Origin: Macrostomum hystrix
Lineage: Eukaryota; Animalia; Platyhelminthes
DNA length: 64,000 bases
Assembly (NCBI GenBank): GCA_950097015.1
Contig: CATNEN010000007.1
Location: forward strand, 3,472,001 to 3,536,000
Direction: 5' to 3'
In this document: one piece after another, positions 1 to 64,000 of the stretch
Numbering within the stretch: the first letter of the stretch is position 1
How the letters are laid out: every line of letters starts with the position of its first letter
Program-made: the position numbers and the translations under genes
Notes under the pieces: model-generated
What the model saw: the letters and a program-made list of their open reading frames with translations, nothing else
Told to the model about the DNA's origin: nothing
Database searches by the model: none

Positions 1-160
1 CACCCCTGTCTCTCCGATTCTACCCCTGTCTCTCCGATTCTACCCCTGTCTCTCCGATTCTACCCCTGTCTCTCCGATTCTACCCCTGTCTCTCCGATTC
101 TACCCCTGTCTCTCCGATTCTACCCCTGTCTCTCCGATTCTTCCCCTGTCTCCCCGATTT
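1..160. repeat. 20-bp minisatellite (TCTCCGATTCTACCCCTGTC)n, truncated by window start
   Basis: About 8 near-perfect copies; same unit family as 7330-9030. Confidence 0.95.
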
Positions 161-169
161 CATTCCCTC

Positions 170-3100
170 TCGCTAAGATTATGTCCCTCATACACAGATT
201 CTATTCTTTTTCACTCAGATTCTATTCCTTCTCGGTCACATTCTATTCCCTCTCGGTCAGATTCTATTCCCTCTCGCTCAGATTCTATTCCTTCTCGCTC
301 AGATTCTATTCCTTCTCGGTCAGATTCTATTCCCTCTCGGTCAGATTCTATTCCCTCTCGCTCAGATTATATTCCTTCTCGCTCAGATTCTATTCCTTCT
401 CGGTCAGATTCTATTCCCTCTCGTCAGGTTCTATTCCTTCTCGGTCAGATTCTATTCCCTCTCGCTCAGATTATATTCCTTCTCGCTCAGATTCTATTCC
501 TTCTCGCTCAGATTCTATTCCTTCTCGGTCAGATTCTATTCCCTCTCGTCAGGTTCTATTCCTTCTCGGTCAGATTCTATTCCCTCTCGCTCAGATTATA
601 TTCCTTCTCGCTCAGATTCTATTCTTTCTCGCTCAGATTCTATTCCTTCTCGGTCAGATTCTATTCCCTCTCGTCAGGTTCTATTCCTTCTCGGTCAGAT
701 TCTATTCCCTCTCGCTCAGATTATATTCCTTCTCGCTCAGATTCTATTCCTTCTCGCTTAGATTCTATTCCTTCTCGGTCAGATTCTATTCCCTCTCGTC
801 AGGTTCTATTCCTTCTCGGTCAGATTCTATTCCCTCTCGCTCAGATTATATTCCCTCTCGGTCAGATTATATTCCCTCTCGCTCAGATTCTATTCCCTCT
901 CGCTCAGATTCTATTCCTTCTCGCTCAGATTCTATTCCTTCTCGCTCAGATTCTATTCCTTCTCGGTCAGATTCTATTCCCTCTCGTCAGGTTCTATTCC
1001 TTCTCGGTCAGATTCTATTCCCTCTCGCTCAGATTATATTCCCTCTCGGTCAGATTCTATTCCCTCTCGGTCAGATTCTATTCCCTCTCGCTCAGATTCT
1101 ATTCCTTCTCGCTCAGATTCTATTCCCTCTCGTTCAGATTCTATTCCTTCTCGGTCAGATTCTATTCCCTCTCGGTCAGATTCTATTCCTTCTCGGTCAG
1201 ATTCTATTCCCTCTCGCTCAGATTATATTCCTTCTCGCTCAGATTCTATTCCTTCTCGCTCAGATTCTATTCCTTCTCGGTCAGATTCTATTCCCTCTCG
1301 TCAGGTTCTATTCCTTCTCGGTCAGATTCTATTCCCTCTCGCTCAGATTATATTCCTTCTCGCTCAGATTCTATTCCTTCTCGCTCAGATTCTATTCCTT
1401 CTCGGTCAGATTCTATTCCCTCTCGTCAGGTTCTATTCCTTCTCGGTCAGATTCTATTCCCTCTCGCTCAGATTATATTCCCTCTCGGTCAGATTCTATT
1501 CCCTCTCGCTCAGATTCTATTCCCTCTCGCTCAGATTCTATTCCTTCTCGCTCAGATTCTATTCCTTCTCGGTCAGATTCTATTCCCTCTCGGTCAGATT
1601 CTATTCCCTCTCGCTCAGATTCTATTCCTTCTCGGTCAGATTCTATTCCCTCTCGTCAGGTTCTATTCCTTCTCGGTCAGATTCTATTCCCTCTCGTTCA
1701 GATTCTATTCCCTCTCGGTCAGATTCTATTCCTTCTCGCTCAGATTCTATTCCTTCTCGGTCAGATTCTATTCCCTCTCGGTCAGATTCTATTCCCTCTC
1801 GCTCAGATTATATTCCTTCTCGCTCAGATTCTATTCCTTCTCGGTCAGATTCTATTCCCTCTCGTCAGGTTCTATTCCTTCTCGGTCAGATTCTATTCCC
1901 TCTCGCTCAGATTATATTCCTTCTCGCTCAGATTCTATTCCTTCTCGCTCAGATTCTATTCCTTCTCGGTCAGATTCTATTCCCTCTCGTCAGGTTCTAT
2001 TCCTTCTCGGTCAGATTCTATTCCCTCTCGCTCAGATTATATTCCCTCTCGGTCAGATTCTATTCCCTCTCGGTCAGATTCTATTCCCTCTCGCTCAGAT
2101 TCTATTCCTTCTCGCTCAGATTCTATTCCTTCTCGGTCAGATTCTATTCCCTCTCGGTCAGATTCTATTCCCTCTCGCTCAGATTCTATTCCTTCTCGGT
2201 CAGATTCTATTCCCTCTCGTCAGGTTCTATTCCTTCTCGGTCAGATTCTATTCCCTCTCGTTCAGATTCTATTCCCTCTCGGTCAGATTCTATTCCTTCT
2301 CGCTCAGATTCTATTCCTTCTCGGTCAGATTCTATTCCCTCTCGGTCAGATTCTATTCCCTCTCGCTCAGATTATATTCCTTCTCGCTCAGATTCTATTC
2401 CTTCTCGCTCAGATTCTATTCCTTCTCGGTCAGATTCTATTCCCTCTCGTCAGGTTCTATTCCTTCTCGGTCAGATTCTATTCCCTCTCGCTCAGATTAT
2501 ATTCCCTCTCGGTCAGATTCTATTCCCTCTCGGTCAGATTCTATTCCCTCTCGCTCAGATTCTATTCCTTCTCGCTCAGATTCTATTCCTTCTCGGTCAG
2601 ATTATATTCCCTCTCGCTCAGATTCTATTCCCTCTCGCTCAGATTCTATTCCTTCTCGCTCAGATTCTATTCCTTCTCGCTCAGGTTCTATTCCTTCTCG
2701 GTCAGATTCTATTCCCTCTCGGTCAGATTCTATTCCCTCTCGCTCAGATTCTATTCCTTCTCGGTCAGATTCTATTCCCTCTCGTCAGGTTCTATTCCTT
2801 CTCGGTCAGATTCTATTCCTTCTCGCTCAGATTATATTCCTTCTCGCTCAGATTCTATTCTTCTCGCTCAGATTCTATTCCTTCTCGGTCAGATTCTATT
2901 CCCTCTCGTCAGGTTCTATTCCTTCTCGGTCAGATTCTATTCCCTCTCGCTCAGATTATATTCCTTCTCGCTCAGATTCTATTCCTTCTCGCTTCAGATT
3001 CTATTCCTTCTCGGTCAGATTCTATTCCCTCTCGTCAGGTTCTATTCCTTCTCGGTCAGATTCTATTCCCTCTCGCTCAGATTATATTCCCTCTCGGTCA

Positions 3101-6100
3101 GATTCTATTCCCTCTCGCTCAGATTCTATTCCCTCTCGCTCAGATTCTATTCCTTCTCGCTCAGATTCTATTCCTTCTCGCTCAGATTCTATTCCTTCTC
3201 GGTCAGATTCTATTCCCTCTCGTCAGGTTCTATTCCTTCTCGGTCAGATTCTATTCCCTCTCGCTCAGATTATATTCCTTCTCGGTCAGATTCTATTCCC
3301 TCTCGGTCAGATTCTATTCCCTCTCGCTCAGATTCTATTCCTTCTCGCTCAGATTCTATTCCCTCTCGTTCAGATTCTATTCCTTCTCGGTCAGATTCTA
3401 TTCCCTCTCGGTCAGATTCTATTCCTTCTCGGTCAGATTCTATTCCCTCTCGCTCAGATTATATTCCTTCTCGCTCAGATTCTACTCCTTCTCGCTCAGA
3501 TTCTATTCCTTCTCGGTCAGATTCTATTCCCTCTCGTCAGGTTCTATTCCTTCTCGGTCAGATTCTATTCCCTCTCGCTCAGATTATATTCCTTCTCGCT
3601 CAGATTCTATTCCTTCTCGCTCAGATTCTATTCCTTCTCGGTCAGATTCTATTCCCTCTCGTCAGGTTCTATTCCTTCTCGGTCAGATTCTATTCCCTCT
3701 CGCTCAGATTATATTCCCTCTCGGTCAGATTCTATTCCCTCTCGCTCAGATTCTATTCCCTCTCGCTCAGATTCTATTCCTTCTCGCTCAGATTCTATTC
3801 CTTCTCGGTCAGATTCTATTCCCTCTCGGTCAGATTCTATTCCCTCTCGCTCAGATTCTATTCCTTCTCGGTCAGATTCTATTCCCTCTCGTCAGGTTCT
3901 ATTCCTTCTCGGTCAGATTCTATTCCCTCTCGTTCAGATTCTATTCCCTCTCGGTCAGATTCTATTCCTTCTCGCTCAGATTCTATTCCCTCTCGCTCAG
4001 ATTCTATTCCTTCTCGCTCAGATTCTATTCCCTCTCGTCAGGTTCTATTCCTTCTCGGTCAGATTCTATTCCCTCTCGCTCAGATTATATTCCCTCTCGG
4101 TCAGATTCTATTCCCTCTCGGTCAGATTCTATTCCCTCTCGCTCAGATTCTATTCCTTCTCGCTCAGATTCTATTCCTTCTCGGTCAGATTCTATTCCCT
4201 CTCGGTCAGATTCTATTCCCTCTCGCTCAGATTCTATTCCTTCTCGGTCAGATTCTATTCCCTCTCGTCAGGTTCTATTCCTTCTCGGTCAGATTCTATT
4301 CCCTCTCGTTCAGATTCTATTCCCTCTCGGTCAGATTCTATTCCTTCTCGCTCAGATTCTATTCCTTCTCGGTCAGATTCTATTCCCTCTCGGTCAGATT
4401 CTATTCCCTCTCGCTCAGATTCTATTCCTTCTCGCTCAGATTCTATTCCTTCTCGCTCAGATTCTATTCCTTCTCGGTCAGATTCTATTCCCTCTCGTCA
4501 GGTTCTATTCCTTCTCGGTCAGATTCTATTCCCTCTCGCTCAGATTATATTCCTTCTCGCTCAGATTCTATTCCTTCTCGCTTAGATTCTATTCCCTCTC
4601 GGTCAGATTCTATTCCCTCTCGTCAGGTTCTATTCCTTCTCGGTCAGATTCTATTCCCTCTCGCTCAGATTATATTCCCTCTCGGTCAGATTATATTCCC
4701 TCTCGGTCAGATTCTATTCCCTCTCGCTCAGATTCTATTCCTTCTCGCTCAGATTCTATTCCTTCTCGCTCAGATTCTATTCCTTCTCGGTCAGATTCTA
4801 TTCCCTCTCGTCAGGTTCTATTCCTTCTCGGTCAGATTATATTCCCTCTCGCTCAGATTATATTCCTTCTCGCTCAGATTCTATTCCTTCTCGCTCAGAT
4901 TCTATTCCTTCTCGGTCAGATTCTATTCCCTCTCGTCAGGTTCTATTCCTTCTCGGTCAGATTCTATTCCTCTCGCTCAGATTATATTCCCTCTCGGTCA
5001 GATTCTATTCCCTCTCGCTCAGATTCTATTCCCTCTCGCTCAGATTCTATTCCTTCTCGCTCAGATTCTATTCCTTCTCGGTCAGATTCTATTCCCTCTC
5101 GGTCAGATTCTATTCCCTCTCGCTCAGATTCTATTCCTTCTCGGTCAGATTCTATTCCCTCTCGTCAGGTTCTATTCCTTCTCGGTCAGATTCTATTCCC
5201 TCTCGTTCAGATTCTATTCCCTCTCGGTCAGATTCTATTCCTTCTCGCTCAGATTCTATTCCTTCTCGGTCAGATTCTATTCCCTCTCGGTCAGATTCTA
5301 TTCCCTCTCGCTCAGATTATATTCCTTCTCGCTCAGATTCTATTCCTTCTCGGTCAGATTCTATTCCCTCTCGTCAGGTTCTATTCCTTCTCGGTCAGAT
5401 TCTATTCCCTCTCGCTCAGATTATATTCCTTCTCGCTCAGATTCTATTCCTTCTCGCTCAGATTCTATTCCTTCTCGCTCAGATTCTATTCCCTCTCGTC
5501 AGGTTCTATTCCTTCTCGGTCAGATTCTATTCCCTCTCGCTCAGATTATATTCCCTCTCGGTCAGATTCTATTCCCTCTCGGTCAGATTCTATTCCCTCT
5601 CGCTCAGATTCTATTCCTTCTCGCTCAGATTTTATTCCTTCTCGGTCAGATTCTATTCCCTCTCGGTCAGATTCTATTCCCTCTCGCTCAGATTCTATTC
5701 CTTCTCGGTCAGATTCTATTCCCTCTCGTCAGGTTCTATTCCTTCTCGGTCAGATTCTATTCCCTCTCGTTCAGATTCTATTCCCTCTCGGTCAGATTCT
5801 ATTCTTTCTCGCTCAGATTCTATTCCTTCTCGGTCAGATTCTATTCCCTCTCGGTCAGATTCTATTCCCTCTCGCTCAGATTATATTCCTTCTCGCTCAG
5901 ATTCTATTCCTTCTCGCTCAGATTCTATTCCTTCTCGGTCAGATTCTATTCCCTCTCGTCAGGTTCTATTCCTTCTCGGTCAGATTCTATTCCCTCTCGC
6001 TCAGATTATATTCCTTCTCGCTCAGATTCTATTCCTTCTCGCTTAGATTCTATTCCCTCTCGGTCAGATTCTATTCCCTCTCGTCAGGTTCTATTCCTTC

Positions 6101-6810
6101 TCGGTCAGATTCTATTCCCTCTCGCTCAGATTATATTCCCTCTCGGTCATATTATATTCCCTCTCGGTCAGATTCTATTCCCTCTCGCTCAGATTCTATT
6201 CCTTCTCGCTCAGATTCTATTCCTTCTCGCTCAGATTCTATTCCTTCTCGGTCAGATTCTATTCCCTCTCGTCAGGTTCTATTCCTTCTCGGTCAGATTA
6301 TATTCCCTCTCGCTCAGATTATATTCCTTCTCGCTCAGATTCTATTCCTTCTCGCTCAGATTCTATTCCTTCTCGGTCAGATTCTATTCCCTCTCGTCAG
6401 GTTCTATTCCTTCTCGGTCAGATTCTATTCCCTCTCGTTCAGATTCTATTCCCTCTCGGTCAGATTCTATTCCCTCTCGCTCAGATTCTATTCCTTCTCG
6501 CTCAGATTCTATTCCTTCTCGGTCAGATTCTATTCCCTCTCGGTCAGATTCTATTCCCTCTCGCTCAGATTCTATTCCTTCTCGGTCAGATTCTATTCCC
6601 TCTCGTCAGGTTCTATTCCTTCTCGGTCAGATTCTATTCCCTCTCGTTCAGATTCTATTCCCTCTCGGTCAGATTCTATTCCTTCTCGCTCAGATTCTAT
6701 TCCTTCTCGGTCAGATTCTATTCCCTCTCGGTCAGATTCTATTCCCTCTCGCTCAGATTCTATTCCTTCTCGGTCAGATTCTATTCCCTCTCGTTCAGAT
6801 TCTACCCCTC
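170..6810. repeat. 21-bp minisatellite (CTCG[G/C]TCAGATTCTATTCC[C/T]T)n with periodic 20-bp variant CTCGTCAGGTTCTATTCCTT
   Basis: About 315 units by length. The common units have no stop codon in any + frame, which explains the 2212-aa ORF. Confidence 0.97.
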
Positions 6811-7329
6811 CCACACTAGGAGTGTTAGAATAATCAGCTTGTATTTTCTAACTAAAAGAAAAAGCTAAAAAAGATATTTAAGAGATTAAAAAAACAATTT
6901 TAAATCTCCTATTCCATTCTGTCTGACTAAAAGCGGCTAAATTATTTTAATTGAGAAGGACAAACTGGAGAAGACAGATTTTGAACAGTAATTTCTTTTA
7001 CGGAATTTCAAATTGAAGATTCAGAAAAAAATCTACACAAAAGGCATCCGTCGACTTCCTTTGGGATTGACAAACGGCGAGGCCTTTTTAATTAGCAAAT
7101 TCTTTAGCCTCACAAACTTGAGGCGTTTGAAGGATCGAAAACTGTGTCATGCAAATTTATATCAAGTCTGAGTTATGAAGCAGACGATAGCATAGCAACC
7201 TCTGAGACCTGATTGAGAAATCTGACACTTGATAGATCTGCTTCGTTTTCTTTTACGCAGAAGCAGCTGTCAGCAATGACTCGTTAGGCAAAGAAAAGTA
7301 CGCAAATTTTGAGAGGTGCCAGAGGCCTA

Positions 7330-9030
7330 TCTCACCGATTCTACCCCCGATTCTACCCCAGGCCCTTAAGTTCTACTCCCATCTCTCTGATTCTACCCCT
7401 GTCTCTCCAATTATACCCTTGTCTTTCCGATTCTACCCCTGTCTCTCCAATTCTACCCCTGTCTATCCAATTCTACCCCTCTCTATCCAATTCTACCCCT
7501 GTCTCTCCAATTGTACCCATGTCTTTCCGATTCTACCCCTGTCTATCCAATTCTACCCCTGTCTCTCCGATTCTACCCCTGTCTATCCAATTCTTTCCCT
7601 GTGTCTCCGATTCTACCCCTGTCTATCTAATTCTACTCCTGTCTCTCCGATTCTACCCCTGTCTATCCAATTCTACTATTGTCTCTTCGATTCTACCCCT
7701 GTCTCTCCGATTCTACCCCTGTCTATCCAATTCTACCCTTGTCTCTCCGATTCTACCCCTGTCTATCCAATTCTACTATTGTCTCTTCGATTCTACCCCT
7801 GTCTCTCCGATTCTACCCCTGTCTATCCAATTCTACCCTTGTCTCTCCGATTCTACCCCTGTCTATCCAATTCTTTCCCTGTCACTCCGATTCTACCCGT
7901 CTATCCAATTCTACCCTTGTCTCTCCGATTCTACCCCTGTCTATCCAATTCTACTCCTGTCTCTCCGATTCTTCCCCTGTCTTTCCGATTCTACCCCTGT
8001 CTCTCAAATTCTACCCCTGTCTATCCAATTCTACTCCTGTCTCTCCGATTCTTCCCCTGTCTCTCCGATTCTACCCCTGTCTATCCAATTCTACTCTTGT
8101 CTCTCCGATTCTTCCCCTGTCTATCCAATTCTACTCCTGTCTCTCCGATTCTTCCCCTGTCTCTCCGATTCTACCCCTGTCTCCCAAATTCTACCCCTGT
8201 CTATTCAATTCTACCCCTGTCTCTCAAATTCTACTCGATTCTACCCCGGTATCTCTAAATCTACCCGTCTCCCCAATTCTACCCCTCTCTATCCAATTCT
8301 ACCCCAGTCTATCCAAGTCTACGCCTGTCTCTCCAATTGTACCCATGTCTTTCCGATTCTACCCCTGTCTCTCCGATTCTACCCCTGTCTATCCAATTCT
8401 ACCCTTGTCTCTCCGATTCTACCCCTGTCTATCCAATTCTTTCCCTGTCACTCCGATTCTACCCCGTCTATCCAATTCTACCCTTGTCTCTCCGATTCTA
8501 CCCCTGTCTATCCAATTCTTTCCCTGTCACTCCGATTCTACCCGTCTATCCAATTCTACCCTTGTCTCTCCGATTCTACCCCTGTCTATCCAATTCTACT
8601 CCTGTCTCTCCGATTCTTCCCCTGTCTTTCCGATTCTACCCCTGTCTCTCAAATTCTACCCCTGTCTATCCAATTCTACTCCTGTCTCTCCGATTCTTCC
8701 CCTGTCTCTCCGATTCTACCCCTGTCTATCCAATTCTACTCTTGTCTCTCCGATTCTTCCCCTGTCTATCCAATTCTACTCCTGTCTCTCCGATTCTTCC
8801 CCTGTCTCTCCGATTCTACCCCTGTCTCTCAAATTCTACCCCTGTCTATCCAATTCTACTCCTGTCTCTCCGATTCTACCCCTGTCTATCCAATTCTACT
8901 CTTGTCTCTCCGATTCTTCCCCTGTCTATCCAATTCTACCCCTGTCTATCCAATTCTACCCCTGTCTCTCCAATTCTACTCGATTCTACCCCGGTATCTC
9001 TAAATCTACCCCGTCTCCCCAATTCTACCC
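7330..9030. repeat. 20-bp minisatellite (GTCT[C/A]TCC[G/A]ATTCTACCCCT)n
   Basis: About 85 degenerate units. A distinctive variant block at about 8225-8285 recurs at about 8970-9030, indicating an internal duplication of about 750 bp. Confidence 0.95.
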
Positions 9031-9399
9031 CGTCTTGGAAGACATGTCTCAGTCTCAATGGTAGAATGTTCTGCTATTTTTTTTTACCCAAATGGAGAGC
9101 TAACGAAACTACGAGTTGCCGTTGGGTAGAAACGAAAATTGAAACAAAAAGTGAAATCTGAAGCCGGGAAAAATTAATTAGCTGGCTGTGATTTGAAAAA
9201 AACGCCCAAGCAACCCTGGAAGAGGGAGTTAAACTGGGGAGGGAGAGCAAGCGTGAGGATTAGGAGAAAGTGGAGACTGGCAGATTTTAATTGAGCTTAT
9301 CGATTCAGTACACGCACACACTCTCTCTCTGGATATGACATTTCCGTGTTTCTGTGCCAGGACACACGCACAGATACGTAGCGAGTGAAGCCTCTAATG

Positions 9400-9450
9400 A
9401 TTGGTGACTCTGATTGGTGATATAAGCCCGGTCAGTTTTATTGAGTTCCA
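9400..9450 (+). promoter_or_regulatory. Possible Pol II core promoter (two inverted CCAAT boxes plus TATA-like box)
   Basis: ATTGG at 9400-9404 and 9413-9417, TATAAG at 9421-9426. Motif arrangement only; could instead be an LTR remnant. Confidence 0.25.
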
Positions 9451-9816
9451 TACTGGGCTGACTTCAAACCGCTTGCTTGCGCGAGTGTTTCGCCGAGTGG
9501 ACCCTCTTTGGGGAGCGACAAAGCCTTGGCTCGTAATAAGCTTAGCCAAGTTTTTTCCCAGCGTGTGCACTTTTCTTTTGCTTTCGCTAGGCTAGCAGAA
9601 AAGCTGCTGGAAGACGTGGAGAAAATTCTATAATTAGAACCACCTTGCTCAAGCGACTGCGATTGGAAAAACTACTTGTCATTTTGTGCTCCTGCACTAT
9701 GCTAACACTACAGGTGAAATGTACTTTTAGAAAGCTACCCAAATATAAATTGTGCATTATTAGCAGCTGCTTAAAGGCTTAGATACGAGCGTAATCCTGT
9801 TTAACGTATAAACATT

Positions 9817-10650
9817 CTGTCTAACACACTGTCTAACACCCTGTCTAACATACTGTCTAACACACTGTCTAACACACTGTCTAACACACTGTCTAACACC
9901 CTGTCTAACACACTGTCTAACACACTGTCTAACACATTGTCTGACACCATGTCTAACAGGATGCCATCATGTCTAACAGGATACCATCATTTCTAACAGG
10001 ATACCATCATGTCTAACAAGATACCATCATGTCTAACAGGATACCCTGATGTCTAACAAGATACCATCATGTCTAACAGGATGCCATCATGTCTAACACA
10101 CTGTCTAACACAATGTCTAACACACTGTCTAACACCCTATCTAACACACTGTCTAACACCCTGTCTAACACACTGTCTAACACACTGTCTAACACACTGT
10201 CTAACACACTGTCTAACACACTGTCTAACACACTGTCTAACACACTGTCTAACACACTGTCTAACACACTGTCTAACACATTGTCTGACACCATGTCTAA
10301 CAGGGTGCCATCATATCTAACAGGATAACATCATATCTAACAAGATACCATCATGTATAACAGGATACCATCATGTCTAACAGGATACCATCATGTCTAA
10401 CAGGATACCATCATGTCTAACAAGATACCATCATGTCTAACAAGATACCATCATGTCTAACAGGATACCATCATGTCTAACAAGATACCATCATGTCTAA
10501 CAGGATACCATCATGTCTAACAAGATACCATCATGTCTAACAAGATACCATCATGTCTAACAAGATACCATCATGTCTAACAGGATACCATCATGTCTAA
10601 CAAGATACCATCATGTCTAACAGGATACCATCATGTCTAACAGGATGCTA
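9817..10650. repeat. Composite array: 12-bp (CTGTCTAACACA)n alternating with 20-bp (CCATCATGTCTAACAGGATA)n in ABAB blocks
   Basis: 12-mer at about 9817-9945 and 10090-10290; 20-mer at about 9945-10090 and 10290-10650. Both share the core TGTCTAACA. Confidence 0.93.
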
Positions 10651-11780
10651 TCTTGACTTTCGGAGCCAGATAAAACAGAAACGGCAACCAAGTGGGCCTA
10701 GGAAAGCAGAAAAGTCATCCAGCTAAAATGTATTGAGCTGCCCATTTGCTGAGAGTGCTCAAAATCTGGCAATTTCTGCTTTCGCAGGCGAACTCGGTTT
10801 AATTGACGTTGTCTCTCTGGCCCTCGCCCCCTAGGAGGAGAAAAACTGAAAGAAATCTTTCACTTTGCCTGCCGGCAGCATGGTCGATCAGTGGAAGCGA
10901 ATTCTGTCAAAGCACTTTCGATCCGGTCATGACAACTGGAAATTCCCCAATTTGACCCCCTGATTTCTCGAGTGGTCGTTTGTCCAAATCTGGGCTGTTC
11001 TATTTTTAGTCCGATGGAATCGATATTTCTGTTGAATCTTTAGCAAGTGAGCAAATTTCAGGAAGCAAATCAAACGGCTCAGACAATAATCAGACCCCTC
11101 AATGTAACTCAGAACTGATGCTAAACAACTCTTATGCAAACAGAGACAAAAAAACTGAAATCAACTAATTAAGAAAACTAAAAACACAAGAAAAAATATT
11201 GTTTATATGTGCCATCCTTTGATATTCTAAATCTTATTTTCGATGCTGAAAATCTCATTATCGATATGAAAAAATCCAGTTTTCAAAGTCTTCAAATCAA
11301 AGTCTGACTCAAAGTGTCTTTGAGCTTTTGTGATTGTTCGCTGCTTATTGAAATAAGTACTTGGTCGATAAGATGCACACCAAAAACTCACTAGAGGCCC
11401 TGGACCAATCAGATGAGAGATAGAGTCAGGGAGTGAGGTGGCTGCATGGTGGGGCGGAGGACCGAGGTTCAGTGGTTCAGATCAGATTTAAAAAATACAA
11501 GAAATCATGGAATGTACATGTGGGCGTACATTGATTGTATCTTGGTTGAAATAAGTCAAAACGGAAATTTTCTGCACTTAACCCTATAAAAAGTGAAGAG
11601 TATAGCTAAATCTACCTTTACAAAACCTAAGCTTTCATTAACTCCTGCGAATATTATAGTGTATTATAAAACTACAACTTTTGTCCAGGAACTTTAGTGC
11701 AAGTTATTAATATATTTAGAGGTAAGAATTCACTCGCTACTTGTCTTGCAGACTCTTTAGCTAAAGGCAGAAGTAAAAAA

Positions 11781-12105
11781 TAGTCAGTTGATCAGGTAGT
11801 CAGTTGATCAGGTAGTCAGCTGATCAGGTAGTCAGTTGATCAGGTAGTCAGTTGATCAGGTAGTCAGCTGATCAGGTAGTCAGTTGATCAGGTAGTCAGC
11901 TGATCAGGTAGTCAGTTGATCAGGTAGTCAGCTGATCAGGTAGTCAGCTGATCAGGTAGTCAGTTGATCAGGTAGTCAGTTGATCAGGTAGTCAGTTGAT
12001 CAGGTAGTCAGTTGATCAGGTAGTCAGTTGATCAGGTAGTCAGTTGATCAGGTAGTCAATTCATCAGGTAGTCAATTCAACAGGTAGTCAGTTGATCAGG
12101 TATTC
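11781..12105. repeat. 16-bp minisatellite (TAGTCAG[T/C]TGATCAGG)n
   Basis: About 20 copies, ending directly before the ORF at 12117. Confidence 0.95.
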
Positions 12106-12116
12106 AGCTGATAGGG

Positions 12117-14819
12117 ATGCTTCCGAAAATCCCGCAGATTTCCCAGTCAGACCCAGCTGACATGAAGAACAGCGGAGGCTTCAGAGCCTGCCGTGAAACC
12201 TTCCCCACAGCACGACAACCGCTTACGCCAATCGTCGCGCACTTCAGCCCCCAACTGCAGGAGTGCCGTCGGGCATTGCGCGAGCTTTCGGCAGTCACGC
12301 TACCATCGAACAACCCGTCGAGAGTCTCGTTGAGCCCGCTGCAGCGGCAACAATCTGTAGACATAACGGAGCGCGACATTCGCCGGACCCTTGTCGAGCT
12401 CCGCTGCCGTCTTGCTCGAGATCTGGCGCCACTGCTGGAGGAGCCGCGCCTGGCCTCCCGCATCTGGCGTCGACAATTCGGCCGCGACTGCGACACGGGC
12501 GACGACTCGACGACGGAACTGGCCTCAACAAAAATCCGAGTGACGCCTGACATGCCTCCGGAGCCTGGTGACATTGTCGAGTTGCGCTACTACCTACTGC
12601 CGCACCTGGTGGTGGCCGAGACGGTCGAGCGAAATCTGGCGGACGGCCGTCCAAAGCTCCTGCGCGCAATTCACTACGGCCGGCCGGAACACTTCTCCAG
12701 CGTCCGTATCATACGCCAAGATTTCCAGCTGGACGGCGGCAGCGGTTGCGGCGCGTTTGTCCGACGCTTCCCGACTGCCGCTTGCCGGCCGGCCAGCGAG
12801 ACTGTCGAGCGAGCGCGCAGCTGCATCGGCCAGACAGGCCACTCGATGATCGGCAACAATGCCAGCCAGTTCGCCCGCTGGTGCAAGCTGCACTCCGCTG
12901 GCCAAGTCGTGCAGCGCTACGTCTCCCTGACTGCCTACGAAAACTACGCGGAACTGCGCGCCGGTGACCATATCGAATGGCCGGCCAGCGCTGCCATCCT
13001 GTCCACCGATGCCGTCCAATCATCACTCACAACGTCGGCTCCGGCGGGCTCAGTGCACGCTGAGGTTCGAGCCGTCGGTCGGCGGCACAACCTGCTGGCG
13101 CTGCGGCTGTTGATGTCGTCGAATTCGGTCAATGCGGCTCGGCTGGGGTTCGCTCACAGCCGCACTTTCGCTGGCCGATCGGAAAAGTGCCGGGTCAGCC
13201 GGCACCGGCTTGCGGTCGGACCAACTCCGGCGCTGCCGCTGGATCGTCTAACGCGTCGAGCCGACGCCTTTATTGGCGCCGTCTTCCAGACTGGCTCAGT
13301 GACGCCGCTGGCGTTTGCCGCCGAGCTGGCCGGCTCGCGAGATCCGCTGGCTGCGCTGGCGATGCCCGACGGCGCCACGGCCAGCGCCGCCGCCAACGTC
13401 AGCGGCGTTGAATCTGTTCAACTTAACGAGCTGCACATCGGCGACGTTGTTTCCTTCGACGGAGAGCCACCAGGTCTGGTGACAGGGTTGCAGCGGTCTG
13501 GAGACTCAGAGGACGGCTCGGCCATTGTGACCGTGACGCTGCTAATCTACTGTCACTCGCCAATCGATTCCGATCGCGAGCCAGTCCGAGAATTTCGCTG
13601 CTTTGTCGACTGTCGCAAAGCCGGCCAGCATCAGCGGATCCGAGTGTCGGTTCAGCATGGCGACGTCGCCTGCCCGCTAACGACGGCCAGCGTTCACTAC
13701 TTCGACGGCTACGCCGTTCAACGTGTTGTCTCCTTTGACCAGCTCGTGCCAGGCTGTGTCATCAGCTACCGGAAGCACGTCAGCGACATTGGCGTCGACG
13801 ACTCCGACGAGAATGATTTCGACGAGGATGACGACTGCCATCGGCTGGCGTTCCGGCATGCCGTTGTCGGCGACAGCGTCGGCGACGGTCGATCGAATTC
13901 GGAGGTGGCTCTCATCTACTTCTCGCCTGGCCTGGGCCACATTCGCCGAGTCCGACGATCGCTGGACCTGGCCAAGGATGAGGTCTTCATCGTCGAGTAC
14001 AACAATGGACGGGCGCGTCCGCTGGAGGAAAGCCTCGCTAGGGCGCTGCGTCGACTGAACGGCTGCGGCGGCTACACAGTCGACCAGCTGGAGGATGCGG
14101 AAGCCTGGCGGCTCGGAGCCAAGTACGACCTGCGGACCAACAACGGCCGGCAGTTCGCCCGCTGGTGCCGTCAGTGCGACCAATTCGACATCGACGCCGG
14201 TCCGCACGATCTGGACGCAGGCGGCGTTGAATGGCTTGAGGCGTGGCAGTCCAGGCTTTGGGTCCGTCAGCTGCCGGAGTCCAGCCAGCAGATGCGCTAC
14301 AGCCTGCACCGCTGCCTGCAGGTTATGGGCAAGTTCTCCGACACCAGCCCGCTGTCTGTCATGGCGCCGCTTCTGACCGCCTGCCTCTTCATCTGCTCTG
14401 CCGCTGACTCCGCTGTCGCCGCAGCCGCCGCCCAACACCAGCTGGCCGTCCGGCGTGCCCTCTGTCCGGGCTTCTTCTCGGCTCTGGCCGCCTCCGTCGC
14501 GGCTTTAGCGAATCCAACACCCAACACCACCGTCGTCGATGACACCGTAGGGGTCGGTGATGTCGACAGCAACCCCGATGAGGTCGGCGACAACAACAGC
14601 ACCAGCATCGTTGGCGGAGCTGACGGTGCCGACGTTCGAGAGGCTGGCAAATTTATCGACACCGATGAGGAGCCGGCGGACGTTCGCGCATTTCTGGTGT
14701 GCCTCGCCGCCTCAGTGTCGGGCGCAGCGCTTGACTTCGGCATGGACCGCGTCGGCGGTGGCAGCGGCGTCGGTTTCTCGAAACAGCTGGCGGATCTCAG
14801 GCAGTTTTTCCGACCATGA
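12117..14819 (+). CDS. Intronless ~900 aa protein with tandem LRAT/HRASLS-like (permuted NlpC/P60, 'NC') domains lacking the catalytic Cys
   Basis: Long non-repetitive, GC-rich ORF. Repeat 1 reads PGDIVELR..PHLVV..IHY...TVERARSCIG..HSMIGNNASQFARWC and repeat 4 reads PGCVISY..RHAVV...LARALRRL...YDLRTNNGRQFARWC. Both match the LRAT/NC pattern PGD..H..H..RA..G..Y.L..NCEHFA.WC. The start could be Met16 (12162). Confidence 0.8.
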   Translation: MLPKIPQISQSDPADMKNSGGFRACRETFPTARQPLTPIVAHFSPQLQECRRALRELSAVTLPSNNPSRVSLSPLQRQQSVDITERDIRRTLVELRCRLARDLAPLLEEPRLASRIWRRQFGRDCDTGDDSTTELASTKIRVTPDMPPEPGDIVELRYYLLPHLVVAETVERNLADGRPKLLRAIHYGRPEHFSSVRIIRQDFQLDGGSGCGAFVRRFPTAACRPASETVERARSCIGQTGHSMIGNNASQFARWCKLHSAGQVVQRYVSLTAYENYAELRAGDHIEWPASAAILSTDAVQSSLTTSAPAGSVHAEVRAVGRRHNLLALRLLMSSNSVNAARLGFAHSRTFAGRSEKCRVSRHRLAVGPTPALPLDRLTRRADAFIGAVFQTGSVTPLAFAAELAGSRDPLAALAMPDGATASAAANVSGVESVQLNELHIGDVVSFDGEPPGLVTGLQRSGDSEDGSAIVTVTLLIYCHSPIDSDREPVREFRCFVDCRKAGQHQRIRVSVQHGDVACPLTTASVHYFDGYAVQRVVSFDQLVPGCVISYRKHVSDIGVDDSDENDFDEDDDCHRLAFRHAVVGDSVGDGRSNSEVALIYFSPGLGHIRRVRRSLDLAKDEVFIVEYNNGRARPLEESLARALRRLNGCGGYTVDQLEDAEAWRLGAKYDLRTNNGRQFARWCRQCDQFDIDAGPHDLDAGGVEWLEAWQSRLWVRQLPESSQQMRYSLHRCLQVMGKFSDTSPLSVMAPLLTACLFICSAADSAVAAAAAQHQLAVRRALCPGFFSALAASVAALANPTPNTTVVDDTVGVGDVDSNPDEVGDNNSTSIVGGADGADVREAGKFIDTDEEPADVRAFLVCLAASVSGAALDFGMDRVGGGSGVGFSKQLADLRQFFRP

Positions 14820-15194
14820 GTCACGTGACCGATTTGATGGCCTGACGCGTTCTTTATTAGAGTGCTACGCTTGACCTATTCGATAGCACAAAAATATTTT
14901 TTCGTTCGTACATTTTTGCCTACTAATCAGTAGTATACTGCGCTGTCATCCTTCTCCCATTAGGCAGGTATCAAAGTAACAGAAGTAGAAAACGCTCACA
15001 TTTCTAAAAATAGATCCGCACTGATTTTTCTGCAGCCCTCTGCGCACTTTATTCTAATTGATTTTTCTGTTCGCTATAAAACATTTCGACCGGCTTAGTT
15101 AGCTGTGGCATTTTTACTAAGTAACAGAATTCAATACCGACTGCTTGTGTTTCGTTTAGGCCTTTAGCATGGTATCCAGGTCGTTGCCGTGCAA

Positions 15195-15790
15195 GGATAG
15201 AAGTGTGAGAAAATCGAGGATAGAAGGGTGAGAAAATGGAGGATGGAAGGGTGAGAAAATGGAGGATAGAAGTGTGAGAAAATGGATGATGGAAGGGTGA
15301 GAAAATGGATGATGGAAGGGTGAGAAAATGGACGATAGAATGGTGAGAAAATGGAGGATAGAAGGGTGAGAAAATTGAGGATAGAAGGGTGAGAAAATGG
15401 AGGATAGAAGGGTGACAAAATGGAGGATAGAAGAGTGAGAAAATGGAGGATAGAAGGGTGAGAAAATTGAGGATAGAAGCGTGAGAAAATGGAGGATAGA
15501 AGGGTGAGAAAATGGAGGATAGAAGGGTGAGAAAATGGAGGATAGAAGCGTGAGAAAATGGAGGATAGAAGGGTGAGAAAATGGATGATGGAAGGGTGAG
15601 AAAATGGAGGATAGAAGCGTGAGAAAATGGAGGATAGAAGGGTGAGAAAATGGATGATGGAAGGGTGAGAAAATGGAGGATAGAAGGGTGAGAAAATGGA
15701 GGATAGAAGCGTGAGAAAATGGAGGATAGAAGGGTGAGAAAACGGAGGATAGAAGGGGTAGAAATCCTAGACTGGATGGTGAGAAAATTG
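15195..15790. repeat. 23-bp purine-rich minisatellite (TGGAGGATAGAAGGGTGAGAAAA)n
   Basis: About 25 copies, degenerating at the right end. Confidence 0.93.
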
Positions 15791-16267
15791 AAAAAATTGG
15801 TGTGGGAAAATGAAAGATAGAATGGTGAAAATGAAAGTAAAATGGTAAGAAGATGGAAGATAGAAGGTTAGTTTAGTTTAGCAGCTCAGCAGCAAGGCTC
15901 TGGTGGTGCAGCACCCGGTCAGATCCGAGAGGAGGCTGACGCGGAGTCAGCGGAGACCCATGAGAACGGCAAAACGGCTAGGGAGGGGCAGAGAGTGGAG
16001 CGGGGTCTAATTAGGCGTCAGAGGGTTGTGGCAGACGTCAGTCGGTAGGACTGGCGGCCCTAATCAGTAGCGAAGCGAGACAGACCATGTGATATTCTTT
16101 CCTATCCTAGTCACGACTCTGCTAGTGATTTAGATTTGAAGAATCAAAAAAATCTGCGGTCCCAGGTGTACTCAGCCGCGACTTCAGTTCGAGGCAATTA
16201 AAATTCTGATCAGTTCCAATTTGCTACATAAAATTAGTTTTCGACGAGATTTCCTCGAAACCCCGAA

Positions 16268-19200
16268 GATTGTAAACACACAGCTTGTAAACCCACAGCT
16301 TGTAAACCCACAGCTTGTAAACCTAAAGCTTGTAAACCCACAGCTTGTAAACCCGCAGCTTGTAAACCTAAAGCTTGTCAACCTAAAGCTTGTAAACCTA
16401 AAGTTTGTAAACCTAAAGCTTGTAAACCCACAGCTTGTAAACCCACAGCTTGTAAACCCACAGCTTGTAAACCCCGAAGATTGTAAACCCACAGCTTGTA
16501 AACCCACAGCTTGTAAACCCACAGCTTGTAAACCCCGAAGATTGTAAACCCACAGCTTGTAAACCCACAGCTTGTAAACCCACAGCTTGTAAACCTAAAG
16601 CTTGTAAACCCACAGCTTGTAAACCTAAAACTTGTAAACCCACAGCTTGTTAACCCACAACTTGTAAACCCACAGCTTGTAAACCCATAGCTTGTAAACC
16701 CACAGCTTGTAATCCCACAGCTTGCAATCCCACAGCTTGTAAACCCACAGCTTGTAAACCTAAAACTTGTAAACCCACAGCTTGTAAACCCACAACTTGT
16801 AAACCCACAGCTTGTAAACCCACAGCTTGTAAACATAAAGCTTGTAAACCCACAGCTTGTAAACCCACAGCTTGTAAACCCACAGCTTGTAAACCCACAG
16901 CTTGTAAACCCACAGTTTGTAAACCCACAGCTTATAAACCCAACAGCTTGTAAACCCACAGCTTGTAAACCCACAGCTTGTAAACCCACAGCTTGTAAAC
17001 CCACAGCTTGTAAACCCACAGCTTGTAAACCCACAGCTTGTAAACCCCGAAGATTGTAAACCCACAGCTTGTAAACCCACAGCTTGTAAACCCACAGCTT
17101 GTAAACCGACAGCTTGTAAACCCACAGCTTGTAAACCCACAGCTTGTAAACCCCGAAGATTGTAAACCCACAGCTTGTAAACCCACAGCTTGTAAACCCA
17201 CAGCTTGTAAACCCACAGCTTGTAAACCCACAGCTTGTAAACCCCGAAGATTGTAAACCCACAGCTTGTAAACCTACAGCTTGTAAACCCACAGCTTGTA
17301 AACCTAAAGCTTGTAAACCCACAGCTTGTAAACCCATAGCTTGTAAACCCACAGCTTGTAATCCCACAGCTTGCAATCCCACAGCTTGTTAACCCACAGC
17401 TTGTAAACCTAAAACTTGTAAACCCACAGCTTGTAAACCCACAACTTGTAAACCCACAGCTTGTAAACCCACAGCTTGTAAACCCACAGCTTGTAAACCC
17501 ACAGCTTGTAAACTTACAGCTTGTAAACCCACAGCTTGTAAACCGACAGCTTGTAAACCCACAGCTTGTAAACCCACAGCTTGTAAACCCCGAAGATTGT
17601 AAACCCACAGCTTGTAAACCCACAGCTTGTAAACCTAAAGCTTGTAAACCCGCAGCTTGTAATCCCACAGCTTGCAATCCCACAGCTTGTAAACCCACAG
17701 CTTGTAAACCTAAAACTTGTAAACCCACAGCTTGTAAACCCACAACTTGTAAACCCACAGCTTGTAAACCCACAGCTTGTAAACCGACAGCTTGTAAACC
17801 TAAAGCTTGTAAACCCACAGCTTGTAAACCGACAGCTTGTAAACCCACAGCTTGTAAACCCACAGCTTGTAAACCCCGAAGATTGTAAACCCACAGCTTG
17901 TAAACCCACAGCTTGTAAACCTAAAGCTTGTAAACCCGCAGCTTGTAATCCCACAGCTTGCAATCCCACAGCTTGTAAACCCACAGCTTGTAAACCTAAA
18001 ACTTGTAAACCCACAGCTTGTAAACCCACAACTTGTAAACCCACAGCTTGTAAACCCACAGCTTGTAAACCGACAGCTTGTAAACCTAAAGCTTGTAAAC
18101 CCACAGCTTGTAAACCCACAGCTTGTAAACCCACAGCTTGTAAACCCCGAAGATTGTAAACCCACAGCTTGTAAACCCACAGCTTGTAAACCCACAGCTT
18201 GTAAACCGACAGCTTGTAAACCCACAGCTTGTAAACCCACAGCTTGTAAACCCCGAAGATTGTAAACCCACAGCTTGTAAACCCACAGCTTGTAAACCCA
18301 CAGCTTGTAAACCCACAGCTTGTAAACCCACAGCTTGTAAACCCCGAAGATTGTAAACCCACAGCTTGTAAACCTACAGCTTGTAAACCCACAGCTTGTA
18401 AACCTAAAGCTTGTAAACCCACAGCTTGTAAACCCATAGCTTGTAAACCCACAGCTTGTAATCCCACAGCTTGCAATCCCACAGCTTGTTAACCCACAGC
18501 TTGTAAACCTAAAACTTGTAAACCCACAGCTTGTAAACCCACAACTTGTAAACCCACAGCTTGTAAACCCACAGCTTGTAAACCCACAGCTTGTAAACCC
18601 ACAGCTTGTAAACTTACAGCTTGTAAACCCACAGCTTGTAAACCGACAGCTTGTAAACCCACAGCTTGTAAACCCACAGCTTGTAAACCCCGAAGATTGT
18701 AAACCCACAGCTTGTAAACCCACAGCTTGTAAACCTAAAGCTTGTAAACCCGCAGCTTGTAATCCCACAGCTTGCAATCCCACAGCTTGTAAACCCACAG
18801 CTTGTAAACCTAAAACTTGTAAACCCACAGCTTGTAAACCCACAACTTGTAAACCCACAGCTTGTAAACCCACAGCTTGTAAACCGACAGCTTGTAAACC
18901 TAAAGCTTGTAAACCCACAGCTTGTAAACCGACAGCTTGTAAACCCACAGCTTGTAAACCCACAGCTTGTAAACCCCGAAGATTGTAAACCCACAGCTTG
19001 TAAACCCACAGCTTGTAAACCTAAAGCTTGTAAACCCGCAGCTTGTAATCCCACAGCTTGCAATCCCACAGCTTGTAAACCCACAGCTTGTAAACCTAAA
19101 ACTTGTAAACCCACAGCTTGTAAACCCACAACTTGTAAACCCACAGCTTGTAAACCCACAGCTTGTAAACCGACAGCTTGTAAACCTAAAGCTTGTAAAC

Positions 19201-21090
19201 CCACAGCTTGTAAACCCACAGCTTGTAAACCCACAGCTTGTAAACCCACAGCTTGTAAACCCACAGCTTGTAAACCCACAGCTTGTAAACCCACAGCTTG
19301 TAAACCCACAGCTTGTAAACCCACAGCTTGTAAACCTTAAGCTTGTAAACCTAAAGCTTGTAAACCCACAGCTTGTAAACCCACAGCTTGTAAACCTAAA
19401 GCTTGTAAACCCACAGCTTGTAAACCCGCAGCTTGTAAACCTAAAGCTTGTAAACCCGCAGCTTGTAAACCTAAAGCTTGTAAACCCACAGCTTGTAAAC
19501 CCCGAAGATTGTAAACCCACAGCTTGTAAACCCACAGCTTGTAAACCCACAGCTTGTAAACCTAAAGCTTGTAAACCCACAGCTTGTAAACCTAAAACTT
19601 GTAAACCCACAGCTTGTAAACCCACAACTTGTAAACCCACAGCTTGTAAACCCATAGCTTGTAAACCCACAGCTTGTAATCCCACAGCTTGCAATCCCAC
19701 AGCTTGTAAACCCACAGCTTGTAAACCTAAAACTTGTAAACCCACAGCTTGTAAACCCACAACTTGTAAACCCACAGCTTGTAAACCCACAGCTTGTAAA
19801 CATAAAGCTTGTAAACCCACAGCTTGTAAACCCACAGCTTGTAAACCCACAGCTTGTAAACCCACAGCTTGTAAACCCACAGTTTGTAAACCCACAGCTT
19901 ATAAACCCAACAGCTTGTAAACCCACAGCTTGTAAACCCACAGCTTGTAAACCCACAGCTTGTAAACCCACAGCTTGTAAACCCACAGCTTGTAAACCCA
20001 CAGCTTGTAAACCCCGAAGATTGTAAACCCACAGCTTGTAAACCCACAGCTTGTAAACCCACAGCTTGTAAACCGACAGCTTGTAAACCCACAGCTTGTA
20101 AACCCACAGCTTGTAAACCCCGAAGATTGTAAACCCACAGCTTGTAAACCCACAGCTTGTAAACCCACAGCTTGTAAACCCACAGCTTGTAAACCCCGAA
20201 GATTGTAAACCCACAGCTTGTAAACCTACAGCTTGTAAACCCACAGCTTGTAAACCTAAAGCTTGTAAACCCACAGCTTGTAAACCCATAGCTTGTAAAC
20301 CCACAGCTTGTAATCCCACAGCTTGCAATCCCACAGCTTGTTAACCCACAGCTTGTAAACCTAAAACTTGTAAACCCACAGCTTGTAAACCCACAACTTG
20401 TAAACCCACAGCTTGTAAACCCACAGCTTGTAAACCCACAGCTTGTAAACCCACAGCTTGTAAACCCACAGCTTGTAAACCCACAGCTTGTAAACCGACA
20501 GCTTGTAAACCCACAGCTTGTAAACCCACAGCTTGTAAACCCCGAAGATTGTAAACCCACAGCTTGTAAACCCACAGCTTGTAAACCTAAAGCTTGTAAA
20601 CCCGCAGCTTGTAATCCCACAGCTTGCAATCCCACAGCTTGTAAACCCACAGCTTGTAAACCTAAAACTTGTAAACCCACAGCTTGTAAACCCACAACTT
20701 GTAAACCCACAGCTTGTAAACCCACAGCTTGTAAACCGACAGCTTGTAAACCTAAAGCTTGTAAACCCACAGCTTGTAAACCCACAGCTTGTAAACCCAC
20801 AGCTTGTAAACCCACAGCTTGTAAACCCACAGCTTGTAAACCCACAGCTTGTAAACCCACAGCTTGTAAACCCACAGCTTGTAAACCCACAGCTTGTAAA
20901 CCTAAAGCTTGTAAACCCACAGCTTGTAAACCCACAGCTTGTAAACCTAAAGCTTGTAAACCCACAGCTTGTAAACCCGCAGCTTGTAAACCTAAAGCTT
21001 GTAAACCCGCAGCTTGTAAACCTAAAGCTTGTAAACCCGCAGCTTGTAAACCTAAAGCTTGTAAACCCACAGCTTGCAATCCTAAAGCTT
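16268..21090. repeat. 15-bp satellite (GCTTGTAAACCCACA)n with 16-bp variant TTGTAAACCCCGAAGA and higher-order duplications
   Basis: About 320 units. It produces the GLQAV/GFTSC/VYKLW ORFs. Confidence 0.97.
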
Positions 21091-21744
21091 GTAGTATATT
21101 TGTAACAAAAGATACTCCTAGCATTTTCTTCATCTCAAATTACAGCCCCATCAAGTGTAATGACAGCTTTCTAAATGTTGCACTAGGAACCCAATGCAGC
21201 GCCACTAAGTGACGTCAAGCAAAAAGAGGCTAGACAGAAAAGTGCAGAAAAAAAATTGTAAGACAAAAATGCTTGCCTCATTGCAGTGCAAGGTCGACAG
21301 CAAAATCTTTGACGCACAGCTAAAATGGCAGCATCTACACACCTGAAAGCTAATTAAAAATGAGACAGGTAGACAGGTCGGGCCGACACAATCAGCTTCG
21401 CATCTTTCTAACCCTCTTAATTTATTATTCTATATTATATAAAATATATTCTCGACTAGCACAATACGAGATGATTAAAAATAAGTGACCATTATTACTG
21501 TGAGCATTCATTCATTTGCACTTACTATTCAATAGGGATTAAGAAGGCCAGAATGTATGGACTTAGTGACGCACCGCTAACTATCATTAAAGTCTGCTCC
21601 TGATGCTGTGTGAGCATGAATAAATTAACTAAATCTATATATTTCATACTTTGCGTTTCCATATCTAAGACGAAAAATATACCTGGTTGAGAACTTCGTC
21701 AAGTTCATGACTTGCTTCAACAATAACAATAAGTTTGGGAAGAC

Positions 21745-22185
21745 TAGTAGGAGAGCGGCCCTGAAGGACTACCGGGAGAGCGGTCCTGAAGGACTAGCGG
21801 GAAAGCGGTCCTGAAGGACTAGCGGGAGAGAGGTCCTGAAGGACTAGCGGGAGAGAGGTCCTGAAGGACTAGCGGGAGAGCGGTCCTGAAGGACTAGCGG
21901 GAGAGAGGTCCTGAAGGACTACCGGGAGAGCGGTCCTGAAGGACTAGCGGGAGAGCGGTCCTGAAGGAATAGCGGGAGAGAGGTCCTGAAGGACTAGCGG
22001 GAGAGAGGTCCTGAAGGACTAGCGGGAGAGAGGTCCTGAAGGACTAGCGGGAGAGAGGTCCTGAAGGACTGGCGGGAGAGCGGTTCTGAAGGACTGGCAG
22101 GAGTCCTGAAGGACTAGTGGGAGAGCGGGAGAGCGGTCCTGAAGGACTGGCGGGAGAGCGGTTCTGAAGGACTAGTGGCAGCGGA
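21745..22185. repeat. 25-bp minisatellite (GGACTAGCGGGAGAG[A/C]GGTCCTGAA)n
   Basis: About 17 copies; each junction contains the inverted repeat GTCCT-GA-AGGAC. Confidence 0.92.
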
Positions 22186-22883
22186 AAGTAAGTAAATGAA
22201 TAATAACACGCAAAGAATTATATTCGCAGAGTTTCAAAATCACATTGAAAGCCACAAACAAAGCGTCAACAAGGTATTGTTTAAATAAAAAACTACATTT
22301 TATTTTTATCGATTCTAAGAATCGATTATTGTGGGGAAATCTCCCCTATAGGCCGAACAACTGAAGCAATGCTTACATTACAATCGCATATGATTGTATA
22401 TAACTACACACTTTCACTGCTAACAAGTTAAATTAAGATCACACAAAGTCGATGCATTGGAAATATCAATATAAAATTGAGACAACAAAACAAACACATG
22501 AAAGTCCAGAAAGCAGATACCATCAATAAGATCAGGAATGATTCACTGTTAATTACGAGATTGAATCACGAAATTTCACTACTGACAAATAAACTTCCAT
22601 TGCAATAATTCCGGCTAAAACTATAATTATCAAGAACGCGGCATCACGAAAGCTTCTTATATGTAATTTGCGGAATCTGTGCATTCAGACTACAGATAAT
22701 ATATAAGCAAAAACTACGAGTATGATACAAGAACAAGAGATCATAATCTTAGTACATCATAGAAGTGGAGCAACAGAACAACATGCGATCGAAAATTGTA
22801 GTACGAGCGTAATATATAGTTATAATACGCGTGGAAAACAATTGAGATGTAACTTCCATTTCAGGGTCAATGAGAGAGAATTT

Positions 22884-23865
22884 AGTGACTCATCGACAGA
22901 GAGTGACTCATCGACAGAGAGTGACTCATCGACAGAGAGTGACTCATCGACAGAGAGTGACTCATCGACAGAGAGTGACTCATCGACAAAGAGTGACTCA
23001 TCGACAGAGAGTGACTCATCGACAGAGAGTGACTCATCGACAGAGAGTGACTCATCGACAGAGAGTGACTCATCGACAAAGAGTGACTCATCGACAGAGA
23101 GTGACTCATCGACAGAGAGTGACTCATCGACAGAGAGTGACTCATCGACAGAGAGTGACTCATCGACAGAGAGTGACTCATCGACAGAGAGTGACTCATC
23201 GACAGAGAGTGACTCATCGACAGAGAGTGACTCATCGACAGAGAGTGACTCATCGACAGAGAGTGACTCATCGACAGAGAGTGACTCATCGACAGAGAGT
23301 GACTCATCGACAGAGAGTGACTCATCGACAGAGAGTGACTCATCGACAGAGAGTGACTCATCGACAGAGAGTGACTCATCGACAGAGAGTGACTCATCGA
23401 CAGAGAGTGACTCATCGACAGAGAGTGACTCATCGACAGAGAGTGACTCATCGACAGAGAGTGACTCATCGACAGAGAGTGACTCATCGACAGAGAGTGA
23501 CTCATCGACAGAGAGTGACCCATCGACAGAGAGTGACTCATCGACAGAGAGTGACTCATCGACAGAGAGTGACTCACTGAGAGGGTGACTCATCGACAGA
23601 GAGTGACTCATCGACAGAGAGTGACTCATCGACAGAGAGTGACTCATCGACAGAGAGTGACTCATCGACAGAGAGTGACTCATCGACAGAGAGTGACCCA
23701 TCGACAGAGAGTGACTCATCGACAGAGAGTGACTCACTGAGAGGGTGACCCACTGAGAGAGTGACTCACTAAAAGGGTGACTCACTGAGAGAGTGACTCA
23801 CTAAAAGGGTGACTCACTGAGAGGGTGACTCACTAAAAGGGCGACTCACTGAGACAGTGACTCAA
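22884..23865. repeat. 18-bp minisatellite (GTGACTCATCGACAGAGA)n
   Basis: About 54 units, highly homogeneous; begins about 30 nt after the kelch stop codon. Confidence 0.97.
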
Positions 23866-23890
23866 TGACAGAAGCGAGTGGTTCAACCAA

Positions 23891-26800
23891 TCAGAGTTGC
23901 AGCGTGACGCAGTGGAGAATCTCGGTGGAGAGTTTGGGAGGCCGCACAGTGGCCCAGGCTTTAGTCTCGGGGTCAAACACGGCGATGGAGTGAGGATGTC
24001 CCCTGTCGACGCAGTAGAGCCGGCGGTCGCAGACGGTGGCGCAGAGCAGCGGCTGGGTCGGTTCCGGATGCAGAGCGGGCAGCGGGCGAACCGACTTTCT
24101 CATTGGCTCCAGGCACCAGAATTTGCCATTCTGACCAGACAGGATCAGCACCAGGTTGTCAATCACTGCCAGTAGGGCGCAGCGCAGTTTCTCTGGCAGC
24201 ACGTAGTACTCGCCCGTGTACTCAACTCCGCGATCGTTCACCAGGTGCTGATCCAGGGTGTTCATTATCAGAGTGTTGCCGTTCATCACTTTGACGCCGC
24301 CTACTTCGATCAGGCAGGAGGATGACAGGGCGGTGGCAGAGGCCTCCTTGCGGCAGGCGTGCTCCGGCAATTGACCAGCCGGCTCCCAGCTCGACTGGCC
24401 TGGTGAAAATGGGCACGGGGTATGGCGTGAGATTCTGGACAGGTGGGAGGGTGAGGCGTGAGATTCTGGACAGGTGGGAGGGTGAGGCGTGAGATTCTGG
24501 ACAGGTTGGAGGGTGAGGCGTGAGATTCTGGACAGGTGGGAGGGTGAGGCGTGAGATTCTGGACAGGTGGGAGGGTGAGGCCTGAGATTCTGGACAGGTT
24601 GGAGGGTGAGGCGTGAGATTCTGGACAGGTGGGAGGGTGAGGCGTGAGATTCTGGACAGGTTGGAGGGTGAGGCGTGAGATTCTGGACAGGTTGGAGGGT
24701 GAGGCGTGAGATTCTGGACAGGTTGGAGGGTGAGGCGTGAGATTCTGAACATGTGGGAGAAGAGAGACAGAGAGAAGCACAAAGAGCCAAAGGAGGCCGA
24801 AATTCTCAACGAGCTTTAATCTTATCCTCTGAACCATTACAACGGGATTACAGAAGCAATTTTCTAGTAGTTCATTTCCCCCTTTTTGCTGCGATTAAAA
24901 AAATTATAGTACATCGATTTTCATACGAGAAGCATAGAGCCTGCATGCTTCTGACAGAAATTTGATGCTTCAGAAAGGAAAATTAATTAATATCTGTGTA
25001 TCAGTTCTATTTGGCTGTCAGTCTGTCAGTTCAGGTTGGCAGTCAGTCTGACTGTTCAGGTTGGCAGTCAGTCTGACTGTTCAGAGTGGCAGTCAGTGTG
25101 ACTCACCATCTGGCCGGATCCGCAGCACCTCGGCTCCGGTGCACAGTCGGCCATCGGCGCCCAGGCCGCCAAGCACCAGCAGGCTGCCCCGCACGCTGAC
25201 GCAGGTGTGCCGACTCCGGGCTGCCAGCAGCGGCGGCTCCTCCGTCCAGGCGTTGGTCAGCGGACTGTAGCGAACAACCTCCGGCAATGCGCGGCCCTGA
25301 GAGTCCACGCCGCCAGTCAGCCAGATCTCGTTGTCAAGGACGCAGGCGGCGGATTCGCGAGCCGATGGTCGAAAGCCGCCAACTGGGAAGGCCACGCGGC
25401 ACCACTTGTCCTTAGCGGGATTGTAGGACTCCAGGTGGTCGTGCGACAGCACCACAAGCTGCTCTCGCTGAAGTGTCGAAGGCCGTGGAGTGGCGTCGAC
25501 AGCGGCAGCGGCAGTCGTGGCAGTCGGCGATTCGTCCAGGGTGAGGTGGCCAGTGAGTTTGCTGAGTAGTTCACCGCTGCAGTCTTTCAACATCGGCGAA
25601 GGAAGCAGCTCGGTCTGGAACGATAGGGGGTTTAATAATTAATAATAGGATTAATTGATTACACCTGCCCCAATTGGGTCACATGTGCAGCCGACAGCAC
25701 AGCCGCAGCTATTGCGCGGCGTCATCTAAAGGCTGCATGCGGCTGTTCAGTCCATGGACTGGGGGGACGCCACACCCACCCTCAATTACCCCACTTAATG
25801 CTGGTACAAATTTAACTGCTGGTGAACTGAAGCGATGCAGAGTGTCTTGCTGAAAGACACAGATTGTTCTAGTATAGTCGGGACTCGAACCCTCGACCTT
25901 TAAGTCGTGAGTCCGACGCTCTAACCACAAAGCTACAACCAATGGGAGGAAGACTGAATTTCTCATCGTCAGGCAGTGTACACTTTTACTGTCTTGAAGA
26001 TTGGCCCTGAAGGGCGTCAACTGCACGACAAGCCCCTAAGCCTTCTCTCCGCGGCTGCGCCCCAAGTGAATGTGGCCTCCGAGCGGAAACGAGCTCAGGG
26101 ACCATTGGCGGGAGAGGCAAACGCCACTGAACCTCCCTGACACATCAATTGAGATTCCCTTTAAATTCAGAACGGGATTTGTCTGAAAGAAAAATCAAAA
26201 CTAAAAATAAAAAAACGACTCACCTGAAGAAACTCGCGACTCAGACAGCCGAGCCGGCAGCCCAGCAACAATGGTCCCAGGTGCTGCGCCCGGTCATCTG
26301 GCCTGAAGGCCACCCAGTGCAGCACGGCCCGAGCCACCTCGTCCTCGGATCGCACAAACAGATCGTCGGACTGCAGGCAGCCAGCCAGCTGCTCCAGCGT
26401 CATCTCGGACAGCTCATCTGACTCGGCGAGGCCAGCGAAGTTCTCCAGCAGCCTCTGTCGGGCCTCCTCGCGCAGTTGACCGAAATCGTAGGCAGCCGCA
26501 AACTGCTCCATGGCAACCGCGTTGGTTGAGTCCAGGTGATGCAGCAGAAAGCTGACGCATTGTTGCAGAATCAGCGGGAAGTGCAATAGTTTGCAGCCGA
26601 CTGTGAGATCCTGCACATTGTCGGTAGTGATCTCAATCTTGCTAGTGTACACGTATTCAACAATGAGGCGCAGGGTTTCGCCAGACACTGTGGTGACCCG
26701 GACGGTGGCGGCGGCGCCTTCCTTGAACTGGCTGGAGAACATGGCGCGAAAATAGGGCGACGCAGCTGCTAGGAGGGCCCTGTGGGCGTGCAGGGTGCAC

Positions 26801-27051
26801 GTGTCGGCCTCCAGGGCGACGTCTGTGAAGGCGGCCTCGCGTCGCAGAGCATTCAACGAAGCCAGCAGCTCCGGAGGATGATTGCTGACCTCCAACTGCA
26901 GGGAGACGGTGACAGGCGTGTCGCTGTTGCGCCGGCGAGGCAGTTCGGGGAGTTCCAGACTGCAGGCGGTGGCGGCTGAAGATCCGGCCGCTCCAGCTGC
27001 AGCCGCCGCCACCTGCTTGGCGTCCTGCGGCAGTGGTGGAGGCTTTGGTGA
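23891..27051 (-). CDS. Kelch-like (KLHL family) BTB-BACK-Kelch protein; exons complement(26224..27051, 25107..25614, 23891..24399); 5' end unresolved
   Basis: BTB motif FTDVALEADTCTLHAHRALLAAASPYFRAMFS; BACK domain; kelch motifs ESYNPAKDKW, IWLTGG, VRYSPLTNAW, LLVLGG. GT-AG introns with matching phases 0 and 1 give 615 codons including the stop. No in-frame ATG precedes the BTB domain in this exon. Confidence 0.9.
24425..24750. repeat. 31-bp intronic minisatellite (GCGTGAGATTCTGGACAGGT[G/T]GGAGGGTGAG)n
   Basis: About 10.5 copies inside the last kelch intron. Confidence 0.95.
25630..25945 (-). mobile_element. tRNA-derived SINE family B with CORE-like central segment
   Basis: Minus strand reads TAGCTTTGTGGTTAGAGC (A-box-like), GGTTCGAGTCC (B box), then TGTGTCTTTCAGCAAGACACT...CTTCAGTTCACCAGCAGTTAAATTTGTACC (resembles CORE-type SINE domains from memory), and an ATT-rich tail. 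Located in a kelch intron. Confidence 0.6.
25953..26143 (-). mobile_element. SINE family A, diverged 5' half (3'-truncated)
   Basis: Reverse complement aligns with 55704-55890, including CGTTTGCCTCTC, GGCCACATT, GGGGCGCAGCCGCGGAGAGAAGGCTT and GTGTACACTGCCTGACGATGAGAAA. Confidence 0.8.
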
Positions 27052-29442
27052 CTGAAGTGTTTAAACATAAAGTAATTTACTCACTAATAATTTAGACCTA
27101 CTGACAATTTACGCAACAGACCTACACATAAAACAGTAAAGCAAAATAGCAAAGTAAGCAGTAGCATTTTTGTTTTTTGAAAAACACATTTAAATTAATT
27201 AAAGATATTATAAAATATACATTTTTCAAATAAATAAGTTTTATATATCTGTGTCTAACATTTTGGTCTTTGAAAATTTATATTTAAATAAATGGTATTT
27301 AACTTGTCATTTGAGTCACAATTAATGGTTTGTCTCAGTGGCTGCAAAGTCTTACAAAAAAAGTTAAAAAACTCTAAGATATAAGTGCTTTTAAAAGCTT
27401 TTTTGCATTTTCTTTCTCAATGATTTATATTTAGATGTTTAATATTAAAGGAATATTTATTATTTATTCTCAGATATAAAATGCATGAAACTGAAACAAC
27501 AAGCATGCCTTTGGAGTATAAAACTTTGTAGTCAGCATTTGTAGTATAAAACAAATGAGTAAATGTGACTTAATTTCTAGGACAGCCAAAGTTTCGTTTT
27601 TAGCAATTCACTTAAAATTAAAATTATTTTATAACACTTTATTGTATCTAACCACTATTGAGCATTGCAAAATTTAGTAGTTATTTAATTTTCTTATAGT
27701 ACATTAGTTACTGAAACTTATTTCGTTTAAATAACAGGCGAAGAACCAAAAGTACAATAACTAGCTCTTAGACCCAGTTTTCTGGGTCTTTTTACAAGCT
27801 GGGTTTCTGTTTATTATCATTTACTAATAAAATTAAAATTCTAAATCATAAATTAAAAACACATTCAAGCTTAAATAACTATAAAATCTAATAAATGTTT
27901 GCAAAAATAGCTAAAACTGTTATTAGCCGTCAAAAATAAAATTACAAATCAATACATGTTAATAACAACATTTGTAAATTGTGTTTTTGCAATGGGCAGC
28001 TAAACCTATGAGTTTAGCAATTACCAAGCAGTTGTTTCTCTTAAATTAAACTTTTCTTACTTCCAGCTTTGCAAAGCCATTGGAAAAGTAAATCGAAACA
28101 AGAAAAATATTTTATTAAGTTTGCCTTCAACACCTGATCAATTATTTATTGTCACACAATAAATTACCAATAACGTTGAATAAAAAAAAACCAAAATTGA
28201 ACTTTCACTTTGCGTAATTTTCGAGCAACAAAGAAAATGCATTATTCATTTTGTGCTGGTAGACAATAAATACTTAAAATCTTTTATCTTGGTAAATCTG
28301 AGACCAATATTGCTCTTATATTTATTTTTTTAAGCCGGATTTGATAAACCTAGTCACTTTCCAGTGTAATACACGACTTTGAAAAAGCGACAACCAAACG
28401 AGAAGCAGTGACCAAAGAAGCGTTTTTGTGCCTCTTTTGTTAGCAACTGATTGCTTTAGCTCATCAAAATTTAAAGTTTTATTTTCACTTCACGCAACAC
28501 AATTTTGCTTTTGCAGCAAAAGCAAAATACTGCCATTAATAAAACATACTAATAATGTTTCAAATCAAGAGTTTTATAAAAGTAAATTATTCACAGAGTT
28601 AGATTAAACGACGAGTTAATTTTTTTGAACACTGATTTTCAATTGAACTAACGGTGAGCGTCATCGATGGGAAATGTTTTCGATCGAGGTTGTGAAGCCT
28701 ATTGATCAGCTCGTGCCTGCACTGCATCCTACGACTTAATTGTGCTGACAAAAACAACAACAGCAAGTGAATCATCGTGTATGCTGTCAATGTAACAGTG
28801 CAGCGTTGCATGGGTGCGCTACAGAGCCTGGGTGCGAACGAAGGCCGCACCCCCAGCAGAGTCCGGGGCGCCAGCGTCAGCTAGCAGGCAGTTCGGGTCT
28901 GGCCGCAGACCCGGAGAGAAGGCTTGGGGGCTTATGCAAGCCATGCGAGGAATGGCATACCAATTGCAAATATAAATGTCAAGTCCTTTTAGACTCTTTA
29001 TGGTTATAAAGTTATCACTATTGGATCATCAGTGACTCAAACTGGTCTAATATTCTGATGGCTGGTCAGAACCAATATTCATGTATGTAGTTAGCAAAGC
29101 AAACTGTGTACTAATACCAGAGTAGTTTTTCATTGAGAGCGATCCAATTCAGAGAGTATTCTCATCTGCAATGACTTCCCGCTCCGGTAGCTGCAACACA
29201 ATTCTGCAATTCTATAAGTGTGCACTTTTGCAAATTGCTGGTTAAACACTAAGCTACAGAAATACTGACCATTTTCCATCGAGAAAATTATTCTAGAATA
29301 AACTGCCCAGTTTGGAACCAATGCCGAGAGAGATTGTGACTGGGCATAAATAATCACTGCAGGTGGATGTCCAGTTCTATAAAGTGAAGGGAGTATGGGA
29401 CGCTGAGAGATTGCCATTTGCGATGCACTTTGAATACGCGTC

Positions 29443-32400
29443 ATGGCTGGTCAATATCTTTTATTGTTATTAATTAGCATTTTCGGCGTCCTTGGCAACT
29501 GTCTGGTCCTGAAGATCGCCGTGGTAACTCAACCTGAGCAGCTGGACAGCTCACTGATAAATTTTGCAATTCAACGACGAGTCAACGATAATTGGCGAAT
29601 CTTGTCTGGCCACACCATGACTGCCAGTATTATCATCTCAGCAGATGGAGTTGAGATCGTGAGGATTTGTGAGTCAATTTAAAGCAATTTTTTATTTATA
29701 ACACATCGAGCACCAAATACCGCAGACGCGAAATACACCGCAGCTGTTTGAAGCTGATCCAGTACAAATCATTCGGACATTCAGTACACATGATCCAGAC
29801 ATTCAATACACATGATCTAAACACCCAAACCACGCCTCAGTGTGCAATGAGCCGGGTCTGTCTGCCATCATCGCAGCGGGCGACTGCCGCCTGCTCAGGC
29901 AGCTGACATCCCTGGCCGAGTCGCTGCAGCTGCCCCTGCTGGCCCTGCCAACTCAGCTGGGCTGCGACTGGACAGGTGAGAGCCGGTCAGTGGACAACTT
30001 TGCACACGGTACAACCGTCCAAAACTGGCTAGGAAATCAGAAACCCTTTACGGGATTTTCCGAGGCGTATTATTGCGTCTCGTGTTGCTCGTTGTTGCTG
30101 TTTTCTTACCCGTCCAATTAACAGGTGGAAACTTCACGATTTTCGGCACCCACTCCAGCGAAGACTTTGTCAGGGGAGCCCTGGCCGCCCTGCTGTCCAT
30201 CAGCCAGGCTGCTGACAGCTCAGCGGCGATCCTGTACGACAGGGAGCAGAGTTGAGTAGCTGAGATTTCATTTCTAATTAATATGAACTTGAGCAGGTGT
30301 TCTCATGAATCAGTGATCCCCAATGACCAAGCCAGGCCAGCCGCTGCTGCAGCGCCTGCAGTCCGGCCTGTCACAGTCGGGCATCGGCAGCTTCGCCCTG
30401 CAGGTGGACCCGACCTCGAATGGCGCCGTGGCCCCGGACTTGCACCTGCGTCTGCGCAGCCTCATCAGGAGGCGAGTCCGTTGTCTGTTGCTATTGGCAA
30501 CGCCTGGCAACGCAATCGAAGTGCTGCGACAGGCGGCCAGGGCGGCGGTGCTGGGCCAGAACTACTTCTGGCTGGTGCTGGACGGCGGCGGCCTCGCGAC
30601 CGGCCCTCTGGCCAGCGCTCTGGCAGCCACCGTGGCCAACGTGGCTCTGCTCCGAGGCGCTGCTGCAGCCGACTGTCTCGCAGCCTGCGAGGATCTGTTC
30701 CCGGCTGAAGAGGACCTGCGGGTGAGTGCCGGGTGTCTGTGGACTTATTCCCTTGACCATGACGATCCATAATTCAGAATAGGGATAGGGATATGGACAC
30801 CTGAGAGCTTTTGAGCAATGTTCTATTGGAACTTCTTAATCCACATTTGCTTTAATTGGCAACAAAGACCCAGCAGCTGGGAGGGAACAAAACTGTTTGC
30901 TGAAGTGTGAAACTTTTAATTGGTTTCAGCTTGTAATTATGCTTTGCTAAGGGTGAGTGGCAGAGAGGTCTAACGCGTTTGCCTCTCGCGCCAAAGTCCC
31001 CTAAGCTCGATTCCGCGGCTAGGCCACATTTATTTGGGGCGCAGCTGCGAAGAAAAGGCTTGGGGGTCTGTCGCGCAATTAGAGGGCCAACTTCCAAGGC
31101 CAAGTTAAAGATGTACACACCTGTGTGAGCGTGTGCCTTAGGAACGGTATTTGTGTGCGTGCTTGCTCGAGAGTCAGCGAAATGGTCAGAATTGTCAACT
31201 CGCAGGCTGTGGGTCTAGTGTCACCAAATGATGTACCATGTATGCTTTGCTGTACCCGACCGCACTATAGGGTCGAAGAAGGGCATTGGAGACAAGTTAG
31301 CAACTTGTATTATAGGGTAACAATCGACGTTTGTTGGATAATCTACATTTAATCTATATTGTCGATTAATCTGTGCTTAATCTACTTAGAAACAATCCAG
31401 AGTATTCCAGTAGGTGTAGCCCCAATAGCGCGTCATCTCAACTGGCAATCTCGCAGACTTTGGACGTTCGTTTTGTTGATGCCGTGGAGGCGTTGGCCGT
31501 GGTGCTGAACGACTCGCTGCCAAGGGCTGGATTCTATGGCCCAAATGCCACGTGCGCCCCAGCGAGACCATGGAGCTTTGGCGGCCAACTGATGGCCAAG
31601 TTGATGGCTGTGAGTGGATTGGAGCATCAGGAAAATGACAGGGCTGGTGTTGTTCGTTGGTTTCCGATTAGTTGCTTTGATCAGGAAGAAAAGGAATTTT
31701 CTTAAAAAACTTTCGCAGCTGAAGATCCTGGACACCCAGAGAGGCCGGTTGTCCTTCAACGCATCGACTCGGCACTTTGACGCGCGCGGCTTGGAGCTGC
31801 TGGCCTCCTACAACCAGCTGAAGTCGTCGCCAGTGCAGTTTCTGCGCTCCGCTAGCTTCGACCCAGTCAGCGGTGTTCTGAGGCCGCTGTTCAGCTACAA
31901 GTCGACCATGCTCACCTTTCCAAATACCTTTGTGGGCTTCAAGAATGAAACACTGCTCATTTGCGCACCTGAGGTAGGATCTGGGGACTTGCAGACCTCG
32001 GGACTTGCAGACCTCGGGACTTGCAGACCTCGGGACTTGCAGACCTCGGGACTTGCAGACCTCGGGACTTGCAGACCTCGGGACTTGCAGACCTCGGGAC
32101 TTGCAGACCTCGGGACTTGCAGACCTCGGGACTTGCAGACCTCGGGACTTGCAGACCTCGGGACTTGCAGACCTCGGGACTTGCAGACCTCGGGACTTGC
32201 AGACCTCGGGACTTGCAGACCTCGGGACTTGCAGACCTCGGGACTTGCAGACCTCGGGACTTGCAGACCTCGGGACTTGCAGACCTCGGGACTTGCAGAC
32301 CTCGGGACTTGCAGACCTCGGGACTTGCACACCTCGGGATGTCCATTCATATTTTGCTTCATCTGCTTTCAGCAAGCCCCAGTGACTACTTACCTATCAC

Positions 32401-35076
32401 AGTCGGAAAACAACACGGTGCAGATTAAAGGACTCACATTTGACATCTTGAAGCTTCTAGCGGAGTGGATGGACTTTCGGTCTGTCATGTCTGGAAAAAG
32501 GAACTACTTATAAAAATTTACTTGAAGTAGTGAGTAATGCAAATCGTTTGAAAATCTTTTGATATTTTAGTTTCATCACTAAGCCGCCAAACGATGGAAA
32601 ATTCGGGGCTCCCCGGCCCAACTCCAGCGTCTATTCCGGCTGCGTGGGAGAGCTGCAGCTCGGGGTGAGCATACTCAAGTAACCCACGACAAAGAAATTC
32701 GAACCTCTGACCACTAGACTAACAGCTTCCTAAACAGATTTGAACGTTTTAACTTTTAACTTTATAATCTAGAATCAGTTCATAGGTAGGGGTCGGTGGC
32801 AGAGCGGTTATCGCGTTTGCCTCTCGCACCACGGTCCCTAAGTTCGATTCCACGGCGAAGCCACATTTATTTGGGGTGCAGCCGCGGAGAGAAGGCTTGG
32901 GGGCATGTCGTGCAATTTACGCCCTTGTGGGCCAACCTCCAAGGCACAGTTAAATGTACACTGCCTGACGATGAGAAAGTCAGGGCAGATGTACACACCT
33001 GTGTGAGCGTGTGCCTGCGTACAGTATCTGTGTGCGTGTGTGCTCAGGAGTCAGCGAAATGGGCAGAATTGCCTCCTCGCTGGCTGCGGGTCTAGTGTCA
33101 CTAAATTATGTGCCACTGCCCGCAGCCCTCCTGCAATTATTATTATTATTAGGCCTTCTGTGGTGCCTTCTGCTGTAAAGACTCAAAGTTAGTCCTTGAA
33201 ATCCTTGAAAACATTCAGACCGTAGCGCTGGCAGCCGGGCCATTCACCAAGACAAGCACTCGCGACCGAGTAATCGACTATTCCGTGGCCCTCTTCGAGG
33301 AGTCCACCTGCGTCCTGCTGCCGAGGCCGCCGACAGTGGCTCATTTAGGCAGCATCTTCGAGTCGTTCCACCTGCACGTCTGGCTAGCGATCGTGGCCTT
33401 CATTGTCCTGGGCGCCACATCCACCTGGTGCCTGGCACACTTCTCACCCTTCTCAGCCTATAATCTCGGCCTCAATTACTCCATTGCCGACGAGGTGTGG
33501 CTGCAGGAATACCTGTGGAGCATCATCGGCAGCTACATGCAGCAGGGCCAGGAGTTCTTTCCGTTCGCAATGTCGGCGCGAACAGTTATGGCCTTCTGGT
33601 GGATGTTCACAGTCATTGTCTACAGCGCCTATACTGGTGAGTTCCGCACCGGGCTGTGTGAGTTCAATGCACGTCTGATACGTTTATCAGACCTGCATCT
33701 ACTGGACATTAGACCCAGATCGAATGTTCATTTTGGAGTGCATGCTCTGGTAATTCTCTCTCCCATATCTCTCCTCTCCTCTTTTCCAGCTCTCATCTCT
33801 CCTCTGACTTATCTCCAATGTCTCATCTCCCCTGTCTCATCTCTTTTGTCTCATGTCTCCTCTGTCTCATCTCTCCTGTCTCATGTCTCCTCTGTCTCAT
33901 CTCTCCTGTCTCATGTCTCCTCTGTCTCATCTCTCCCCTCTGTCTCATCTCTACCATATATGATCTGTCCCCTGTCTCATCTCTTCTGTCTCATATCCTC
34001 TGTCTCATCTCTCTTCTCTCTTCTATCCTGTCTCATCTCTCTCCTCTTTCTTATCTCTCCTTTCTCATGGATAGGATATATTATGGTTTGTGGATAATTC
34101 CGTTTTATATTTTAGGACGATTGAATATCGAATTTGTCTAATTTTCTCCCTCAGCTAACCTGACAGCCCACCTGACCGTAAGCGGCGAGAATCTTCCCAT
34201 CCGATCGCTGGAGGACCTGCTATCCCAGACTGCCATACTGCCGAATGTGGTTCGGGAGTCAAATCTGTACGTCATGTTTAAACAGGCGGAGACTGGCCCC
34301 TACAAACAGCTGGCGAATGTCATGATTCCCGTGTCACGGGACCACTGCCTGGATGGGGTGAGCTAGTTGTGAGCTGAATTGTCCGCGGACAGAATTTCCA
34401 GCCCCAGAAAGCACCGAATTATTTCAGGTGGCCGAAGGCAAACGCGCCTGCATAAACGATTACAGTTTCCTACTGCCGATAGCCAACCAGAATTGCAACC
34501 AATTCTACATAGCCAAGGAGAGATTCAATACGGCCACAGTGGCATTCATGTATCCTGAGGACTCGGAGTATGCCCAGCTTATGGACTTCTAGTGAGGAAT
34601 CTAGACTACAATTTTTCTCGAATTTTTTATGTGCTCAAAATGTAACTTTCCTGAAATTCCCATTTTTCTGAAATGTCACTTTTTCGCAGTTCCACGAATG
34701 GAAAGTTAAAATTAACTGAAGATTAATTTTTGGGAATGTCAAATTTTGGGATGGAGCAAATTCGGCAAAAAATGGAAATTTACTGTACATATCAACTAAA
34801 AGTACATTCCCCCTAATCGCTTACAGTTTGAATAAGTTACACGAAACAGGCGTTATGCAGCAACTTTTCCGGGCCTACATGCAATCCGACAATTTCGCGT
34901 CCACCTGCGCCAAAGGCGGCAGTTCAACTGGTGCAAGTTCGATTGGCATGGACAATGTGGCGGGCGGACTGATTGTCACCGGCTGCCTGTACGCCACTGG
35001 GCTGAGTATTCTGCTGCTTGAGTTCGCCTGGACTAAAATGGCGAAGAAGCAGCCTACTGATTGCCTCGTCTACTGA
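29443..35076 (+). CDS. Divergent ionotropic glutamate receptor-like gene (iGluR/IR), about 838 aa, 12 exons: 29443-29668, 29841-29975, 30125-30250, ~30336-30721, 31457-31609, 31719-31973, 32373-32479, 32571-32664, 33219-33636, 34155-34357, 34428-34591, 34827-35076
   Basis: Signal peptide; ATD-like RVRCLLLL...EVLRQAA..VLGQNYFWLV; S1 motifs DGKFG..SGCVGEL and GPFTKTSTRDRVIDYS; M1; pore SIIGSYMQQG; M3 YSAYTANLTAHL; S2; M4 DNVAGGLIV. Intron phases are consistent except for the uncertain exon 3/4 junction. Confidence 0.88.
30951..31238 (+). mobile_element. SINE family A copy with internal deletion (iGluR intron 4)
   Basis: Aligns with the copies at 32785 and 55704 but lacks the hairpin between the two TGTACA motifs; 3' end diverged. 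Confidence 0.8.
31985..32338. repeat. 16-bp intronic minisatellite (GGGACTTGCAGACCTC)n
   Basis: About 22 near-perfect copies starting about 10 nt after the exon 6 donor. Confidence 0.96.
32785..33150 (+). mobile_element. SINE family A, full-length copy (iGluR intron 8)
   Basis: A box TGGCAGAGCGG, B box GTTCGATTC, shared body, 3' hairpin GGCTGCGGG/CCCGCAGCC, and (ATT)n tail. Confidence 0.88.
33750..34060. repeat. Degenerate CT-rich repeat (TGTCTCATCTCTCC-like) in iGluR intron 9
   Basis: Low-complexity pyrimidine tract with a similar motif to 45195-45542. Confidence 0.8.
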
Positions 35077-35119
35077 TTTTATCTACCTTTTTTCCTATTG
35101 AATGACAGGCACAACTTAT

Positions 35120-35890
35120 GATTGACAGGTAGATTCTAGTGATTGACAGGTAGATTCTAGTGATTGACAGGTAGATTATAGTGATTGACAGGTAGATTCT
35201 AGTGATTGACAGGTAGATTCTAATGATTTACTGGTAGATTCAAATGATTGACTGGTAGATTCTAGTGATTGACAGGTAGATTCTAATGATTTATTGGTAG
35301 ATTATAGCAATAGACCGGTAAATTCTAGTGATTTACTGGCAGATTCTAATGATTTACTGGTAGGTTATACTGATTGACAGGTAGATTCTAGTGATTGACA
35401 GGTAGATTCTAATGATTTACTGGTAGGTTATAATGATTGACAGGTAGATTCTAATGATTTACTGGTAGGTTATAATGATTGACAGGTAGATTCTAATGAT
35501 TTACTGGTAGGTTATAATGATTGACAGGTAGATTCTAATGATTTACTGGTAGGTTATAATGATTGACAGGTAGATTCTAATGATTTACTGGTAGGTTATA
35601 CTGATTGACGGGTAGATTCTAGTGATTTACTGGTAGAATATACTGATTGACAGGTAGATTCTAATGATTTACTGGTAGATTATACTGATTGACAGGTAGA
35701 TTCTAATGATTTATTGGTAGATTATAGCAATTGACAGGTAAATTCTAGTGATTTACTGGCAGATTCTAATGATTTACTGGTAGGTTATACTGATTGACAG
35801 GTAGATTCTAGTGATTGACAGGTAGATTCTAATGATTTACTGGTAGGTTATACTGATTGACAGGTAGATTATAGTGATTGACAGTTAGAA
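35120..35890. repeat. 21-bp minisatellite with two alternating monomers (GTGATTGACAGGTAGATTCTA / ATGATTTACTGGTAGGTTATA)
   Basis: About 36 units, partly as 42-bp dimers; decays to about 36130. Starts about 45 nt after the iGluR stop. Confidence 0.9.
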
Positions 35891-36334
35891 TCATTTTTTG
35901 CTGCTATTTTCTGATGACTGACAGGTAAATTCAATTTGATTGACAGGTAGAATTAAGTTATTGGAAGCTAGGTATTCATAGCTGGCAGGTAGTTTCTATT
36001 GATTGACAGGTAAATTCTAAATTGATGGACAATTGGACTCTATAGAGATTGACATGTAGATTGTATAGTGATTGATAGGTAGATTGAATAGTAATTGACA
36101 GGTAAATTCTATAGTGATTGACAAGCAGTCTAACCATACAATAAAAAAAGTAAGACTTATTCTACGAAAAATGTTTTTATACATCTTTTTTCTTGGTTCA
36201 TAAGTACACAAAGGGTGTCTTATGCTTATGCGTTCGTGATAAAAAATAAAAAGAGAAAATGATTTCAAAATCATTTATTTTATGGTCATGAAGAAACGCC
36301 CCCACGGTTCCTCTCAACACTCTCGAACAGCAGT

Positions 36335-37755
36335 CGAGAATCTGAGGAGTGACAGTAAGGGATCTGAGGAGTGACAGTAAGGGATCTGAGGAGTGACAGT
36401 AAAGGATCTGAGGAGTGACAGTATAATATCTGAGGAGTGACAGTATAATATCTGAAGAGTGACAGTATAATATCTGAGGAGTGACAGTAAAGAATCTGAG
36501 GAGTGACAGTATAATATCTGAGGAGTGACAGTAAGGGATCTGAGAAGTGACAGTAAAAAATCTGAGGAGTGACAGTATAATATCTGAGGAGTGACAGTAA
36601 GGGATCTGAGGAGTGACTGTAAGGGATCTGAGGAGTGGCAGTAAAGAATCTGAGGAGTGACAGTATAATATCTGAAGAGTGACAGTAAAGAATCTGAGGA
36701 GTGACAGTATAATATCTGAAGAGTGACAGTAAAGAATTTGAGGAGTGACAGTATAATATCTGAGGAGTGACAGTAAGGGATCTGAGGAGTGACAGTAAAG
36801 AATCTGAGGAGTGACAGTATAATATCTGAGGAGTGACAGTATAATATCTGAAGAGTGACAGTATAATATCTGAGGAGTGACAGTAAAGAATCTGAGGAGT
36901 GACAGTATAATATCTGAGGAGTGACAGTAAGGGATCTGAGGAGTGACAGTAAAAAATCTGAGGAGTGACAGTATAATATCTGAGGAGTGACAGTAAGGGA
37001 TCTGAGGAGTGACAGTAAAGAATCTGAGGAGTGACAGTATAATATCTGAAGAGTGACAGTAAAGAATCTGAGGAGTGACAGTAAAGAATCTGAGGAGTGA
37101 CAGTAAAGAATCTGAGGAGGGACAGTATAATATCTGAGGAGTGACAATAAGGGATCTGAGGAGTGACAGTAAAGAATCTGAGGAGTGACAGTATAATATC
37201 TGAGGAGTGACAGTATAACATCTGAGGAGTGACAGTAAGGGATCTGAAGAGTGACAGTATAATATCTGAAGAGTGACAGTAAAGAATCTGAGGAGTGACA
37301 GTAAGGGATCTGAGGAGTGACAGTAAAGGATCTGAGGAGTGACAGTAAAGGATCTAAGGAGTGACAGTAAAGGATCTGAGGAGTGACAGTAAAGGATCTG
37401 AGGAGTGACAGTAAAGGATCTGAGGAGTGACAGTAAAGGATCTGAGGAGTGACAGTAAAGGATCTGAGGAGTGACAGTAAAGAATCTGAGGAGTGACAGT
37501 AAAAGATCTGAAGAGTGACAGTAAAGGATCTGAGGAGTGACAGTAAAGGATCTGAGGAGTGACAGTAAAGGATCTGAGGAGTGGCAGTAAAGAATCTGAG
37601 GAGTGACAGTAAAAGATCTGAAGAGTGACAGTAAAGGATCTGAGGAGTGACAGTAAAGGATCTGAGGAGTGACAGTAAAGAATCTGAGGAGTGACAGTAG
37701 AAGATCTGAAGAGTGACAGTAAAGGATCTGAGGAGTGACAGTAAAGGATCTGAGT
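36335..37755. repeat. 22-bp minisatellite (ATCTGAGGAGTGACAGTA[AAGG/TAAT])n
   Basis: About 64 units between the two iGluR paralogs. Confidence 0.96.
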
Positions 37756-38280
37756 AAAGTAAATATATGCAGTAAACATACAGTAAATGTATGCAACGTT
37801 ACATTAAGAGATCAATATTAGCTCGATTTTAAGGTCTCACTGTCAAACTGGGGTCTCTTTGTCAAACTCGGCAATTATCTTTTCTTCATAATCGTGACTG
37901 GCGATCTTAGCAAATGTTCTCTTGTTAACTTTGCTCAGGTCAATAAATTGCTTCGAAGTGATGGCCAAATTGATTTTGGTTGATGGAAAAAGCCGATGTA
38001 TTTATAGCAGTGAGCTGGGCGGAATGTCTTTGACTTTGATGAAACTCATTGCTGGCTAGCCGCATTTGCCTGCTGCTAGGCCTCCGCTGCGTCCTTAGCA
38101 ACAGTCTGACTCTGAAGATCGCTATTGTAACCAAACCGAACCAACTTAGCGACTCGCTGATTAACTTGGCTGTGCAGAGACGAGTTAATCAGAACTGGCG
38201 AGTGCTACAGGGTCATACAATGAGCGCAGTCATCGTGAGAACCGCTGACGGACTGGAAGCGCCGAGAGACCGTGAGAGAC

Positions 38281-38580
38281 TGTCTGTAGCTGTCTGTAGT
38301 TGTCAGAAGCTGTCAGTAGCTGTCAGTAATTGTCTGTAGCTGACTGTAGCTGACTGTAGCTGTCTGTAGCAGTCTGTAGCAGTCTGTTGCTTACTGTAGC
38401 TGACTGAAGCTGTCTGTAGCTGACTGAAGCTGTCTGTAGCTGTCTGTTGCTTACTGTAGCTGACTGTAGCTGACTGTAGCTGACTGTAGCTGACTGTAGC
38501 TGTCTGTAGCTGTCTGTTGCTTACTGTAGCTGACTGAAACTGTCTGTAGCTGACTTAAACTGTCTATTGCAGATTGTAGC
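38281..38580. repeat. 10-bp repeat (TG[A/T]CTGTAGC)n
   Basis: About 30 copies just inside pseudogene intron 1. Confidence 0.92.
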
Positions 38581-39399
38581 TGATCAGCACATTCAGTACA
38601 CATGATCCAGACATCAGTACACATTATCCGCACATTCAGTGCACATGATCCAGACATCAGTACACATGATCCTATTTGTCGTTGATGTCGGTTAACCAAT
38701 AGTCACTTGTGGAGTGGAGTGTGTTCCTTCTTACCAGCTCTGGTAGGTTCTTCCACGAGTCTGGCGCTCACCCATTGTAGTATAATCAATGTAATCACAC
38801 GTCTGTGATTACGATTTAATCGTTGGTTTAACGATTACTTGGAGAGGTTTAACTTCGCTCAGTAAAAGACTTCTAATTAATAAGTAATTAATTAGGATAA
38901 CTCAAGGAACTCTTACCACAAGTCATGGACCTGGAGTCCGATCCACTTCAGGCTCTCCGTTTTCTCTTTTCGGCGAGACTCTGAATCTGGGCTCGCTTCG
39001 GAGCTCTTGTATTTATAGAGATTCGGACCCTCTCGACCCAGTCAGCGGTGTTCTGAGGCCGCTGTTCAGCTACAAGTCGACTAAGCTCACCTTTCCAAAT
39101 ACCTTTGTGGGCTTCAAGAATGAAACACTGCTCATTTGCGCACCTGAGGTATGCTTAATGTAAAATTAATTTTTTTCTCTTTTAAATTAGGCTCGGCACA
39201 CGAGTTCGCTTCGATTTCAGGAGCCGCCAATCACAACCTAATTGGAGGTATTTTCAAACAACACCGTGACTATTACGGGTCTGACTCACGATGTGCTCAA
39301 AAGTGCTCATTCTGGCTGAGAAGATGGATTTTCGGTTTGTGAGACTAGCAATGAGACCCCATTTCGTTTTAACATTTTCTCTCAAGATATGCATTATCA

Positions 39400-40350
39400 A
39401 TATGATATCTCATGCTTGTCCCCTTGATATCTAATGCCTATCCCCTTGATATCTCATGCCTATCCCCTTGATATCTCATGCCTATCCCCTTGATATCTCA
39501 TGCCTATCCCCTTGATATCTCATGCCTATCCCCTTGATATCTCATGCTTATCCCCTTGATATCTCATGCCTATCCCCTTGATATCTCATGCTTATCCCCT
39601 TGATATCTCATGCCTATCCCCTTGATATCTCATGCCTATCCCCTTGATATCTCATGCCTATCCCCTTAATATCTCATGCCTATCCCCTTGATATCTCATG
39701 CCTATCCCCTTGATATCTCATGCCTATCCCCTTGATATCTCATGCCTATCCCCTTGATATCTCATGCCTATCCCCTTGATATCTCATGCTTATCCCCTTG
39801 ATATCTCATGCTTATCCCCTTGATATATCATGCTTATCCCCTTGATATCTCATGCCTATCCCCTAGATATCTCATGCTTATCCCCTTGATATCTCATGCC
39901 TATCCCCTTGATATCTCATGCCTATCCCCTTGATATCTCATGCTTATCCCCTTGATATCTCATGCTTATTCCCTTAATATCTCATGCTTATTCCCTTAAT
40001 ATCTCTTGATATCTCATGCCTATCCCCTTGATATCTCATGCTTATCCCCTTGATATCTCATGCTTATCTCCTTGATAACTCATGCTTATCCCCTTTGATA
40101 TCTCATGCTTATCCTTTTTGATATCTCATGCTTATCCCCTTTGATATCTCATGCTTATCCCCTTTGATATCTCATGCTTATCCCCTTGATATCTCATGCT
40201 TATTCCCTTGATATCTCATGCTTATCTCCTTGATAACTCATGCTTATCCCCCTTGATATCTCATGCTTATCCCCTTGATATCTCATGCCTATCCCTTTGA
40301 TACCTTATTCCTATCCCTTTGATATCTCATGCTTATCCCTTTGATATCTT
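39400..40350. repeat. 22-bp minisatellite (GATATCTCATGC[C/T]TATCCCCTT)n
   Basis: About 43 copies in a pseudogene intron. Confidence 0.95.
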
Positions 40351-40579
40351 ACGTTTTCCCATTGATATTCAGGTATCCAATTGACAAGATTTCATTCCCC
40401 CCATGCTCCCATCCTGATTACCAGCTTCATCACTAAGCAGCCGGACGATGGCAAGTGGGCGCCCCGCTGCCCAACTCCAGCATCTGCTCCGGCTGCGTGG
40501 GCGAGCTGTAGCAGGGAGTGAGGGAGTATGCGAAGCTGATGACTGCTATTTTTAAGTCACTTATAAAATAGAAAGAGGA

Positions 40580-41090
40580 GTCGCCGCTAGAATCGAAGGA
40601 GGAATCACAGTTAGAATCGAAGGAGGAGTCGCAGCTAGAATCGAAGGAGGGTCGCAGCTGGAATCGAAGGAGGGGTCGCAGCTGGAATCGAAGGAGGGGT
40701 CGCAGCTAGAATCGAAGGAGGGGTCGCAGCTAGAATCGAAGGAGGAGGTCAGCTAGAATCGAAGGAGGAATCGCAGCTAGAATCTAAGGAGAAATCGCAG
40801 CAAGAGTCGAAGGAGGAGCAACAGCTGGAATCGAAGGAGGAGTCGCAGCTAGAATCGAAGGAGGAATCGCAGCTAAAAGTAGAATCGAAGGAGTCGCAGG
40901 TAGAATCGAAGGAGTCGCAGCTAGAATCGAAGGAGGAATCGCAGCTATAAGTAGAATCGAAGGAGGAATCGCAGCTACATGCAGAATCGAAGGAGGAATC
41001 GCAGCTACAACTAGAGTCGAAGGAGGAGACGCAGCTAGAATCGAAGGAGGAGCTCAGCTAGAATCGAAGGAGGAGTCGCAGCTAGAATCA
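40580..41090. repeat. About 24-bp degenerate minisatellite (GCAGCTAGAATCGAAGGAGGAGTC)n
   Basis: About 21 copies in a pseudogene intron. Confidence 0.9.
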
Positions 41091-42302
41091 ATGGAGGTAC
41101 AAGAGTTACAAGCTGGTCCTAAAAAAAGTGTGCAATGTCGTGAACTGATGTCGGCAGGTGGTGACCCTCTCCGCCGGTCCCTTCACCAAGACCGCAATAC
41201 GCGACAGCGTCGTGGACTTCTCCGTGCCGCTGTTCGAAGAGTCCAACGCGGTCCTGCTGCCGCGCCCGCCGCCATAGTCGAAGCTGTGGAATGTGTTCGA
41301 GTCATTCAGCCCGCAGGTGTGGCTGATGCTGATTGCCTGCATCGCAGCGTCAGTCAGGGCATTCGCCTATTTCTCACCGTTCTCGGCCTACAACCTGGAG
41401 CTTGAGTACTCCATCGCGGACGAGGTCTGGCTGCAAGCGTACATCTGGAGCATCATTGGCAGCTTCATGCAGCAGGGCCAGGACTTTTATCCATTCGCAA
41501 TGTCCGCTAGGACTGCTATGGCTTCCTGGTGGATGTTCACCGTGATTATCTACAGCGCCTACACAGGTCGGGGACGCTGTTCTCATTTTCAGTACAGAAA
41601 GGCTGCATTTAGTACAGGCTGTATTTAGTGAGGCTGTTTTGAGCACAGAAAGTGAGTTCCCAGTTCACGAGTGCTGTTATTGATACTGATTTGCCGTCCC
41701 ATCTAATCACCAGCGGACCTGACCGCCCACCTGACCGTGAGCTCAGGAGAGCTGCCAATCCAGACCCTGGACGATCTTTTAGCCCAATCCGACATCCAGC
41801 CAGTGGGGATTGTGGACACCAATCTGTACACTCTATTTAAAGAGGCCAAGTCGGGTGCCTACAAACAGATTGGAGAAATTATGCTGCTAGTACAGTCCGG
41901 TCACTGCCTTGACGAGGTTAGCTGGCTGCTCAGAAATTAAGATTGAGCAGATTGGAGACCTCGAGGAAGATCTAGTTATCCTTTCATCATGTCGCCCCAG
42001 ATGGCCACAATGAGACGGGCATGCATCAGCGACTACAGCTATCTGTTGGGCTTTGCCAATGAGCAATGCTCAGATTATTAAATTGCTAAGGAGCATTTTA
42101 GCACTGCCACTGTCGCGTTTATGTACCCGGAGGACTGCGTCTATGCGTCTACATCGGACGCCGAACCGATCGGTCTGGACGGTGTTGGGGGCTGCTTCAT
42201 CGTCGCCGGCTGCCTGTACGCCATCGGCCTCTGCATCCTCCTGCTGGAGCTGACCTGAACACGGCTGGCCCGCCGACAGCCCACCGACTGCCTGCTCTAC
42301 TG

Positions 42303-42626
<324 letters not shown>

Positions 42627-42719
42627 GGATCGTTTTCTGATGGTTAATATAAATTTGTGCTACTAAAATCGCGCATGCTACTATAAGTAGCTTGCATGGT
42701 AATTATGTAGTAAAATTGT

Positions 42720-43035
42720 GAGAGTGGGAGAGTGGGATACTCTTTGGGAGAGTGGGATACTCTATGGGAGAGTGGGATACTCTATGGGAGAGTGGATACT
42801 CTATGGGAGAGTGGGATACTCTATGGGAGAGTGGATACTCTATGGTAGAGTGGGATACTCTATGAGAGAGTGGGATACTCTATGGGAGAGTGGGATACTC
42901 TATGGGAGAGTGGGATACTCTATGGGAGAGTGGGAGACTCTATGGGAGAGTGGGAGACTCTATGGGAGAGTGGATACTCTATGGGAGAGTGGATACTCTA
43001 TGGGAGAGTGGATACTCTATGGGAGAGTGGGAGAG
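42720..43035. repeat. 20-bp minisatellite (GAGAGTGGGATACTCTATGG)n, locus 1
   Basis: About 16 copies, flanked by ~95-bp direct repeats at 42627-42720 and 43052-43147. Confidence 0.93.
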
Positions 43036-43702
43036 AGACAGACAGACAGACGGATCGTTTTCTGATAGTAAATATAAATTTGTGCTACTAAATTCGCGCA
43101 TGCTACTATTTAAGTAGCTTGCATGGTAATTATGTAGTAAAATTGTGTCTGAAAAAAGTCGCACTCGCTGACAATGGACTCAGTGTTAAGTCGCAGCAGG
43201 CCGCTGCAATCGATACTCACTGATCGACCTGTCAGACACGAGTGACTGAGGAGAAAACTTGTCAAATTGAATACGTTTCGCCGTGTTTTTTCTCTAACAA
43301 AAAATAATCACAAAACAAAACGCAAGCCACTCGGCCTGGTCTCAGCGGCTGCGAGAGCTAGCTGAAGTGATTGGCGCTGTCAGACCAGTTGGTTTTAACA
43401 AAGAAAACTGACAACTACCGCGCCAGAGCGTAGAAGTAGCCAGGGGAGATTTCAGAGTAAGGAATACTTCACCTGACACACTTCAGTCATTCTACAGCTG
43501 CCGGCTTTGCAGAGCTTCACGCCTTCAGTACTTGAATAGAAGACTGAGCTGTTGAGACAATTGGCGCAGAGAGACACAAATAGGTTTGGGACACCTTTGA
43601 AGACGGCTTTCTACGGAAGCTTTTGAGGGAAGGATATACGAAGGAAGCTTGAGAATCAGGGAACCTGTAGAGGAATGAATAATGAGGGGGTAAAGGATAA
43701 GA

Positions 43703-44765
43703 GAATCCTGTAGAGAGAGACAGAGAGAGAGGGAGAGAGGGAGAGAGGGAGAGAGCAAGAGAGAGGGCTAGAGGGAGAGTGGGAGAGAAGGTTAGAGGGA
43801 GAGAGCAAGAGAGAGGGCTAGAGGGAGAGTGGGAGAGAGGGTGAGAGGGAGAGAGGGAGAGAGGGAGAGAGGGAGAGAGCGAGAGAGCAAGAGAGAGGGC
43901 TAGAGGGAGAGAGGGAGAGAGGGAGAGAGCGAGAGAGCAAGAGAGAGGGCTAGAGGGAGAGAGGGTGAGAGGGAGAGAGGGAGAGAGGGAGAGAGGAGAG
44001 AGGGAGAGAGGGTGAGAGGGAGAGAGGGTGAGAGGAGAGAGGGAGAGAGGGTGAGAGGGTGAGAGGGAGAAAGGGTGAGAAAGAGGGAGAGAGGGTGAGG
44101 GGGAGAGAGGGTGAGAGGGTGAGAGGGAGAGAGGGTGAGAGGGAGAGAGGGAGAGAGGGAGAGAGGGAGAGAGCAAGAGAGAGGGCTAGAGGGAGAGTGG
44201 GAGAGAGGGTGAGAGGGAGAGAGGCAGAGAGGGAGAGAGGGCTAGAGGGAGAGAGGGAGAGAGCGAGAGAGCAAGAGAGAGGGCTAGAGGGAGAGAGGGA
44301 GAGAGGGAGAGAGCGAGAGAGCAAGAGAGAGGGCTAGAGGGAGAGTGGGAGAGAGGGTGAGAGGGAGAGAGGCAGAGAGGGAGAGAGGGCTAGAGGGAGA
44401 GAGGGAGAGAGGGAGAGAGGGAGAGAGGGAGAGAGGGAGAGAGAGAGAGAGGAGAGAGGGAGAGAGGGTGAGAGGGTGAGAGGGAGAGAGGGTGAGAGGG
44501 TGAGAGGGTGAGAGGGTGAGAAAGTGAGAGGGAGAGAGGGTGAGAGGGAGAGAGGGTGAGAGGGTGAGGGGGAGAGAGGGTGAGAGGGTGAGAGGGAGAG
44601 AGGGAGAGAGGGAGAGAGGGAGAGAGGAGAGAGGGAGAGAGGGTGAGAGGGAGAGAGGGAGAGAGGAAGAGAGGGAGAGAGGGTGAGAGGGAGAGAGGGT
44701 GAGAGGGTGAGAGGGAGAGAGGGTGAGAGGGAGAGAGGGTGAGAGGGTGAGAGGGAGAGAGGAGA
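43703..44765. repeat. Polypurine GA-rich repeat (GGG[A/T]GAGA and variants)
   Basis: About 1.06 kb almost free of pyrimidines on the + strand. Confidence 0.93.
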
Positions 44766-45194
44766 CAGATGTAGAGAAAAGAGACCAGGCAGCAGTGGCT
44801 GAGTGAGGGGACAGAGCTGTAGGTGGCACAGAGGAGACCCGCACTTAAAATGCAAATCAGTTGGAGCTCAACTGTTAAAAGGCCATAAGTAACGGGCTCA
44901 GATAAATCAATTTCAACAGACGGCCTGCAGGTTGGGTCGGATTCCCTCATGAACAGTTTGAAGACGGTGACGCTCTTGAAGCAGAAAATGACCATCTGGT
45001 TATCTGAAAACTTCTAGCAAACTTTTTCTACTTTGCAGACTATGACCAAAACCTGTACGAGCGTAAACTCGTTTTTTTCCAGTGATACGCGATTTTAATA
45101 GGAAACAGGGGTCCACAAACTCCGGCACGCGGACCAGGAGTGGCTTGCAAGGCCAGCACTATGGCCACTTCCTACAATGCTCTTCTCATCCCAC

Positions 45195-45542
45195 CCCTGT
45201 CTGATCTCTTCCTGTCTCATCTCTTCCTGCCTCATCTCTTCCTGTCTCATCTCTTCCTGCCTCATCTCTCCCCTGTCTCATCTATTCCTGTCTCATCTCT
45301 CCCTTTGTCATCTCCCCCGTCTCATCTCTCCCCTGTCTCATCTCTTCCTGTCTCATCTCTCCCTATCTCATCTCTCCCCTGTCTCATCTCTTCCTGTCTC
45401 ATCTCTTCCTGCCTCATCTCTCCCTGTCTCATCTCTTCCTGCCTCATCTCTCCCCAGTCTCATCTCTTCCTGTCTCATCTCTGCCTGTCTCATCTCTCCC
45501 TGTCTCATCTCTCCCTGTCTCATCTCTCCCTGTCTCATCTCA
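45195..45542. repeat. CT-rich about 15-bp degenerate repeat (CCTGTCTCATCTCT[C/T])n
   Basis: Low-complexity tandem units. Confidence 0.85.
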
Positions 45543-46424
45543 CTTGGGTCATCCGGCCCGCAATCTTTAGCCCTGGATTCTCCATTTGGCCCTGGCGCTT
45601 GGCAGAGTGGCCTACCCATGATCCCATTTTAATAGCTCAATGGCTCTTATCATTGCATTGAGCTATGGTTGTGGTTGGTGAATTTGTCCATATTGTCAGT
45701 TGGTTGGAATAAAAAATTACAGTGCTTGAGTTTGGCGAGTTTTAAGTAGGGCGGAACAGCTGCTCATCGATGGCGCCTCGGGGAAATATTCTCAGAGGAG
45801 ATTTAAGAAGAATTCCGATGGACAAAAAAGAACTCAACGTGCTGGTTTGGTCTCAGCTTAGCAACCATCTGTAAGGCATAAAAAATTCGTAATTGTAGTC
45901 CGATTCATTTTTTTGTTCCGTAGATCACAGTGAGAATATAGATTTTGAGGTAGGGAGGAATAGGTGGGTCAGTCATTGAAGAACACTTTGAGTCATCTAA
46001 ATGGGCTATGGGAGCCAGCTAGGAGCCCCTGAAGGCAATTTTAGGATATGTTTTTTATTTCACACCGCATTTGAGCTCTCCATAGGAGGACACATGGCAC
46101 ACCTGGACTTAATCGCCGTTGTCATTATTGATGGGCGGACCATAGGTTTGAGCTGATTGAAAATTCATAGTAACCATTGCATAGTCCCCCAAAAACCTTT
46201 CCATTGGAGGGGGAAAATTGGGAGGAGCCGTACTTATTTTCTAGGAATATTTAAGCTAAACACCTGGGGCAGTGGGTGCTGAGCGTGTGAGCTCAGGTCG
46301 ATGAACTGGAAATTCTAATAAGAAGTGTTTGTCAGTTATTAAAGTTTTAAAAAAGACCGATTGGTTTCAAGAAAATGGGAGAGTTGAAGATTAAATGCCG
46401 GGGAAGGGGACTTTTTGAATGAGA

Positions 46425-47650
46425 GTAGGCTCTTTGGGAGAGTGGGATACTCTATGGGAGAGTGGGATACTCTATGGGTGAGTGAGACTCTATGGGAGAG
46501 TGGGATACTCTATGGGTGAGTGGGATACTCTATGGGAGAGTGGGATACTCTATGGGTGAGTGAGACTCTATGGGAGAGTGGGATACTCTATGGGTGAGTG
46601 GGATACTCTATGGGAGAGTGGGATACTCTATGGGTGAGTGGGATACTCTATGGGAGAGTGAGACTCTATGGGTGAGTGGGATACTCTATGGGTGAGTGGG
46701 ATACTCTATGGGAGAGTGGGATACTCTATGGGTGAGTGGGATACTCTATGGGAGAGTGGGATACTCTATGGGTGAGTGGGATACTCTATGGGAGAGTGGG
46801 ATACTCTATGGGAGAGTGGGATACTCTATGGGAGAGTGGGATACTCTATGGGAGAGTGGGATACTCTATGGGAGAGTGGGATACTCTATGGGAGAGTGGG
46901 ATACTCTATGGGAGAGTGGGATACTCTATGGGAGAGTGGGATACTCTATGGGAGAGTGGGATACTCTATGGGAGAGTGGGATACTCTATGGGAGAGTGGG
47001 ATACTCTATGGGAGAGTGGGATACTCTATGGGAGAGTGGGATACTCTATGGGAGAGTGGGATACTCTATGGGAGAGTGGGATACTCTATGGGAGAGTGGG
47101 ATACTCTATGGGAGAGTGGGATACTCTATGGGTGAGTGGGATACTCTATGGGAGAGTGGGATACTCTATGGGAGAGTGGGATACTCTATGGGAGAGTGGA
47201 TACTCTATGGGAGAGTGGGATACTCTATGGGAGAGTGGGATACTCTATGGGTGAGTGGGATACTCTATGGGAGAGTGGGATACTCTATGGGAGAGTGGGA
47301 TACTCTATGGGAGAGTGGGATACTCTATGGGAGAGTGGATACTCTATGGGAGACTGGGATACTCTATGGGAGAGTGGGATACTCTATGGGAGAGTGGGAT
47401 ACTCTATGGGAGAGTGGGATACTCTATGGGAGAGTGGGATACTCTATGGGAGAGTGGGATACTCTATGGGAGAGTGGATACTCTATGGGAGAGTGGGATA
47501 CTCTATGGGAGAGTGGGATACTCTATGGGAGAGTGGGATACTCTTTGGGAGAGTGGGATACTCTATGGGTAAGAGGAAGACTCTGTGGGAGAGTGTGGCA
47601 CTCTATGGGAGTGAGTGAGGATCTATGGGAGAGTGGCACACTCTATGGGT
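46425..47650. repeat. 20-bp minisatellite (GAGAGTGGGATACTCTATGG)n, locus 2
   Basis: About 60 copies; same unit and orientation as 42720-43035. Confidence 0.96.
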
Positions 47651-48414
47651 GAAAATGGAGAATGGGACTATAGATATCCAGGAGCTGATAAATATTCGGC
47701 AAACGTATGTGAAAAGATGCATAATATTCTTCACATACTACTCGGACACTAGTAACTCATATCGCACGGTCTCTGATACCAGATCCCCCGCCTTGTGCTT
47801 GCCCCAACCACCCTGACCAATCCTGGCTGGCGGGCAGCCGTGGCCACCTCCCACTGTTTGATCATTTGGCGGCAGCTCATTGGCGGAGGAAACGCGGAAC
47901 ATTGAGGAGGGGACACAGGGGGGGAGACTAGAGTTGTGACCACCAACGGGCTAGACAAGTATTTTTATAACGGTCAATCAGTGTGCTAGCTAAAGACAGT
48001 CGATTGAAAGTCCTTGATTTAAACAACCTTGATTGTAGGTGTGGAGTCCCATTTTTATTTTGCATTCTTTTTTTTCGGATACCTTAAAGACTTGTTTGCA
48101 AGCGCGTGGTGAAAGTGTCCGTGCGACCAGACTGAGTCCGAGAGGTCCCCCCTGCACTGTCCTTTCCTCATCCTCCTTGTTGCTTCGGATCCGGCCCCAG
48201 CCAATAGAGAGGCAGGACCAGTCGCTGACCCACCCCCCGGACCCTGTCCCCCCAAAGCCTGTCTCCTCCCGTCCTGGCAATCTTCTGTCCCATTTTGCCG
48301 CTCGCTTAAAAGCGTCCACTTTAGCTGGCCTTGACACCGACACCGCAAGCCGTCAAGGTGGATCTCAGTTGCGCAATCGTTAAACCAGCCACCAGGCAAT
48401 GTCGTCAGTTGGAA

Positions 48415-48541
48415 ATGTCCTCCCGACGAAAACAGGATAAGCCGACTCAACTGAATTGCAACACTGCCACTACTGCCGCCGCTGCTGCTGCTGCCGTTGC
48501 TTCTGCTCAAGTGAGCTCAATCGAAAACTGCCAACTTAAAT
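48415..48541 (+). CDS. BCL11: Probable first coding exon of the BCL11-like gene (NuRD-binding N-terminal motif)
   Basis: ATG at 48415 gives MSSRRKQDKPTQL, matching the MSRRKQxKPxxL motif of BCL11/SALL/FOG. A consensus donor T|GTGAGT at 48541/48542 is phase 1, matching the acceptor phase at 61661. An alternative phase-0 donor lies at 48510/48511. Confidence 0.7.
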
Positions 48542-48719
48542 GTGAGTTTACTTAGGATTGTTCATCCGAATTGTTTGATGTTAACTGAAACTGCAGTCAT
48601 GTTACTCTATCTATAGTTTTGTAGAAATTAAATTTTTATTTCAGATGTATTGAGCCTTAAATCCCATTATAGTTTCCACTTCTTGATCTAGATTCTTTCA
48701 GATTGAATAGTCTTAACTA

Positions 48720-49180
48720 CATGATCCCGATTCGCCACTTGTCCAAATCCCAGAGTCCCAAATACTCGATCCCGATTCTTCACTTGTCCAAATCCCAGAG
48801 TCCCAAATGCTTGATCCCGATTCTTCACTTGTCCAAATCCCAGAGTCCCAAATGCTTGATCCCGATTCTTCACTTGTCCAAATCCCAGAGTCCCAAATGC
48901 TTGATCCCGATTCTTCACTTGTCCAAATTCCAGAGTCCCAAATACTCGATCCCGATTCTTCACTTGTCCAAATCCCAGAGTCCCAAATACTCGATCCCGA
49001 TTCTTCACTTGTCCAAATCCCAGAGTCCCAAATACTCGATCCCGATTCTTCACTTGTCCAAATCCCAGAGTCCCAAATGCTTGATCCCGATTCTTCACTT
49101 GTCCAAATCCCAGAGTCCCAAATACTCGATCCCGATTCTTTACTTGTCCAAATCCCAGAGTCCCAAATGCTTGATCCCGT
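48720..49180. repeat. 45-bp minisatellite (CACTTGTCCAAATCCCAGAGTCCCAAAT[GCTT/ACTC]GATCCCGATTCTT)n
   Basis: About 10 copies, in BCL11-like intron 1. Confidence 0.94.
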
Positions 49181-51717
49181 TTGCTTTATTTCCACAGACT
49201 TGGGTCCAATCTGTTATTTGTTGGTCGCCCGAGAATATTTTTATATTCGTATGAATCCCTATTTTTATTTCTCTCTCGCTCGCCACCTCGCCGTCCGGTG
49301 GCGTCCACCTTCTCCCATTCGCCCTCGTCCTCCGCCCCGGCCGCATTCGCAACTGACCAGTGGTAGCCAGTGGCCATTGCGGGGAAGGGGAGATTTTCTT
49401 CCCCAGTCCAACCTCACCCAGCGGACAGCGGGATTCCGGTTGGTTTAGCAGGGAATAGCTACCTGGGACTTAGGATAAATAAGGCGGATAGACAGGCAAA
49501 TTAGTTTTATTTCGATTTAGAAATGAAAAACAATATTTATTAAATTTCTTTTGTAGATTCTATAAGCCATACGTATGTACAGTCGCAGTTATTGTGCACT
49601 ATAAAAGCCTTGCTTGCTGACTTAAAGCAGAATTTTTATTATCTCAAATTTTCTTTCCTCTGACCAGTCACTGGGTGCTAAGCAGTGGGTGACCACTGAT
49701 TAGAAGTATTTGGGTCTGGACAGAGGTACACTGCCCATATAGTGTTATGGGCAGTGTTAAAATGGTCAGCCCTTTTAGTTATCTGAGTTAGGCCTATTAT
49801 TTAGTCTGGTTTATGGTGTCTCAAGGGTGCATTTGCACCAGAGGACATGCTAGCCAGTGCCGAGTAATCAGACAAAAACCTGACTGAGTAAACTGACTGA
49901 CTGATAATATTCATACTAGATTTTACAGCTAGAAATGAACTTGGTCATAGCTGTTTATTCAATTTTCATTTGGCTCATAGCAACAATTAACTGGTCGCAT
50001 ATTTGTCTTTTGTTCACAATTTCGCATCGCACGCAGGAGTCACATTTCTCAGCAGCAACAAGCAAAAAAGTATTTATCAAATTCTGATGATTTTCTAATT
50101 TTGTTATAATTATAAGCAACTTTTTTGCAACAACAAAGCGGAGGAACACGCGGTTAAAGAAGGAGGGCACAATTCGACGGGTTTCAGATTACCTGTCTTG
50201 TATACAGGCAGGCTGGTCACGCACAGCTCCCAGAATGAAAAACTCATTCGCATGGAGATTGTCTTTCAAAAAGAAGACGAAAAAAAACTTTACCGGACAA
50301 CAACAACAACCCCCACACTGACAGACAGCCCCCATCGTCTCATTTTTTTGGCAACCGTCTCCTCTTTAATGTCCGGCTAGCTCTTTGTTCCCGTCTATGA
50401 AGTAAGTCTTTGTCGCTATTGCAAGCAAGCGCAGGGTTGACCATTTTTTGGCAATTGGCATTTACGAGTTCATTGTAAATGGCTGGTCATATTTTCTAGG
50501 CCTTTTTTATCTCGAGTAGACCAAACAGCCAACGGAATTGGGGCTGGGTCTGAGAATAAGGACTAAATATTAATGGTCATAGATTTATCAATTTGAGTCC
50601 AACAGGGTAGGAAGGTCGAGTAGAAAACACAAATTTCGAGATTACGTAAGACAGCCGCACAGCACACGCGCGCGGGGGTTTTCGAGGCCTGTTAAAAAAG
50701 CCTTCCAGTCGGGCGCACAACTTCGGGTTGGTCCCGACTAGGACCTGTGGCTCTCGAGCATTGTTGGAAAATCATTTGAAAGAACTGGTTCCTCACCACA
50801 CACACATACGCCTCAGTCACAAAAATATGGCTCTGGGACCATATCCCTATACTCAAGTGTCAAAACTATTGAAATATTTATTGCACGCACAGCGAAAGGT
50901 GGTGCGTTTTTTATGGAAATTGACTTACTGGTCTGAGCAAACTGAACCCCAACAACCTGACCAGACTATGCGAACCGAATAGAAAAATTTAGTTGCTAAG
51001 TCAGCCAGAAACCCATGATAGCTGATTGCTATTATAAGATTCCACGAGGAAGTCAATGGACTGTGATGCTGCACAAAGACCACAATATTCATATTGAGTC
51101 AGTCTTGATTCCAATTTTGACCTATAGAGTCAAGCGCATAAATTATTAATTAGTTTCTTAGAAGGTAGTAATACTTCCTGCTGTAGAATGTATTGAAACC
51201 GCAGGCCAGCACCAGAAAAGTATGGGCGCACCTGCCTGATGCGGCTGCCTCATTAAATTTCAAATCCAAATCGAATTGTGATTCACGGTCGCAGCTAATT
51301 TCGCTACAATTATTTTTCAAAGGACCATTTTCTTTTTCTAGACTGGTTGGGTGCTGAAGATTCAGAAGCCAATGCAGTTTTTTCTCTTCAATATGCACCA
51401 ACCAGAGACCAGAGAGTCCGGTAGCACTCGAACCTTTGTGAATCTATGCATGAGCTTTGCTCTTGGAATCGTACTAAATGCAAATAAGATGCGTCACACC
51501 GGCCCTCAGAAGAAAACAGAAGCACACCCTCTCTCACATGATGAATTGTCCATTATACGGGACACCATTTCGGTACCTCGAAATCCACAGTTCGATTTGT
51601 GGCTAGAAATTTCTGCCCAACGAGAGCCGTGTGCCCTGGGCGCATAAAATTTGTAATTTAGACTTACATTCTTAGAAAACAGAAGTCCGGGGGTCCTTCA
51701 GGGGACAGCTTCAAGAT

Positions 51718-51720
<3 letters not shown>

Positions 51721-51786
<66 letters not shown>
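51721..51786. repeat. (CAG)n triplet microsatellite
   Basis: About 21 perfect copies. Confidence 0.95.
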
Positions 51787-51788
<2 letters not shown>

Positions 51789-54700
51789 TGTCGTTCGGTT
51801 ATAACCTCGCATTGGGAATTCAAGATTGCATTTGTACCCAGTTGAGAATTATTTAGAATTTCTTAAAACAACTAATTAAACTAATGTGAGGCTGCTAAAA
51901 TGCACGCTATCATATAAGATGTTATGGCATTCATGGGAAAATATTCCCCTGGGGCGAAATATTTGCTTGCTAGAAATAAAAGACAGTTTTTTTGGCACAG
52001 TTTTGCTGCAGCCACCATGCAAATTTCTCCCTAGCGGGGTACCTCGCTTGGGCTGGCGACCGCTTCAGGTGACATGGAGGCGGGTTGGCCGCTCGGTGTC
52101 AGCGCCTTGGGGGTATGGACACGCATAAAGAGCCGTCGGAGGCAGTCGAATGGGCCATCCAGTCCGCACCGGGCCGTCATGCGGGTCTGCAAACTGGAGC
52201 AGTGCTGGGACCAGATCGGCAAGAACTGGTGTCCGTAGAACAGGATGCATTGCGGGCTTGCACTGGGGTGGGCCGTTGTCCCCACTAGACAGGCCATTGG
52301 GGAGAGGAGTTTGAGGCTCGGGTGTCGGATTATCAAAGATTTTTTCTTTGTTCGCGGCGCTCGCGAAATCGACATTTTTCCACCGCAGTGGCTAGCTAGA
52401 CAACGCTGCTCCTGCGTGTGTTTGCTTCACTAGCAACCGGATCGGGTGTCATCTAGCTCGTACTTCACAAAATCCTCGTAGGTCAACTTGAAGCCCCGGC
52501 TTAAGAAGCCATATCAGGTGTTAGAAGGCCAGCTAGCCAATAGGGCCCATAGACAATGGCTCTGACACCTTTTATTTAGTTTTTGGCTGCTCTAGTTTAG
52601 CCTGCGAAGCTAAGAAGGTGGGTGGGTGTTGGCTTCGGGGGCTGCAACGGCTATTAAGCACTATATAGTGTGGGACAATGCACCGCACCAATTGGGATCC
52701 CCTTAGCAGATCCCCAAACAAAGACGGAAGTATAAAGAGAGACAGTCAGTGATGGAGAGAAGATGGTCTGTAAGTTGAGACGATCAGCGCTGTTTGTCCA
52801 AGGACCTCCCAGTCCGCGTGGCCTCCATCACGGGACCAAACAAGGCACCCGCTGAGTTTATACGTTTGATCGTGATAATCCGCCGATTTCGGCCCCGTTC
52901 TCTATACCTGTCCCCCTCCTACTGTCCTGTCCGTCAGTCTCTCTTTAGCTGATTGCTTTCATTTTTGCCGACCGTGTGGGCTTGTGCCGAAAAGCATGGT
53001 TTAACATGCTGGAGAGCACCGCAGTTGGCCTGCCTATATTTCTCTTCGTAGGTCAGGTAGGAACTCGCGGCAATGGGCTAATGCGCAGTGTTATCATTAC
53101 ACTGTACCAGCAGCCCCGCCAGCCCAAGCCTATAGTAATAAACAGGTAAACAAGGCCATTTTGTTTACGTTTTGCAGTCAGTGACTGCGCTTGACCAAGG
53201 AGGGGTCCCATCACTGGGTGGCATATAAGGGGTCGGTTTCGATATCGGCTGGTGCTAACCGATTAACTTGGCTGCCGCATCGGGATTAATATCCCAACTC
53301 CTCCACCTACCGGTCCATACAAAATTTTTGTTTTAATGCGCAAATCTAACACAGCTTCTTCGCTCCTCATCGCTCCTAATCTTTTCATCCCACCTTTTTC
53401 TCAGGGGTGGAAGGGCGGTCGCTGTGTGTCGCTGCTTATTCTAAAATGGAAAACTGATCGAACAGCCAAGGCGACTATATATCACACAGAAATCTTGTAC
53501 CACCACAGCCTGGAGGACATTGCGAGCTGACGAAAAATCCCGCGGGCCACTCTCGAGAGAGAGAGGAAAAGGGGAAGAAAATTATGGGGAGATTATAGGC
53601 GGCAGCTCAAGTAAAAACTTCTACTACATTAGATACCTCCTTCCCGATACACCTTCCTGATCTCACCTTGCTCACCTCCAAACTGCCTCCTTCCTCTCGG
53701 CTTCCTAATTTCTCGGATGTGGATAAAATTAATTTCGCTCGACTCTCCCTGATGATGAGGAGAAAATTTCAAAGCCATGAAAATGACCGATTTCCGGATT
53801 AAAATGTCGCAAAGCCCTCGCCATGTACACGCATTGTGAGGGAGAGTGAGTGAGTGACGGAAGCTGCAACCGAAAGTCGGGGCCAAAGTGTTACTGGGCA
53901 CGAAATACGCCGGCCAGAATCTATACTACCCATCGGTAACTCAATGAAATGGCCACTGAATTAAGCCTGCATAGAAAGAAGATTTAGCTTTCAATGATTG
54001 CGTGTATAGCCTCAAGCCAGGCCGTTTCTAAGAAAGGCTGATTACTGAGTTCCGGTGCCGAGGTTTTCGCTATAAATGCCGGTGAGCATAGAAATCAGTC
54101 ACTTCGTGTTGGAGGCCTTGCCTATAATATGCACGGAGTGAGGTACATTTTTTCATCGTGTTCATGGACTGTCACTTCACTGACTGTTTTCAGCTGCTGC
54201 TGCTGCTGCTACTGCAGCTGTTCCTAAAACAGGACCGCAGCTTAGTTGAAGGTGGTGCGCGTGGTGCTGTCAATCGCTAGGGGACAGCGGGTTGATGGTT
54301 GACCAGATGCAAGTACACCATGCTGGACTAGCTACAAAAAATCAAAGCCCTGTAATGTTGATGTTGCCTGAAAGGTATAGAGAGGGATAGAGCGGGGAAG
54401 GAATGATTTCAGTAAATTCTCCCAGTGATGCCTCTGTATTATAGCTAGCCTGACAAGCTGTCTGAACGAAAATTCTTTAATATCTGCATCCCAGCAATGG
54501 GATGTAGCACGCGCCTAGGCATTGCTGTTGCTAAGTCAGTGTCGAATCTGCCATCATGGCCACCTAGCCGCAAATTGAAAGCTTTGCCTCGGCCGCAGCC
54601 GAACAAGCGAAAGTGTTTTTATTTGTCTTTTATTTTTTTAAAAGCTGAGAAACTTCAGCGAAGTAAGGAAAATAGGATTGCAAATGTCTTGAAACACCCC

Positions 54701-55406
54701 AGTCTGTTATACAGTTCCACTGACCAGCCTCTGAAATACTGCGCGTTACATTCTTGTCGGAAAAATAGTCCAAAGCATATGGGTAATGACACTTTAGCTA
54801 CAGGATATTTATACTATATGGACTGTTACTAATATTGAGGAGGCTTATAATGTGAGGGTATAAGTACGCTAGACATTAGCTAGACAAACTGAACCCAGTG
54901 TCCGAGAGTCCTCCAACTAGAATTCTAGACAATATACAAAAGCTAAGCATGGTTTATAGCTAGTAGTAATAAATAACTTGCTTCTTGACAGTGATTTTGT
55001 ACAAGGCTATCAGTGCACTAGCACCCCACCATTTTAAAATAGCTTAAACTGCATACCAGACCACAGGCTGGGGATATATGTCATAGCATACTTTGTCTGT
55101 GGGTGTATACAACACACACAAACACGAAAACAAATATCTAGGGTGCGCCAAACAAGTAAATGAGACACATTCAACTGTCCAATAATAGAGGCAGCTTCAC
55201 ATGCACGAATGCTGCAGCATGGGCAATACTGATGTTCTACAACACAGGGACTGGCTCAGCTTTCCAAGCTTCTCTAGTCGTCTCCTTTGCTTCAGGAGGT
55301 GGGGCCAAAGGGCAGGAGACGTCATTGATGAAGCCGCTGCTGACTTTCATATATCAAATATGAAATTGCTGGTTTCAAATTCTATGCCATTGCAAAAAAA
55401 CGCTGC

Positions 55407-55461
<55 letters not shown>
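55407..55461. repeat. (GCT)n triplet microsatellite
   Basis: About 18 copies. Confidence 0.9.
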
Positions 55462-55464
<3 letters not shown>

Positions 55465-55703
55465 TCCGCGGAGCATTCCAAAGTTCCACTGGGATCCGTA
55501 AACACCTTGTCGAAATTTCATTCATCAAACGAAAATTAGTTTCGTCGGCAATATTCTAGGAATGTCGGGTCCATTTTTGGGCACTTTTTAGGGGCTAACA
55601 TTGTGCTTAGTTTCTGTTTCTGTTGTTGGGATTCTAGAAAAATGCACCAGTTTTAGCAAACTGACCAACTGGGGGTAAACTGTTTGTCATAATCGTACCG
55701 GAT

Positions 55704-56062
55704 AAGAGGTGAGTGGCAGAGAGGTCAACGCATTTGCCTCTCGCACCAAGGTCCCTGAGTTCGATTCCGCGGCGAGGCCACATTTATTTGGGGCGCAGCC
55801 GCGGAGAGAAGGCTTGGGGGCTTGTCGTGCAATTTACACACTTGAGGGCCAACCTCCAACGCACAGTGAGAGTGTACACTGCCTGACGATGAGAAAGTCA
55901 GTGCAGATGTACGCCTGTGTGAGCGTGTGCCTGCGTACAGTGTCTGCGTGTGTGCTCAGGAGTCAGCGAAATGTGCAGAATTGCCTCCTCGCTGGCTGCG
56001 GGTCTAGTGTCACCAGATCATGTGCCATTGCCCGCAGCCCTCCTGCAATTATTAGTGTTATT
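55704..56062 (+). mobile_element. SINE family A, full-length copy with 12-bp target-site duplication
   Basis: A-box-like TGGCAGAGAGG, B box GAGTTCGATTCC, body as at 32785, ATT tail. Flanked by ATCGTACCGGAT at 55692-55703 and 56063-56074. Confidence 0.92.
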
Positions 56063-59000
56063 ATCGTACCGGATTATAGAAGAAATTGGGTAAATTTTAC
56101 GATAGCTATTTTGAGACTTTGTCTTCATGAAGACAGCATAAAAATCCATGTCGGAGTCCACCAGAAGGTGTCAAAAAATGTGACCTGCAGTCGCCCTCTC
56201 GCCCGAAGGCTATTTAGAGATTGATGAGGCAGAGGGAACAGTGTGCCAGCTGTTCACAGTTTTAATAATCGCTCTAGTTTTTTAGCTCAGAACTTCCGAA
56301 ATCGCCCTGGACCAAAATATCTAGTAGACGAGGCTTGGTTTTTTGCTCAAGTTTGTCTCTGTCAAACAAAGACTGACGCCTCATTTGAGGTGCCGCATAA
56401 TTCAACTCTATAGCCCCCACCTGGGCTCCAACTGACTCATAACTCACCGACACCGCAGCTCCTCCCCTCCGTAGACCTTGTGGACACCTGTTAGCCAGGC
56501 ACACGGTGGTTTACTGTCTATGGGCCAACCCGCCAGTTCTCCCATAGACAAAAAAGCTCTCGCAACCCCGCGGTGACCCACTCGAAGACCCACTCACCGA
56601 TTCGACCATGGAAGCAAGGCTACTCAAACTTCTGCTCAGTCGGCAATCAAACTTATCAGTTTTTTTGTTTAAAAGGGGAAGTAATTAGACAGCTGAGTGT
56701 CTGCGGCTCCCCTGTCTCTGGGGTGCAGGCCGACGGTGACCTGTCAATTTATAATTATTCCCAATTCGTCGAATAATTCTCATACAGTCTCTCAACAGAA
56801 TATACTGGCGCATGTATTTGAGCAGACTTAACCTAGCGATTGAGTTAGGCAAAAAACAATGCAAATTAAAATACATTGTTCGACCAGAGTTTCGCAACAG
56901 TCCTCATACTCGCATATATTCTCCATTGTTCTAATCCGAGAGCCTGGCCGTACTCCATTTAATTTCGCGATTCCCCAACATCCAATCTCGATGCATTTCG
57001 CCCATTCCCAACAAGTGCAGATTCGCATACCAACCCACATTCAATGCTCATAGAACCCCTGACACCAGTAGATGCAGATCAGGCCCTTGAGCAGTCTCTC
57101 AGTGGCACAAACACTCAAACACTCAAACGCTCAGCCAGTGAATCAGCATCACAGCTCTGCGTTCGGTCTTTTGAAATTCAAATCATGTCGACTCTCAGCA
57201 GCCCCTACTCAACAGGCTGGCTGGGTGTCCGTCTCTCGATCCCAAAGCCTACTTTTATTCCCAATTCTATTCTCCCCATGGGGTTGGTGCGGGCTGACGC
57301 AGGGACCAATATAGGGGATTTTTCAGTAGGACGCTGCAAGGAAAGTGAAGTGGTTGAAGGCCCGCCTTCAAATCCTCAACGCATTGAGTTTAAGACAAAA
57401 CATTTTTTCCCTGATGATGGACACGGAGGCTGCAACAATGCTAAACCTGGAGGGACCAAAATTGACAATTCCGTGCGCGCTGTGATTGAGATAGAGAAAA
57501 CAATGACAGCACAGACCCGCATCAGCACATTCCCATCTGGATTGGGGATTCCCGCATTCTTCAAACCAAATCCCAGGTCGATTGCCACTTGTCAGCTGTT
57601 TGGAAATGAGAAATAAAAAATGCATTTCTGTGACGATTGCTTTTTAATCCCCAGTGAAAACATCCTCAGGCTTGAGCTCAAATTTCTGTCGAGATTTTTC
57701 CCTAGCATTTTTTCTGTTACCTGCAATATGCCGATGGTAATGTGCGCGAAGTCTTTGACCGCGAAAAATCGTTTTGAGGTTGCTTTGCAACTCTCATCTC
57801 TCCCCTCTCCTTTCCCTCTCTCCTCTCCGCTCTCCCCTCTCTCCCCTTCTCTTTCCTCCTCTCCCTTCACTCCTCTACCTTCTCCCCTCGCTGCTCTCCC
57901 CCTCTCTCCCCATTCTCTTCCCACTCTCCAGTCTGTCCCGAGTCCCATTCTGTGGAGCTGTCCAGGAAGGCTGTGCAAAAACAAGCAATTTAAAAAAAGC
58001 TCACAAGTGGCTGGTGTCCGCTCAGTGACCGAGAAATAGCGGGACCAGCTGTTCCGGTCCTTTCCCAGCCGGACTGGGAATCGAACACGGGGAGCAGTTT
58101 CCTAGGGAGGAGGTGGGATGATTGGACAAAAAACTCCCCTCCGCAGAACAAAAATGGTCCCACAACACTCGTAAAGCTGAATAATTTTCGCTTCTGCGCT
58201 CAGGAAAAAAAGCTTTTTTACTCGGCAGAAGCGGACGAGAGAGGAGAAAAAATTATAATTTTTTTAGGAAGCGAATTGCGGCCCGCTTGGTCGAATCTCA
58301 AGCGGCCATCTCCTCTTGACCATGCAGGACCTCTCAAAGCAGGCCTCCATATGCCAGGGCCCCTATGTAAGCCTCCGTGTCACGCGTTGTTAGGCTTCAA
58401 AAATAAAAAACACACTACGAAGCCCGTGTGTCCAAGTCCAAACAGAAGCAGACTGATTGGTGTGCGGCTTTGATGTGTTTTTGACGACAACACTGCAACC
58501 ATATATAATGAGCTGAAGATATGCTCACACAGTGGGGGGCACTGACCCCCGTATGCCCCCTGGTCATACTCAAAGGCCATAGAGATAATTGCATTAGTCC
58601 TGGACAGACTATAGGCTAGTTTATGTTTTCCCCGTACTAGCAACAAAACACTTCGGAGTCTAAAAAACGGCATAAAAAATAGGTGCCAAAATTTTATTTG
58701 TTCCCATGTGAGCGTGTGTGTTCAGGCCGGACCCCAGTGCGTGACACACCAACCCCTCTATGGTCTCGAATCCCAAACGAATTGATAAAAACACATCCCC
58801 CTATATAAAATAGAGCTGGGGTTGGGGTTGATTTTGTTAGTTTCCATGCTGGCTGTCCTGTGCGCTGTGTTATTGGCATAGCTTATCTATTCACCTGACT
58901 AATGGGCTTCAGAACTGATTTGCTGGCTTGGCCAGATTTAGAATGTGTCGAACCCACGGTCGCCCCTCTCGAATCTCGAATCGGTGACCGGGGCCTTGGG

Positions 59001-59328
59001 GTTGAAGAATCGCAGAACACAGACTCTGAGTAGCTTGGGAACAAAGACGCATTGATTTTATTCGTGCTCTATGGCTAGTTAGCTGTTGAGATTTGCTCTT
59101 TAACCAACAAATTGAGATGATTTCTTCTGGGTAGTTGCTGTGGAACTAAAAACCAAAAACCAACTCAAACTCAAGAGGAAGTAAAAACTGATATTCATGG
59201 CTGATAAGGTTAATTCTTATGAATTCTGAGCACAGGGCATAAGTCTTCTTGTGGGCTGGTTAAAAACAGACTGTCTTGTGTACATCACGGCAGCATCTAA
59301 ATTATCGTGTAGACTCAAATTTACCTAA

Positions 59329-60600
59329 GACAGAGACACAGGAGAGGCATAGACAGAGACACAGGAGAGGCATAGACAGAGACACAGGAGAGGCATAGAC
59401 AGAGACACAGGAGAGGCAGACAGAGACACAGGAGAGGCATAGACAGAGACACAGGAGAGGCATAGACAGAGACACACGAGAGGCATAGACAGAGACACAG
59501 GAGAGGCATAGACAAAGACACAGGAGAGGCATAGACAGAGACACAGGAGAGGCATAGACAGAGACACACGAGAGGCATAGACAGAGACACAGGAGAGGCA
59601 TAGACAGAGACACAGGAGAGGCAGACAGAGACACAGGAGAGGCATAGACAGAGACACAGGAGAGGCATAGACAGAGACACAGGATAGGCATAGACAGAGA
59701 CACAGGATAGGCATAGACAGAGACACAGGATAGGCATAGACAGAGACACAGGATAGGCATAGACAGAGACACAGGAGAGGCATAGACAGAGACACAGGAT
59801 AGGCATAGACAGAGACACAGGATAGGCATATACAGAGACACAGGATAGGCATATACAGAGACACAGGATAGGCATAGACAGAGACACAGGATAGGCATAG
59901 ACAGAGACACAGGATAGGCATAGACAGAGACACAGGATAGGCATAGACAGAGACACAGGATAGGCATAGACAGAGACACAGGATAGGCATATACAGAGAC
60001 ACAGGATAGGCATAGACAGAGACACAGGATAGGCATAGACAGAGACACAGGATAGGCATAGACAGAGACACAGGATAGGCATAGACAGAGACACAGGATA
60101 GGCATAGACAGAGACACAGGATAGGCATATACAGAGACACAGGATAGGCATAGACAGAGACACAGGATAGGCATAGACAGAGACACAGGATAGGCATAGA
60201 CAGAGACACAGGATAGGCATAGACAGAGACACAGGATAGGCATATACAGAGACACAGGATAGGCATAGACAGAGACACAGGATAGGCATAGACAGAGACA
60301 CAGGAGAGGCATAGACAGAAACACAGGATAGGCATAGACAGAGACACAGTATAGGCATAGACAGAGACACAGGAGAGGCATAGACAGAGACACAGGAGAG
60401 GCATAGACAGAGACACAGGAGAGGCATAGACAGAGACACAGGAGAGGCATAGACAGAGACACAGGATAGGCATAGACAGAGACACAGGAGAGGCATAGAC
60501 AGAGACACAGGAGAGGCATAGACAGAGACACAGGAGAGGCATAGACAGAGACACAGGAGAGGCATAGACAGAGACACAGGAGAGGCATAGACAGAGGCAT
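59329..60600. repeat. 23-bp minisatellite (AGACAGAGACACAGGA[G/T]AGGCAT)n
   Basis: About 55 copies. Confidence 0.96.
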
Positions 60601-61660
60601 AAAGAGAGAAACACAGAAGTAAATCATTAGCGATTAATTTCTGGCTGATTGAGCAGCAAGGCCTTGAGCACATTGGCCACTCTTGTCTGGTCCATCGGCA
60701 AGCCAAGTGTTCCCTTTTTCTTGCATTCGGCTCGCAATCATATTTTTATTGTCCAACTAAATACTCTCGCAAGGGAGGCCCGCTTGCCCGGTGCCATACT
60801 CGACTGAGCAGTGCGCGAGAACACGACCTCTCGAGGATCTCAAGTTCTGCTCAGTTGCTGTGGCTCGTTGATTTAAGGCCTGACCGACCGACTGGTAGCC
60901 AAGTCACACAAAAATGATTATGGGGCTCGCGGTCGAGGGGGGTTGATTTGAAAAAAGAGACCGAAGCTCGGGAGTCGAGTGGGAAGCAGAGAGCTTAGAA
61001 TGGAAAAATAATATGACAAGCCCAGCCTCGAAATGTTCTGGCATGTGTGTGTGTTAAAAAATATAATTTACCTCCCCTTCTTCGTCGACCAAAGGTCTCC
61101 TATTACGAGTTGCCTTGATTGACGTTCGAGTGACTTTAAGTGACAGGGCCTCCGGGCGCCGGGGTGGGGTCCGGGGGTGCGGCAGGGCCTTCTTGTTGCG
61201 GTGGGGGCAGCCGGCAAGCAGGTTCACCCGGGCAATCACGGCCGGGCAGAAAAAATGATCGTCGGAGGGTCTCGCGGGGACGGCCCCCCGTCAAACCCCT
61301 GAGAGCCCCGACCCCCCAACCAGACGACCCCGCGGACCACATCCAGTGGATATTCGACCAAGGGGCCACTTTTTTATCTTCGGCCCACCCCCCTCCGCTG
61401 CGATGGATTCGCCATTCGCCCACCGGTGGGCCGCCGAGCCGCATCTGCCGGAATTCCCACACACTCCGGAGGCCAACCCCGTGTGCCCACGGAGTGAGAG
61501 AGGGGGCAGATAAGGGGGCGGAGAAGCGCACAGATTTAAAGGGCTGATTATATTTTTATAGTCGAGAGTTCCCCCCAAAGCTCTTTGTTTGGAACGAAGA
61601 TTTCGCATAAAAAACCCCTGCAACAAAAAGTTATTCAATTTTTTTCTACCTTTCCCTCAG

Positions 61661-61840
61661 TCGGTCCAGAGATGTCGGGCACTGTGGCCGCTGACAACAA
61701 CGGACTTCTGCCGGCCGGGGAGGACGCCCAGGACGGCGGTCCGATCTGCGTGGGAGTCGCCGTAAAAGAAGAAGGCGACAGCGGCGGCAACAAGGAGCGT
61801 CTGGCTTTGCGGGACGTTGGCACAAATACGCACTACAGCG
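61661..61840 (+). CDS. BCL11: Internal coding exon of the BCL11-like gene (phase 1-1)
   Basis: Strong acceptor TTTTTTTCTACCTTTCCCTCAG| and donor G|GTGAGT. Encodes GPEMSGT...RDVGTNTHYS and joins in frame to the zinc-finger exon. Confidence 0.75.
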
Positions 61841-61934
61841 GTGAGTCTTTTGACATTGTCCTTGATTTAGCAAAGGAATAAATATGAGCTCAACTGGATG
61901 TCTATGGCCAAACCTCACCGCCTCCTCTTCGCAG

Positions 61935-64000
61935 AGCCCGGCCTGTTTGTCTGCCAGTCCTGCAAGGCCACGTACTTCTCGGCCTGGCAGCTCATGCAGC
62001 ACGCGCAGTACCAGCACGCTATGGACATCTTCCTCGCTGCCGACGAAGGCGCGAGCCTAACCGAGCCAGACGACGAAGACGCCGAGGAGGACGAAGAAGA
62101 CGAGGAGCTAGAAGATGATGATGAAGAGGAAGAGGATTTAGAAGAGGACTTGGACGCGGAAGAAGAGTTACAACAGGATGATGAAGACATCGCTGAGGAG
62201 GCTGTTGACGTAGCCGAGGGTCCGAAGTCGCACTCAATTGCTTCGCTGGAGCTGAATGAGCACAGCTCACCGCAGATGCAGCAGCAGAGGCGACTGAGAG
62301 ACAGCGGACAGCCGTACGACACGAACTCTTTCCTGTGGGCCCAGCAGCTGCTGCGGGCCCACGGAGCCGCCACAGCGGTAGCCGCAGCAGCCGCCGCTGC
62401 TGCCGCGGCCACCGACAAAGCCTCCGGTGAAAGCCAGCCAAAGGAGCCCGGAAAAATTGCTTCACCGGAAGCGCCGACGAGCCGGCCGTCGACGGCACAG
62501 CCGCCTGAGATTGAACCCGCGTCCTCCAGCCATTCACCGAAGAGCAACAAGGACCGCGCCACCTCATCGTCGCCTGAAGCTTCGCCGCTACCGCCCCCGC
62601 CTCCTCCACCTCCGCCGCCATCACTCACGCCGCAGCCGACTCAAGCAGAGCCGCATTCGCAGCCGCCACCGCCACTTCTGCAACCAGCACAGCAGCAGCA
62701 GCGACAGCAACATGAGCATCAGCTGCCCCGACTGCCACAGCAGCAGAGGCAACAGAGGCAGCAGCCAAACCTTCCAGTTCCGGCGTCTTTGCCTCTGCAC
62801 CAGCCTCAGTTGCAGCAGCAGGCGCAGCAGCCGCAAAAGCCGTCGCCCCATCCGCCGCCAGTACCACCGGCGTCAGTCAGTAACGGCGAACCGTCGACCT
62901 CGGCAGCGGCTGCGGCTTCTTTAGCCGCTGCCGCCGCGGCAGCATTTGGTGTTAACAGCCCGTTTCGACACCATCCTAATGCGGCGGCGGCTGCAGCTGC
63001 GGCTGCTGTAGCGGCCGGCGCTTTTCCTGGCGGTCCATTTCCAAGATCGGCGCTGGAGTCCTACCTGTACCGGCCCTTCATCACACCCTACAACCCGCCC
63101 CCGTTTGACTGGCACCCCCTGTCAAAACGACCCCGGCTCGATGCAGAAGCTACGAGCAGTCTGTCCCATCACCATCATCATCCGCTGCTGTCGCTGCCGC
63201 AGGCGCCGATACCACCGCATGCCCAGACGCAGCATCCGCCGCGGCCAGCGCCGCCGCCTCCACCGCTTCCGACAGCGCCAAATGCTTCTCAACGTCAGCC
63301 GCCGCAGCACCCGCTGTGGAGCCTGCCGCACATGCTCACTGACTTCTATGCGGCAACTGCGCGAACCTCAACACCGCGACCGTCATCTGCCGCTGTAGCC
63401 GCTGCTGCAGCTGCAGCTGCGGCCGCCTTCGGCAAGCAAGCCCCGGAGTCGGCACTGTCCGCCTTCAGCAGCTTCCTGCCGAAGTCCGTTGCTCCGCCGA
63501 CCCGGGTAGCGACATCGAATAACTGCGGCGGTGGCGGTGGAGTTGGCCGCAGCGTCAGCCCAGCCCGGGGCCACGCGCCAAACGCATCGCCGCACATGGC
63601 GGTCGGGCCGACGCTTACTTCGCCACTGCAGCAGCAGCAGCAGCAGCAGCAGCATCAGCGGCAGCATCAGCAGCAGCAGCATCGGCATCATAATCGAGAG
63701 CCAAAGTCTGGCGGCGCTAACGGAAACAACAACAGCAATTCGTTGTCCCACAGCGGAGGCAGCCGAAATAGCAACAACTCCGCACTGAGGTCGCCGACAC
63801 CGCCTCCGCAGCCGTCTCGGCCGTCGATGTTTCACCATCACAGACGCCACCGGTCGAGATCGCCGCTGCCGCTGCCCAACTCACCAGTGCGCGGCAGCGC
63901 CGGCAGCGACATCAGCGATGGCACGCCGACATCCGCATCTGCTGCGGCAGCCGCCGCCGCCGCCGCTGTAGCCGCCGCTGCAGCCGCCCGGGATCGTCGC
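61935..64000 (+). CDS. BCL11: Large exon of a BCL11 (CTIP)-like C2H2 zinc-finger transcription factor, open to window end
   Basis: After TCTTCGCAG| it reads EPGLFVCQSCKATYFSAWQLMQHAQYQHAMDIF, closely matching BCL11 ZnF1 ([33 protein letters not shown]). It continues with acidic, Pro/Gln/Ala-rich sequence and no stop codon to 64000. It is absent from the ORF track because it has no stop in the window. Confidence 0.85.

Follow-up and report, generated by a model that had tools for sequence, protein, structure and literature searches.

A four-module LRAT/PLAAT-like protein of Macrostomum hystrix, probably maintained without a catalytic cysteine

A stretch of 64,000 nucleotides of Macrostomum hystrix DNA (hereafter the window) raises the question of what a protein can be that appears to repeat an enzyme domain four times and to have kept the catalytic cysteine in none of the copies. 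The LRAT/PLAAT proteins (PF04970) are circularly permuted NlpC/P60 acyltransferases and phospholipases that take part in phospholipid remodelling and in the synthesis of retinyl esters and N-acyl-phosphatidylethanolamine; their catalysis proceeds via a thioester on the cysteine of an NCEHF motif, numbered C113 in PLAAT and C161 in LRAT. A first-pass annotation of the window had proposed four tandem domains of this family, and these do all fall inside one open reading frame of 900 codons (12117-14819, forward strand), which is laid out as follows.

12117-14819, forward strand: complete open reading frame, 900 aa plus stop, one exon (from the open reading frame list, the ortholog and dN/dS)
12117-12542, forward strand: N-terminal region, aa 1-142, lineage-specific, predicted to be helical or disordered
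12543-12899, forward strand: repeat 1 (R1), aa 143-261, complete LRAT/PLAAT-fold domain
12603-12605, 12672-12674 and 12861-12863, forward strand: pseudo-active site of R1 (H163, H186 and Ala249)
12882-12884, forward strand: Cys256 of R1, within the conserved FARWC
12951-13352, forward strand: repeat 2 (R2), aa 279-412, folded beta and helix module (from hhalign and the sub-model)
13434-13661, forward strand: repeat 3 (R3), aa 440-515 (from hhalign)
13737-14177, forward strand: repeat 4 (R4), aa 541-687, degenerate LRAT domain
13857-13859, 13917-13919 and 14145-14147, forward strand: triad positions of R4 (H581, Tyr601 and Gly677)
14178-14816, forward strand: C-terminal tail, aa 688-900, Ala/Ser-rich (from Kyte-Doolittle profile, pLDDT and hhalign)

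By its composition, the frame sits in a 62% GC island flanked by minisatellite arrays, and long open reading frames are listed on either strand of this island. The signature [EQ]L.[PAI]G[DC].[IV] was found at residues 279, 438 and 542 (nucleotides 12951, 13428 and 13740), that is, in R2, R3 and R4, as first read, and the opening of R1 is a shorter EPGDIV at 12561, not the full signature. Three occurrences compare with a mean of 0.0015 in 20,000 shuffles, a significance that is overstated, as the pattern was set post hoc. The closing motifs NNASQFARWC (12855-12884) and NNGRQFARWC (14139-14168) are also in place. Self-BLASTP of the protein, even at E 100, found no internal repeats, a word-based protein search returned the ortholog as sole match, and phmmer against PDB sequences gave a chance-level match (0.27) for the whole protein and none for R1 or R4. 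The structure model of the whole protein was poor (mean pLDDT 53.6).

Does the protein belong to the LRAT family? The whole sequence does not reach the gathering threshold of Pfam PF04970 (21.8 bits, cut-off 24.3), with the match on R1 only; taken repeat by repeat, as the first-pass annotation had suggested, R1 scores 20.4 bits, still below threshold, and R2, R3 and R4 give no match. Homology to LRAT is nonetheless established, because among the 79 matches of a profile search, which include the M. lignano ortholog P0001, itself a row of the query profile, 76 of the other 78 carry PF04970. R1 matches an iterated LRAT domain HMM at E 1.5e-27 (hhalign 99.9%) and R4 at E 6.5e-13 (hhalign 99.8%, and 99.4% against R1). 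The permuted papain-like alpha+beta fold of PLAAT/HRASLS was recovered, and identity with the solved structures is 16-21%.

The catalytic positions are the point at which the protein departs from the enzymes. R1 keeps both His of the H-box (PLAAT H23 and H35) as H163 and H186, in columns that hold His in 189 and 187 of the 281 aligned domains; R4 has the first only (H581), the second being replaced by Tyr601. Where the nucleophile should be, R1 has Ala249 and R4 has Gly677, exactly as had been noticed, in a column occupied by Cys in 79 and by Ser in 117 of the 281 domains. No equivalent helix was detected in R2 or R3. The claim of a nucleophilic Cys in none of the repeats stands, and NCEHF is absent throughout all 900 residues. 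Other Cys residues in R1 are C211, C223, C236 and C256; R4 has Cys684 in its FARWC, and carries two low-confidence inserts, an acidic one at aa 555-577 and another at aa 648-675. PLAAT/HRASLS 1-5 and LRAT, in contrast, consist of one module, not four in tandem, and possess the NCEHF Cys and the second His, against Ala in R1, and Gly and Tyr in R4. As the thioester on the NCEHF Cys is required, neither of the two recognisable domains can form the acyl-enzyme intermediate.

The description of the core as four LRAT domains is thus right for R1 and R4, and is not borne out for R2 and R3, for which the hhalign matches are partial. The likeness of R2 to LRAT is confined to its opening GDH (284-285)...H314-AEV hairpin (74-82% against a broad LRAT profile over just 24-35 columns, and 12% without realignment); D284 and H285 are invariant across the family and H314, the only one of the two H-box His in R2, is nearly so. 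No Cys-helix motif was found in R2, and the module folds at a pLDDT of 80-91 in a sub-model. R3 matches the same profile at 82.8% over 75 columns (94.5% over 64 with realignment) and R4 at 77.7%, scores E 9 on the domain HMM, and showed neither His nor the C-terminal Cys helix; of an LRAT domain it probably represents no more than the N-terminal beta half. A protein-language-model search returned LRAT clusters for aa 262-540 (0.88), which we take as a lead and no more. Modelled together, R2 and R3 form one compact unit (pLDDT 72.9, pTM 0.72), and the structural check proposed for the repeats gave no support to an LRAT assignment here, as this model lacks a PLAAT-like fold and fold searches with it found no PLAAT-like match.

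This family is expanded in Macrostomum, and the R1-R4 core is common to paralogs of the M. hystrix genome (C11:1490243-1493308) and of M. lignano (PAA52141.1, PAA47239.1 and PAA47238.1). Like the window protein, these paralogs have Ala at the R1 nucleophile and a degenerate R4; unlike it, they have a canonical LRAT domain in the C-terminal part (NNCEHFVN(F/Y)LIYGR) as a fifth repeat, together with hydrophobic tail helices, this domain scoring 50-57 bits on Pfam LRAT and being present in some paralogs only. In its stead the window protein has the unrelated Ala/Ser-rich tail, with three moderately hydrophobic helices at about aa 744-772, 780-798 and 856-875 (19-residue Kyte-Doolittle windows peaking at 1.5-1.9) in a low-confidence model (pLDDT <50). 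We considered whether this tail could be a diverged catalytic domain, and ruled this out since it has no homology to the C-terminal regions of either paralog group (hhalign at most 0.2%).

The same core occurring with and without the canonical domain, in the own genome as well as in M. lignano, together with the compactness of the R2 and R3 unit, might suggest a specific form of pseudoenzyme, in which the window protein would be a regulatory partner in trans of the NNCEHF-bearing paralogs, its R1-R4 core serving hetero-oligomerisation or competition for substrate or membrane sites. We hold this to be decidedly unlikely, given that the paralogs lie on contigs other than that of the window, and that the window protein shares just 20-24% identity with them.

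Is the gene real? Its M. lignano ortholog (P0001) is an intact, single-exon gene of 874 codons, 59% identical over the full length (BLASTP), with the same substitutions at the nucleophile positions, and A249 is invariant in 12 of 12 family members; the Cys loss, whose conservation had been an open point in the first-pass annotation, is thus conserved. The dN/dS ratio that it had also called for is 0.22 between the two genes, at a dS of about 1.2, indicating purifying selection, with all regions at about 0.32 or lower (N-terminal region 0.32, R1 0.20, R4 0.12, C-terminal tail 0.20). Even the N-terminal region, for which no Pfam family match was found and where the model has pLDDT values that are mostly <50 and a long helix at aa 85-120, is 41% identical to that of the ortholog. 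The R1 His pair and the strong constraint also fit a residual, non-covalent hydrolase chemistry.

It might be argued that a frame in a GC-rich island with long open reading frames on both strands, which has lost its catalytic residues and the catalytic domain of its paralogs, and one of whose paralog loci in the same genome (L008) is interrupted by a stop, is a functionless decaying paralog, a pseudogene or a chance reading frame. This is most improbable: the ortholog, itself intact, covers the intact 900-residue frame from one end to the other, and the dN/dS values largely refute such an origin. The full-length ortholog with the same substitutions and the purifying selection together make the gene real and, as far as sequence comparison can tell, it is functional and selectively maintained.

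The best non-flatworm matches to R1 are bivalve proteins (E 1e-23 to 1e-13), for example the uncharacterised KAK3603616.1 of Potamilus streckersoni, KAL3874825.1 of Sinanodonta woodiana and VDI83150.1 of Mytilus galloprovincialis, and in the domain tree the R1 clade of Macrostomum falls among bivalve His-His-Ser domains (SH-aLRT 89, not starred). These relatives begin with a canonical His-His-Cys domain, continue with His-His-Ser arrays, and have at least 5-9 tandem LRAT-type domains (nine in Potamilus P0003), the maximum being about 12 in unnamed database proteins. They share with the window protein the replaced nucleophile (Ser, sometimes Ala), there with both His and the WC motif kept; their repeats are, however, full-length and readily detected, whereas the middle repeats of the window protein are degenerate. 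The latter therefore resembles the lophotrochozoan His-His-Ser multi-LRAT type in its tandem replaced-nucleophile domains, and differs from it in that its polypeptide includes no canonical His-His-Cys domain, a domain which is N-terminal in the bivalve proteins and C-terminal in some Macrostomum paralogs. Since bivalves carry such arrays, most with Cys changed to Ser, multi-LRAT architectures already exist, and with the four-repeat core of the Macrostomum paralogs the initial impression of an unprecedented architecture does not survive. We found no paper linking Macrostomum with LRAT, or bivalves with the LRAT domain.

One might speculate that R1-R4 is an undescribed, conserved, LRAT-derived supermodule of lophotrochozoans, whose nucleophile-less domains, with Ser in the bivalve proteins and Ala in those of Macrostomum, would present the acyl chain or substrate to a single catalytic LRAT domain; the window protein would be a free-standing regulatory copy that acts in trans with NCEHF paralogs. 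We regard this as doubtful, with some small chance of being true; if it is, the LRAT/PLAAT family would have a type of pseudoenzyme/enzyme partnership that is so far not known from it.

LRAT domains without the Cys but with both His have themselves been described before: LRATD2/FAM84B retains H23 and H35, lacks C113, and is without PLA/AT activity (PMC7140883), and it has a role in vesicle trafficking (PMC8536394). The likeness of LRATD1/LRATD2 (FAM84A/FAM84B) to R1, both His without the Cys, is one of character state alone (PMC7140883), and these proteins have a single domain and a proline-rich region, in contrast to the four modules described here; the Cys was probably lost independently in the two.

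The window protein might still be an enzyme, a non-canonical hydrolase or acyltransferase in which H163 and H186 would act directly on water or on a substrate nucleophile to activate it, or in which another Cys (e.g. C223, C236 or C256) would serve. Both His and the pocket-forming motifs of R1 are conserved, R1 is under purifying selection, and the Ser of the bivalve domains, a potential nucleophile, shows that the subfamily tolerates change at this site. An acyl intermediate is, however, impossible on Ala, which is what the family invariably has at position 249, and LRATD2/FAM84B, in the same His-His-no-Cys state, is reported to lack PLA/AT activity. As for the other Cys, C223 and C236 are not conserved among the paralogs, and C256, seven residues past A249 in the helix, is retained even where a domain has the catalytic Cys, so that its role would seem to be structural. 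We thus consider an enzymatic function unlikely.

The reading that we prefer, with a probability of about 75%, is that the window gene is real, is maintained by selection, and encodes a non-catalytic member of a multi-domain LRAT/PLAAT-like family expanded in Macrostomum. Its core would be a four-module unit, with R1 a complete fold that has both His and Ala in place of the nucleophile, R2 and R3 degenerate and partly LRAT-derived beta modules, and R4 a degenerate domain with an H/Y/G triad; as both the NNCEHF domain and the paralog-type hydrophobic tail are missing, the entire polypeptide would be a pseudoenzyme. R1, through its His-His pocket, and R4, which is under strong constraint, may serve as modules that bind acyl/lipid or peptide ligands, and the protein may act as an adaptor or regulator, possibly membrane-associated through its hydrophobic C-terminal helices. 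Such a binding or scaffold role, which is purely what we infer, would parallel that of Cys-less LRATD2/FAM84B, active without the phospholipase or acyltransferase activity.

What is new here is an all-dead multi-module form of an enzyme fold that is already known, which does not amount to a system of a new kind, and nothing is overturned, the proteins being already in the databases as "hypothetical" or "LRAT domain-containing". For the cancer and trafficking phenotypes of LRATD1/2 we know of no mechanism. Macrostomum is an experimentally tractable model and the four-module core is shared by proteins with and without a catalytic domain; this flatworm family could therefore be a natural system for finding out what dead LRAT domains do, a question that the His-His-Ser arrays of bivalves raise as well.

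All four repeats lie in a single open reading frame, and the coordinates given in the first-pass annotation are exact: the signature [EQ]L.[PAI]G[DC].[IV] begins at nt 12951, 13428 and 13740 (R2-R4), a shorter version, EPGDIV, begins at nt 12561 (R1), and NNASQFARWC and NNGRQFARWC occupy nt 12855-12884 and 14139-14168. The signature was observed 3 times against a mean of 0.0015 in shuffles of the window protein, which overstates its significance, as the pattern was chosen post hoc. The frame sits in a 62% GC island between AT-richer minisatellite arrays, and the long frames antisense to it are the usual by-product of GC-rich coding DNA.

Window 12117-14819, + strand: open reading frame of 900 codons, holding all repeats
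Window 4-6804, 7371-8979, 9817-10646, 11781-12112, 15194-15764, 16270-21093 and 21742-23864: minisatellite arrays around the gene

The array units include 21 bp x ~326, 15 bp x ~320 and 16 bp x ~21, the last stopping 5 bp upstream of the ATG at 12117. Strand composition is strongly skewed in these arrays (about -0.48 for both GC and AT across the first 6 kb of the window), and long spurious frames, e.g. 181-6819, arise from them.

A word-based protein search turned up a single relative, BOX15_Mlig014099g2 of Macrostomum lignano (P0001, 874 aa), likewise the product of a single-exon gene and with no precomputed Pfam domain. The two proteins align end to end in BLASTP with 59% identity, and P0001 keeps the motifs NNAGQFARWC and NNGRQFARWC. 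Between the two genes dS is ~1.2 and overall dN/dS 0.22 (Nei-Gojobori), with 0.32 for the N-terminus, 0.20 for R1, 0.26 for R2, 0.25 for R3, 0.12 for R4, the most constrained module, and 0.20 for the C-terminal tail. Since dN/dS is low in every region, the protein has been kept by selection along its whole length. The gene is genuine, belongs to a Macrostomum-type flatworm and encodes a product conserved by purifying selection; that it is a pseudogene is most improbable.

The window protein had been read as four LRAT domains, and standard searches said little of this: Pfam LRAT (PF04970) scored 21.8 bits, below its cut-off of 24.3, on aa 223-258 only, PDB sequence searches gave no match, and self-BLASTP found no internal repeat. 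With both orthologs as query, an exhaustive profile search returned 79 proteins, P0001 included, and Pfam LRAT is present in 76 of the other 78. A domain HMM iterated over these matches detected R1 (aa 150-257, E 1.5e-27) and R4 (aa 575-685, E 6.5e-13), gave R3 an E of only 9 and did not detect R2. Repeat profiles built from 12 Macrostomum family members were also compared with a broad LRAT alignment (hhalign), in which R1 matched at 99.9% and R4 at 99.8%, R4 matching R1 at 99.4%. R3 reached 82.8% (94.5% with realignment) over the first 64-75 of 108 columns only, and thus in its beta half only; R2 reached 12%, or 74-82% with realignment over just 24-35 columns, a GDH...HAEV hairpin. A protein-language-model search with aa 262-540, spanning R2 and R3, returned LRAT clusters exclusively, at a score (0.88) that makes it a lead only. 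The four-domain reading thus holds for R1, which has the LRAT fold, and for R4, which is homologous to LRAT domains; R3 is probably an LRAT half-domain, and R2 resembles the family at motif level only.

The AlphaFold2 model of the whole protein, built from the family alignment, is poor (mean pLDDT 53.6), with four folded blocks (pLDDT 70-87) coinciding with R1-R4 and disordered or helical termini. A separate model of R2 and R3 (aa 262-540; pLDDT 72.9, pTM 0.72) indicates that these two pack as a single unit. Nothing LRAT-like was found for this model in Foldseek (all E-values >=0.09), and a comparison with 48,161 chains peaked at Z 6.0, against inteins, EF-P and Tudor-type barrels. R4 carries an acidic insert, DIGVDDSDENDFDEDDDC (window 13779-13838, aa 555-574), after its first strand and before its His strand; this insert is modelled with low confidence, kept in the M. 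lignano ortholog and missing from the paralogs.

LRAT and PLAAT enzymes work through a Cys thioester, a chemistry that Ala or Gly is unable to support. Across 281 aligned LRAT-type domains the first-His column holds 189 H, the second 187 H, and the nucleophile column 79 C, 117 S and 28 A (these columns correspond to the PLAAT triad residues H23, H35 and C113; PMC7140883). R1 reads H163, H186 and A249 at these positions and R4 reads H581, Y601 and G677 (hhalign mapping), while R3 has neither His and no Cys helix; the proposed loss of the catalytic Cys, with both His retained in R1, is therefore borne out. The loss is shared by relatives, A249 being invariant in 12/12 family members and both altered motifs being kept in the ortholog. 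Residual non-canonical catalysis, for example through a substitute nucleophile, is nevertheless an alternative, if an unlikely one. The Cys of FARWC (C256 in R1, C684 in R4), seven residues past the nucleophile position, is conserved in 175 domains, including those with a catalytic Cys, and is thus a structural feature of the subfamily rather than a stand-in nucleophile; none of the remaining Cys of R1 (C211, C223, C236) is conserved among the paralogs.

At least four further loci with the R1-R4 core are present in the same genome, at 1490 kb and 1484 kb of contig C11 and two on contig C39, plus an R1 fragment on C7, the contig of the window.

C11:1487000-1495000 (L007), 3243-6308, + strand: intact 1022-aa frame with R1-R4 core and, at its end, a canonical NNCEHFVNFLIYGR LRAT domain and hydrophobic tail
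C11:1480000-1488000 (L008), 2273-5386, - strand: near-copy of L007, stop-interrupted
C7:1443000-1450000 (L011), 3001-4098, + strand: isolated repeat-1-like fragment, GDIIENSYYMFWHPYIVES...VIHYGR

L007 and L008 stand head-to-head, ~5 kb apart. The in-frame stop of L008 immediately follows the repeat-4 DFAR motif (pieces of 587 and 450 aa), and this locus is probably a pseudogene or an assembly error. L011, ~2 Mb from the window, continues without a break into an extended array of PRFPI/PDSQF peptide repeats; it is likely what remains of a truncated family member. M. lignano also has many copies (P0002, P0004, P0008, P0009, P0019, P0024, P0066). In one paralog group R4 is followed by a fifth repeat, a canonical NNCEHFVN(F/Y)LIYGR domain scoring 50-57 bits on Pfam LRAT, and hydrophobic helices in the tail; P0008 and both C39 loci form another group without NCEHF, a motif that the window protein and P0001 lack as well. 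The C-terminal regions of the two groups match each other (98.3%, profile comparison), and the last 215 residues of the window protein have no profile similarity to either. The window protein therefore lacks the paralogs' catalytic domain and is all-dead, in a family that otherwise probably consists of enzymes. That it regulates active paralogs in trans, one role within the non-catalytic reading, has a low probability, close to that of residual catalysis.

The architecture had been described as unrecognised, but multi-LRAT proteins with replaced nucleophiles exist in bivalves and among the Macrostomum paralogs, and so are not unique to this gene. The named non-flatworm matches looked up were all bivalve (Potamilus, Sinanodonta, Mytilus, Pinctada, Mya) except one sea star (Patiria). 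The bivalve layout is one N-terminal His-His-Cys domain followed by His-His-Ser arrays, occasionally with His-His-Ala or degenerate domains; Potamilus P0003 has nine LRAT-type domains and some unnamed proteins up to ~12. In P0003, P0006, P0007, P0010, P0012, P0030 and P0087 (bivalve and unnamed proteins) roughly 4-11 tandem domains follow the His-His-Cys domain, the nucleophile being mostly Ser in a motif N-x-S-x-H-F-x-x-W-C-K. A literature search found no paper on these proteins, and their layout is apparently undescribed. A quick ML tree (87 domains, 108 columns) can be no more than suggestive at its deep nodes. It unites the Macrostomum R1 domains in a single clade (SH-aLRT 98) placed among bivalve His-His-Ser domains (89), joins the Macrostomum C-terminal NCEHF domains to the bivalve His-His-Cys heads (89), and leaves R4 of the window protein as a long, unplaced branch. 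Unlike the bivalve proteins, with their His-His-Cys head, the window protein retains no catalytic domain at all.

We put the probability that it is a non-catalytic, LRAT-derived protein at roughly three in four. A precedent is LRATD2/FAM84B, which, like R1, keeps both His without the Cys; it is devoid of PLA/AT activity (PMC7140883), and its role is in ER-to-Golgi trafficking (PMC8536394). Neither the LRAT fold nor the family is new, nor is the notion that an LRAT domain can lack its Cys; the ortholog and paralogs already have public database entries, annotated as hypothetical or "LRAT domain-containing", and the literature search found no paper on them. What is new is an all-dead multi-module LRAT-derived protein whose lineage-specific family includes probably live members as well. 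Such a protein would act non-catalytically. Ligands or partners may bind at the His-His pocket of R1 and on R4, the module under the strongest constraint, the compact unit of R2 and R3 may be a structural spacer, and three moderately hydrophobic tail helices could give membrane association.
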